A stretch of DNA of 64,000 bases from Eledone cirrhosa. Taxonomy: Eukaryota. Every line of letters starts with the position of its first letter. Position 1 is the first letter of the stretch. Where the stretch lies: positions 321,098,001-321,162,000 of the forward strand of contig OZ024743.1 of the NCBI GenBank assembly GCA_964016885.1, given 5' to 3'. The notes below the pieces were generated by a model. It did no database searches and was not told the origin of the DNA. It saw nothing but the letters and a program-made list of their open reading frames with translations. This document shows positions 1 through 64,000 of the stretch, one piece after another. The translations under genes and the position numbers were made by a program.

Positions 1-3000
1 CAGGACTACATATCCAGTGCTTTTATCGAGAATGACACAGCTAGAGACTTATAGAATACTTAGCTGTGTACAGGAACTGGTTTGAAAGAGCGGTTGCCGG
101 TCCGGCAGAAATTAGAAATTGGAATAAATGCTCTGAAATAGCGATATATATGTGAATATAGACATAGAATATTCGAAAATATTCTGTATGTTTATAATAA
201 ACATTTTGAAGACCTAATCGCTATAGAATAGAATACGTCACGTATTACAATTAGATTCTCGATAAAAGCAAGGGAAGTAATCTACGCGTTTCATTCTTGT
301 TAGAAATCATCAGGACTACATATCCAGTGCTTTTATCGAGAATGACACAGCTAGAGACTTATAGAATACTTAGCTGTGTACAGGAACTGGTTTGAAAGAG
401 CGGTTGCCGGTCCGGCAGAAATTAGAAATTGGAATAAATGCTCTGAAATAGCGATATATATGTGAATATAGACATAGAATATTCGAAAATATTCTGTATG
501 TTTATAATAAACATTTTGAAGACCTAATCGCTATAGAATAGAATACGTCACGTATTACAATTAGATTCTCGATAAAAGCAAGGGAAGTAATCTACGCGTT
601 TCATTCTTGTTAGAAATCATCAGGACTACATATCCAGTGCTTTTATCGAGAATGACACAGCTAGAGACTTATAGAATACTTAGCTGTGTACAGGAACTGG
701 TTTGAAAGAGCGGTTGCCGGTCCGGCAGAAATTAGAAATTGGAATAAATGCTCTGAAATAGCGATATATATGTGAATATAGACATAGAATATTCGAAAAT
801 ATTCTGTATGTTTATAATAAACATTTTGAAGACCTAATCGCTATAGAATAGAATACGTCACGTATTACAATTAGATTCTCGATAAAAGCAAGGGAAGTAA
901 TCTACGCGTTTCATTCTTGTTAGAAATCATCAGGACTACATATCCAGTGCTTTTATCGAGAATGACACAGCTAGAGACTTATAGAATACTTAGCTGTGTA
1001 CAGGAACTGGTTTGAAAGAGCGGTTGCCGGTCCGGCAGAAATTAGAAATTGGAATATTTTCGAATATTCTATGTCTATATTCACATATATATCGCTATTT
1101 CAGAGCATTTATTCCAATTTCTAATTTCTGCCGGACCGGCAACCGCTCTTTCAAACCAGTTCCTGTACACAGCTAAGTATTCTATAAGTCTCTAGCTGTG
1201 TCATTCTCGATAAAAGCACTGGATATGTAGTCCTGATGATTTCTAACAAGAATGAAACGCGTAGATTACTTCCCTTGCTTTTATCGAGAATCTAATTGTA
1301 ATACGTGACGTATTCTATTCTATAGCGATTAGGTCTTCAAAATGTTTATTATAAACATACAGAATATTTTCGAATATTCTATGTCTATATTCACATATAT
1401 ATCGCTATTTCAGAGCATTTATTCCAATTTCTAATTTCTGCCGGACCGGCAACCGCTCTTTCAAACCAGTTCCTGTACACAGCTAAGTATTCTATAAGTC
1501 TCTAGCTGTGTCATTCTCGATAAAAGCACTGGATATGTAGTCCTGATGATTTCTAACAAGAATGAAACGCGTAGATTACTTCCCTTGCTTTTATCGAGAA
1601 TCTAATTGTAATACGTGACGTATTCTATTCTATAGCGATTAGGTCTTCAAAATGTTTATTATAAACATACAGAATATTTTCGAATATTCTATGTCTATAT
1701 TCACATATATATCGCTATTTCAGAGCATTTATTCCAATTTCTAATTTCTGCCGGACCGGCAACCGCTCTTTCAAACCAGTTCCTGTACACAGCTAAGTAT
1801 TCTATAAGTCTCTAGCTGTGTCATTCTCGATAAAAGCACTGGATATGTAGTCCTGATGATTTCTAACAAGAATGAAACGCGTAGATTACTTCCCTTGCTT
1901 TTATCGAGAATCTAATTGTAATACGTGACGTATTCTATTCTATAGCGATTAGGTCTTCAAAATGTTTATTATAAACATACAGAATATTTTCGAATATTCT
2001 ATGTCTATATTCACATATATATCGCTATTTCAGAGCATTTATTCCAATTTCTAATTTCTGCCGGACCGGCAACCGCTCTTTCAAACCAGTTCCTGTACAC
2101 AGCTAAGTATTCTATAAGTCTCTAGCTGTGTCATTCTCGATAAAAGCACTGGATATGTAGTCCTGATGATTTCTAACAAGAATGAAACGCGTAGATTACT
2201 TCCCTTGCTTTTATCGAGAATCTAATTGTAATACGTGACGTATTCTATTCTATAGCGATTAGGTCTTCAAAATGTTTATTATAAACATACAGAATATTTT
2301 CGAATATTCTATGTCTATATTCACATATATATCGCTATTTCAGAGCATTTATTCCAATTTCTAATTTCTGCCGGACCGGCAACCGCTCTTTCAAACCAGT
2401 TCCTGTACACAGCTAAGTATTCTATAAGTCTCTAGCTGTGTCATTCTCGATAAAAGCACTGGATATGTAGTCCTGATGATTTCTAACAAGAATGAAACGC
2501 GTAGATTACTTCCCTTGCTTTTATCGAGAATCTAATTGTAATACGTGACGTATTCTATTCTATAGCGATTAGGTCTTCAAAATGTTTATTATAAACATAC
2601 AGAATATTTTCGAATATTCTATGTCTATATTCACATATATATCGCTATTTCAGAGCATTTATTCCAATTTCTAATTTCTGCCGGACCGGCAACCGCTCTT
2701 TCAAACCAGTTCCTGTACACAGCTAAGTATTCTATAAGTCTCTAGCTGTGTCATTCTCGATAAAAGCACTGGATATGTAGTCCTGATGATTTCTAACAAG
2801 AATGAAACGCGTAGATTACTTCCCTTGCTTTTATCGAGAATCTAATTGTAATACGTGACGTATTCTATTCTATAGCGATTAGGTCTTCAAAATGTTTATT
2901 ATAAACATACAGAATATTTTCGAATATTCTATGTCTATATTCACATATATATCGCTATTTCAGAGCATTTATTCCAATTTCTAATTTCTGCCGGACCGGC

Positions 3001-4491
3001 AACCGCTCTTTCAAACCAGTTCCTGTACACAGCTAAGTATTCTATAAGTCTCTAGCTGTGTCATTCTCGATAAAAGCACTGGATATGTAGTCCTGATGAT
3101 TTCTAACAAGAATGAAACGCGTAGATTACTTCCCTTGCTTTTATCGAGAATCTAATTGTAATACGTGACGTATTCTATTCTATAGCGATTAGGTCTTCAA
3201 AATGTTTATTATAAACATACAGAATATTTTCGAATATTCTATGTCTATATTCACATATATATCGCTATTTCAGAGCATTTATTCCAATTTCTAATTTCTG
3301 CCGGACCGGCAACCGCTCTTTCAAACCAGTTCCTGTACACAGCTAAGTATTCTATAAGTCTCTAGCTGTGTCATTCTCGATAAAAGCACTGGATATGTAG
3401 TCCTGATGATTTCTAACAAGAATGAAACGCGTAGATTACTTCCCTTGCTTTTATCGAGAATCTAATTGTAATACGTGACGTATTCTATTCTATAGCGATT
3501 AGGTCTTCAAAATGTTTATTATAAACATACAGAATATTTTCGAATATTCTATGTCTATATTCACATATATATCGCTATTTCAGAGCATTTATTCCAATTT
3601 CTAATTTCTGCCGGACCGGCAACCGCTCTTTCAAACCAGTTCCTGTACACAGCTAAGTATTCTATAAGTCTCTAGCTGTGTCATTCTCGATAAAAGCACT
3701 GGATATGTAGTCCTGATGATTTCTAACAAGAATGAAACGCGTAGATTACTTCCCTTGCTTTTATCGAGAATCTAATTGTAATACGTGACGTATTCTATTC
3801 TATAGCGATTAGGTCTTCAAAATGTTTATTATAAACATACAGAATATTTTCGAATATTCTATGTCTATATTCACATATATATCGCTATTTCAGAGCATTT
3901 ATTCCAATTTCTAATTTCTGCCGTACCGGCAACCGCTCTTTCAAACCAGTTCCTGTACACAGCTAAGTATTCTATAAGTCTCTAGCTGTGTCATTCTCGA
4001 TAAAAGCACTGGATATGTAGTCCTGATGATTTCTAACAAGAATGAAACGCGTAGATTACTTCCCTTGCTTTTATCGAGAATCTAATTGTAATACGTGACG
4101 TATTCTATTCTATAGCGATTAGGTCTTCAAAATGTTTATTATAAACATACAGAATATTTTCGAATATTCTATGTCTATATTCACATATATATCGCTATTT
4201 CAGAGCATTTATTCCAATTTCTAATTTCTGCCGGACCGGCAACCGCTCTTTCAAACCAGTTCCTGTACACAGCTAAGTATTCTATAAGTCTCTAGCTGTG
4301 TCATTCTCGATAAAAGCACTGGATATGTAGTCCTGATGATTTCTAACAAGAATGAAACGCGTAGATTACTTCCCTTGCTTTTATCGAGAATCTAATTGTA
4401 ATACGTGACGTATTCTATTCTATAGCGATTAGGTCTTCAAAATGTTTATTATAAACATACAGAATATTTTCGAATATTCTATGTCTATATT

Positions 4492-4495
<4 letters not shown>
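1..4495. repeat. Tandem array of a 310-bp non-coding monomer (family A), one minimal hammerhead per unit; inversion at ~1054; retrozyme-like
   Basis: Exact 310-bp period (caggactaca at 1, 311, 621, 931). Orientation flips at shared 'gaata' 1052-1056. About 11 further units run to 4495, then (TA)n. Units are near-identical. Confidence 0.95.
1227..1269 (+). ncRNA. Minimal type I hammerhead ribozyme, family A (repeats every 310 bp to 4327-4369; minus-strand copies 277-319, 587-629, 897-939)
   Basis: gtagtc-CTGATGA-t-ttct-aaca-agaa-t-GAAAC-gc-GTA-gattac. Stem I gtagtc/gattac, stem II ttct/agaa, palindromic stem III acgcgt. Confidence 0.88.
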
Positions 4496-4552
<57 letters not shown>

Positions 4553-4596
4553 GAAAGGTATAGAAAACACTGCAGCGAAAAGCCAACAGCACGCCA

Positions 4597-4750
<154 letters not shown>

Positions 4751-4774
4751 ATATATATATATATATATATATAT

Positions 4775-5097
4775 AATGAAAAATTTGAACAGGGACAGAA
4801 GAGAGAGTCAGTACAATAAATGTTTATTAAATTCACGCTCAGGAGAGTGGGGGGTAGGTGGGGGACGACGTTTCGGGCATAAGCCCTTCCTCAGGTGAGA
4901 AGTGTGTGGGAACAGAGTTCAAAAGGTGTGTAGGGGAGTGGTGGAGAGACATATAGCGAAAGGAAACGGTGCGAATGAAAAATTAACAAATAAAGACAAA
5001 AAATATAAAAAATAAAAATAAAGCATGATCAAAATACAAGGAATGAGAAAATTTAAAAATAAAGGCATGATCAAAATAAACTGAAATTAAAAGGGGT
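4775..5097 (-). mobile_element. Solo PLE pseudo-LTR fragment with hammerhead core at ~4864-4897
   Basis: Minus strand reads CTGAGGA-agggc-ttat-gccc-GAAACGTC, then AATAAA, then (TA)n. Stem I is weak. Confidence 0.6.
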
Positions 5098-5111
5098 ATA
5101 TATATATATAC

Positions 5112-5191
<80 letters not shown>

Positions 5192-5638
5192 GTATATATA
5201 TATATATATATATACGTATATATATATATATATATATATACCTATATATATATATATACGTATATATATATATCGAGATTGATACTTTCCTTTAATTATT
5301 ACACTCCCTTACCTCTTTTACTTCCGCATATAAGTGTACGTGTGTGTAGGTGTGTTTATGCGCGTGCCTTCATATTCTTATGATGTATCTATTCTGTCTG
5401 TAGTTTACAGATACACAGATACATTTGCTCTAACATATATATTTACGCACACTTTTTCACTATACGTATACATTTGTGCATACACATATATGCACATCAG
5501 TGAGCGTATATACATACATATACACACACCTAACTATATTTCTTGAAAGATTTTTATATATTTCATATTGTAATTCATTTGTCTATAATTTTTTTGCTTT
5601 TCTTGATGAGACTTTCCAAGTATTTAGCCATGTTTTAT

Positions 5639-5716
5639 ATTGCCTCGTCTGACGAACGAATGAAGACGTTTCTTTCGTATTCACCTCATTCGGGAAACCT
5701 CTGGTAATGAGGTAAT
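5639..5716 (+). ncRNA. Hammerhead ribozyme in the 5' pseudo-LTR of the PLE
   Basis: attgcctcgt-CTGACGA-(cgaatga...tcattcg)-GAAAC-ctctg-GTA-atgaggtaat, with a 10-bp stem I. Confidence 0.88.
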
Positions 5717-5935
5717 TATATTGTATTGATTTTTATACATTAAATTTTGCTCTGGTACTTACATAGAACACTCTTCACTTCTATGACCTTTTCTGTTTTC
5801 AACGGAAATTTCAATACTTATACAGCTCCCAAGGGAATGATCGCAGCATATTCTACATCTTTATGAGATTGGCACCTTCCAGCCCTTTTAAAGTCGAGCA
5901 CTCTTCAGTCATAGGATTTTAAACCAATACTGAAC

Positions 5936-8034
5936 ATGGATAGATACCCTTTGGATTATCCTGTAAAGAATATCCCAACACCTTCTAATACTCTCTACAC
6001 GAAAATACTGATAGACAAAATAGTGACGGTTGTTAAAAGAATGAGATGGAAAGCTTTGATTCTCGATGGACACTTTAACACGGATTCTACGGAATATTTT
6101 GACATCAAAACTCATAAATACCCGCAAAGAGTAAAATATATGACCGCTTTTGAATTAGACCTAGTTAACCTAATCAACAATATCAATTTCCATAAGTACT
6201 CTAACCCTTTTCAATCTAAGCTATCTAATGACATTTCAACATTCAAATCTTGTAATAATAAGTTCATCTCCGATAAAACTAAAAACCTATATGAAGTTAA
6301 CAATAATTTACACGACCAACTATTAATAGATAATATCACCTCTAAATACCAAATAGCTAATATAAATACGTATCATAATATAAATAAGGAAGCTAAAGAA
6401 TTAGCTGTTTCTTTAAAAATAGATAATAGGACAGAAAAACTTGCTAAACGTAATGCGTACATCAACCTTAAAGATCACAAACCCGACTTTATTAATCGTC
6501 CTAGTTGTAGATTAATCAACCCTGCTAAGACTGATATTGGTCTTGCAAGCAAAAAAATTTTAAATAATATAAATACACACATTAGAAGTAAGTCTAAATT
6601 ACTCCAATGGATAAATAGCTCTTCCGTAATACATTGGTTTAATAATATTAAAAACAAAAATAGTTCTAGATTCATCCAATTTGACATTGTAGATTTCTAC
6701 CCATCTATCACTCAGACCCTTTTAGCGAAAGCTTTAAATTTCGCTAGAAGGTTTACTAATATCTCCGATATTGAATAGAATATCATCTTGCACGCTAGAA
6801 ACACTCTACTCTTTACTGATAATGACACTTGGGTAAAAATATCTAACCCAGAGAGCCCATTCGATGTCTCAATGGGCTCTTATGACAGTGCTGATGTTTG
6901 TGATTTGGTCGGCCTATTCCTCCTACATACACTTAAAGAAAAATTTCCTAACCATATTTTTGGGCTTTATCGCGACGATGGTCTAATACTTTCCCATACC
7001 ACCATAGGCCATAACTTAGATAGATTAAGGAAAGACTTAATAAAAACCTTCGCTAGTTTTAATCTTAAAATTACTATTGACACTAACCTTTCCAATGTAG
7101 ATTTCCTAGATATAAACCTAGATTTGCCTACCATAAACCTAATGAAAACTTAAAATATATAAATAAAGGCTCTTGCCATCCTCCTATAGTTTTTAAAAAC
7201 ATTATCCCTAATATTAGCCATAGGATCTCCACCCTCTCTTCCTCAGAAGCTATTTTTAATAAGGCATCCCCTACTATAATAAAGCCCTCCAAAATAGCGG
7301 TTTTAGCGAACCGATTAAATACATACCCAACTATACTAACTCTATTAAACATAAAAACAGGAAAAGAAAAATAATCTGGTTCACACCCCCCTACTCTCTA
7401 GCAGTTAAAACTAATGTAGGCAAAAAATTCCTAGAGCTCCTAGATAAACATTTCCCTAGAACACACAGATACTATAAGATCTTTAACAGAAACTGTTAAA
7501 ATTAGCTATTCCTGCGGTCCCGCTATTAAGTCCTATATCATCAACAAAAAATCACCTAGAGAAAATCAAAATTGCTCCTGTAGAATCAAAAATGAATGCC
7601 CATTACAAGGTAAATGCAACACCAAGCCATTGTATATGCGGCTAAAGTGACAACCAGCAGCAACAACCATCCAGCCACCAGTGAACGATATGTGAGTATG
7701 ACGCAAGACAAATTCAAAACGCGTTATTACTCACATGTCGCATCCTTTCGACATCCAGAAAAAAGATTTACAACAGCTCTGGCTAGCAGAATTTGGGATT
7801 TGAAAGACCAAGGCATCCAATATAAATTGGAACCAATCTAAAGAATATGCAAGAGGAACAAGAAAATGAACGCTCTGCATAAATGAAAAATATTGGATCT
7901 TGCAAAATCTTAAATCACCAAAGACCTGCCTGAACACAAAGACGGAAATTTTCACCAGTTGCCCACACATGAAATCACACCTGCTTTCCAGCTCATATAA
8001 ACTTAACACACTTTCAGATACTTACCCTCCATAA
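5936..8034 (+). pseudogene. Disrupted PLE polyprotein (RT + GIY-YIG endonuclease)
   Basis: Motifs RLINPAK, FDIVDFYPSI, MGSYDSADVCDLVG, YRDDG, VDFLD, CSCRIKNECP, IVYAAKV..YVSMT..FKTRYYSH. Stop at 6776 and several frameshifts. Confidence 0.9.
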
Positions 8035-8479
8035 ACTCTTATTATTCTCTTTATAACTACCCTTCCTGATTTACTTTCATTGTTATCCTTATTATTAATT
8101 TCATTTATTTTTATTTTTATTTATTTATTTATTTATTTTTTTTTTATTTATTTTTTTTTTTATATTTTTTTTTATATATTTTTTTATTTTTACTTCACAT
8201 CCACCAATAACCCCCCCCCCCCTTTATTCTCCGATTCACTTACCTAATATCTTCACTTTCCATTTTTTACTTCCCTATTTTCTTCACTAACTGATTACAC
8301 AAGTCATTTGCGTTTTCCACTCCGGTTTTTTTTTATTTTTATTTTTATTTTTTATTTTTGCGCAGCCAATCTTATAATTTTATTTTGTACTTACTTATCC
8401 ACAAGTTGTTTACACCCTGTATCTATGTGTCTGAACGCCTTAATGTGTGTATACTTTCTATATATATACACGAGCGCCT

Positions 8480-8585
8480 ACGTATGTGCGCGTGAAATGG
8501 GGTCGGACGGGCAGAGGTCAGCAGCCGAATGTGGGAGTGGGGTGGCGCTAGCTGTCAGTCCATTCTCTGCCTGTTTGTTAAATGT

Positions 8586-8650
<65 letters not shown>

Positions 8651-9680
8651 GTTGTCTCACTTGAGTGTGTGTGAGTATGTGTGTGTGCGTGTGTTGTTGC
8701 CTTGTTCCTCTATATTGGCAGTGTAGTATGTTCGTATGGTGGAATGCTACTGTGTGTGTGTGCGTGTGCGTATGTAGTTGTCTCGTTTGTGGGTTTGTGT
8801 GCGTGTGTTGCTGCATCGTTGTTAACTTAAACAAGCCACCCCATTTCGCTTCTCTCGGATCGATTGTTTATTTTCGGTCCCAGGCGTTTGATAAAAAGCG
8901 TTTCCTTGATACGTAACGTGCCGACGTTTCTTTCAGTCGCTAGAATTGTGACAATGGGCCTTCCATCTTTGTTTCCGCATTTGTCTATGTGTTTCCGGAA
9001 AGACGAGGCCCTAGTTTTAGTGTGTTCCTTGATCCGGACGTGCAAAGGTCGGATTGTGCTACCTATATAGTATTGGTTGCACCTGTCACATTCTATCTTA
9101 TACACGACGTATGTGCGTAGGCAACAGTTCGCATGGCGTATCGGGCAATCTCTGAGGGAGCACGCGTCAGTAGATTCCCCGGGTTTCCTGGAGAGGCATG
9201 TTCGCAGGGAGGGGCCCGAGTGAGTCAGGTGGATGTCGAGGCCCTCCTTCCGTATAGCCTTGCTGATAGCGTTGGTGGTATTCTCTCCCAGGTGTGGCAT
9301 TTTAAGGAAGCACTTGCCTTGGGTGCCTCTCTGTCTCTTGTGTCTGGCGTCTCCCACTCTGTCTGTGAGCGAGGTGGGGTACCCGTTCGTCTCCATCACC
9401 TCGAGGAATCGCTTGGTATGAGTGACACCACTCGCGGGATCGCTGCATCTGTTTTTGATTCGCGCGATCTCGTTCGTGATGTATCCTCTTTTGGCACTGT
9501 TAAGGAGGGCGGACTTGTAGTGAACGAACAGGTCCCTGCAGGCGGCCTTTCGGTTGAAGTTGCAGTGGATCCTTCCCTGTTCCGTGATGTTGATTCGGAA
9601 GTCGAGGAGGGCAAGTGACCCGTCTTCGTTGGGGGTGTTCAACACTGACGTCAATGTTCTCGTCCGTGTTGTTGAACGTG
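8480..9680 (-). mobile_element. 5'-truncated PLE of a different clade (CCHH-type GIY-YIG; Penelope/Poseidon-like); ORF 8827-9654
   Basis: LALLDFRI..HYKS thumb region; VVYKIECDRCNQYYIGSTIRPLHVRIKEH..RKH..KETLFIKRLGPKIN. (CA)n-rich 3' UTR. Confidence 0.88.
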
Positions 9681-10995
9681 GGGCTGTAATACAGGAAAGT
9701 TTTATGCAATTTATGTTTACAAGCCAAAATTGCCTCAGATTTTTTGTTTAAGATGTGGTCTGTGGCGTATAATATTTCCAGGGCCTCAGCGGCGCAGAGG
9801 TCACATGGTCTTTTATTTCCATTATACGATCTAGCCATAGCTAGGATCTCCCATGTGACCTCTGCGCCGCTGAGGCCCTGGAAATAATCTACGCCACAGA
9901 CCACATCTTAAACAAAAAATCTGAGGCAATTTCGGCTTGTAAACATAAATTGCACAAAACCTTCATGTATTACAGCCCCACGTTATACCCTAACGGATAG
10001 TACGGTCTATACGTGGATATTTTACGTCTTGATGTGGGAGCTAAGTATATGTTTTGTTTATACCATTACTTATTTGCATAGTTAAGTATATATTACCCGT
10101 ATGTTTTGTGAAGGGACGTATACCTTCTCGTACGTATATTTGATTGTTTATGTTATGGCGTATAATTTTATATATTCTGGTACATATGGTTTGGCTATGT
10201 GTATACGGGAGTTTTGCGTCTGTGTGAGTATGCAGGTTCGTACGTATGTTGGGTGTGTGTATATGTGTACTTCATGTTTTGGTTGACTTACGTCTCCGAA
10301 CATTCGTGTATTTAAATGAAGGTATGTGTGGCACTTGTTATATACGTATTTATTTATATACGTTTATATAATTATTTATTTATTTGTATACACGCATACA
10401 CACACACACATATTTATATGTGCGTGGTTTTGTATAGGTAACTGTTTTGCGTATGCTTGTGTATGTACGTATTTGTTTGCGTGTATGTATTTATTTATTT
10501 CTATTACTTCTGTATTGTATTTATTTACTTTGTTCTTAACTCTGTAGCGGAGTTTCATTCGGTCTCCTAGTTAGAATTTTAGTCTACGACTTCTGCTATA
10601 CCGTTTACGTGGTTTCGTCTTTGCGTGCTATTGTTCTCCACGCTCCACATATGACGTATTATCTTCATTTTGTTCATTCATTGCCAGAGAACGTCTCTAT
10701 GAACCACCTAAGAGAACATTAGTCTACGACCTCTTTTCTAAATTAAACGTGGTTCTGTCTTTGCGCGTAATTGTTTTTCACCGCTCCTATTTATGACGTA
10801 TATTTTCGTTTTTTCCCGTTCTTTGCCAGCGAACGTTTCCACGAACCAAATATCGTCTTCCTGTCTTCCTCCGGTTGCAACGTTTTTTGAAATATCCACT
10901 TCTGCGTTTACAGATTGACTTTGTTAGTTTCAGAAGATCCCGTTAAGGGTGAAAGCAGCGATTCTTTGCTTAAACTTTAATCTGTTATTTTAGTA
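9676..10995 (+). mobile_element. Severely 5'-truncated Hydra-like PLE with inverted arm (9676-9860) and ~1-kb 3' UTR ending in a hammerhead
   Basis: EN C-terminus WEIL..PCDLCAAE..LNKKSE..CKH on both strands. Inversion at ccatgtgacc 9851-9860. Ends in (TA)n. Confidence 0.8.
10926..10976 (+). ncRNA. Hammerhead-like ribozyme with variant core CAGAAGA
   Basis: agttt-CAGAAGA-tccc-gttaa-gggt-GAAA-gca(gcgattctt)tgc-TT-aaact. Same motif at 46441-46491. Confidence 0.7.
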
Positions 10996-11009
10996 AATAT
11001 ATATATACG

Positions 11010-11040
<31 letters not shown>

Positions 11041-11041
11041 G

Positions 11042-11086
<45 letters not shown>

Positions 11087-11087
11087 G

Positions 11088-11118
<31 letters not shown>

Positions 11119-11300
11119 GTATATATATATGTATATATCTATATATATATATATACGTATATATATATGTATATATATATATATATATATACGTATATAT
11201 ATATATATATATATATACGTATATATATATATATATACGTATATATATATATATATACGTATATATATATATATATATATATACGTATATATATATATAC

Positions 11301-11332
<32 letters not shown>

Positions 11333-11391
11333 GTATATATATATATATACGTATGTATATATATATACGTATGTATATATATATATACTTA

Positions 11392-11425
<34 letters not shown>

Positions 11426-11471
11426 CATACGTATTTATATATATATATATATACGTATATATATACATACG

Positions 11472-11503
<32 letters not shown>

Positions 11504-11571
11504 CGTATATATATATATATATATATACATATATATATAAATATACATATATATATATATATATACATACG

Positions 11572-11643
<72 letters not shown>

Positions 11644-11648
11644 TATAT

Positions 11649-13975
11649 ACAATTAAGTTAAAAATGTACATCCACATATGTATACTGAAATACTAGTATG
11701 CATATGAATACACACACGTGTACATATGTAGATGTACCGAGTTTTTCACTGGACACTTTACTGTGAGTGTCCAGCTATTCTGTATGTAAACACACAGACA
11801 AACCGGTTTTTAGAGTCATACTGGTTTTCGAGGAAACACCTTTCCTCTATTCTCCAGAAAGCCAGACAAGGAATATAGGACTAGTTTCGATGTTGTTACA
11901 TCTCATCAGCAATAATAACCTATCTTCCGGCCTTTCTAGAGAATCGTAAAAGCACATATCGTTATATGCTTTTTCTATGAAAATTAGTAGTGGGCAGACT
12001 AATTTGCATAGAGCGTGAGTACGTACCGGTTCAGCGGAGACGATAAAAACAAATAACGAAACGAAATTAAATTTCGTTTCGTTTGTAACTCACTTTTGTA
12101 TGACTGACGCTTAAACAATTAAGTTAAAAATGTACATCCACATATGTATACTGAAATACTAGTATGCATATGAATACACGCACGTGTACATATGTAGATG
12201 TACCGAGTTTTTAACTGGACACTTTACTGTGAGTGTCCAGCTATTCTGTATGTAAACACACAGACAAACCGGTTTTTAGAGTCATACTGGTTTTCGAGGA
12301 AACACCTTTCCTCTATTCTCCAGAAAGCCAGACAAGGAATATAGGACTAGTTTCGATGTTGTTACATCTCATCAGCAATAATAACCTATCTTCCGGCCTT
12401 TCTAGAGAATCGTAAAAGCACATATCGTTATATGCTTTTTCTATGAAAATTAGTAGTGGGCAGACTAATTTGCATAGAGCGTGAGTACGTACCGGTTCAG
12501 CGGAGACAATAAAAACAAATAACGAAACGAAATTAAATTTCGTTTCGTTTGTAACTCACATTTGTATGACTGACGCTTAAACAATTAAGTTAAAAATGTA
12601 CATCCACATATGTATACTGAAATACTAGTGTGTATATGAATACACACACGTGTACATATGTAGATGTACCGGGTTTTTCACTGGACACTTTACTGTGAGT
12701 GTCCAGCTATTCTGTATGTAAACACACAGACAAACCGGATTTTAGAGTCATACTGGTTTTCGAGGAAACACCTTTCCTCTATTCTCCAGAAAGCCAGACA
12801 AGGAATATTGGACTAGTTTCGATGTTGTTCCATCTCATCAGCAATATTTACCTATCTTCCGGCCTTTCTAGAGAATCGTAAAAGCACATATCGTTATATG
12901 TACACGTGTGTGTATTCATATGCATACTAGTATTTCAGTATACATATGTGGATGTACATTTTTAACTTAATTGTTTAAGCGTCAGTCATACAAAAGTGAG
13001 TTACAAACGAAACGAAATTTAATTTCGTTTCGTTATTTGTTTTTATCGTCTCCGCTGAACCGGTACGTACTCACGCTCTATGCAAATTAGTCTGCCCACT
13101 ACTAATTTTCATAGAAAAAGTATATAACGATATGTGCTTTTACGATTCTCTAGAAAGGCCGGAAGATAGGTAAATATTGCTGATGAGATGTAATAACATC
13201 GAAACTAGTCCAATATTCCTTGTCTGGCTTTCTGGAGAATAGAGGAAAGGTGTTTCCTCGAAAACCAGTATGACTCTAAAAACCGGTTTGTCTGTGTGTT
13301 TACATACAGAATAGCTGGACACTCACAGAAAAGTGTCCAGTGAAAAACTCGGTACATCTACATATGTACACGTGTGTGTATTCATATGCATACTAGTATT
13401 TCAGTATACATATGTGGATGTACATTTTTAACTTAATTGTTTAAGCGTCAGTCATACAAAAGTGAGTTACAAACGAAACGAAATTTAATTTCGTTTCGTT
13501 ATTTGTTTTTATCGTCTCCGCTGAACAGGTACGTACTCACGCTCTATGCAAATTAGTCTGCCCACTACTAATTTTCATAGAAAAAGCATATAACGATATG
13601 TGCTTTTACGATTCTCTAGAAAGGCCAGAAGATAGGTAAATATTGCTGATGAGATGTAACAACATTGAAACTAGTCCAATATTCCTTGTCTGCCTTTCTG
13701 GAGAATAGAGGAAAGGTGTTTCCTCGAAAACCAGTATGACTCTAAAAACCGGTTTGTCTGTGTGTTTACATACAGAATAGTTGGACACTCACAGTAAAGT
13801 GTCCAGTGAAAAACTCGGTACATCTACATATGTACACGTGTGTGTATTCATATGCATACTAGTATTTCAGTATACATATGTGGATGTACATTTTTAACTT
13901 AATTGTTTAAGCGTCAGTCATACAAAAGTGAGTTACAAACGAAACGAAATTTAATTTCGTTTCGTTATTTGTTTC
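11649..13975. repeat. Tandem array of a 466-bp non-coding monomer (family B) with a hammerhead per unit; inversion at ~12898; retrozyme-like
   Basis: 466-bp period (repeated 60-aa ORFs at 11767, 12233, 12699, then on the minus strand). About 2.7 + 2.3 units, flanked by (TA)n. Confidence 0.93.
13173..13217 (+). ncRNA. Minimal hammerhead ribozyme, family B (also 13639-13683; minus copies ~11872, 12338, 12804)
   Basis: aatattg-CTGATGA-gatgt-aata-acatc-GAAAC-ta-GTC-caatatt; palindromic actagt stem III. Confidence 0.92.
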
Positions 13976-13987
13976 ATATATAGATAA

Positions 13988-14037
<50 letters not shown>

Positions 14038-14042
14038 GTATT

Positions 14043-14081
<39 letters not shown>

Positions 14082-14099
14082 TTATATATATATATATAC

Positions 14100-14131
<32 letters not shown>

Positions 14132-14159
14132 GTATATATATATATATATATACGTATAA

Positions 14160-14190
<31 letters not shown>

Positions 14191-14192
14191 CG

Positions 14193-14284
<92 letters not shown>

Positions 14285-14402
14285 TATACGTATATATATA
14301 TATATATATATATATACGTATATATATATATATATTTATATATACATATATATATATATACGTATATATATATACATATATACATATATATATATACATA
14401 CG

Positions 14403-14453
<51 letters not shown>

Positions 14454-14454
14454 G

Positions 14455-14538
14455 TGAAGATAGACATAGAATATTCGAAAATATTCTGTATGTATATAAT
14501 AAACATTTTGAAGACCTAATCGCTATAGAATAGAATAC
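14455..14538 (-). repeat. ~85-bp fragment of the family A monomer inside (TA)n
   Basis: Matches 153-238, ending at the same internal TATAT site as the arrays. Confidence 0.85.
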
Positions 14539-14752
14539 GTATATATATATACGTATAAATATATATACGTATATATATATATATATATATACGTATAAAT
14601 ATATATACGTATATATATATATATATACATACGTATTTATATATATATATATATATATACGTATATATATATATATATATACGTATATATATATATATAC
14701 GTATATATATATATATATATATATGTATACGTATAAATATTTATATATATAC

Positions 14753-15238
<486 letters not shown>

Positions 15239-15263
15239 TATATATATATATATATATATATAC

Positions 15264-15345
<82 letters not shown>

Positions 15346-15390
15346 GTTTATATATATATATAAATACGTTTATATATATATATATATATA

Positions 15391-16635
15391 TTGGTAAACG
15401 GAATAGAAAATGGTGACAAATTGTTCACAGTTGAAAAATGGTTTAATTAGGAATAAAAGAGTATTAGTAATTGTATGGGTTAGTATTCAGTTGTGGTTTT
15501 AAGTTTTTAACTTTTTACCGGTTGTGCATTTCTAAATGCTTTTCAAAAATAATTCTGAGATAAAGTGTCCGTGTTGTTTGCTCTGATCAGAGCAAACAAC
15601 ACGTATATACGTACAACAAGTATATACGTTCAACAATCTAGTTAGAAGGAATGGGATGGTAAGATAACTGACGCCTACTAACACCCCAAAAAAAATTTTT
15701 TTGGCATGGGCGTGCATCTGTGCGCTTATGTTAGTTGATATTTTAAATTATCTATATTTATCTCCAAATCACTGATTTGTCGAGCAAACCTGCCAAAACC
15801 ACTTCTAAAAAAATTTTTTTTGGGGTGTTAGTAGGCGTCAGTCATCTTACCATCCCATTCCTTCTAACTAGCCTCTGTGTCACGTGATTGATTCTTTAGA
15901 ATCGGCCATTTGACTAGAAGCAGTGAGAATTTCAGTACATAGAATCCAGTCCTCGCCAGCTGTTCTATCTACCGAATTATTATTATTTTTATATGAGCCG
16001 CCAGTGTCCGCGCATTGCCTGGAGACTTAGCTGAGAATAGACTCCCTGATGACGCAATGAATTCTCGACAGTTGGATTACGTAACTGTCTTTATCCCATT
16101 GCAGAAACTAATTAGTTGGAGTGAAAATTTAAGTAAGTAAGTAAAAAATTTTTTAAAAATTAAAAAAAAAAATATTTTCTTATTTTACGTCTTTTATATT
16201 ATTGTTCTGCATCCTCCTGCATTGAACCACCTAGGTACTATGACATAACCTGTGTATTTGCTGGCATGGGCGTGCATCTGTGCGCTTATGTTAGTTGATA
16301 TATTAAATTATCTATATTTATCTCCAAATCACTGATTTGTCGAGCAAACCTGCCAAAACCACTTCTAAAAAAATTTTTCTTTGGGGTGTTAGTAGGCGTC
16401 AGTCATCTTACCATCCCATTCCTTCTAACTAGCCTCTGTGTCACGTGATTGATTCTTTAGAATCGGCCATTTGACTAGAATTTTTTTTTTAAATATTTTC
16501 TTATTTTACGTCTTTTATATTATTGTTCTGCATCCTCCTGCATTGAACCACCTAGGTACCATGACATAACCTGTGTATTTGCTGGCATGGGCGTGCATCT
16601 GTGCGCTTATGTTAGTTGATATATTAAATTATCTA
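15391..16635 (+). mobile_element. Non-coding tandem/inverted element (family C, ~560-bp unit) with hammerhead
   Basis: 15640-15700 is the reverse complement of 15806-15870. Unit repeats at 15701, 16261 and ~16582. The second unit has lost the HHR segment. Confidence 0.8.
16041..16122 (+). ncRNA. Hammerhead ribozyme, family C
   Basis: actcc-CTGATGA-(gcaatg...cattgc, inner gacagtt/aactgtc)-GAAAC-taatta-GTT-ggagt. Confidence 0.88.
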
Positions 16636-16641
16636 CATGTA

Positions 16642-16695
<54 letters not shown>

Positions 16696-16696
16696 C

Positions 16697-16727
<31 letters not shown>

Positions 16728-16740
16728 CATATATATATAC

Positions 16741-17687
<947 letters not shown>

Positions 17688-17689
17688 TA

Positions 17690-19620
17690 TATTGTTATAC
17701 TTGGGGAGGGTCATATTTGCGTAATATTGCCAGAATTAATAACAGAACACACTCACTGTTTGGTTGGTTTTCGCTTCTCGCTGTCTTTTATATCTGCGAT
17801 CTAACTTACTCGGTCCTCAATGTTGCCATTGACTGACCGACGGTCAAAAATAATACTGATACAATATAGACACAAACACATATATATAGTTTACATAATT
17901 TACATAAATCTTTTGTTGCACATCTGCAACATCGTCAGTGGTGTTATATTTTTTTCCTCCTGTTGTGTTGTATGTCTACGCCATTTTTTTATTCAGTCTG
18001 TCTATATATTTATTTATTTATTTGCTTGTTTGTTTATTTTATTTTGTCTTCTTTGCGCAGGCGTTTGCGTATGTGTATAGTGTTATGTGTGCTGTGTGAC
18101 TAGTGTGTATAGTGTTGTGTCTGCTGGGTGACTAGTGTGTGTGTATGTGCTTGTGTATGTATTTATTTATCTTATTTTATTTTATTTTATTTACTTATTT
18201 ATACTTCTCTTAGGTCAGTGTTGTTTGTTTGGGTGTTGTTGTTGTTCCACTCATTCTTTCTGTTTAGCTTTGGTCTTCTAATTTCTATTTCACTGGGCTC
18301 TCTGATTTGCCTATCTGCTGGGTCATTCCTATGTTTAGATATTATTCTAATTTCTATGTTGTCTATGTTACCGTCATGTTGTTGTCTAGCATGTTCGTAT
18401 AGTACTGACCCGTTTTTTCGTCCTTTTAGTTCCCCCCGGTGTTGGTCTATCCTTTCACCTATGCTACGAGCTGTCTCACCTATGTATGTTGTTGTCATGT
18501 TTCTGCAAGTACCCTCTGTACATCTTATGCTATAGACTACGTTTCTAGTTTTACAGTTTATCCGGGGGTTCACCTTACATATGATACATTTCCTATTGGT
18601 ACAGTGGGTTTTCTTAAAAGGGTAGGTTTTGCTGATCAGGGATTTTATGGTGGTTCCTGGCTTTTCTACCACCTTTATTTTTAAGTGGGTCTTTCTCAGG
18701 GCCTTTCTACACTGGTTAGCTAATATCCCTCCAGGCGTGGCGTCCACAAACATGACACTCTGATATCTCTGGTTGTCGTACCATGATGTGGCCTTCCCTA
18801 TCTTATGTCTAGCCCTATCTAAGCTATTCCATGATTTGCTCCTGTATAGTGGGCAAATTCCTTTCATGTCCAGTTCTATGAGGGTCTTATACTTTTCCAT
18901 GGCTCCTTCGTATACTCTGACTCTGTCTCTTTGGTTGTAGCCAGAGAACTGCATGCGGTTGATGAAGTGTTGGATGTGTCTTTCCATTTCTGTTTGGTCG
19001 CACATGCTGGACACATTCTTCATCACTCGTACCAAATCTGCGATCAGAATATTAAACTTAGCACTACTGGACATTGCTGAGTTTTTGAGTATCAGGTATT
19101 TGGAGGCCAGGGTTTAGCATAGTGTGAGTGGAGAATTTGGGCTCTCTCGTCTATAGTGTTAATCCAGAGTTCTGTGTCTAATACAGGTAGTCTATTGTTA
19201 GGGTGTTTGGAAGGGAAGTCGATAGTTACAGTTATACTCTGGTGTATGGAATTAGCTATCTGCTGGATGCTTTCCATCGTGCTACGTTCTAAATCAAACT
19301 TGTTAGTGCTCTCTAGTGGGGGTGTTCTTATAATTATATTGATAGAGTACATGATGAGGTCTATGGAGCTTTCATTAAGGAGATCTTTAAGTCTCCTTTC
19401 CCACCATACCATTAAAAGGTTGGCAACATCACCAGCTATGCTGACGCCGATGGCTGCTCCCTCATTTTGGGTGTAGATTTTCTCATTGAACTTAAATATG
19501 TGGCCCTTCTGTTATTAATTCTGGCAATATTACGCAAATATGACCCTGCCCAAGTATAACAATATCTGTTTCGACACACGATTTCATATAAAAAACCTCG
19601 CTAAACTAATTCATCGCCGC
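17690..19620 (-). mobile_element. 5'-truncated EN+ PLE (CCHH GIY-YIG) with inverted terminal copy at 19507-19620
   Basis: ORFs 19092-19412 and 18199-19074: EGAAIGVSIAGDVANL, LPVLD, VVYSIRC..YIGETARSIGERIDQH. The catalytic YxDD appears deleted. Decayed HHR near 17905-17945. Confidence 0.88.
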
Positions 19621-19704
19621 TATATATATATACATATATATATATATATGTTCATCTCTAACGTAACGATATATTATCACTACATTATTGATAACCTGAA
19701 ATTT

Positions 19705-19740
<36 letters not shown>

Positions 19741-19741
19741 C

Positions 19742-19772
<31 letters not shown>

Positions 19773-19787
19773 CTTATATATATATAT

Positions 19788-22377
19788 ATGTGGCCTGAGT
19801 GCCACCTCCTCTCTGGAATGACGTCAATAGAACAGAGACAGACGGAATCCCTGCTGGCCCTCACACACAGGCTGTTCATGGAGCAAGCAATACTCCTCCC
19901 AACAAGAGGCGAAAATGTCCTGGACCTCTGTTTTCCAAACCACGAAGTGCTCATCCACAATGTAAAGGTGACACCAACAATTCTCTCGGATCATAACTTA
20001 GTAGAGCTAATGATATGTGGTCCAAGAGAACCAACAGAGACAAAACCACCAAGAAGCTCCGGGACGCTATCCAACCTTAACTTCTACAAGGCTAACTGGA
20101 AAAAGATTAAGAGTGAAATCCGGAAGCAAACATGGAGTGAAAACACCGCCACACAAGACACTAACACACAATTTCAACACTTCATGACAACGATACACAC
20201 CATATGCAAAAAGTGTGTCCCGGAGAAAGAGGCAAACAGACACAACAATCTTATTCCCAGAGATAGGAAAATCCTTATGAGACGTAGAACTAAACTCTCA
20301 AATCAGTTGAATAGTCAACAAAACAAAAACAAGAAGGAATCCTATTTGAAACGTGCACTACTTGACACCGAGATTGCACTCAAACTTTCACATGAGAATG
20401 AGAGGGCAAAGAAAGAGAACAGGGCCATAGAAAACATTAAAACAAACCCTAAGGCCTTCTTTAAATTTGCAAAAGAAACTGCCTCAGTACACTGCAAGAT
20501 CGGACCACTCTTCCACACGGACGGTTCATTAATCGAAAATCCCCAAGAGATATGTGAAATACTGAACGAACAGTACAAAAGTGTCTTCACATGTCCACTG
20601 AGGCACATGCAAATAACGAAGCCAGAGGAGTTCTTTGATGCCACAACACTACATCAAGAAATGGCAATCATCAAACACATAGACATAACGGAGGAGGATG
20701 TGGTGTACGCCATTGATGAAATTAGAACAGACTCGGCTGCTGGACCTGATGGATTCCCAGCAGTTCTCCTAAAAATATGTAAGCGGGCCTTAGCAACTCC
20801 ACTGAAGATGCTCTTCAGAAGCTCCTTGGCTAGCGGTGTACTACCCAGGGAGCTGAAAGAAGGCACAATATGCCCTATCCATAAAGGGGGTAGTAGAGCG
20901 GAGGCCAAGAACTATAGGCCAGTCTCCCTGACGTCGCATATCAGTAAGGTCATGGAGCGAGTCGTCAGAAAGAAACTAATCACTTTCCTCGAAGAAAATG
21001 ACCGCCTGACGAGCACGCAACATGGCTTCCGCCCAGGAAGAAGCTGCCTTACACAGCTGCTACATCACTACGACTGGGTACTGAGACAACTACTAGACAG
21101 CTCACATGTGGACGTGATATATCTTGACTTTGCGAAGGCCTTTGACAAGGTCAACCACGGAATGATATGTCACAAACTACACGGACTCGGCATAACTGGC
21201 AAAGTAGGTGAGTGGCTGCATGGCTTCCCAAGGGACAGAAGCCAGGCAGTCGCAGCAAATGGGGCCCTCTCGAGGGAAACACCGATAACAAGTGGGGTGC
21301 CCCAGGGGACAGTCCTGGGACCACTACTGTTTTTGGTGGCTCTCTCGGACATGCCCTCTGTGGTGCATGCAACAACATCCCTCACTAGCTATGCTGATGA
21401 CACTAAGGTAGCACAGGAAATCAAGAACCCGGCTGACGCTGCCCTTTTACAGCAGGATCTGGATGCCATATACAGATGGGCGGAAGAAAACAACATGCAG
21501 TTTAATGCTGGCAAATTCCAAGCCCTACAATACAAACCTTCAAACACAAATATAGTGGAACACAGCTACACAGGACCAGGAGGGACCGATATCCCCGTGT
21601 CAAAATCGATACGAGACCTGGGCATAGACATGAGCGATGATGCATCTTTTTCTTCACACATCATGAAGGTGGCGACAACATGTAGACGATTCGCTGGCTG
21701 GATCTTGAGGACTTTCCTTACAAGAGATCGAGACACCATGTTGACACTGTGGAGGACTTTTGTCCTAAGCCGCCTGGACTACTGCTCCCAGCTGTGGTCA
21801 CCCCATAGTGACAAACTAACCACGGAGCTTGAGGCAATCCAGCGAAGCTACACCAAGAGGATTGCCAAGATGAGGGAGACAAGCTACTGGGAGAGGCTAA
21901 AGGAACTGAACCTCTACTCCTTGGAGCGAAGACGGGAATGATACGCAGTGATCTACATGTGGAAAATCCTGGAGGGACTAGCACCAAACTTTGGCACTGG
22001 GAGCTGGACCAACCGTCGAACAGGACGTCACTGTGTGGTGCCAAAGGTCCCGTCTTCCACATCTAGAAGAAGGAGCAGGTATTGCAATAGCCTGGGATTC
22101 AAGGGCCCTCAACTCTTCAACGGGCTGCCGAGGCATCTGAGAGACTAGCAGGACGTGGAGGTGGATGTCTTTAAGAAACATTTCGACATCTTGTTATCCA
22201 GAATCCCGGATGAGCCCACAGCAAGAGACGAGGGAAACCTAAGGGCAGCAGCAACAAACTCCCTCCTACACCAGTGGCCAACCTATACAGGCTGGAGATA
22301 AAATGTGTAGCAACAAGGGCGGTGCACCAGCATGGCCTCAGCCGGATGACTGAAACAGGTAAAAGAGTAAAAGAGTA
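19788..22377 (+). mobile_element. 5'-truncated non-LTR LINE, CR1/L2-group (APE C-terminus + RT), young copy
   Basis: 717-aa open frame with SDHNLV, YRPVSLTS, QHGFR, YLDFAKAFDKV, GVPQGTVLGPLLF, YADD; one TGA at 21939. 3' tail tgactgaaacaggt(aaaagagt)2. Confidence 0.92.
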
Positions 22378-24436
<2,059 letters not shown>

Positions 24437-24443
<7 letters not shown>

Positions 24444-24895
24444 TAAAAAAATAATGAATAAAACAATGAAACAGTTCCTTATATTAAACAAAAAAAGTTC
24501 ATTATTTAACGATCGTTTCTGGGATATATATGTGTTAGAATTGGCATGTATATTTAACAGATCTATGTACAAAATTATACAAAATTATACAAACTATCAA
24601 AATTAAATATACATACCAACTCATATATATGCCGAAGACGGCAATATACATGTCAATTCTAACACATATATATCCCAGAAACGATCGTTAAATAATGAAC
24701 TTTTTTTGTTTAATATAAGGAACTGTTTCATTGTTTTATTCATTATTTTTTTAATATTTTATCTTGACTCTGTATTCCGTTTATCTTTCACCGAAAGTGA
24801 TTTTTCATTGCATCTCTTCCTTCCATGATATCCGGATTACATTGAGTTCTTCATACGGATTGGACACTACCGTAAACTCTTGGTAGATTTATCTA
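24437..24895. mobile_element. Solo family D pseudo-LTR, inverted inside the hammerhead stem II
   Basis: Both arms match 40190-40525. Flip at ~24633. Confidence 0.85.
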
Positions 24896-24896
24896 C

Positions 24897-25001
<105 letters not shown>

Positions 25002-25152
25002 CATACATATATATATATACATATATACATATATATATATACATATATACATATATATATATACATATATATATATACATATATATATATACATATATAT
25101 ATATACATATATATATATACATATATACATATATATATATACATATATATAT

Positions 25153-26762
25153 ATTGGAATAAATGCTCTGAAATAGCGATATATATGTGAATATAGACAT
25201 AGAATATTCGAAAATATTCTGTATGTTTATAATAAACATTTTGAAGACCTAATCGCTATAGAATAGAATACGTCACGTATTACAATTAGATTCTCGATAA
25301 AAGCAAGGGAAGTAATCTACGCGTTTCATTCTCGTTAGAAATCATCAGGACTACATATCCAGTGCTTTTATCGAGAATGACACAGCTAGAGACTTATAGA
25401 ATACTTAGCTGTGTACAGGAACTGGTTTGAAAGAGCGGTTGCCGGTCCGGCAGAAATTAGAAATTGGAATAAATGCTCTGAAATAGCGATATATATGTGA
25501 ATATAGACATAGAATATTCGAAAATATTCTGTATGTTTATAATAAACATTTTGAAGACCTAATCGCTATAGATTACGGCAACCGCTCTTTCAAACCAGTT
25601 CCTGTACACAGCTAAGTATTCTATAAGTCTCTAGCTGTGTCATTCTCGATAAAAGCACTGGATATGTAGTCCTGATGATTTCTAACGAGAATGAAACGCG
25701 TAGATTACTTCCCTTGCTTTTATCGAGAATCTAATTGTAATACGTGACGTATTCTATTCTATAGCGATTAGGTCTTCAAAATGTTTATTATAAACATACA
25801 GAATATTTTCGAATATTCTATGTCTATATTCACATATATATCGCTATTTCAGAGCATTTATTCCAATTTCTAATTTCTGCCGGACCGGCAACCGCTCTTT
25901 CAAACCAGTTCCTGTACACAGCTAAGTATTCTATAAGTCTCTAGCTGTGTCATTCTCGATAAAAGCACTGGATATGTAGTCCTGATGATTTCTAACGAGA
26001 ATGAAACGCGTAGATTACTTCCCTTGCTTTTATCGAGAATCTAATTGTAATACGTGACGTATTCTATTCTATAGCGATTAGGTCTTCAAAATGTTTATTA
26101 TAAACATACAGAATATTTTCGAATATTCTATGTCTATATTCACATATATATCGCTATTTCAGAGCATTTATTCCAATTTCTAATTTCTGCCGGACCGGCA
26201 ACCGCTCTTTCAAACCAGTTCCTGTACACAGCTAAGTATTCTATAAGTCTCTAGCTGTGTCATTCTCGATAAAAGCACTGGATATGTAGTCCTGATGATT
26301 TCTAACGAGAATGAAACGCGTAGATTACTTCCCTTGCTTTTATCGAGAATATAATTGTAATACGTGACGTATTCTATTCTATAGCGATTAGGTCTTCAAA
26401 ATGTTTATTATAAACATACAGAATATTTTCGAATATTCTATGTCTATATTCACATATATATCGCTATTTCAGAGCATTTATTCCAATTTCTAATTTCTGC
26501 CGGACCGGCAACCGCTCTTTCAAACCAGTTCCTGTACACAGCTAAGTATTCTATAAGTCTCTAGCTGTGTCATTCTCGATAAAAGCACTGGATATGTAGT
26601 CCTGATGATTTCTAACGAGAATGAAACGCGTAGATTACTTCCCTTGCTTTTATCGAGAATCTAATTGTAATACGTGACGTATTCTATTCTATAGCGATTA
26701 GGTCTTCAAAATGTTTATTATAAACATACAGAATATTTTCGAATATTCTATGTCTATATTCA
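25153..26762. repeat. Second family A 310-bp hammerhead array, inversion at ~25573
   Basis: HHRs at 25312-25354 (-) and 25666, 25976, 26286, 26596 (+). All units carry the loop variant aacg. Confidence 0.95.
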
Positions 26763-27152
26763 TATATATATATACATATATATATATACATATATACATA
26801 TATATATATACATATATATATATACATATATATATATACATATATATATAAACATATATATATATACATATACATATATATACATATATATATATATACA
26901 TATACATATACATATATATATACATATACATATATATATGTATATACATATACATATATATATATATACATATATATATATACATACATACATATACATA
27001 TATACATATACATATATATACATATATACATATATATATATATATACATATATATACATATACATATATACATATACATATATATACATATATACATATA
27101 CATATATATACATATATACATATATATACATATATATATATATATATACATA

Positions 27153-28065
27153 CCTGGTCTTTCTACTATCTTAATATTAAGATTGTAGAAAGACCAGGTA
27201 CCTCTGTAAAAACACTTATTAGCAAGACATACCCTTTTCAAAGACCCTCATGTATAGATAAGAAATGTGTAACCTGTAAAATAAGCCCCCATATTAACTG
27301 TAAAACTAGAAATGTAGTGTATAGCATAAGATGTACTTAAGGACAATGTAGAGACAAAAATATAGTGTACATAGGTGAGACAGCTCCTAGTGTAGGGGAA
27401 CGGATAAATGAACACTGGCGAGACCTTCAAGAATCATCTGTACTCTACCAACATGCTAAGATAGAACACAAGGGTAAATTAGAGAACATAAAAATAAAAA
27501 TAGAATCTACACACAGAAAAGACGCAATGTTTAGACAAATTACTGAGGCAATAAACATAAAAGAATTACAACCAAAATTAAATAGAAAATATGAGTGGAA
27601 CAGCAACATCACAACTTACAATTAAGGACAAACTGAAAACACACACACACATAGAACAAACAACCAACCATGTAAATAAACAAATAGATAAATGAACATA
27701 AACACACACAGACACCCGGATGTGGCGCATGCGCAGATTGAGCACACAACACACACACAGAAACAAAATGGCGTAGGACAGAACAAAGGAGAGGCACAGA
27801 AACAAAGAGAGGAATCCCCAGTCACTGAAGAGGTCACAGAGTGTGTGACGAAAGAACTATGACTATATATAAACAACTATCTGGTTGTGGAACCAACCAA
27901 TCAACCAGAAATATATAAATTTATAAATTTGTAAATTTATAAATATATAATAAATTGAAGTGAGAGCAACTGGTGCGTGTGTTTCTTATTGGCAACATAA
28001 CCCTCACAAAGTATAACAATATCGGTTTCAACACACGATTTCAGATAAAGAATCTTGCTAAACAA

Positions 28066-28066
<1 letters not shown>
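27153..28066 (+). mobile_element. 3' fragment of an EN+ PLE related to the 17690-19620 element, with a hairpin 5' junction
   Basis: [41 protein letters not shown]. Terminal aagtataacaatatc..acacgatttca shared with 19550-19600. Confidence 0.85.
27820..27864 (+). ncRNA. Minimal hammerhead ribozyme, family F
   Basis: agtca-CTGAAGA-g-gtcaca-gagtg-tgtgac-GAAAG-aa-CTA-tgact. Confidence 0.82.
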
Positions 28067-28162
<96 letters not shown>

Positions 28163-28224
28163 GTGAGTGTGTTCTGTTATTAATTCTGGCAATATTACGC
28201 TAATATGACCCTCCCCAAGTATAA

Positions 28225-28259
<35 letters not shown>

Positions 28260-28314
28260 CATATACATATATATATATATACATATATATATTTATACAT
28301 ATACATATATATAC

Positions 28315-28389
<75 letters not shown>

Positions 28390-28398
28390 CACATATAC

Positions 28399-28544
<146 letters not shown>

Positions 28545-28646
28545 ACATATATATATACATATATATATATATACATACATATATATATACATATATATAT
28601 ATATATACATACATATATATATATACATATACATATATACATATAC

Positions 28647-28681
<35 letters not shown>

Positions 28682-29479
28682 AAATATTAAAAAAATAATG
28701 AATAAAACAATGAAACAGTTCCTTATATTAAACAAAAAAAGTTCATTATTTAACGATCGTTTCTAGGATATATATGTGTTAGAATTGGCATGCATATTCA
28801 ACAGATCTATGTACAAAATTATACAAAATTATACAAACTATCAAAATTAAATATACATACCAACACATATATATGCCGTCTTCAGAAATAATGAAATATA
28901 TTTATTGATAATAACACAATTCAAAATTACAGGTCTGTTTGGGAACAGAATTCAAATTGACCAATGAAAATACAAAAAGTTTATACAATTAAGTGTGTGT
29001 ATATATGTAATTAACTTCGTTCACAGATATGCATAAAGATGTATGTTCACATGCATACGCATGCCAAAAAGATGTATGTAAATACAAAAATTCAAGGCTA
29101 ATGTCTCTGTATGTTTATAATCTACAGATAAAATACGTATAAAAACAAATATACACACACATTTTTATATACTCATACATATACGTACATTCACACACAC
29201 ACGCGCGTATACGCATAAACATACACACAACCACGAACATACATACACACACACACCCCCACGCACATATATATGTGTGTATATACTATTATCATAAGCA
29301 TATGGACATTAATGCGCGCACATAAACACTGCCACACATATTTAGATCCAGATACAGAAAGTAGGTGGGCGGGGGGGGAGAGGTCAGTATTTAGCGGTGT
29401 TAGCAAGCTGCCTATTTATAAATGTATCTATAAATTTAGAAATAAAAAGAAAAGAAAAATAAAAAAGAAATATATCAAG

Positions 29480-29521
<42 letters not shown>

Positions 29522-29556
29522 CAAGTAAAATATAAAATATACATCGATATACATAC

Positions 29557-29613
<57 letters not shown>

Positions 29614-29840
29614 TATACATACATACACATACATACACATATACATAAACACATACATACACATACATATACATACACACACCATATAAATACGCATACA
29701 CATACACACACACATACATATAGAGACACATACATATACACATATAAATACATAGACATATACACACATACAGACATATATATATATATATACACACATA
29801 CACGCATACATATATATATATATATATACATACATTCACA

Positions 29841-29898
<58 letters not shown>

Positions 29899-30973
29899 AG
29901 ATCAAAAGATGGTTAAAGGAGTTCCATATATTTTATTATGCGCATTTCAAAAACAAACATCATCAAGCAATAATATTTGTGTTTTCATCAGATAAAACAG
30001 GAGAACATGATATGAAGGCTAAAAAACACTTGTTGATAGTGCAGTTTTAAATCAACATATGAAAAGTGGTTTTAGATTGATGTGTGATATTGGGAAAAAT
30101 ATTTTATTTAGAGAGGGGGAGGGGAAAGGATGAGAAGGGAAGGAGATGAGAGGGAGAGATGGGTGATAGAGAGAAAGAGATAGTTTTTATAACTGAGAGG
30201 AGATATATTTTTTATATAGAGAGGTTGAAAACCGTTGGAAGATATTGTATAAATTAAAAATTTTGAAAATTAACGAAGGGGGGATATGTGCGAGGAAAAA
30301 ATATTTTATTTAGGGAGGGGGGGGGGATGAAAAAAAGGGGGAGGAGATGAGAGTGAAGGTGGAGAGGGAGAGATGGGTGATAGAGAGAAAGAGATAGTTT
30401 TTATAACTGAGAAAAAGATATATTGTTTTAATATAGAGAGGTTGGGAACCGTTGGAAGATAATGTATAAATTAAAGGAATTTGAAAATTAACGAAGGGAA
30501 ATTAAGTATGAAGATAGAGAGAAAAAAATAATAATTGTGGGTGAATATTCTAACGTCAAAAGAAGAAATGTATGTATTGTCTCAATTTCAAAATTAGCAA
30601 AGAGAGAAATGTTAAGGTTTATGTGTAGAAGGTTTTGAGAAAAATAATGTGAAGTTAAAGTTTGTATATTGAATTCATATGTATTAATAATGAGTTCGTT
30701 GATGGGGAGAAAAAAATAATAATAAATTAAGGATGAAATTGAGATTAAAAAGATTTATGATAGAGAGAAAAAAATAATAATGATTGCGGATGAATATTCA
30801 AAATGTCAAAAACAAATGTTATTGTTTTACGAGAAGATAGAATGAGGGTAATGAGTAAACGAGTATTATAGAGTGTATAATGCCCTTTAAAGTAATGTAG
30901 ATGGGTATATTTTAAAGAGGTGTATGTATATGTGCCTTTGAGAAAAGATTCTAAATTGATAAAGAATTGAATA

Positions 30974-33436
30974 TTAACTGTATACTTTGTGAAAAGTTCT
31001 ATGGAATTTATGCAGGCAGATAGAAAACAAATCTGAGCGTCTATTTATTATGGATTCTAGGTTACAGATAATGGTAAATTTTTCATTTAGGCAGAGATTA
31101 CAGATTTTAGATAGAGAGCTGTTCAAGTATGAGGATGCAGAAGAAATCTTTTTCCAAAAGATGCTATATTTAATGTTTTTGTCTTTTAAGGACCATATGA
31201 GTTCTGAGAGAGCAGTGTTAGTTCTTTTAAGTTTGTATTTGAAAGATGAATGATGATTATAGAGACGAGCTTTAAAAGAGGTGGAAGTGGAGCCAAAATA
31301 GGTGAAGGAATTGGTGCTAGTTATAATTTTACATTCATAAATTAAGTTTTTATCGAGGCAATGGTTGTTGAGAGGACATTTATTTTTAATGCGGCAGTTG
31401 CAATTAGAGAGATTATTAATGAGTGATCTAGTGTTATCTATAGAAGGAATTGGATTGGAGAAGTTGTTTGCGATAGGAATAATAGGAATAATAGTTTCTT
31501 GATTTAGAGTTGGATTATGAACATTTAGCGAAGTTGTGTTTGACGTTGTATTTGGGTTTACAGAAGTTAGCCTAGGGTTTACAATGACGTCGGGAGTACT
31601 ATTACTGTTATTATGAAATTCAATATTGGAAGGAAGAGATTTAGTATTTAATATTTTGTTGTTGTGTTTAGAGATGATGTTGGAAATATTGGAGGATGTA
31701 GAATACGAAAATTTGATGGTGTGTTTGTTAAATATTTTACTATAGATATGTGAGGGAGGGAAGCATTTATTTAAGGCACTAAAAAAGAATTTAGGAATAT
31801 TGTTATTAATAGAGATGGAGAAAGGAGCATTATACCAGATTATGTTTTTGTATCTAGGTCTTTTATTAAAATTATTGGAATGGTTATGATTAATTATTCT
31901 ACTGTAAGTTTTCCTAGAATTTGTTTCTTTATTATATTTGATTTTATCTGGATAGCCGGCTTTAGAAAGTGCGTTATTATAGTAATTGGCGTTAGCATCA
32001 AAGATGTTTTTATTAGAAGATATGTTAGATATTCTATTTCCAATATTATTAACTATAGCATTCTTGATATTGGTAGGATGGTTAGATTCAAAGTTAACAT
32101 AATTAAGATTCTCATTGTTTTTATGGTAAGGGTAATATAGGCCAGTGTCAAGATTAAGAGATACATCCAAGAAATTAGCTAGTTTGATACTATTATCAAA
32201 TTCAATTTTTAGGTTATGTTGGTTAAAGAGATTACGTATATTGTTCTTAATAATATTAAGTTTAACTATATTGCAATTTAGGATAGTAAAGAGTCCATCG
32301 TCACGATAAATTCCACCGCGAAGTTGAGGAATTTTCCGACTCAAAGAGTTCAAAATGAAGATACCAATTAAATCAGTCAATTAGGATGAATCGGATGCTC
32401 CCATTGTGATGTCGAAGTTGTTAGAGGTATCGGCTCTGGTCCAATATTCGTTGTTGAACTCTAGGATGGTTTTACGTGCGGTGAGGATGATGTGAAGTTC
32501 ATCTGTGGTGATGTCAGAATATTTAAGTGCGAAAGATAGAGCATTATTGAGAAGTGAAGGCGAAATGGAGGAATAGTAGCTGGCAATATCGAATTGGATA
32601 AATTTTAGTTTGTTTTAATTATCCAATTTGTTGAACCAGCCAATCACTTCAGAAGTACCAAACCATAAATTTAGGTTTAAAGAAGAGCAATTAGAACTAA
32701 CCTGTGGGATAATCCTATCCAAGATGGCTTTACTAACAACCCCCAGATCAGATTTAGAGGGGGCGATTAATCTAACAGGTAGTTCAGTGCGAAAATTGTT
32801 TTTGTGATCCTTGAGATTTATCCTCGGAGTTCTTGGGAGGAATGGTTCGGTCTTTTTTTCAATGCCAAGTTTTGACATAATCTCATAGGCTTCAAGGTTT
32901 ATGCATTCTAAATTTTCATGGTTGGTTTTACGATACTTTTTCCTAAGTTCCTTTAGGATAAGGTTGTTATAATTATCCTTGGAAATACCATATAGGTTAT
33001 TGGTTTTGTCAGAGTGGACTAAAACATTTTTTGAGGAATTTAGGTTAGAGATTGTGTTCTTGAGATTTACAAGGTGCTCTTGTCCTTTGTAAGGGTATCT
33101 CTTGAATTTAAGATTTTTTATTATTTTAGTTAATTCTTCCTCGAATTGTGCTAGATTTTTGTTGGAAGGAGGATTTCGTCTAGAATTAAAAAGATGATCG
33201 AGGAAGTTGTGTTTTTTGGTATGAAAGTTCCCTTTTAGGCGCTGGTCATAGAAATAGGCTGTCCATCTAAGTCTTCTTACGAAGGAGTCAGTTTTTTCAA
33301 TAAGAAGTTTGGTGAATTCAGATTTACCAGGTATAGGAATGTCTTTAGTTGAATTGGTTATGTTGTAATAATCCATGTTGTAGAAGAAGAGGTGAAGGAC
33401 CATCAAAAGGTATCCAATATGAGAGTAAGCGCTCAA
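30974..33436 (-). pseudogene. PLE polyprotein (~800 aa, RT + GIY-YIG) with two in-frame stops
   Basis: One frame throughout: RLIAPSK, FDIASYYSSI, MGASDSS*LTDLIG, YRDDG, NFLDV, CNCRIKNKCP, LIYECKI..YFGST, CNLCLNEK. TAA at ~32615 and ~32381. Confidence 0.92.
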
Positions 33437-33765
33437 CCGTTAAGGAGAAAGTTAATGTAGGAGGTGAGTTTTATTGTAGTACAATAAAGCAATGCAGATA
33501 TCGGATAAGAAGCACTCTACAGTTTGTGGGACTGGAGTATGCATAATATAAGATCAAAAGATGGTTAAAGGAGTTCCATATATTTTATTATGCGCATTTC
33601 AAAAACAAACATCATCAAGCAATAATATTTGTGTTTTCATCAGATAAAACAGGAGAACATGATATGAAGGCTAAAAAACACTTGTTGATAGTGCAGTTTT
33701 AAATATGTTGATTTAAAACTGCACTATCAACAAGTGTTTTTTAGCCTTCATATCATGTTCACCTG

Positions 33766-33832
33766 TTTTATCTGATGAAAACACAAATATTATTGCTTGA
33801 TGATGTTTGTTTTTGAAATGCGCATAATAAAA
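33766..33832 (+). ncRNA. Hammerhead ribozyme, family G (minus copies 29931-29997, 33583-33649)
   Basis: ttttat-CTGATGA-(aaaca...tgtttt)-GAAAT-gcgc-ATA-ataaaa; palindromic atgcgcat. Confidence 0.82.
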
Positions 33833-33953
33833 TATATGGAACTCCTTTAACCATCATTTGATCTTATATTATGCATACTCCAGTCCCACAAACTGTAGAG
33901 TGCTTCTTATCCGATATCTGCATTGCTTTATTGTACTACAATAAAACTCACCT

Positions 33954-34020
<67 letters not shown>

Positions 34021-34074
34021 CTAGACACATATAAACACACTCATGTATATACACACATACACATACATACCCAC

Positions 34075-34201
<127 letters not shown>

Positions 34202-34317
34202 TACACACACACATATATATATGTATATATACACACACATACATACACACACATACACATACACATATATAAAGATATATATACACACACACACACACAC
34301 ATATATAATATAAATAA

Positions 34318-34410
<93 letters not shown>

Positions 34411-34652
34411 TATATACTCACACACACATACACACATACATATACGCATATATACACATACATACATATCCATGTATGCGTATATACATACAAACACCAC
34501 CACACGCTCACACAACTCAGACATACATAAATAAAGGGATATACATACACATATATACATATATAAATAGAGATACATATACACATATAAATATATACAC
34601 ACGTACACACGCAAACACACATACATATATATACACACACATACACATATAC

Positions 34653-34683
<31 letters not shown>

Positions 34684-34933
34684 CATATATATACACATAT
34701 ATACATATACACATACATACACATACACACATATATACATATATATAAAAAAATAAAGAAATAAAATAATGAAATAAAATAAATAAATAAATAAATTAAT
34801 ACACTCAGTCAGACAAATATGCACACACATACACATACATATATATATATACACATACACACACATATATATACACACATATATATATATATACACATAC
34901 ATACATATATATATACACATACACACATCAACT

Positions 34934-34980
<47 letters not shown>

Positions 34981-35135
34981 TACATATATATACACACACA
35001 CACTCACATATACATGCGCACATACGTACATATATACACATACACACATATACACATAGACATATACATGTGCATACATATACATACACTCATATACCCA
35101 CATAAATATATAGATACATATATATATACACACAC

Positions 35136-35194
<59 letters not shown>

Positions 35195-35856
35195 ATCATA
35201 CACCCTTATTTACATGCGCACTTATGTATTTTTATACTCACATACAAACACCCAAACATACATACCTACCTATATATACATACATACATCCACGTTTACA
35301 AATACAAATAATAATAGTAGGGGGGAGGGGGGGGGATTATAGTAAATATAGGTTTCAAGAAACATAGAATATTAATCTGTATTTAGATCATAATATGCGT
35401 TTACATAGTAGTTTCAGTATTAGGAAATGTAAGAAAGAAGGCAAAATTATGCATTTCAATATAAGTATACCATTAATTATAGGTTAACTAAATTAAAGAT
35501 AGTTAATATATTGATTTCTAAGGTGTATACTACTTAGGTTTATAATATTTGAAGCGGAATTTTGAAGTTAAATAGTAGTAGGGTATTAATTATAGTATAA
35601 CTAAATTAAAATTATTAACGTTATGGTATCAATATTAGGAAATGAATTTAGTAATAGGGAAAAAACAAATAAAGTATTACATCGGTAGTAGAATATAAAT
35701 TATAGGTTAACGAAATTAAAAATTATATATTAATTTCTATAGTATATGTTAATTAGGTTTATAATAATTAAAACAGATATTGTATTTTATCCATAGTAGA
35801 ATATAATTATAGGTAAACAGAAATTAAAATTAATACATACACACATACATATACAC

Positions 35857-35889
<33 letters not shown>

Positions 35890-36003
35890 CACATATATAC
35901 ACATACATATACATATTTTTTCAAAAATTGCAAAGAATATATTAACTAGGTATACATCCAAAACCTATCTCAGTCTATGATTACATGACACTCTGCAATC
36001 CAT

Positions 36004-36552
36004 CTGTATAACATAAAACAAAATATAAGTGCCTATAATGCATATAAATGTAAGAATACCATAAGTATACCACCAATACATCAAACTAACCATAATATCT
36101 CCTCAAATACAGAATTAACGAAAGGTTGTAACTGTAGAAACAAAGCAAACTGCCCATTAAAAGGAAATTGTCTTGTTAACAACATAGTTTATAAATGTAA
36201 TGTTAAAACTAAAAATTCTATTTGTTCATATATAGGAGCTACTTCTAACAATTTTAAGGCAAGGTTTAATACCCACAAACATAGTTTTAAAAATGCCGCA
36301 CTGGCTAATACAACATCTCTAGCAGAAAAAATCAATAGTTATAAAAATAAGAATATAGAATATGATATGACCTGGAGTGTGCTCAAAAGAGCCACCCCTT
36401 ATCAAAATAATAGAAATGAATGTAGATTATGTTCCCAAGAACTATTTGAAATAATGAAATCTAAGGATATCCTATTAAATAAACGACAGGAATTAATTAT
36501 ATCGTGTAATCATAAACTAAGAAAAACATTTAAATATTATAAACCTAATTAA
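36004..36552 (+). pseudogene. 5'-truncated but uninterrupted GIY-YIG endonuclease frame of a Hydra-like PLE
   Basis: In frame upstream of the 61-aa ORF: CNCRNKANCPLKGNCLVNNIVYKCNV..YIGATSNNFKARFNTH..CRLCSQE..SCNH. Confidence 0.88.
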
Positions 36553-37040
36553 TAACATTATACTAGAAATTAATATATATTTTAATTTAAATGTTAGTTA
36601 ACCTATAAATTTAATTTAATTAAAATTCTACTACAGATGAGATTATAAAATATTGTGTAATCATAAATTATGAAAAACTTTTAAATATTACTAATATATA
36701 CTTCGTAAATTAATTTATAGATTAATTTTAATTTATTTAACCTTTTATTAAAATTCCTTTACAGATAAAATATAACAAAATATCGTGTATTCAATGACAG
36801 AGAAATAATTTTTAGTATTATAGACCTAATTAATGTACATTTTAGAAATATATTTATAATTTGGTTTTAAATTTGGTTAACCTAAAAACTTAATTTAATT
36901 GGCTTAAAATTAATATCCTAATACAGATGGATTGCAGAGTGTCATGTAATCATAGACTGAGATAGGTTTTGGATGTATACCTAGTTAATATATTCTTTGC
37001 AATTTTTGAAAAAATATGTATATGTATGTGTATATATGTG

Positions 37041-37073
<33 letters not shown>

Positions 37074-37751
37074 GTGTATATGTATGTGTGTATGTATTAA
37101 TTTTAATTTCTGTTTACCTATAATTATATTCTACTATGGATAAAATACAATATCTGTTTTAATTATTATAAACCTAATTAACATATACTATAGAAATTAA
37201 TATATAATTTTTAATTTCGTTAACCTATAATTTATATTCTACTACCGATGTAATACTTTATTTGTTTTTTCCCTATTACTAAATTCATTTCCTAATATTG
37301 ATACCATAACGTTAATAATTTTAATTTAGTTATACTATAATTAATACCCTACTACTATTTAACTTCAAAATTCCGCTTCAAATATTATAAACCTAAGTAG
37401 TATACACCTTAGAAATCAATATATTAACTATCTTTAATTTAGTTAACCTATAATTAATGGTATACTTATATTGAAATGCATAATTTTGCCTTCTTTCTTA
37501 CATTTCCTAATACTGAAACTACTATGTAAACGCATATTATGATCTAAATACAGATTAATATTCTATGTTTCTTGAAACCTATATTTACTATAATGCCCCC
37601 CCCCCCTCCCCCTTACCCCCCCCCCCTACTATTATTATTTGTATTTGTAAACGTGGATGTATGTATGTATATATAGGTAGGTATGTATGTTTGGGTGTTT
37701 GTATGTGAGTATAAAAATACATAAGTGCGCATGTAAATAAGGGTGTATGAT

Positions 37752-37836
<85 letters not shown>

Positions 37837-38019
37837 GTGTGTGTATATATATGTGTGAGTATGTGTATCTGTATATATATATATGTATCTATATATTTAT
37901 GTGGGTATATGAGTGTATGTATATGTATGCACATGTATATGTCTATGTGTATATGTGTGTATGTGTATATATGTACGTATGTGCGCATGTATATGTGAGT
38001 GTGTGTGTATATATATGTA

Positions 38020-38050
<31 letters not shown>

Positions 38051-38388
38051 GTAGATAAATCTACCAAGAGTTTACGGTAGTGTCCAATCCGTATGAAGAA
38101 CTCAATGTATTCCGGATATCATGGAAAGAAGAGATGCAATGAAAAACGACTTTCGGTGAAAGATAAACGGTATACAGAGTCAAGATAAAATATTATTTCT
38201 GAAGACGGCGTATATATGTGTTTGGTATGTATATTTAATCTTGATAATTTGTATAATTTTGTATAATTTTGTACATAGATCTGTTGAATATGCATACCAA
38301 TTATAACACATATATATCCTAGAAACGATCGTTAAATAATGAACTTTTTTTGTTTAATATAAGGAATTGTTTGTTCATTATTTGTTTA

Positions 38389-38397
<9 letters not shown>
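38051..38397. mobile_element. Solo family D pseudo-LTR with complete hammerhead (38192-38340) and inverted tail
   Basis: 38051-38194 is the reverse complement of ~40382-40525. Absent from the left arm at ~34950. Confidence 0.85.
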
Positions 38398-38419
<22 letters not shown>

Positions 38420-38673
38420 TTGTAGTTGATGTGTGTATGTGTATATATATATGTATGTATGTGTATATATATATATATGTGTGTATATATATGTGTGTGT
38501 ATGTGTATATATATATATATGTATGTGTATGTGTGTGCATATTTGTCTGACTGAGTGTATTAATTTATTTATTTATTTATTTATTTTATTTCATTATTTT
38601 ATTTCTTTATTTTTTTATATATATGTATATATGTGTGTATGTGTATGTATGTGTATATGTATATATGTGTATA

Positions 38674-38730
<57 letters not shown>

Positions 38731-38972
38731 GTATATGTGTATGTGTGTGTATATATATGTATGTGTGTTTGCGTGTGTACGTGTGTATATATTTATATGT
38801 GTATATGTATCTCTATTTATATATGTATATATGTGTATGTATATCCCTTTATTTATGTATGTCTGAGTTGTGTGAGCGTGTGGTGGTGTTTGTATGTATA
38901 TACGCATACATGGATATGTATGCATGTGTATATATGCGTATATGTATGTGTGTATGTGTGTGTGAGTATATA

Positions 38973-39051
<79 letters not shown>

Positions 39052-39145
39052 TTATATTATATATGTGTGTATGTGTGTGTATATATATCTTTATATATGT
39101 GTATGTGTATGTGTGTGTATATATATATATATATATATGTGTGTA

Positions 39146-39238
<93 letters not shown>

Positions 39239-39445
39239 TGTGAATGTATGTATATATATATATATATATGTATGCGTGTATGTGTGTATATATATATATA
39301 TGTATGTATGTGTGTATATGTCTATGTTTTTATATGTGTATATGTATGTGTCTCTATATGGATGTGTGTGTGTATGTGTATGCGTATTTATATGGTGTGT
39401 GTATGTATATGTATGTGTTTATGTATATGTGTATGTATGTGTATG

Positions 39446-39500
<55 letters not shown>

Positions 39501-39535
39501 GTATGTATATCGATTTATATTTTATATTTTACTTG

Positions 39536-39593
<58 letters not shown>

Positions 39594-40174
39594 CTTGATA
39601 TATTTCTTTTTTATTTTTATTTTCTTTTTATTTCTAAATTTATAGATACATTTATAAATAGGCAGCTTGCTGACACCGGTAAATACTGACCTCTCCCACC
39701 CCCACCTACTTTCTGTATCTGGATCTAAATATGTGTGGCAGTGTTTATGTGCGCGCATTAATGTCCATATGCTTATGATAATAGTATATACACACATATA
39801 TATGTGTGTGGGTGTGTGTGTGTGTATGTATGTTCGTGGTTGTGTGTATGTTTATGCGTATACGCGCGTGTGTGTGTGAATGTATGTATATGTATGAGTA
39901 TATAAAAATGTGTGTGTATATTTGTTTTTATACGTATTTTATCTGTAGATTATAAACATACAGAGACATTAGCCTTGAATTTTTGTATTTACATACATCT
40001 TTTTGGCATGCGTATGCATGTGAACATACATCTTTATGCATATCTGTGAACGAAGTTAATTACATATATACACACACTTAATTGTATAAACTTTTTGTAT
40101 TTTCATTGGTCAATTTGAATTCTGTTCCCAAACAGACCTGTAATTTTGAATTGTGTTATTATCAATAAATATAT

Positions 40175-40328
40175 TTCATTATTTCTGAAGACGGCATATA
40201 TATGTGTTGGTATGTATATTTAATTTTGATAGTTTGTATAATTTTGTATAATTTTGTGCATAGATCTGTTGAATATGCATGCCAATTCTAACACATATAT
40301 ATCCTAGAAACGATCGTTAAATAATGAA
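40175..40328 (+). ncRNA. Hammerhead ribozyme, family D, with ~115-nt stem II (minus copy 28742-28895)
   Basis: ttcattattt-CTGAAGA-[115 nt]-GAAAC-gatc-GTT-aaataatgaa; 10-bp stem I. Confidence 0.85.
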
Positions 40329-40521
40329 CTTTTTTTGTTCAATATAAGGAACTGTTTCATTGTTTTATTAATTATTTTTTAATATTTTATCTTGACTCTG
40401 TATTCCGTTTATCTTTCACCGAAAGTGATATTTCATTGCATCTCTTCTTTCCATGATATCCGGATTACATTGAGTTCTTCATACGGATTGGACACTACCG
40501 TAAACTCTTGGTAGATTTATC

Positions 40522-43340
<2,819 letters not shown>

Positions 43341-43359
43341 ATAGTTTTAATATAGATGA

Positions 43360-43408
43360 GATTCTACAGGACTAGAATTGTTTCATTCTTTAGAAATCAT
43401 CAGGAATC
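43360..43408 (-). ncRNA. Isolated hammerhead related to family A in a ~70-bp insert
   Basis: gattc-CTGATGA-t-ttct-aa-agaa-t-GAAAC-aattctagtcct-GTA-gaatc. Confidence 0.72.
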
Positions 43409-43411
43409 ACG

Positions 43412-43471
<60 letters not shown>

Positions 43472-43473
<2 letters not shown>

Positions 43474-44327
43474 TAAGGTAATGAATTATTTTACAATGGA
43501 ATTAGCTCGAAGGAGGAAAATACCCCTGAGCCGTGTATAAACTAATATATATGTGATGAAACACTTATTTATCTCGAAACATATTTGGATGTTAAAGTTT
43601 AAACTTATCTACGGAACAGGTTTGATTTTGAAATTTAAATGTGTCTAAACATCATAGCCTTTTGGCAATGCAGTTCGTCTTTGTTGATTTATTATTTTAC
43701 ATCGATATGGACAAACTGTAGTATAATATTTAGTATACTTCAATCTGGCTAAATTTTCTTTTGCAATATATATATACAGATGTGTTGGTATCTGTGTTTC
43801 ATCACATATATATTAGTTTATACATGGCTCAGGGGTATTTTCCTCCTTCGAGCTAATTCCATTGTAAAAGAATTCATTACCTTATTAATATAACTGCTCC
43901 TAGTCTGAGCTGAAAGCCGCCTCATATATACGACTGTTATTTCTAGCAGTACGGTTATGAGACTAGCTAGATACTGTTAAACCATGTGCGTCACACAGTC
44001 TTTTAAATTATTTAGAAGTGAAGCATATCAATTTGTCCCTGGGTGTTTACTGAGGAGAGCAGGACATGATATTCCTACACTTATTTATCTCGAAACATAT
44101 TTGTATTTTAAATTTTAAACTTATCTACGGAACAGGTTTGATTTTGAAATTTAAATGTGTCTAAACATCATAGCCTTTTGGCAATGCAGTTCGTCTTTGT
44201 TGATTTATTATTTTAAATCGATATGGACAAACTGTAGTATAATAATTAGTATACTTCAATCTGGCTAAATTTTCTTTTGCAATATATATACAGATGTGTT
44301 GGTATCTGTGTTTCATCACATATATAT

Positions 44328-44335
<8 letters not shown>
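43472..44335 (+). mobile_element. Non-coding tandem/inverted element (~515-bp unit) with putative hammerhead at ~44045-44120
   Basis: 43562-43820 is repeated at 44077-44335. 43472-43565 is the reverse complement of ~43790-43890. Motif gttta-CTGAGGA-gag..ctc-GAAAC..taaac. Confidence 0.7.
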
Positions 44336-44359
<24 letters not shown>

Positions 44360-44386
44360 GCATGTATATCAATATATATATATATA

Positions 44387-44436
<50 letters not shown>

Positions 44437-44511
44437 TATCAATATATATATACTTATACATATATATATGCACATATATATCAATATATATATATATATA
44501 CTTATATATAT

Positions 44512-46113
44512 AGAAAGGATGAATATAAAATGAAAGTGCTTTTGTTAAAAAAGGAATTTATTAGGTATTGACATATGTTTCTGTAACAGACCGAATACCT
44601 ATGTATCGCTGCTTGCGTAATCATATAATGTTAGCAAGTATTCGATAGCAAATGTATAATAAGTTGTCACTTCTTCAGAGATTTTGGATAAACTGGATAA
44701 AATCAGAAAAATTGAAGTATTTATATTAGTAAAAGAGGAAGGAACAGAGGGGATAGAATATGACAGATGGTAAAATAATTTACTGCTAAACAAGTATATA
44801 ATGGGTTTTTAATGAGAATACCATGAGTAAATCTAAATAAGAATTTTGGGAGTGCCAATTTTAATCTCTACTTGACCAACTGGACAGTGGACAGGGCTGG
44901 TCATTTGGTGCAGTAGTATTAATTATAAAGTGTCAATTGGGGAAGGGGGAGATTTCGATTGCTACTAAATAACATCAATGCTAGTAGTCAGCTGGTATTT
45001 GCACTAGGGAATTGAATCAAGAAATCAGAAATCTCATTTTATCTATAGCAGTTTGTATTAAAAGGTAAATAATAGAAGAGTTGATAGAATTAAGACTAAT
45101 AAAGAATGTTCATATCTATTTTGACAATCAAACGGGGATAGAGACAGGCGTTCAATCCTGGTAGTATTTATAATATGAAAATGTAGATTTTAAGCGATGG
45201 TTACAGTATAACGATCGCTCTATTCTGTTATTTAATAAAATGTTTTTGGATTTCATAATACAAAATAATTCTACATTACATAATTTACAAAATTCCTGTC
45301 CATTGGAATATGGGGGGGGGGGGGGGGGGGCAGCCGCTATTATATCCCATTTTAGGTGAAATTGTTGGTTATTTTCACGCAGCTGCCAAGCCTTGTCTGC
45401 GAGTGTTGTTACATAACGCTGGTTTTCATGTTTTATCGAATAACGATGTCTATAAAGGCGTGATTTGAAGGAGGTGGCTGTAGATCCCACATAGTACCAC
45501 TTCTGTCTATCCGATTCGATAGTACATTTGTATACGATGTTGCGTTCAAGACACTGATTGTTCAACGGACACATTCCTGGTTGGACACAGTTGCAATTAC
45601 AATTTTGCGTTGTTGTATTGCCATGGATGGGTTGATGAGGTTGCTTATGTAGGACAGGATGTTGTTTGTTGTTTTGTGATGTTATAGCTAATGTTTTACG
45701 TGTATTGTTATGTGTTGGAAGGCGTTTATACAACCGTTTTGCGTTAAGCATTTTTATATGTTGTTCAATATTAGGGGCGGTTGAATATGAAAGTCGAATG
45801 GTGTTAGGGTTTAAGATTTTATTATATTTATGTGATGTTGGAAAGTGTTTTCTAACTAATCGAAAGAATTTTGAGGGTAGATTGGTTTTAATAGATTTGT
45901 TATAGACCGGGTTGTACCAGATATACTCCTTACATCGCCTTCTGTTTGGTGGTGTGCGACTATTATTGTGTCTATTGCGGTAGTGTATGTATGGTGGTGA
46001 TTCTGTGCTATTTCTACTCCTATGTGATTTATTTTGGGTGTTTTGGTGATCATTGACTATATACTCTATATTATCTAGGTGACCGGCTTTCCTAAGTGCA
46101 TCATCATAATACT
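44512..46113 (-). mobile_element. 5'-truncated Hydra-like PLE (thumb + GIY-YIG, ORF 45152-45751)
   Basis: WYNPVY..YNKILNPNTIRLSYS, CNCVQPGMCPLNNQCLERNIVYKC..YVGST..CKLCNVE. HHR remnant GAAACatatGTC near 44570. Confidence 0.85.
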
Positions 46114-46135
46114 TATATATATATATATATACATA

Positions 46136-46170
<35 letters not shown>

Positions 46171-46404
46171 ATATATATATATATATACATGAGATATATT
46201 TTAATTATGTCTCATATAAAATAATACAACTGGCTATCCGCAAAATACATATAGTTAGCACCCAAACGTAAAATTGGGATTATACTAAGGTATACCCTAA
46301 TGTTTGTTGAGTGAGATGGAAGCCAGTCAGAGTATAGCTTAAAGCTTTCTATGTTAATGTATTAAATATATAAATATATATATATATATATAAATTTTTT
46401 TTTT

Positions 46405-46507
46405 TAATATTTACTTCTGCGTTCACAGATTGACCTTTTTAGTTTCAGAAGATCCCGTTAAGGGTGAAAGCAGCGATTCTTTGCTTAAACTTTAATCTGT
46501 TATTTTA

Positions 46508-46511
<4 letters not shown>
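46405..46511 (+). mobile_element. Solo pseudo-LTR end carrying the CAGAAGA hammerhead variant
   Basis: Matches ~10893-10995. Confidence 0.78.
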
Positions 46512-46560
<49 letters not shown>

Positions 46561-46619
46561 GACTATTTGAGTTTATAACTCTATATATAATATATGTATA
46601 TGATCTCAGTTGAATATCA

Positions 46620-49150
46620 AGGCCTTCCTGTCGGATGACCTTGCGGATAGCGCCAGCGCTTTTTTGCCGGGGTTTGGGATTTCAAGGAAGCAACTGTTGG
46701 CTAAGCTGTTCAATCTTCTCGGTTTGAGCTTTGACTAGCGCATTTTGTTGATGAAAGATGTTGGATAATCATTGATTTCCAAATTCTCACAGAACTGCCA
46801 GCTGTGAGTAACTCACTACACCACTGTATCTGCTTTGTATACGCGTGGCTTCGTTTTCGATGTAACCTATTTTAGCATTGTTGAGTGGATGGCAGATTTG
46901 TAATGGACGAATATGTCGTTGCAATCGACTTTGCAGTAAAAGTCCATGTTGATTTCACCACATTCCGGAAGTCATGAGTGGGAGGGGATCCGACTTTAGA
47001 AAGATGCTGAAAGCTGAATTTGATATATTCATCTGTGTTAAAACACACGAATATTCGGTTGGATGTCTCACAGGATGACGTGAGGATAATGATATCTTCC
47101 ACGTGTGTCGTGAAGAAGGCGAAGAAATGTCAAGAGTTAAGCGCTAGATTTCACGTTGGACCATGTATGATTTGGCCAGTATATCCCATAGACTGGATCC
47201 CATAGGTAGTCCAGAAATATGTTGGTATGTTTGGCCGAGGAATTTGAACCAAACCTTATTGATGATAATGGATAAGAGAGGGGAGACCGAAGCAGTACAA
47301 ATTGATTAATTTGACACACTCCGTTAGTGTCTACAGTCAGGTGTTGAGGTACCAAGGTGTAGGATTGGACACACCCCACCAGTGTCTGCAGTCGGCTGTC
47401 TACAGACAGGTGTCTCGGCACCGAGGTGTATCAGGATACCACGTCAAGGCTGAAGACTTGCCTGTTTTTTTTTTGGTTTTTTTTTGCCGGTGCCAGGATC
47501 CAGTAAGTGGAGTCGTTTGATGACCTCATACAAACTGTTGATGTGGAGACCAGGAAGGTAGTACTGGTTTTAGGATCATGGATAGAGACCATGAGATCTC
47601 ATATAGTTGTTCTTCAGTGCTGGATACAATGAGTTTATTTTTTTAGTCGGGTCCTTGTTTGTGGGATTTAATGAGATGGTAAAAGATGAGTAGCCTACTG
47701 TTCCTCGTTAAAGGTTGTTTTTGAATCACTTTGGGAGTTTCCGCCAGTTGCAGGTGTTAGTGTTGATCTGTGTAGGTGTGACACCCGTGATCTTAGAGTA
47801 AAGATAACAGTTGTCATTAGAATATAACACTCGTACTAACTCGTTGTAAACCTCTCTGGTGATGACAAAGAATGCCTTTTTCCCTCGTCGGAGACTTTGA
47901 GGTTAGACGAAGTTCCTTGACTTTAGATCATTCAAAATGGCGAATTGTGAAATAGAGAGCATGTGAGCGTGGGTGGCGTACTTATGCTAAATGTTTGATA
48001 TGGTGTGTTCAGTCTTGTAAGTTTTGGATTGAATCGTGGTGGTGGTTAGCGAGTGGAAAGTGAAATGGTTTGTCGAGGTGGTGTTTATTGGGTGTAGAGA
48101 GGAATGGGTTGTCGAGGTGATATTTAGCAAATGGAGAGAAGAATGGGCTGTCAGAGTGGTGTTTGGCGAATGGAGAAAGGAATGGGTTGTCGAGGTGGTG
48201 TTTAGTGGTTGGAGAGTGGAATGGATTATCGAGGTACTGGTTAGCGAGTGGAAAGTGGAATGCTTGTCGGGTGAAGGTTAGCGGGTGGAGAGAGGAATGG
48301 GTACTCGAGGTGGTGTTTAGGTGGAGAGTGGAATGGGTTATTATGATGTTGTTAATTTTGGTGGCATTGATTGTGAACAGTCATTTATGTTGGTAATCGG
48401 TTATGTAGATGTGTGGATTCCATATTGAGTCTCAGTCTATCGTTGAGCCGTTGTGTCACATTGAAATTAGATCCGGGACGTGCGAGTTTGAGCTCGGCGT
48501 TTACAAAGGTTCCAGTTAAGTCAATGACCAGGTGTTCCCTGTGGTCAACCTCTTGGTCGGTGCTGGTTATTGTGGTGATGCTGTATTGTTTGTATGTGTC
48601 TGTATGTGTGTGTGTATGCATGACGTAGAAGAATGTAGGAAGAAAGTATGATGCAAGAGATGGTTATACAATTAAGCTACAGATTAGTCTAATAGATGTT
48701 AGTGTAAGATTTAGTAATGATTCGGTGGGGGAGTAAAAAATGATTTGTCAATGGCTGGTTGGTGATCAAGACATGGAATGCCCAGAAGAAATCCAAGAGA
48801 AACAAAATGGTCAAAGTGGGGTCAACGGTGATCCAGCAATAGGTGTGTGTAATTTAGTCGGTATTTCTGTGTAAGTGTGTTTGCGTGTATATTTCTACAT
48901 GAAATAGGTCTTTTAATTTTCCTGTTTGTGTGTACTTGCGTATGTATTTGGTGTGTTGCAATAGCCCTATCTGTATGTATTTTCAAAGGACGTGTGTTTA
49001 TGTGTATGTGATGATACAAAAATGAAAAGGTGAAAAGTGTGCCAAAAAATGTGCACAAAACATGAAGAATGTGTACAGTAAAAATATTTTTACCGAGTAT
49101 AAAGAGAAGAAAGGAACTGGCATTTCGGGTTAAAGCCTTTGTCAAATTGT
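46620..49150 (-). pseudogene. Heavily decayed PLE RT (Penelope/Poseidon-like) with a degenerate upstream hammerhead (~49117-49146)
   Basis: Minus-strand remnants LIVSS..LYEISWSLSMILKP, SLDVVS*YTSVP, GLPMGSSL, HVEDII; motif TGACAA-aggc..ccc-GAAAT. Confidence 0.7.
48035..48340. repeat. ~39-bp minisatellite, about 8 diverged copies
   Basis: Recurring gtggtg(t)ttagc..tggaga..ggaatgggttgtcgag. Confidence 0.8.
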
Positions 49151-50460
49151 ACGTATGTATATATATATATTTATATATATATAAATATATATGTGTGTGT
49201 GTATGTGTGTCTGTGGTGTGCCAGTGTGTGTGAATGTGTGTGCATGTATGTATGTATATATAAATATATGTATATATGTATGTTGGAATTTCATCAGTGA
49301 CTAACTACCCATTTTGATAGAATACGAGACAGTTTTATTGAGTTAACATACTCTCCGCATTTTTTCAGACTTTGCTGTATTTGCAATATATCTTATCAAT
49401 AGGCTACAAGAAATTACAAAAATTGTACTAAAGGAGAAATGAAGGAAAGAGACAAACCAGGGATGTCATCTCTTCTTTTTGTGTTATTAATTTGTTACAT
49501 CTGAGAAAAGTAAGAGCTGTATGTTGGGTAAATGTTTAGTTAGTGAATAGTATACTTTTGAAGAAGAGTGTATATTAAGTTGAACATATTTGAAAGGAAG
49601 TATCGATCAGTGAGTCCGGATACATTGGTTAATAATGGTCCAGAGAATGGAATTACTAAGAGCCAAGTAGAACTCTATGTTGGGTGAATCTTTGGGTAGC
49701 TGAGGGTATATAATGTAAGGAAGTCATGGATAAGGGTGAACTCATTTGACAGAAGTTTTCTGATGTGGCTGGTGTTCAGGTGGACACGTTTTCCAAGAAA
49801 CAAGCAATGTAAATATTTCGCTCTTGAAATTCAGTCAATAATTGGAGGCTTTTTTGTCTTGAAATATTAAAAAGTTTTTGGTAGTTCAAAGTACTCCTCA
49901 CCAGAATCTGTTAGCATAATCTTTCAGTTCTTAGATGACACTTCAATTTTTCTTATAGTTTCTATTCCGGGATTTCAAGGATTATATATGTTTCACTAAC
50001 GCCGTCGAGATTCTCATAACTGGATGCTTGAAGGATGAAACAAGATAGTAGTAAATCTATTCCAATGTTTCGCCCATCCAACATGGCGTTTTCTGAACAT
50101 TGCATGATTAAGAGTATCAGAAGACACTTCGGCCTTGCTTATACCGATATATGTATATACTTGTATTTTCTGTTTGTCAGAATAAAGTTCATTATTTTAT
50201 TGTATGAATTTCTTACTACAGGATACATCTGGGAGAGTTTATTATTTTGTTGAAAGTCACAAATGAAATCAACCATATAGGAGAGTAAGAGATAAGTTGC
50301 ATGTCCAAGAATATAGAGAGAGGTGAGTGAAGAGTTCAGTGTCTTGTCTTAAATCATAACTGAATACGTTCAGTGCTTTGATCAAGGACATAAACAAGGT
50401 AGGTTGAGTTTAAATGAATTATAATCATAGCTGAAAGTGTTAATATATATATATATATAT

Positions 50461-50462
50461 GT

Positions 50463-50555
<93 letters not shown>
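50461..50555. repeat. (TG)n microsatellite
   Basis: Directly visible. Confidence 0.95.
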
Positions 50556-50557
<2 letters not shown>

Positions 50558-50934
50558 GTGCTATATGAAAATTAAAAAGTCAAAATAATATATGACAAGA
50601 TAGTAATTAATGACCAATATAATTTTAAATTAACGGAAGAAAATGTAACATGCTCTTCAGTATAATGGTAGTATTTCCGTCCAGCAAACACAAAGATGTA
50701 GGTGTAAGTACTGCAGGTGCAAATGTTCCTTTTTTCCGTTGAGGAGGCCATTCACCCTATTATTTAGACTTCTTTTCTAAAGTAAAAATGTAATGTGAAG
50801 ATTATAACTCTCTCATAAATTTCAAAATCCTCTTATCGTTTCTAAACTAAAAGTCTAAAGTGTTTCTCGAGCTCGGAGGCTCCTTGAGCTGGCTCTTATC
50901 CCAGTTTCCATAGTATTAAGTGACTGAAAGTTTA

Positions 50935-51135
50935 AGACTCTCCACTGGACAGCACGCCAGTCGATCGCAGGGTCAAACATCCAGCTATTACTGGTACTCA
51001 TTTTCAGCTGAGTATACTGGAGCAGCATGAAATAAAGTAATGTGTTCAAAAACACAACACACAACATAGTCCAGGAATCAAACACACGACATTATCATCG
51101 TAAGTCCAATAAACATACCACTAGGACATGCGAAT
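50935..51135 (-). mobile_element. Decayed SINE
   Basis: ctggtactcattttcagctgagt..actggagca..aaaacacaac resembles the copies at 52140 and 61805. Confidence 0.5.
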
Positions 51136-51239
51136 CCACATTTTACAACACGTTCAATTATTTGATAATACTGAGATACAATGATTTGGTAACAATAACT
51201 TATTGAAAATAATAAAAGCTTAGATCATATATTAATATT

Positions 51240-51572
51240 GATCACTGTCTCGTGGTTTTGGTGGATAGCATGGAGAAGACATTGCCTCATAGGATGGCAA
51301 GGGAGACACACAGTAACAGTGACTCCACCTAGTGGTCCCGGGAGGGATAGGATGGAGAAGACATTGCCTCGGAGCAAGGCTTGAGAGACACACTAGAACA
51401 GCCACTCCATCTCGTGGTCCCGGGGGACAGGATGGGGAAGATATTTCCTCGGATGATGGCAAAGGAGACACACAAGAACAGCCACTCCACCTCATGGTGC
51501 TAGTGGACAGGATGGAGAGGATATTGCCTCGGAGGAAGGCGAGGGAGACATACTGGAACAGCCATTCCATTT
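51240..51572. repeat. 80-bp GC-rich tandem repeat, ~4 copies
   Basis: gccactcc-type anchor at ~51321, 51401, 51481, 51561. Confidence 0.85.
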
Positions 51573-51866
51573 TGCAGGGCTCGCACTTGTGGGTAGCGAA
51601 CTCCGCCATGATAAGTTTGGGAGATAAGTCTCGGCATGTTTTGTTCTTATTGTAAAGTTTCGGCTAGATATATACGCATATATGCATATTCATGTCAAGA
51701 TTCTTAATATCACCATACTTATTATCGTCATCATTATCATCATCACCTTTACAATATAATATAACATTCACTAACCACTGCTATATTCAACAATATTAAC
51801 ACATATACTAACATTCTGAAATATTTGATGTCTACTATGTCATAAATGAATATTTACTCTTTACAG

Positions 51867-51960
51867 ATGATGAAGTTGAAAATGTATCCATCTAACCTGA
51901 GTTATACTTACCTGATATTAAGTGTATTGGTTGCTCTGACTTTATCTGAAGATGTTACAT
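51867..51960 (+). CDS. Coding exon 1 of an SRCR-MAM extracellular protein (signal peptide)
   Basis: ttacag|ATG..MMKLKMYPSNLSYTYLILSVLVALTLSEDVT|gtaagt; phase 1 matches the next exon. Confidence 0.75.
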
Positions 51961-52139
51961 GTAAGTAGAGAACAATCTATGTTTTCTGTCCAGGAAAGAA
52001 AAGGAAAATATATTTGTTTATAGCTATTAAAATATGGCCACAAGTCAAGTATTCTGTCTCTTGAAAAATAATAATTTTGATAATTGTCAAGATATACCCA
52101 CAGCACCAGTATTTTATTTAAAAAATAAATGATCTATTT

Positions 52140-52420
52140 GTGCCACACAATAGATATAACATCCCCTCGGAGGAACAAGTCCAGTCAAGGTTGTTCAGGT
52201 AACACCAGTACTCACTCATACATACCATTCTCCCTTCTCCACACCACAGATTCAGCCCAAGGAAAAGCTGATACAATTTGGTACCATTGACGTTGCAACT
52301 CATTTCTACGACTGAGTGAACTGGAGGAACATAAAGTAAAGTGTCTTGCTCAAGGACACAATGCACCACCTGGTCCGGAATGTGAACTCAAAACATCATG
52401 ATAAATCCAACGTTCTAACC
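52140..52420 (-). mobile_element. tRNA-derived SINE
   Basis: Reverse-complement similarity to 61805-62135 (gtgtccttgagcaagac core). Confidence 0.7.
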
Positions 52421-52809
52421 ATATATATATATATGTGTGTGTGTATGTGTGTGTGTGTATGTGAGGGAGAGAGAGAGAGAGAGAGTGTGTGTGAATTTCA
52501 TATATCTAATGATATACGATATGTTTAATAAATAAACATTTGGAAAGACTAGCTATGTATATTGAAAGGCTGACGACTAACACTGCCTAGCGGATTCCAG
52601 CAAAAGCAGAGGGGGACAACTGTCAATGTACATTTCAGGTTCTGGCCATCATCAGGACTGTACTTCCCCTGTTATCTCCTAGAACTTGAAACAGGAGAAA
52701 ACATAGTTTCTTCACCTGTGTAGATGGGCTGATTAACCTCATATGCAACTGACACTAATTATCAGTGGCAGGACTTAAGGACTCGGACAGTACTACTATC
52801 CTTACTCAT

Positions 52810-54660
52810 CCTGAGCCCATTTTGAAAAACCACTTTCAGTGCCTCCTCAACGACCATGCCATCACCCCAGAAATCCTCCTGCAGAACACAACCACCCCCA
52901 ACTTCCTGTCCAGCATTGGATGTCACTCACCCTAACATTCAAGAATTAAAAAGAAGCATTTCACACCATGAAACCCAGAAAAGATCCTGAAACCAACAAT
53001 GTGGATTTTACTCCCATGGTGGCCCTGAACTGAAGACCCGGCTAATGCTCCTGACAGGGAAAGTCTGGAGAGCTAAAACTGTCCCTGGGAATTTTAAAAA
53101 TGCCAACATTGTAACAATTTTCAAGAAAGAAGACCGATGACTCTGTGGAAACTATCGCAGCATCTCCCTCCTAAGCATCGTTGGCAAAATCTTCATGTGA
53201 ATCCTCCTGAATCGACTCCTCCTTATAGCAGAAGAATGCCTTCCAGAATCTCGATGTGGTTTCTGACATTCAAGAGGTACTGTTGATATGGTTTTCTGTG
53301 CCAGACAGTTCCAGGAGAAGAGCTGTAAACAACAGAAATCACTGATATCCATGTTTGGGGATCTGCAGTCGCAAGACCATCAATGTGGGCTATAATGTGG
53401 GTCACAAGACCATCAATGTGGGCCACTTTGGCTGCCTGGACCACTTTGTGTTTCTGATCCATATGCTCTATGATGGAATGGAAGGTTGGGTGAACCATCA
53501 CGGTGCCCTTTTGGATCTTTTTCCCATCACTGGTGGCCTCAAGCAGGGGGCGTGTTGACTTCAACACTCTTCTCCCTATACCTTGTTGCCATCATTAACG
53601 AGATTTCCTCTGACAGGACTGGCGTTGACATCTGATATAGACGCGATGGCAATCTCTTCAACATCGCCCGACTTTGCTCTCATACAAAGAGTTCCACCAC
53701 AGGCATGCAGAAACTTCACTTCGCTGATGACAATATGACTGCGAACCAGACTACAATCAACAATCAGAGATCAGAAAACATTTACAACAAATGTTTTGGG
53801 ATGCAGATCAATGTAAAAAATTGAAGCCTCTGACATACAACACTGGACACAGCATCAACATACACAGACAGCCGGTAGAAATTGGAAATGCATTTCACTA
53901 CCCTTGCAGCATCTCTCAAACAGCATCATTTGCGAGAAAGACTTTCCCAACAGGATCAAAACAGCTCATGCTGCATACGGAAGACTTACACACTGGGTCT
54001 TCAGCAATCACAGCCTCACCATAAGAACCAATATCATGGTCTTTCAAGCCATGTTCTTTTCCACCCTGCTGTACACATGTGAGATGGGGACCATGTATTG
54101 TCTGGATATCAAACATTTAGAGCAGTTCCAACAAACAAATCTCTGAAGAATCCTCCGCATTAGTTGGGAGAACCACAGTACCAATAATGAGGTCCTTTCT
54201 TAGGCGTCTCTCCCCAGCATTGAGGCTACCATCCTTCACGTCGCCTTCGCTGTGGAGATCACATGTCCAGAATGCATTCCACCCAACACCCTCACGTCAT
54301 GCTGTTTGGAGAACTTGCCAGCTGGAGAAGGCAACACAGAGGCCCAAAACGATGCTTCAAGGATCAATTAAAGACATCCCTGACACAAGCCAACTTCCAA
54401 CCTGAAATATGGGAAACCATTGCTGCAAATGGGCCTTCCTGGGAAAGGTTCAAGACATTCAAATCCAACATTCAACATAAAGAAGATCAGCAACGTGTTG
54501 TAAAGAACGCCTGGTGCACCCAACCACGTCCACCACCAACACTCCCTGTAACTCCTGCTCATGACTCTTCAGGAATAGACTGGGCCTCCACAGCTATATT
54601 CACTACAAAAAGAGAGAATGATGATCCCAGTGTTCGGACATGAGCAGGTGCCAATGACGA
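52810..54660 (+). pseudogene. Decayed RTE-clade LINE RT
   Basis: ANIVTIFKK..GNYRSISLLSIVGK, RGTVDMVFCARQ, GLKQG, FADD, GPKRCFKDQLK; many stops. Confidence 0.88.
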
Positions 54661-54843
54661 GAGTCTCATGGCTCAACCACCAGTACAAACAAGAATGGTT
54701 AGAGACTACTAGTGCTAAAGAGCTTCTGTGGGCTCAGTGTCGGAAACACATTCTTTGTTCATATCCACAAACCTACATTGATGTCACTAGGCATTAACAT
54801 CTAAAATGAGATCAGCGTCATCAGCATCAATACTTGCTGGTAG

Positions 54844-55143
54844 TCATCTTTGTAATACAGCGGGGAAAATGTGATCACCACCAAACCAGAAAGCTAGAAT
54901 GAATTTGAGTTCCCAGGCTACTCTAGGTTCCAATATTTTACAGGGAACCTCATGGATGAGGGAGCAGTTGTAGAGGATGGATGAAAGGTGGGCTGGCAGT
55001 GGATGGTTGGATTTTGAGTGAAAGTCATGACCATTGAACCTCATGAGGAGTTTCACTTGTTTCCAGCCTTTGTCAACAAAACTGATATTGTAAGTGAGTT
55101 TGATGCAGTGACAGATAGTAACATCAAATTTACTAGGTGACAT
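54844..55143 (-). pseudogene. Possible decayed fragment of a CRE-like non-LTR RT
   Basis: WKQVKLLMRFNG..LPAHLSS loosely resembles WxQAxLPxRxGGLG..LPAFLSS. Similarity judged by eye only. Confidence 0.3.
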
Positions 55144-55434
55144 TAATTATCAGGAGAAAGAAAATCCTAATATTCATGCCAAAAGCATGGCTTTGTGGTT
55201 AAGAATCTTACTTCACAACTATGTAGTTCCATGTTCATTTCCATAGCTTGGAATTTTGTACTGGGTTGACTAATGTGGAATTCAGTTGTTGCAAATTCTG
55301 CAGAAGTCAATAAATAACTAATAAAACTTCTGGATTTCATGTGTCAATACTAAAAATTGTTCAATATTCATTTGGGAAAGATTCATAATAATGAACTTCT
55401 TGGCAGGAGTTGAAGTTCTGTATGAAAGATATGA

Positions 55435-56283
55435 TGTATTAATGTTGATACTACAGATAGAATGGTAAATTAATGCTATTACTACAGATAAAATACTCTA
55501 TTAATGTTGATACTGCAGATAAAATGATGAATTAATGTTGATAGTACAGATAAAATAGTGTATTAATGTTGATACTGCAGATAAAATGATGAATTAATGT
55601 TGGTACTACAGATAAATTGGTATATTAATGTTGATACAACAGATAAAATGGTGAATTAATGCTGATATTACAGATAAAATGGTGAATTGATGTTGACACT
55701 ACAGATAGAATAGTATATTAATGCTGGTACTACAGATAAAATAGTGAATTTATGTTGATGCTACAGATACAATAGTGTATTAATGCTAGTACTATAGATA
55801 AAATGGTGAATTAATGTTGGTACTACAGATAAAATAGTGTATCGATGCTGGTATTACAGATAAAATGGTATATTAAATGGTGTTAGGAAGGGCATCCAAC
55901 AGTAGAAAACCTGCCAGACAGTCCGATACGAGCAAGACAACCTATCTTGCCCCAAGTGGGACAATTCCCATCTAAACCCATGCTAGCATGGAAGATAGAC
56001 ATTAAACAATGATGATGATGATGATGATGATTACAGGTAAAATGGTGAATTAATGTTGATACCAAAGATAAAATGGTGTATTAATGTTAGTACTACATGA
56101 ACTGGTGAATTAATGTTGATAACAAAGATAAAATGGTGTATTAATGTTAGTACTACATGAACTGGTGAATTAATGTTGATAACAAAGATAAAATGGTGTA
56201 TTAATGTTAGTACTACATGAACTGGTGAATTAATGTTGGTACTACTGATAACATGGTGTATTAATGTTGGTACTACAGATAAA
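55435..56283. repeat. 30-bp minisatellite interrupted by an RTE-type 3' tail (55878-56030)
   Basis: ttaatgttgatactacagataaaatggtga repeats; exact 60-bp dimers at 56041-56220. Confidence 0.9.
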
Positions 56284-56492
56284 ATATGCCTCCTTAATTT
56301 GAAAGGGAAAAATTTCAAAATATTATGTGGAACATTGGTCAATATGGTTACCCACAAGTATGTGTGCATATATATGATCTGTATGAACCCATCCCGCCCT
56401 TGCTAGCAGAGAGAGCAGACACTAAAACAATGATAATTTTGATGATATATATATATATATATATGTGTGTGTGTATGTTTATTCTTTTCTAG

Positions 56493-56613
56493 ATAATGGA
56501 GATATTGACCTGGATGGTAATCTAGTTAAAATCTATTATGATGGAAAATGGGGAACCATTTGTTCAGGTTCAACTAATGCGGCTAAAGCGGTATGTCGCA
56601 GTCTAGGACTCCA
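56493..56613 (+). CDS. Coding exon 2: N-half of SRCR domain
   Basis: ttctag|..NGDIDLDGNLVKIYYDGKWGTICSGSTNAAKAVCRSLGL|gtaagt; phases 1/2. Confidence 0.9.
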
Positions 56614-58349
56614 GTAAGTACAAGAAATATTTCTTTACAAGTTAAATATTACAATAGCTATGTGCTGGAAGAACTGTGGTTGGTTTATGTCTATTATTTT
56701 GTGAATGATAAGGTTTAGTAATTTAGTATTTTGCTTCACAATCACAAGGTCTTGAATTAGATCCCACTATGCTAGCATGGAAGAATGGACGTAAAACGGT
56801 GATGATGGTGATGATGTATGGTAACTTGGACAAGTTTCTTCTATCATACCTTTGTTTTTACCCAATCTTGTGACTAAATTTTGGTTGGTGAAAACAGTTC
56901 GGTGACCATAAGTAAGGCTAGCATATAATTCAAATGGTCTTCTCTTGATGATCATGCCTGTACAAGTATCTGTGTAGCAGTCAACCATTTTTACTTTGAT
57001 ACAGTGAATAGGTATCGGAATAACCAACGTGAAAATTATTACAAGAAAGCAAAGGTATAATGATATTGATCTAGTTTGCTTTTTCAATAGAATTTTCTTC
57101 ATTTCATTTAGGTTAGTTATAAAATATAAATATCACATCTTTATGTTTATTTGTTTTTTTACTTAGCCTTCCCAAGAATCATGCATATATCATAAATCAT
57201 TGCTGTGATATCACCCCAAAATGGTCAAGTTTACTAATCAATGTAAAATACGTATTGCACAGTATCTAAGAAAAATAAAAGACACTATTAAAGGGGACAG
57301 AAAAGGAAAAAAAAGTTACTTAAAAAGAGAAAAAGAAAAGGAAAAAAGATCAAGCAATGAAAGAAAGAGGGAGAGGGACAGAGTTACTGCAGATAATAAT
57401 CAGAGACACCCATTGCAACAGCCACCTCACCTCATGGGGTTCCCTCCTCATGTGAGCTGCAGCCTTTCTGATCTTTTAGAGGAAATCAACAGTGCAGGGA
57501 CTAAGGACACCAGGGGCCTCGATATAGACTGGTGCAAAGAGGGAACACTCAGTCTGCATTCATCAATAGATGACTATCTTCTCAATTTGTGGAGCTTATG
57601 AAAAATATATATTTCATGCCTTGGAACTAGGTAAATGACTATCACAGAGCCCTCATATCAGAAAAGTCTATATTCTAAATGACACAGTTTGGTTACAAAA
57701 TATTATATGTCAAACTTTAACAATGGTTTCGTGGAAATAGTTGTTATAATTGTTGATAAGTAGATATAAATTGTAGTACTGGCTAACACCTGCAACCTTA
57801 ATTCCATGGCAATTATTTATCAATAAGTGCATTATTTATAAAATAACATACATGGATAATTATCATCACATGATAGAGTGCAGAACAGGGGGAAAATCAC
57901 AGTGCTATATGAAGTTTGTTCTACATGTAATTAGAACATTTCAGGAGAAACATTATTTCTTTTTATAAGCTTACAAAATTTTGTCACCTTCAAATTAATG
58001 ATCTCTCACATCTACATACTTGTGCAGGTGTCTTTCTCACCCCTGTAAGACCTCCTCCCAGACTTTCTTCTGCAGACCCATCAGGAAATTTGCTGATGCC
58101 TTTTTCAGCTTCTTTGTTGGCTTCAATCTGATTCCCTGAGGGACAGGAAGAAATCACAAGATGCCAGGCTGGAGCTGTAGATTGGGTGTTGTACCAATTT
58201 TATTCCCCTGTTGGCGATCCAGGTGTTCATGAGCATTGATTGTATCATAAGAAAATGTCCTGGTGGAACCACCGCTCACCACTACTTCACTGCTGTGGCC
58301 ACTTCTAACTCATCCTCTCCTTGAAGCTTTTCAAAACTTCAAGATAATT

Positions 58350-58540
58350 GTTTCTACTTTTGGCACAAGGCCAGCAATTAACCCAGTGTATTACTGGTAC
58401 TTTATTTTATCGACCCCGAAAGGATGAAAGGCAAAGTTAACCTCGGCGGGATTTGAACTCAGAATGGCAAGGACCGTAACTCTATGCGTCAAAGCATGGC
58501 GTCCGACCCTCTACTGGTACTGCCAATCCTCTGCCCTTCA
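58350..58540 (-). mobile_element. tRNA-derived SINE
   Basis: gaccccgaaaggatgaaaggcaaag..cctcggcgggatttgaactc (B box gagttcaaatcc on the minus strand). Confidence 0.7.
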
Positions 58541-59635
58541 AGATAATGTTCTTTATTGGTGATTTGGTCCTCAGGAACTCATTCAGCATGAATCAACCCT
58601 GAGTGTCGAAGAAATGGACGACCACGGCATTTTCTTTCCACCTGCTCATCTTTGTCTTCTTGGGCCTGGGAGAGGACAAGTGCTTCCACTGACCACTCTG
58701 AGATTTTCTCTCTGGGTCATATGTCAATACCCAACTCTCATTGCAAGTTACTATTCAGTTAACGAGAATCAGCCTCTTTCATATCAAGAATGTCAGTGAA
58801 ACATTCCATATGAAATTGCCTCTGGTTGTCCAAGAGAATCTTCGGCTCAAATGTGGCACATATTTTCTGGAGCTCCAGATTTTGGGTCAGAATTGTCTCT
58901 ACTTTACCAATATTTGTACCAATAACTTCAGAGATCATTCTCACAGTACCTTGACACTCTTGCATCACTAACTTTTACACTTCATCAATGTTCTCCTCCT
59001 TTTGTGCACTAGGTATGACCTAGGGTTAAACAACAAAACATTGACAACCATAATAACTATTTTGATATCATATATCAGAATCCATTACTGTCTTATTGTT
59101 TAGTAATGCATCATGTGGATAGCAGCAAAGACATGTACATTAAAATAACTCTTGAGTCACAAATAATAGATGGGGTGGGGTAGGTGGGGGAATAATCGGG
59201 GGAGTTGAAATAAGCAGGGGGGGGGGGGGGTCAGTAATTTTTCTAGGTTGTCTCCATTGATTTTTAAAAAAAACAGAAATGGTTGTTTAGTTTACATATT
59301 GCAAGACCCAACACATCCTATTTATTTTATAAACATGGGATTTCTAGTAATGTACTTTTTTTTTTCTTGTACAATGTTTTTTAATGTATAAAGAAAATTA
59401 ATTGTCACAGGAATGTTACCACTTAAAATAAAACTTTGCCAGAGATAGATGAGCAAAATTTAATAAGCCAGAGGGTTTGGAATAAGAGTGGGGGCTGGGG
59501 GTGGAAAAAATCTGAAGAATTAATAAGTGTGGCAAGGTGGATTATTCAAGACCCAAGAGTTCTTTAATGTAATGAGAGCAAACCCTATAAACTCATAAAC
59601 TGAGTAAAATATTGTATTGTTATTTTACTTTTTAG

Positions 59636-59793
59636 ATATGCACGTTCTAGCAGAATAAGTTCAAACATAACATCCTACATGAGATCACCAATTTGCAGAG
59701 GAGATGAGAACTCAATAATGGACTGTTATGCTTACTTTTCAAGTTATACTAGTTGTTCACGCTACAAACTTGGTGCTCATTGCTATTATCAGT
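59636..59793 (+). CDS. Coding exon 3: C-half of SRCR domain
   Basis: ttttag|..PICRGDENSIMDC..SCSRYKLGAHCYYQ|gtgagt; phases 2/1. Confidence 0.9.
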
Positions 59794-60079
59794 GTGAGTA
59801 CAAATGTTTATATATCATGTATCCATGTGAGATTATTATTGAAATAATTCTTTAACTTATTTAACAAATGACAAAACCATGTGGGTGGGTTTTATATCTA
59901 GTTCTCTTGGTTGTTATCAAGATACTGACTTATCACTGTTAACATTTGCCACTGGAATAATTGCACTAGACACTGTAAATCAATAAAACACTTGGTAATT
60001 TCACTTTATTACAGCTGATGTTTATATTTACAGTAGTGAATTGTTATTTGTTTTATTACAAAACATAGTCAGAGGAGAA

Positions 60080-61804
60080 TGAAGGTAGCCATAACGTTTG
60101 AAGGCCTTCAAAGACTGGTGTACATCAAGGTGTGTGTAGAGAGAGGAGGTTGTGTGGATTATTTCCTCATGATCAAGGTATGCAAGTAAAATATAAATGA
60201 GAACAAAACTAGGAGCCTGGCCTGGATGTTTGTAACAGAGTGAACTCTTCTAAAGAAACCCGAAAATCTGAATGTGTGTGGTAGTGGTGTTGGTGGTGGT
60301 GGTAAGACAGGGGGAGTATGTGTGACCAATAACCTCATGACCAATGAAAAAAGAATGATGGCACCAGCAATGGGAGGATGTTAGAGGTATAATATTGATG
60401 ATTATTGCCCTTCAGGCTATAACAGAGGAGTTCAAGACCGGCTGCCCATGGGAACTTCTCTATGCAGATGATCTAACGCTCATAGCTGAATCGATGGCTG
60501 AACTAGAGAAGAAATTCCAAACATGGAAGCATGGCCTAGAATCAAAAGGCCTTAAAGTTAACTTGTCTAAGACTAAAGTTCTAGTATGTAGGAAGGAAAA
60601 TAGGACACAGGTTCCCTCTGGGATATGGCCATGCTCAGTATGTAGGAAAGGAGTAGGCAGAAATTTCATGTTATGTCCCAAATGCAAAGTATGGGTGCAT
60701 AAAAGATGTAGTGGGATCACAGGTAATCTAACTAAGAATATAGATTTTATATGTGGCCGGTGCTCTGGTGCAATAAGTAGCAGCAAGTGCCCACAGGATA
60801 CTAGCTCCTTCCATTGCACAGATGGCTCTATAGAAATAGTGTACACCTTCCATTACCTGGGTGACAAAATCAGCAGTGGTGGAGGGTGCTCCTAAAGTAC
60901 AGTAGCCAGAGTCAGAACGGGATGGAAAAAGTTCAGAGAGCTTATACCACTATTGGCCGCTAAAGGTTTCTCTCTAAAAATGAAAGACAGACTGTATGAT
61001 GCCTGCATACGAACAGCAATGTTACATGGCAGTGAGACTTGGGCATTGTGTGCAGAGGACCTGCGCAGACTGGAGAGGAACGAAGCTTGCATGCTCCGTT
61101 GGATGTGTAATAGTAATATACGTGAACGGCAAAAACATAAACGAACTAAGTGAGAAATTAGGAATAAGAGGGATCAGATGCTGTTTACTCAAGAGAAGAC
61201 TACGTTGGTATGGTCACGTGATGTGCATGAAAAACGACAGCTGTATAAAAAAAGTGCAGGGCGATCAAAATTGACGGAAGTTACGGAGTAGGCAGACCCA
61301 GAAAAACCTGGGACGATTTGATAAACTCCGACCTCACACACTTACACTCTCTAAGACAATGTCACTGGACCGAGATCTTTGGCGCTACGCAGTAATACAG
61401 AAAACCGCCTTACCTAAGTACAAGCGAAACCTACAGTCAGTAGACACCTCTTAATCAAATACCCCCCCCCCCCCCACTACCCCCACACCCCATCAACACC
61501 ACCCGTTTCTATGTAAAGTTATGTTGGTGCCACAACATCCAGTCCTAAATAAATGAGGTTGTGTAGGCGTCACGACAAAAACATACAGTCCACGCTGTAA
61601 TGTGACCGTGTAGGTAACACTGTAAAAACCTCCCAGTCCACACTGTAAACGTAGTTGGTGTTAGAAAGAGCATCCAGCCGTAGAAAACCTGCCAGACAGT
61701 CCCATACGAGCGAGACGACCAATCTTGCCTCAAGGGGACAATTCCCGTCTAAACCCATGCTAGCGTGGAAGATAGACGTTAAACGATGATGATGATGATG
61801 ATGA
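60080..61804 (+). mobile_element. 5'-truncated RTE-clade LINE with a Cys-rich insert in RT and a (GAT)n tail
   Basis: GVHQG near 60120, LLYADDL, CSVCRKG..CPKCKVWVHKRCSG, FHYLG, RLRWYGHV, GRPRKTW. Interrupted at ~60130-60395. Confidence 0.88.
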
Positions 61805-62135
61805 CTCAGTAGTTAGAGCATTAGGCTTACAACCATGAGGTTGTGAGTTCGCATCCTGGGCCAGGTGGTGTGCTGTGTCCTTGAGCAAGACATTTTATTT
61901 CATGTTGCTCGAGTTCACTCAGCTGTAGTAATAAGTTGCGTCATCACTGTTGGGAAGCTGTATCGGCCTTTGCCTTTCCCTTGGCCAACATCGGTAGCAG
62001 GGAGAGGAGAGACTGGTATGCATGGATGACTTTTGGTCTTCCACAAACAACCTTGCTTTGACTTGTGCCACAGAGGTGGAACTTTCTAGATGTAAATCTC
62101 ATGGATATTCGTGACTGAAAGGGGTTTTTACCAAT
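61805..62135 (+). mobile_element. tRNA-derived SINE
   Basis: A-box ctcagtagttagagc, B-box gagttcgcatcc, central gtgtccttgagcaagac. Confidence 0.75.
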
Positions 62136-62451
62136 ATCAAACTTTAACATGCTGAATTTTGTTATGAATTGGCTCCCTTGACACTGCATTATGTATTAAG
62201 GGGAGATTACTCTATTGGTGACATAATGTGCCTAGAGCACCGAGAAGATTAAAAAACTAGATGACTGATTTTGAAAATGCCTAGCTTTGGCATTAAGACG
62301 AAATGAAAAATCCTCCACAAGTATTATAATTTTGATACATCTGTTATCAGTAATCTGTCTAAATATTGAATTTTAATGCAGATTGGAGATAATCTTACAG
62401 AATACAACTAACGAACAACAAATTAGACTTGTTTACTGGTTGGGGTTTCAT

Positions 62452-62946
62452 CAACATCATCATCATCATCACCGTTTTACGTCCGTTCTTCCACGCTAGC
62501 ATGGGTTAGATGGGTTGTCCTGTTGTGGGCAGTGTCTGGTCGGCTGACCATACCTTGCTCATACAGGAACTGATTTGGCTTGATTTCTACAGCTGGATGC
62601 CCTTCCTAACACCAACCTCATTTACAGTGAGTGCTGGGTGCTTTTTCGTGGCGCCTACACGTCCACTTTACAGTGTGGGCTGGGTGCTTTTTTGCCGTGG
62701 CACCTCCACGACCACCTTGCAGTGGGGGGTGTGGGGGCATATTGTCTATATGCTTCAGCTTGTACCCATGGGAGGTCGGGTACTCTGTATTACTGCGTGA
62801 CGCCAGAGGTCACGGTCGTGTGTCATCGCCTTTGAGAGGTGTAATTGGGTAAGGTCGGCTTTTATCACCTCATCCCAGGTCATCTTGGGTCTCCCCACTC
62901 TGCGGTTTCCATCGACTTCTAGTACTCTGCACCTTTTTATGCACCT
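62452..62946 (-). mobile_element. 3' fragment of an RTE LINE
   Basis: Minus strand VDGNRRVGRPKMTWDEVI; tail acccatgctagcgtggaaga..(GAT)n as at 61750-61804. Confidence 0.8.
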
Positions 62947-63182
62947 TTATATAACATTTTATCTATAAGCAAACCTTCTGAGTTTAAAATATAGGATTTG
63001 TTTTATATAGATAGCTGTTAGATTTAAGCACCTGTACTATACTGTGGTGACATGATTTGACTCCCAGCTCTCACATGAATAAATTGGTCTTTTACAGAGT
63101 GAATAAAAACCAATCATTTTATGTATTTGTTTATTGAAATTAATTTAAGAAATCATTAATTATAATTTGTATGATATTCCAG

Positions 63183-63329
63183 CAAACAATATGCATTGCT
63201 CATTTGACAACAATATCTGTGAAATGACTATTGATGGCAACGATGAATATACATGGAAACGGATGCAACCTAGCCAGTCCCCTCAAGGAAATGGACTTGA
63301 CAAGGATCACACAACTAAATCTAGATATG
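63183..63329 (+). CDS. Coding exon 4: start of MAM domain (gene continues beyond the window)
   Basis: ttccag|..HCSFDNNICEMTIDGNDEYTWKR..GLDKDHTTKSRYG|gtaatt; phase 1 matches exon 3. Confidence 0.88.
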
Positions 63330-64000
63330 GTAATTAGTTTCAGCTTTTATAATTTTTCTCTTCGTAAACTTTCTTTTAATTATCACAATCTCTGTTTCAG
63401 GCATTTTCTATGTTTTGCATAAGATGCAATGTCTTAAATAGTATTTTTACTACTCGTCTTCATATTATAATCCTCAGATAGAAACAGGAGATAATAAATA
63501 TATTTTTTTTTAAGCAGAATTTTTATTATAAAATAATTGAAATGAAAAAACAAATATTTTCAATATACCAAATCTCACAACGTCGTGGAAAACTCATTGA
63601 TATTGTATAAAAATTATTGAGCAGTATCTAATAAAAAACACATTATTAAAGGGAACAAAAGAGGGAAGAAAAGAAGAAAAAGAAAAAAAGGGATCAAGCA
63701 ATAAAACAAAAGAAGGGATAGAACAGACATTACACCCCAGTCTGAACAGAACCTCAGCCACACCCCACAGACAAAATGGCAAAGGCATTACTGTGAGGAT
63801 GGTCAGAGACACCCACTTGGAACATACATTCTACCAACTGGATTTATTGTTCATTCAACTGAAGCTGCTATATTGTATACTTAAGAATTAGTCATAATAA
63901 TTAGAGACACACTGGATAATGTAGTTCTAGATCTTCAGATCATATCCTGGAGAACAGATGTAAATAAATTACTCTACAGCCCATACCTTTACCTTTCTGC

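What the first reader, a model, noticed from the sequence alone, without database searches (positions are those of the whole stretch)
25153..26762. Array-specific SNP implies each family A array was copied from a single template
All units read in array 1 have stem II loop 'aaca'. All five HHRs in array 2, on both inverted arms, have 'aacg'. Fixed within and different between arrays 21 kb apart is expected if one RNA circle is copied repeatedly per insertion. The change lies in a loop and leaves the fold intact.
Basis: partly seen in the sequence, partly recalled or inferred. Interest (0 to 1): 0.75.

Follow-up and report, generated by a model that had tools for sequence, protein, structure and literature searches.

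The report
Ribozyme arrays copied from one RNA
A 310-base repeat with a self-cutting RNA motif sits at over a thousand places in this animal genome as back-to-back chains in which even rare changes are shared by every unit, so each chain was likely made by an enzyme running round and round a single, probably circular and sometimes edited, RNA molecule, a step proposed in the literature but not shown in the papers I read.

Summary
In detail: 5 of 5 hammerheads in array 2 have loop AACG and all in array 1 have AACA. The SNP is not array-specific, however. AACG (4,211 units) and AACA (4,498) are genome-wide haplotypes, so these two arrays alone prove little. The inference survives a wider test: 0 of 128 arrays are mixed at this site; 163 of 163 variants fixed in one arm are fixed in the other; rare variants fill every unit of single arrays. 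Arrays have two outward-facing arms with two fixed ends about 35 nt apart in (AT)n, the Penelope 'tail' signature. Array-wide variants are enriched for A>G on the ribozyme strand (13 of 33, against 12 of 148 unfixed), which fits ADAR editing of the template. Best reading: a non-LTR retrozyme inserted by twin-primed rolling-circle reverse transcription of one monomer. Against: no RNA evidence, no raw reads of this individual, partly spread variants in 9 of 131 arrays, and the family B array in this window is mixed. The scan found this family and mechanism before on other DNA of this genome.

The parts
25153..26762 (.). Array 2: two-armed insertion of 310-bp family A retrozyme units, haplotype AACG
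25153..25572 (-). Left arm (about 1.4 units); outer end is End B (monomer position 165 counted from the predicted cut site)
25573..25575 (.). Centre junction: 3 bases that fit neither arm
   Evidence: (overlap -3)
25576..26762 (+). Right arm (about 3.8 units); outer end is End A (monomer position 130-139, merging into (AT)n)
25312..25354 (-). Type I hammerhead motif, loop II AACG at 25333-25336
25666..25708 (+). Type I hammerhead motif, loop II AACG at 25684-25687, predicted cut after 25702
25976..26018 (+). Type I hammerhead motif, loop II AACG at 25994-25997, predicted cut after 26012
26286..26328 (+). Type I hammerhead motif, loop II AACG at 26304-26307, predicted cut after 26322
26596..26638 (+). 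Type I hammerhead motif, loop II AACG at 26614-26617, predicted cut after 26632
26013..26322 (+). One cut-to-cut monomer (310 nt), used as the reference; predicted structured RNA (z -3.45 for 26014-26323)
26351..26351 (+). One-unit C>A change inside array 2 (units are not fully collapsed)
24897..25154 (.). (AT)n target, left flank
26762..27152 (.). (AT)n target, right flank
1..4502 (.). Array 1, haplotype AACA: left arm 1-1056 (minus; begins 504 bp before the window at End B), right arm 1052-4502 (plus, End A), 5-base overlap at the centre
14447..14540 (-). 94-bp family A fragment ending at End A inside (AT)n

Best explanation
Each family A array is one insertion of a 310-nt hammerhead retrozyme whose units all share one haplotype, likely because a Penelope-type reverse transcriptase copied a single monomer-length, probably circular RNA round and round from both cut strands of an (AT)n target. 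Shown: two outward-facing arms, two fixed outer ends about 35 nt apart, variable inner ends joined with excess microhomology, and all-or-none sharing of variants across units and arms. Inferred: transcription of a source array, ribozyme cleavage to monomers, ligation to a circle, occasional ADAR A-to-I editing, twin priming at End A and End B, rolling-circle cDNA synthesis, and joining of the two cDNA ends. The AACA/AACG SNP is a tolerated loop II lineage marker. AACG is likely the derived state.
For: Loop II is unmixed in 128 of 128 arrays with the site, and 0 of 95 arrays are discordant between arms. 163 of 163 variants fixed in one arm are fixed in the other, including 37 of 37 non-lineage variants in 30 arrays. 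Calls at sites covered at least 4 times are U-shaped: 146 fixed, 143 single, 13 intermediate, of 302. A216G fills 18 of 18 units of one array and is fixed in no other. In a 308-bp sub-lineage, 5 of 7 further arrays add their own array-wide change. One-unit variants are mirrored in the other arm in only 4 of 79 testable calls, i.e. 2 variants. 1,020 passes over the predicted cut site show only 2 unfixed changes, both in one array, and inner ends are not enriched there (38 of 196 against 39 expected). 98 of 99 two-armed arrays have one End A and one End B. Centre overlaps of 2 nt or more occur in 30 of 51 junctions against 18% by chance. A>G on the ribozyme strand makes up 13 of 33 fixed against 12 of 148 unfixed changes (p 3e-5). 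A Penelope-type protein extends both strands from two adjacent internal start sites that define the tail (PMC11167929).
Against: No RNA of this element was seen. Cleavage and circularity were not tested. In vitro the anole Penelope protein used mainly uncleaved RNA and did not need the ribozyme (PMC11167929). 17 variants recur without being fixed, in 9 of 131 arrays (0.56 identical pairs expected), including 6 of 28 in L070 and 7 of 23 in L150, so something else also acts in some arrays. The family B array at 11650-13978 carries two haplotypes. Depletion of fixed changes in the catalytic core (0 of 34 against 7 of 148) is too small to count. The partner enzyme was not identified. End A was the selection criterion for 100 of the regions.
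Confidence: 0.72

Rival explanations
1. The template is one monomer RNA that is not covalently closed: the enzyme jumps from its 5' end back to its 3' end, which stem I holds together. A related option is a uniform multimer made by RNA-to-RNA rolling replication of one circle.
For: It explains all the homogeneity and editing data equally well. Two lineage insertions sit at monomer position 2, beside the cut site.
Against: No junction scars: 2 unfixed changes in 1,020 passes, both in one duplicated block. Inner ends are not enriched at the cut site. How cleanly a Penelope enzyme jumps templates is unknown to me.
Confidence: 0.12
2. A linear read-through transcript of an already uniform source array is copied once from two start sites; a few master arrays account for the haplotypes.
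For: Loop haplotypes are genome-wide lineages. Uncleaved RNA was the main substrate in vitro (PMC11167929).
Against: It cannot put a new change into every unit. There are 37 haplotypes in 104 arrays, 28 seen once. A216G is fixed in one array only. Nested array-wide changes arise in the 308-bp lineage. 75 of 79 testable one-unit calls are not mirrored.
Confidence: 0.06
3. One unit inserts and the array then grows or is homogenised in DNA by unequal crossing-over or gene conversion (the local-amplification route raised in bioRxiv 10.64898/2026.07.22.740005), or arrays come from rolling-circle copying of an excised DNA circle.
For: A 7-unit block is duplicated in L141. Scattered partial variants occur in L070, L142, L047, L150 and L164.
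Against: Intermediate frequencies are 13 of 302 calls. Opposite-strand arms share 163 of 163 fixed variants. The two ends are fixed and of different types. Fixed changes show a strand-specific A>G excess that unfixed ones lack.
Confidence: 0.07
4. Homogeneity is an assembly or polishing artefact.
For: Raw reads of this individual were not available.
Against: About 0.15 one-unit variants per unit survive, also in both window arrays. Arrays 21 kb apart differ cleanly. Nine arrays on five contigs keep a 308-bp period. Polishing would not give a strand-specific A>G excess.
Confidence: 0.03

Closest known systems
Metazoan non-LTR retrozymes (Cervera and de la Pena 2020, PMC7229834: passages, section 14 and Discussion read; review PMC7761336: passages; bioRxiv 10.64898/2026.07.22.740005: parts 1-3 of 5 read)
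   Same: Non-coding, low-GC tandem units of about 300 bp, each with a type I hammerhead. These papers propose that a circRNA is reverse-transcribed into tandem cDNA, probably by a Penelope-like element.
   Different: In the parts read, the rolling step is a hypothesis. I saw no two-armed inverted layout, fixed twin ends, within-array versus between-array haplotype test, or A>G signature there ('inverted' occurs 0 times in PMC7229834). Their supplements were not read.
Penelope-like elements: inverted 5'-truncated copy, 30-40 bp tail, (TA)n bias (PMC8557442, passages); two internal start sites and extension of both strands (PMC11167929, parts 1-2 of 4)
   Same: Inverted arm, two fixed ends about 35 nt apart, AT-rich or microsatellite target, hammerhead.
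   Different: Family A has no ORF, and its arms are up to 27 or more near-identical short units. PMC11167929 found the ribozyme dispensable in vitro and did not test circles in the parts read.
L1 twin priming (recalled from memory; not read here)
   Same: Two target strands prime on one RNA and give an inversion joined by microhomology.
   Different: Both start sites here are fixed and internal, there is no poly(A), and both arms run for several template lengths.
Roll-Seq (PMC11331410, abstract only)
   Same: Same logic in vitro: a change in all repeats lies in the RNA template, a change in one repeat comes from the reverse transcriptase.
   Different: A laboratory method on engineered circles, not genomic insertions.

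Membership tests
Metazoan non-LTR retrozyme | Tandem units of about 150-450 bp, low GC, no ORF | tested here: met
   310-bp period; 107 of 310 bases G+C; no stop-free frame of 110 aa or more inside the arrays
Metazoan non-LTR retrozyme | Type I hammerhead in each unit | tested here: met
   Core, stem I, stem II and a very short palindromic stem III read by eye against the recalled consensus in 19 of 19 in-window units. No Rfam hit at gathering score. RNAfold recovers stem I but not stem II.
Metazoan non-LTR retrozyme | Dispersed, mobile multi-copy family | tested here: met
   At least 8,709 units and 1,110 End A junctions
Metazoan non-LTR retrozyme | Self-cleavage of the transcript | not testable with these tools
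   Needs in vitro transcription; the short stem III suggests cleavage as a dimer (by analogy to PMC7229834)
Metazoan non-LTR retrozyme | Accumulation as circular RNA | tested here: inconclusive
   Only indirect genomic evidence
Mobilised by a Penelope-like element | Inverted truncated copy and 30-40 nt tail at one end | tested here: met
   98 of 99 two-armed arrays have one End A (130-139) and one End B (165-172)
Mobilised by a Penelope-like element | AT-rich or microsatellite target | tested here: met
   (AT)n follows nearly all End B junctions listed; End A was selected on (AT)n for 100 regions
Mobilised by a Penelope-like element | An intact autonomous partner that recognises this RNA | not tested
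   Only fragments seen: GIY-YIG at 8827-9744 and Penelope-like pieces near both arrays
ADAR-edited template | Strand-specific A>G excess in paired RNA, recurring at the same sites | tested here: met
   13 of 33 against 12 of 148; mean pairing 0.88 against 0.61; A20G and A276G on 4 backgrounds each and never unfixed; wobble control 11 A>G to 1 C>T fixed against 6 to 14 unfixed
ADAR-edited template | Editing seen in RNA against DNA of the same individual | not testable with these tools
   No matched RNA and DNA reads could be laid

The most novel reading that the evidence does not exclude
Every array is a natural single-molecule concatemer record of one circular RNA, copied by two Penelope enzymes chasing each other round the same circle. 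Array-wide changes record the RNA's own state, including ADAR edits that become heritable. Scattered partial variants record modified or damaged bases misread at random on successive laps. The genome then holds over a thousand single-molecule read-outs of germline circRNA editing and reverse-transcriptase fidelity.
Probability: 0.45. Interest if true: 0.85.

Novelty: new variant of a known kind. Interest (0 to 1): 0.7.

Why it matters
Rolling-circle reverse transcription of retrozyme circles into genomes has been a model since at least 2020 (PMC7229834). I found no direct or population-genomic test of it in the papers read or in searches. These arrays supply that test and tie it to the two-start-site, both-strand chemistry shown for a Penelope protein. 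They would explain how hammerhead 'satellites' are born at full length rather than growing in place. They also suggest a route by which RNA edits enter germline DNA. The RNA is only 310 nt with two known start sites, so the mechanism can be reconstituted directly.

Tried and rejected
Rfam gave no hit in the window. The first junction analysis used one reference and mis-sized junctions in variant haplotypes. It was redone with each array's own unit: 79 arrays analysed, 51 flush or overlapping, 28 with a gap or unresolved. Sequencing runs: no RNA holder listed. X23 raw reads laid 0 reads, which is no test. The loop SNP could not be counted in run X4. Apparent enrichment of inner ends at the cut site (15 of 196) was rejected as a BLAST edge effect, since the two flanking bins hold 38 against 39 expected. 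AACG as a recurrent edit was not supported: 42 of 42 arrays with another lineage marker have the A loop. Fold-back of one arm on the other was rejected: arm A is longer in 46 of 97 arrays and the two ends differ. A strictly alternating (dimer-circle) pattern was not seen in 131 arrays. Rows dropped: two duplicate arrays and the 94-bp fragment; 30-45 nt at arm ends and clusters of 3 or more changes within 40 nt; L147 and L152 (diverged subfamily) from the spectrum; unfixed calls of the four searched variants in the loci fetched for them. An effect of the SNP on loop-stem tertiary contacts or cleavage rate was not tested.

Full report
Observation. The window holds two arrays of a 310-bp unit. 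Array 2 (25153-26762) has a minus-strand arm of about 1.4 units and a plus-strand arm of about 3.8 units, joined by 3 extra bases and flanked by (AT)n. Each unit carries a type I hammerhead motif with a 4-bp stem II, a 4-nt loop II and a very short palindromic stem III, read by eye against the recalled consensus. Rfam gave no hit, and RNAfold recovers stem I but not stem II. Loop II is AACG in 5 of 5 units of array 2 and AACA in 14 of 14 in-window units of array 1. Array 1 has 16 of 16 with the part before the window. The hairpin energy is unchanged by the SNP.

The SNP is not array-specific. Exact 35-mers find 4,211 AACG and 4,498 AACA units in the 3.0-Gb genome. The first 100 listed hits of each fall in 10 arrays each, with none shared. 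Two uniform arrays with different common haplotypes would also arise from two master lineages, so a wider test was needed.

Sample. A junction pattern found 1,110 array ends. I fetched the first 100 on contig C1, plus 9 arrays from the loop lists and later 20 loci holding chosen variants. With the two window arrays this gave 111 arrays, then 131. Variants were called against one natural monomer (26013-26322), masking 30-45 nt at arm ends.

One haplotype per array. Loop II is all-G in 43 arrays, all non-G in 85 and mixed in 0 of 128. In the first set, 0 of 95 arrays differ between arms. Of 163 variants fixed in one arm and testable in the other, 163 are fixed there too, including 37 of 37 non-lineage variants in 30 arrays. 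At sites covered at least 4 times, 146 calls are fixed, 143 single and 13 intermediate. There are 37 haplotypes among 104 arrays, and 21 arrays carry a fixed variant seen in no other array of the first sample.

Genome-wide checks of four such variants. A216G has 26 hits: 18 of 18 units of L108, and fixed nowhere else. T137C has 19 hits: fixed in two arrays of different background and single in three. A88T has 46 hits: fixed in three arrays of one background and one of a diverged subfamily, and single in L145, a possible source unit. A 2-bp deletion has 77 hits in 9 arrays, all with period 308. I fetched 7 of the other 8; all are fixed for it, and 5 of the 7 add a further array-wide change. A new change can fill a whole array only by passing through a monomer-length template that is then reiterated.

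Architecture. 99 of 111 arrays have two or more arms pointing outward. 98 of these 99 have one outer end at monomer position 130-139 (End A; the selection criterion for 100 regions) and one at 165-172 (End B). Inner ends vary. Arm A is the longer in 46 of 97 arrays; medians are 1,024 and 1,274 bp, and the longest arm exceeds 8.5 kb. Centre overlaps of 2 nt or more occur in 30 of 51 flush or overlapping junctions against 18% in simulation (p 8e-11). Contigs of an independent run, X4, show (AT)n loose ends at both positions. Penelope-like elements have an inverted truncated copy and a 30-40 bp tail (PMC8557442, passages). A purified Penelope protein cuts AT-rich DNA, extends both strands and starts at two adjacent internal sites that bracket the tail (PMC11167929, parts 1-2 of 4). 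The arrays therefore look twin-primed by such an enzyme (inference).

Circle or linear template. If both arms copied one linear multimer, its one-unit variants would be mirrored at the same distance from the outer ends. This holds for 4 of 79 testable calls, i.e. 2 variants. If the enzyme jumped across a nick, scars or stops at the cut site would be expected. There are 2 unfixed changes in 1,020 passes, both in one duplicated block, and no excess of inner ends there. A closed circle fits best but is not shown.

RNA signature. Among array-wide changes outside the main lineage markers, A>G on the ribozyme strand is 13 of 33, against 12 of 148 unfixed substitutions (p 3e-5). The first sample alone gives 8 of 24 against 11 of 130 (p 0.003), and 5 of 7 new fixed changes in the second set are A>G. 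These adenines are mostly in predicted stems (mean pairing 0.88 against 0.61). A20G and A276G each occur on 4 haplotype backgrounds and were never unfixed in about 1,170 units. A20G has 793 hits; the first 100 lie in 11 arrays, none as a lone hit. Selection for wobble pairs does not explain it: wobble-forming A>G to C>T is 11 to 1 among fixed and 6 to 14 among unfixed changes. ADAR editing of the template, read as G on every lap, is the simplest cause (inference). Recombination between haplotypes is a weaker rival, since no array is mixed at these sites. AACG is likely derived from AACA once: a diverged subfamily has A, and 42 of 42 arrays with another lineage marker have A.

Results against. 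Seventeen variants recur without fixing, in 9 of 131 arrays, where 0.56 identical pairs are expected. L141 looks like a 7-unit duplication. L070 has a linked pair in 6 of 28 units. L047 and L150 show all four combinations of two sites 18 and 13 nt apart. That is awkward for conversion tracts and could reflect random misreading of altered bases on one template, but this is untested. The family B array (11650-13978) is mixed: three A>T changes mark the outer left units but not the inner left unit or the right arm. So the one-template rule is not absolute across families. In vitro, the anole protein preferred uncleaved RNA. Polishing is unlikely, because about 0.15 one-unit variants per unit persist, but raw reads of this individual were not available.

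Known and new. The element fits metazoan non-LTR retrozymes. Their circle-to-tandem-cDNA route is stated as a hypothesis in PMC7229834 (Discussion) and PMC7761336 (passages). bioRxiv 10.64898/2026.07.22.740005 (parts 1-3 of 5) links them to Penelope-like elements and raises local amplification. Searches showed, in their listings, no paper with a within-array haplotype test. Subscription journals and all supplements were not seen. Earlier notes of this scan reached the same mechanism on other DNA of this genome. They are unchecked AI notes and are not counted as support; their naming of the host as an octopus was not tested here.

Verdict. Interest 0.7.

Noticed in passing
window 11650-13978: Family B (466-bp) two-armed hammerhead array. 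It carries two haplotypes: three A>T changes in the outer left units only. This suggests a template switch, two templates or conversion.
   Followed up: partly
runs X1, X2, X3, X10, X16, X20: The monomer is held by 20 runs of 17 studies under 18 organism labels. In four laid runs it is one 340-nt contig with 0-1 differences at low depth. Trace carry-over of a very abundant sequence or wider spread; not resolved.
   Followed up: partly
L147, L152: Diverged subfamily with about 12 fixed differences, a 2-nt insertion and the A loop; same two-armed layout.
   Followed up: no
L142 centre (about 3098-3371): 272 bp of unrelated GC-richer DNA between the two arms.
   Followed up: no
L036:2231-2408: The centre junction is duplicated (129 + 43 bp), giving four arms.
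   Followed up: no
L050 and L088: Two separate family A arrays lie 1-3 kb apart in each locus, with different haplotypes.
   Followed up: no
L039, L065, L120, L139 and others: Older relatives at 71-80% identity to the unit, some in tandem.
   Followed up: no
monomer positions 2, 284, 287: Lineage changes cluster at tolerant ribozyme sites: core position 7, the base of stem II, and 1-nt insertions beside the cut site.
   Followed up: partly
window 27151-28065, 18233-18681, 8827-9744, 4860-4900: Penelope-like fragments: one with a 50-bp fold-back at its 5' end and a hammerhead-like motif at 27825, one with a GIY-YIG hit, and a further hammerhead-like motif at 4894 on the minus strand.
   Followed up: partly
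window 24439-24900, 28679-28878, 38047-38397, 40192-40528: A palindromic repeat family between (AT)n tracts, MITE-like.
   Followed up: no
window 43380-43405: Short degenerate match to the family A hammerhead core.
   Followed up: no
window 19695-21941 and 60359-60895: Open frames with reverse transcriptase hits; the second also hits a PHD finger.
   Followed up: no
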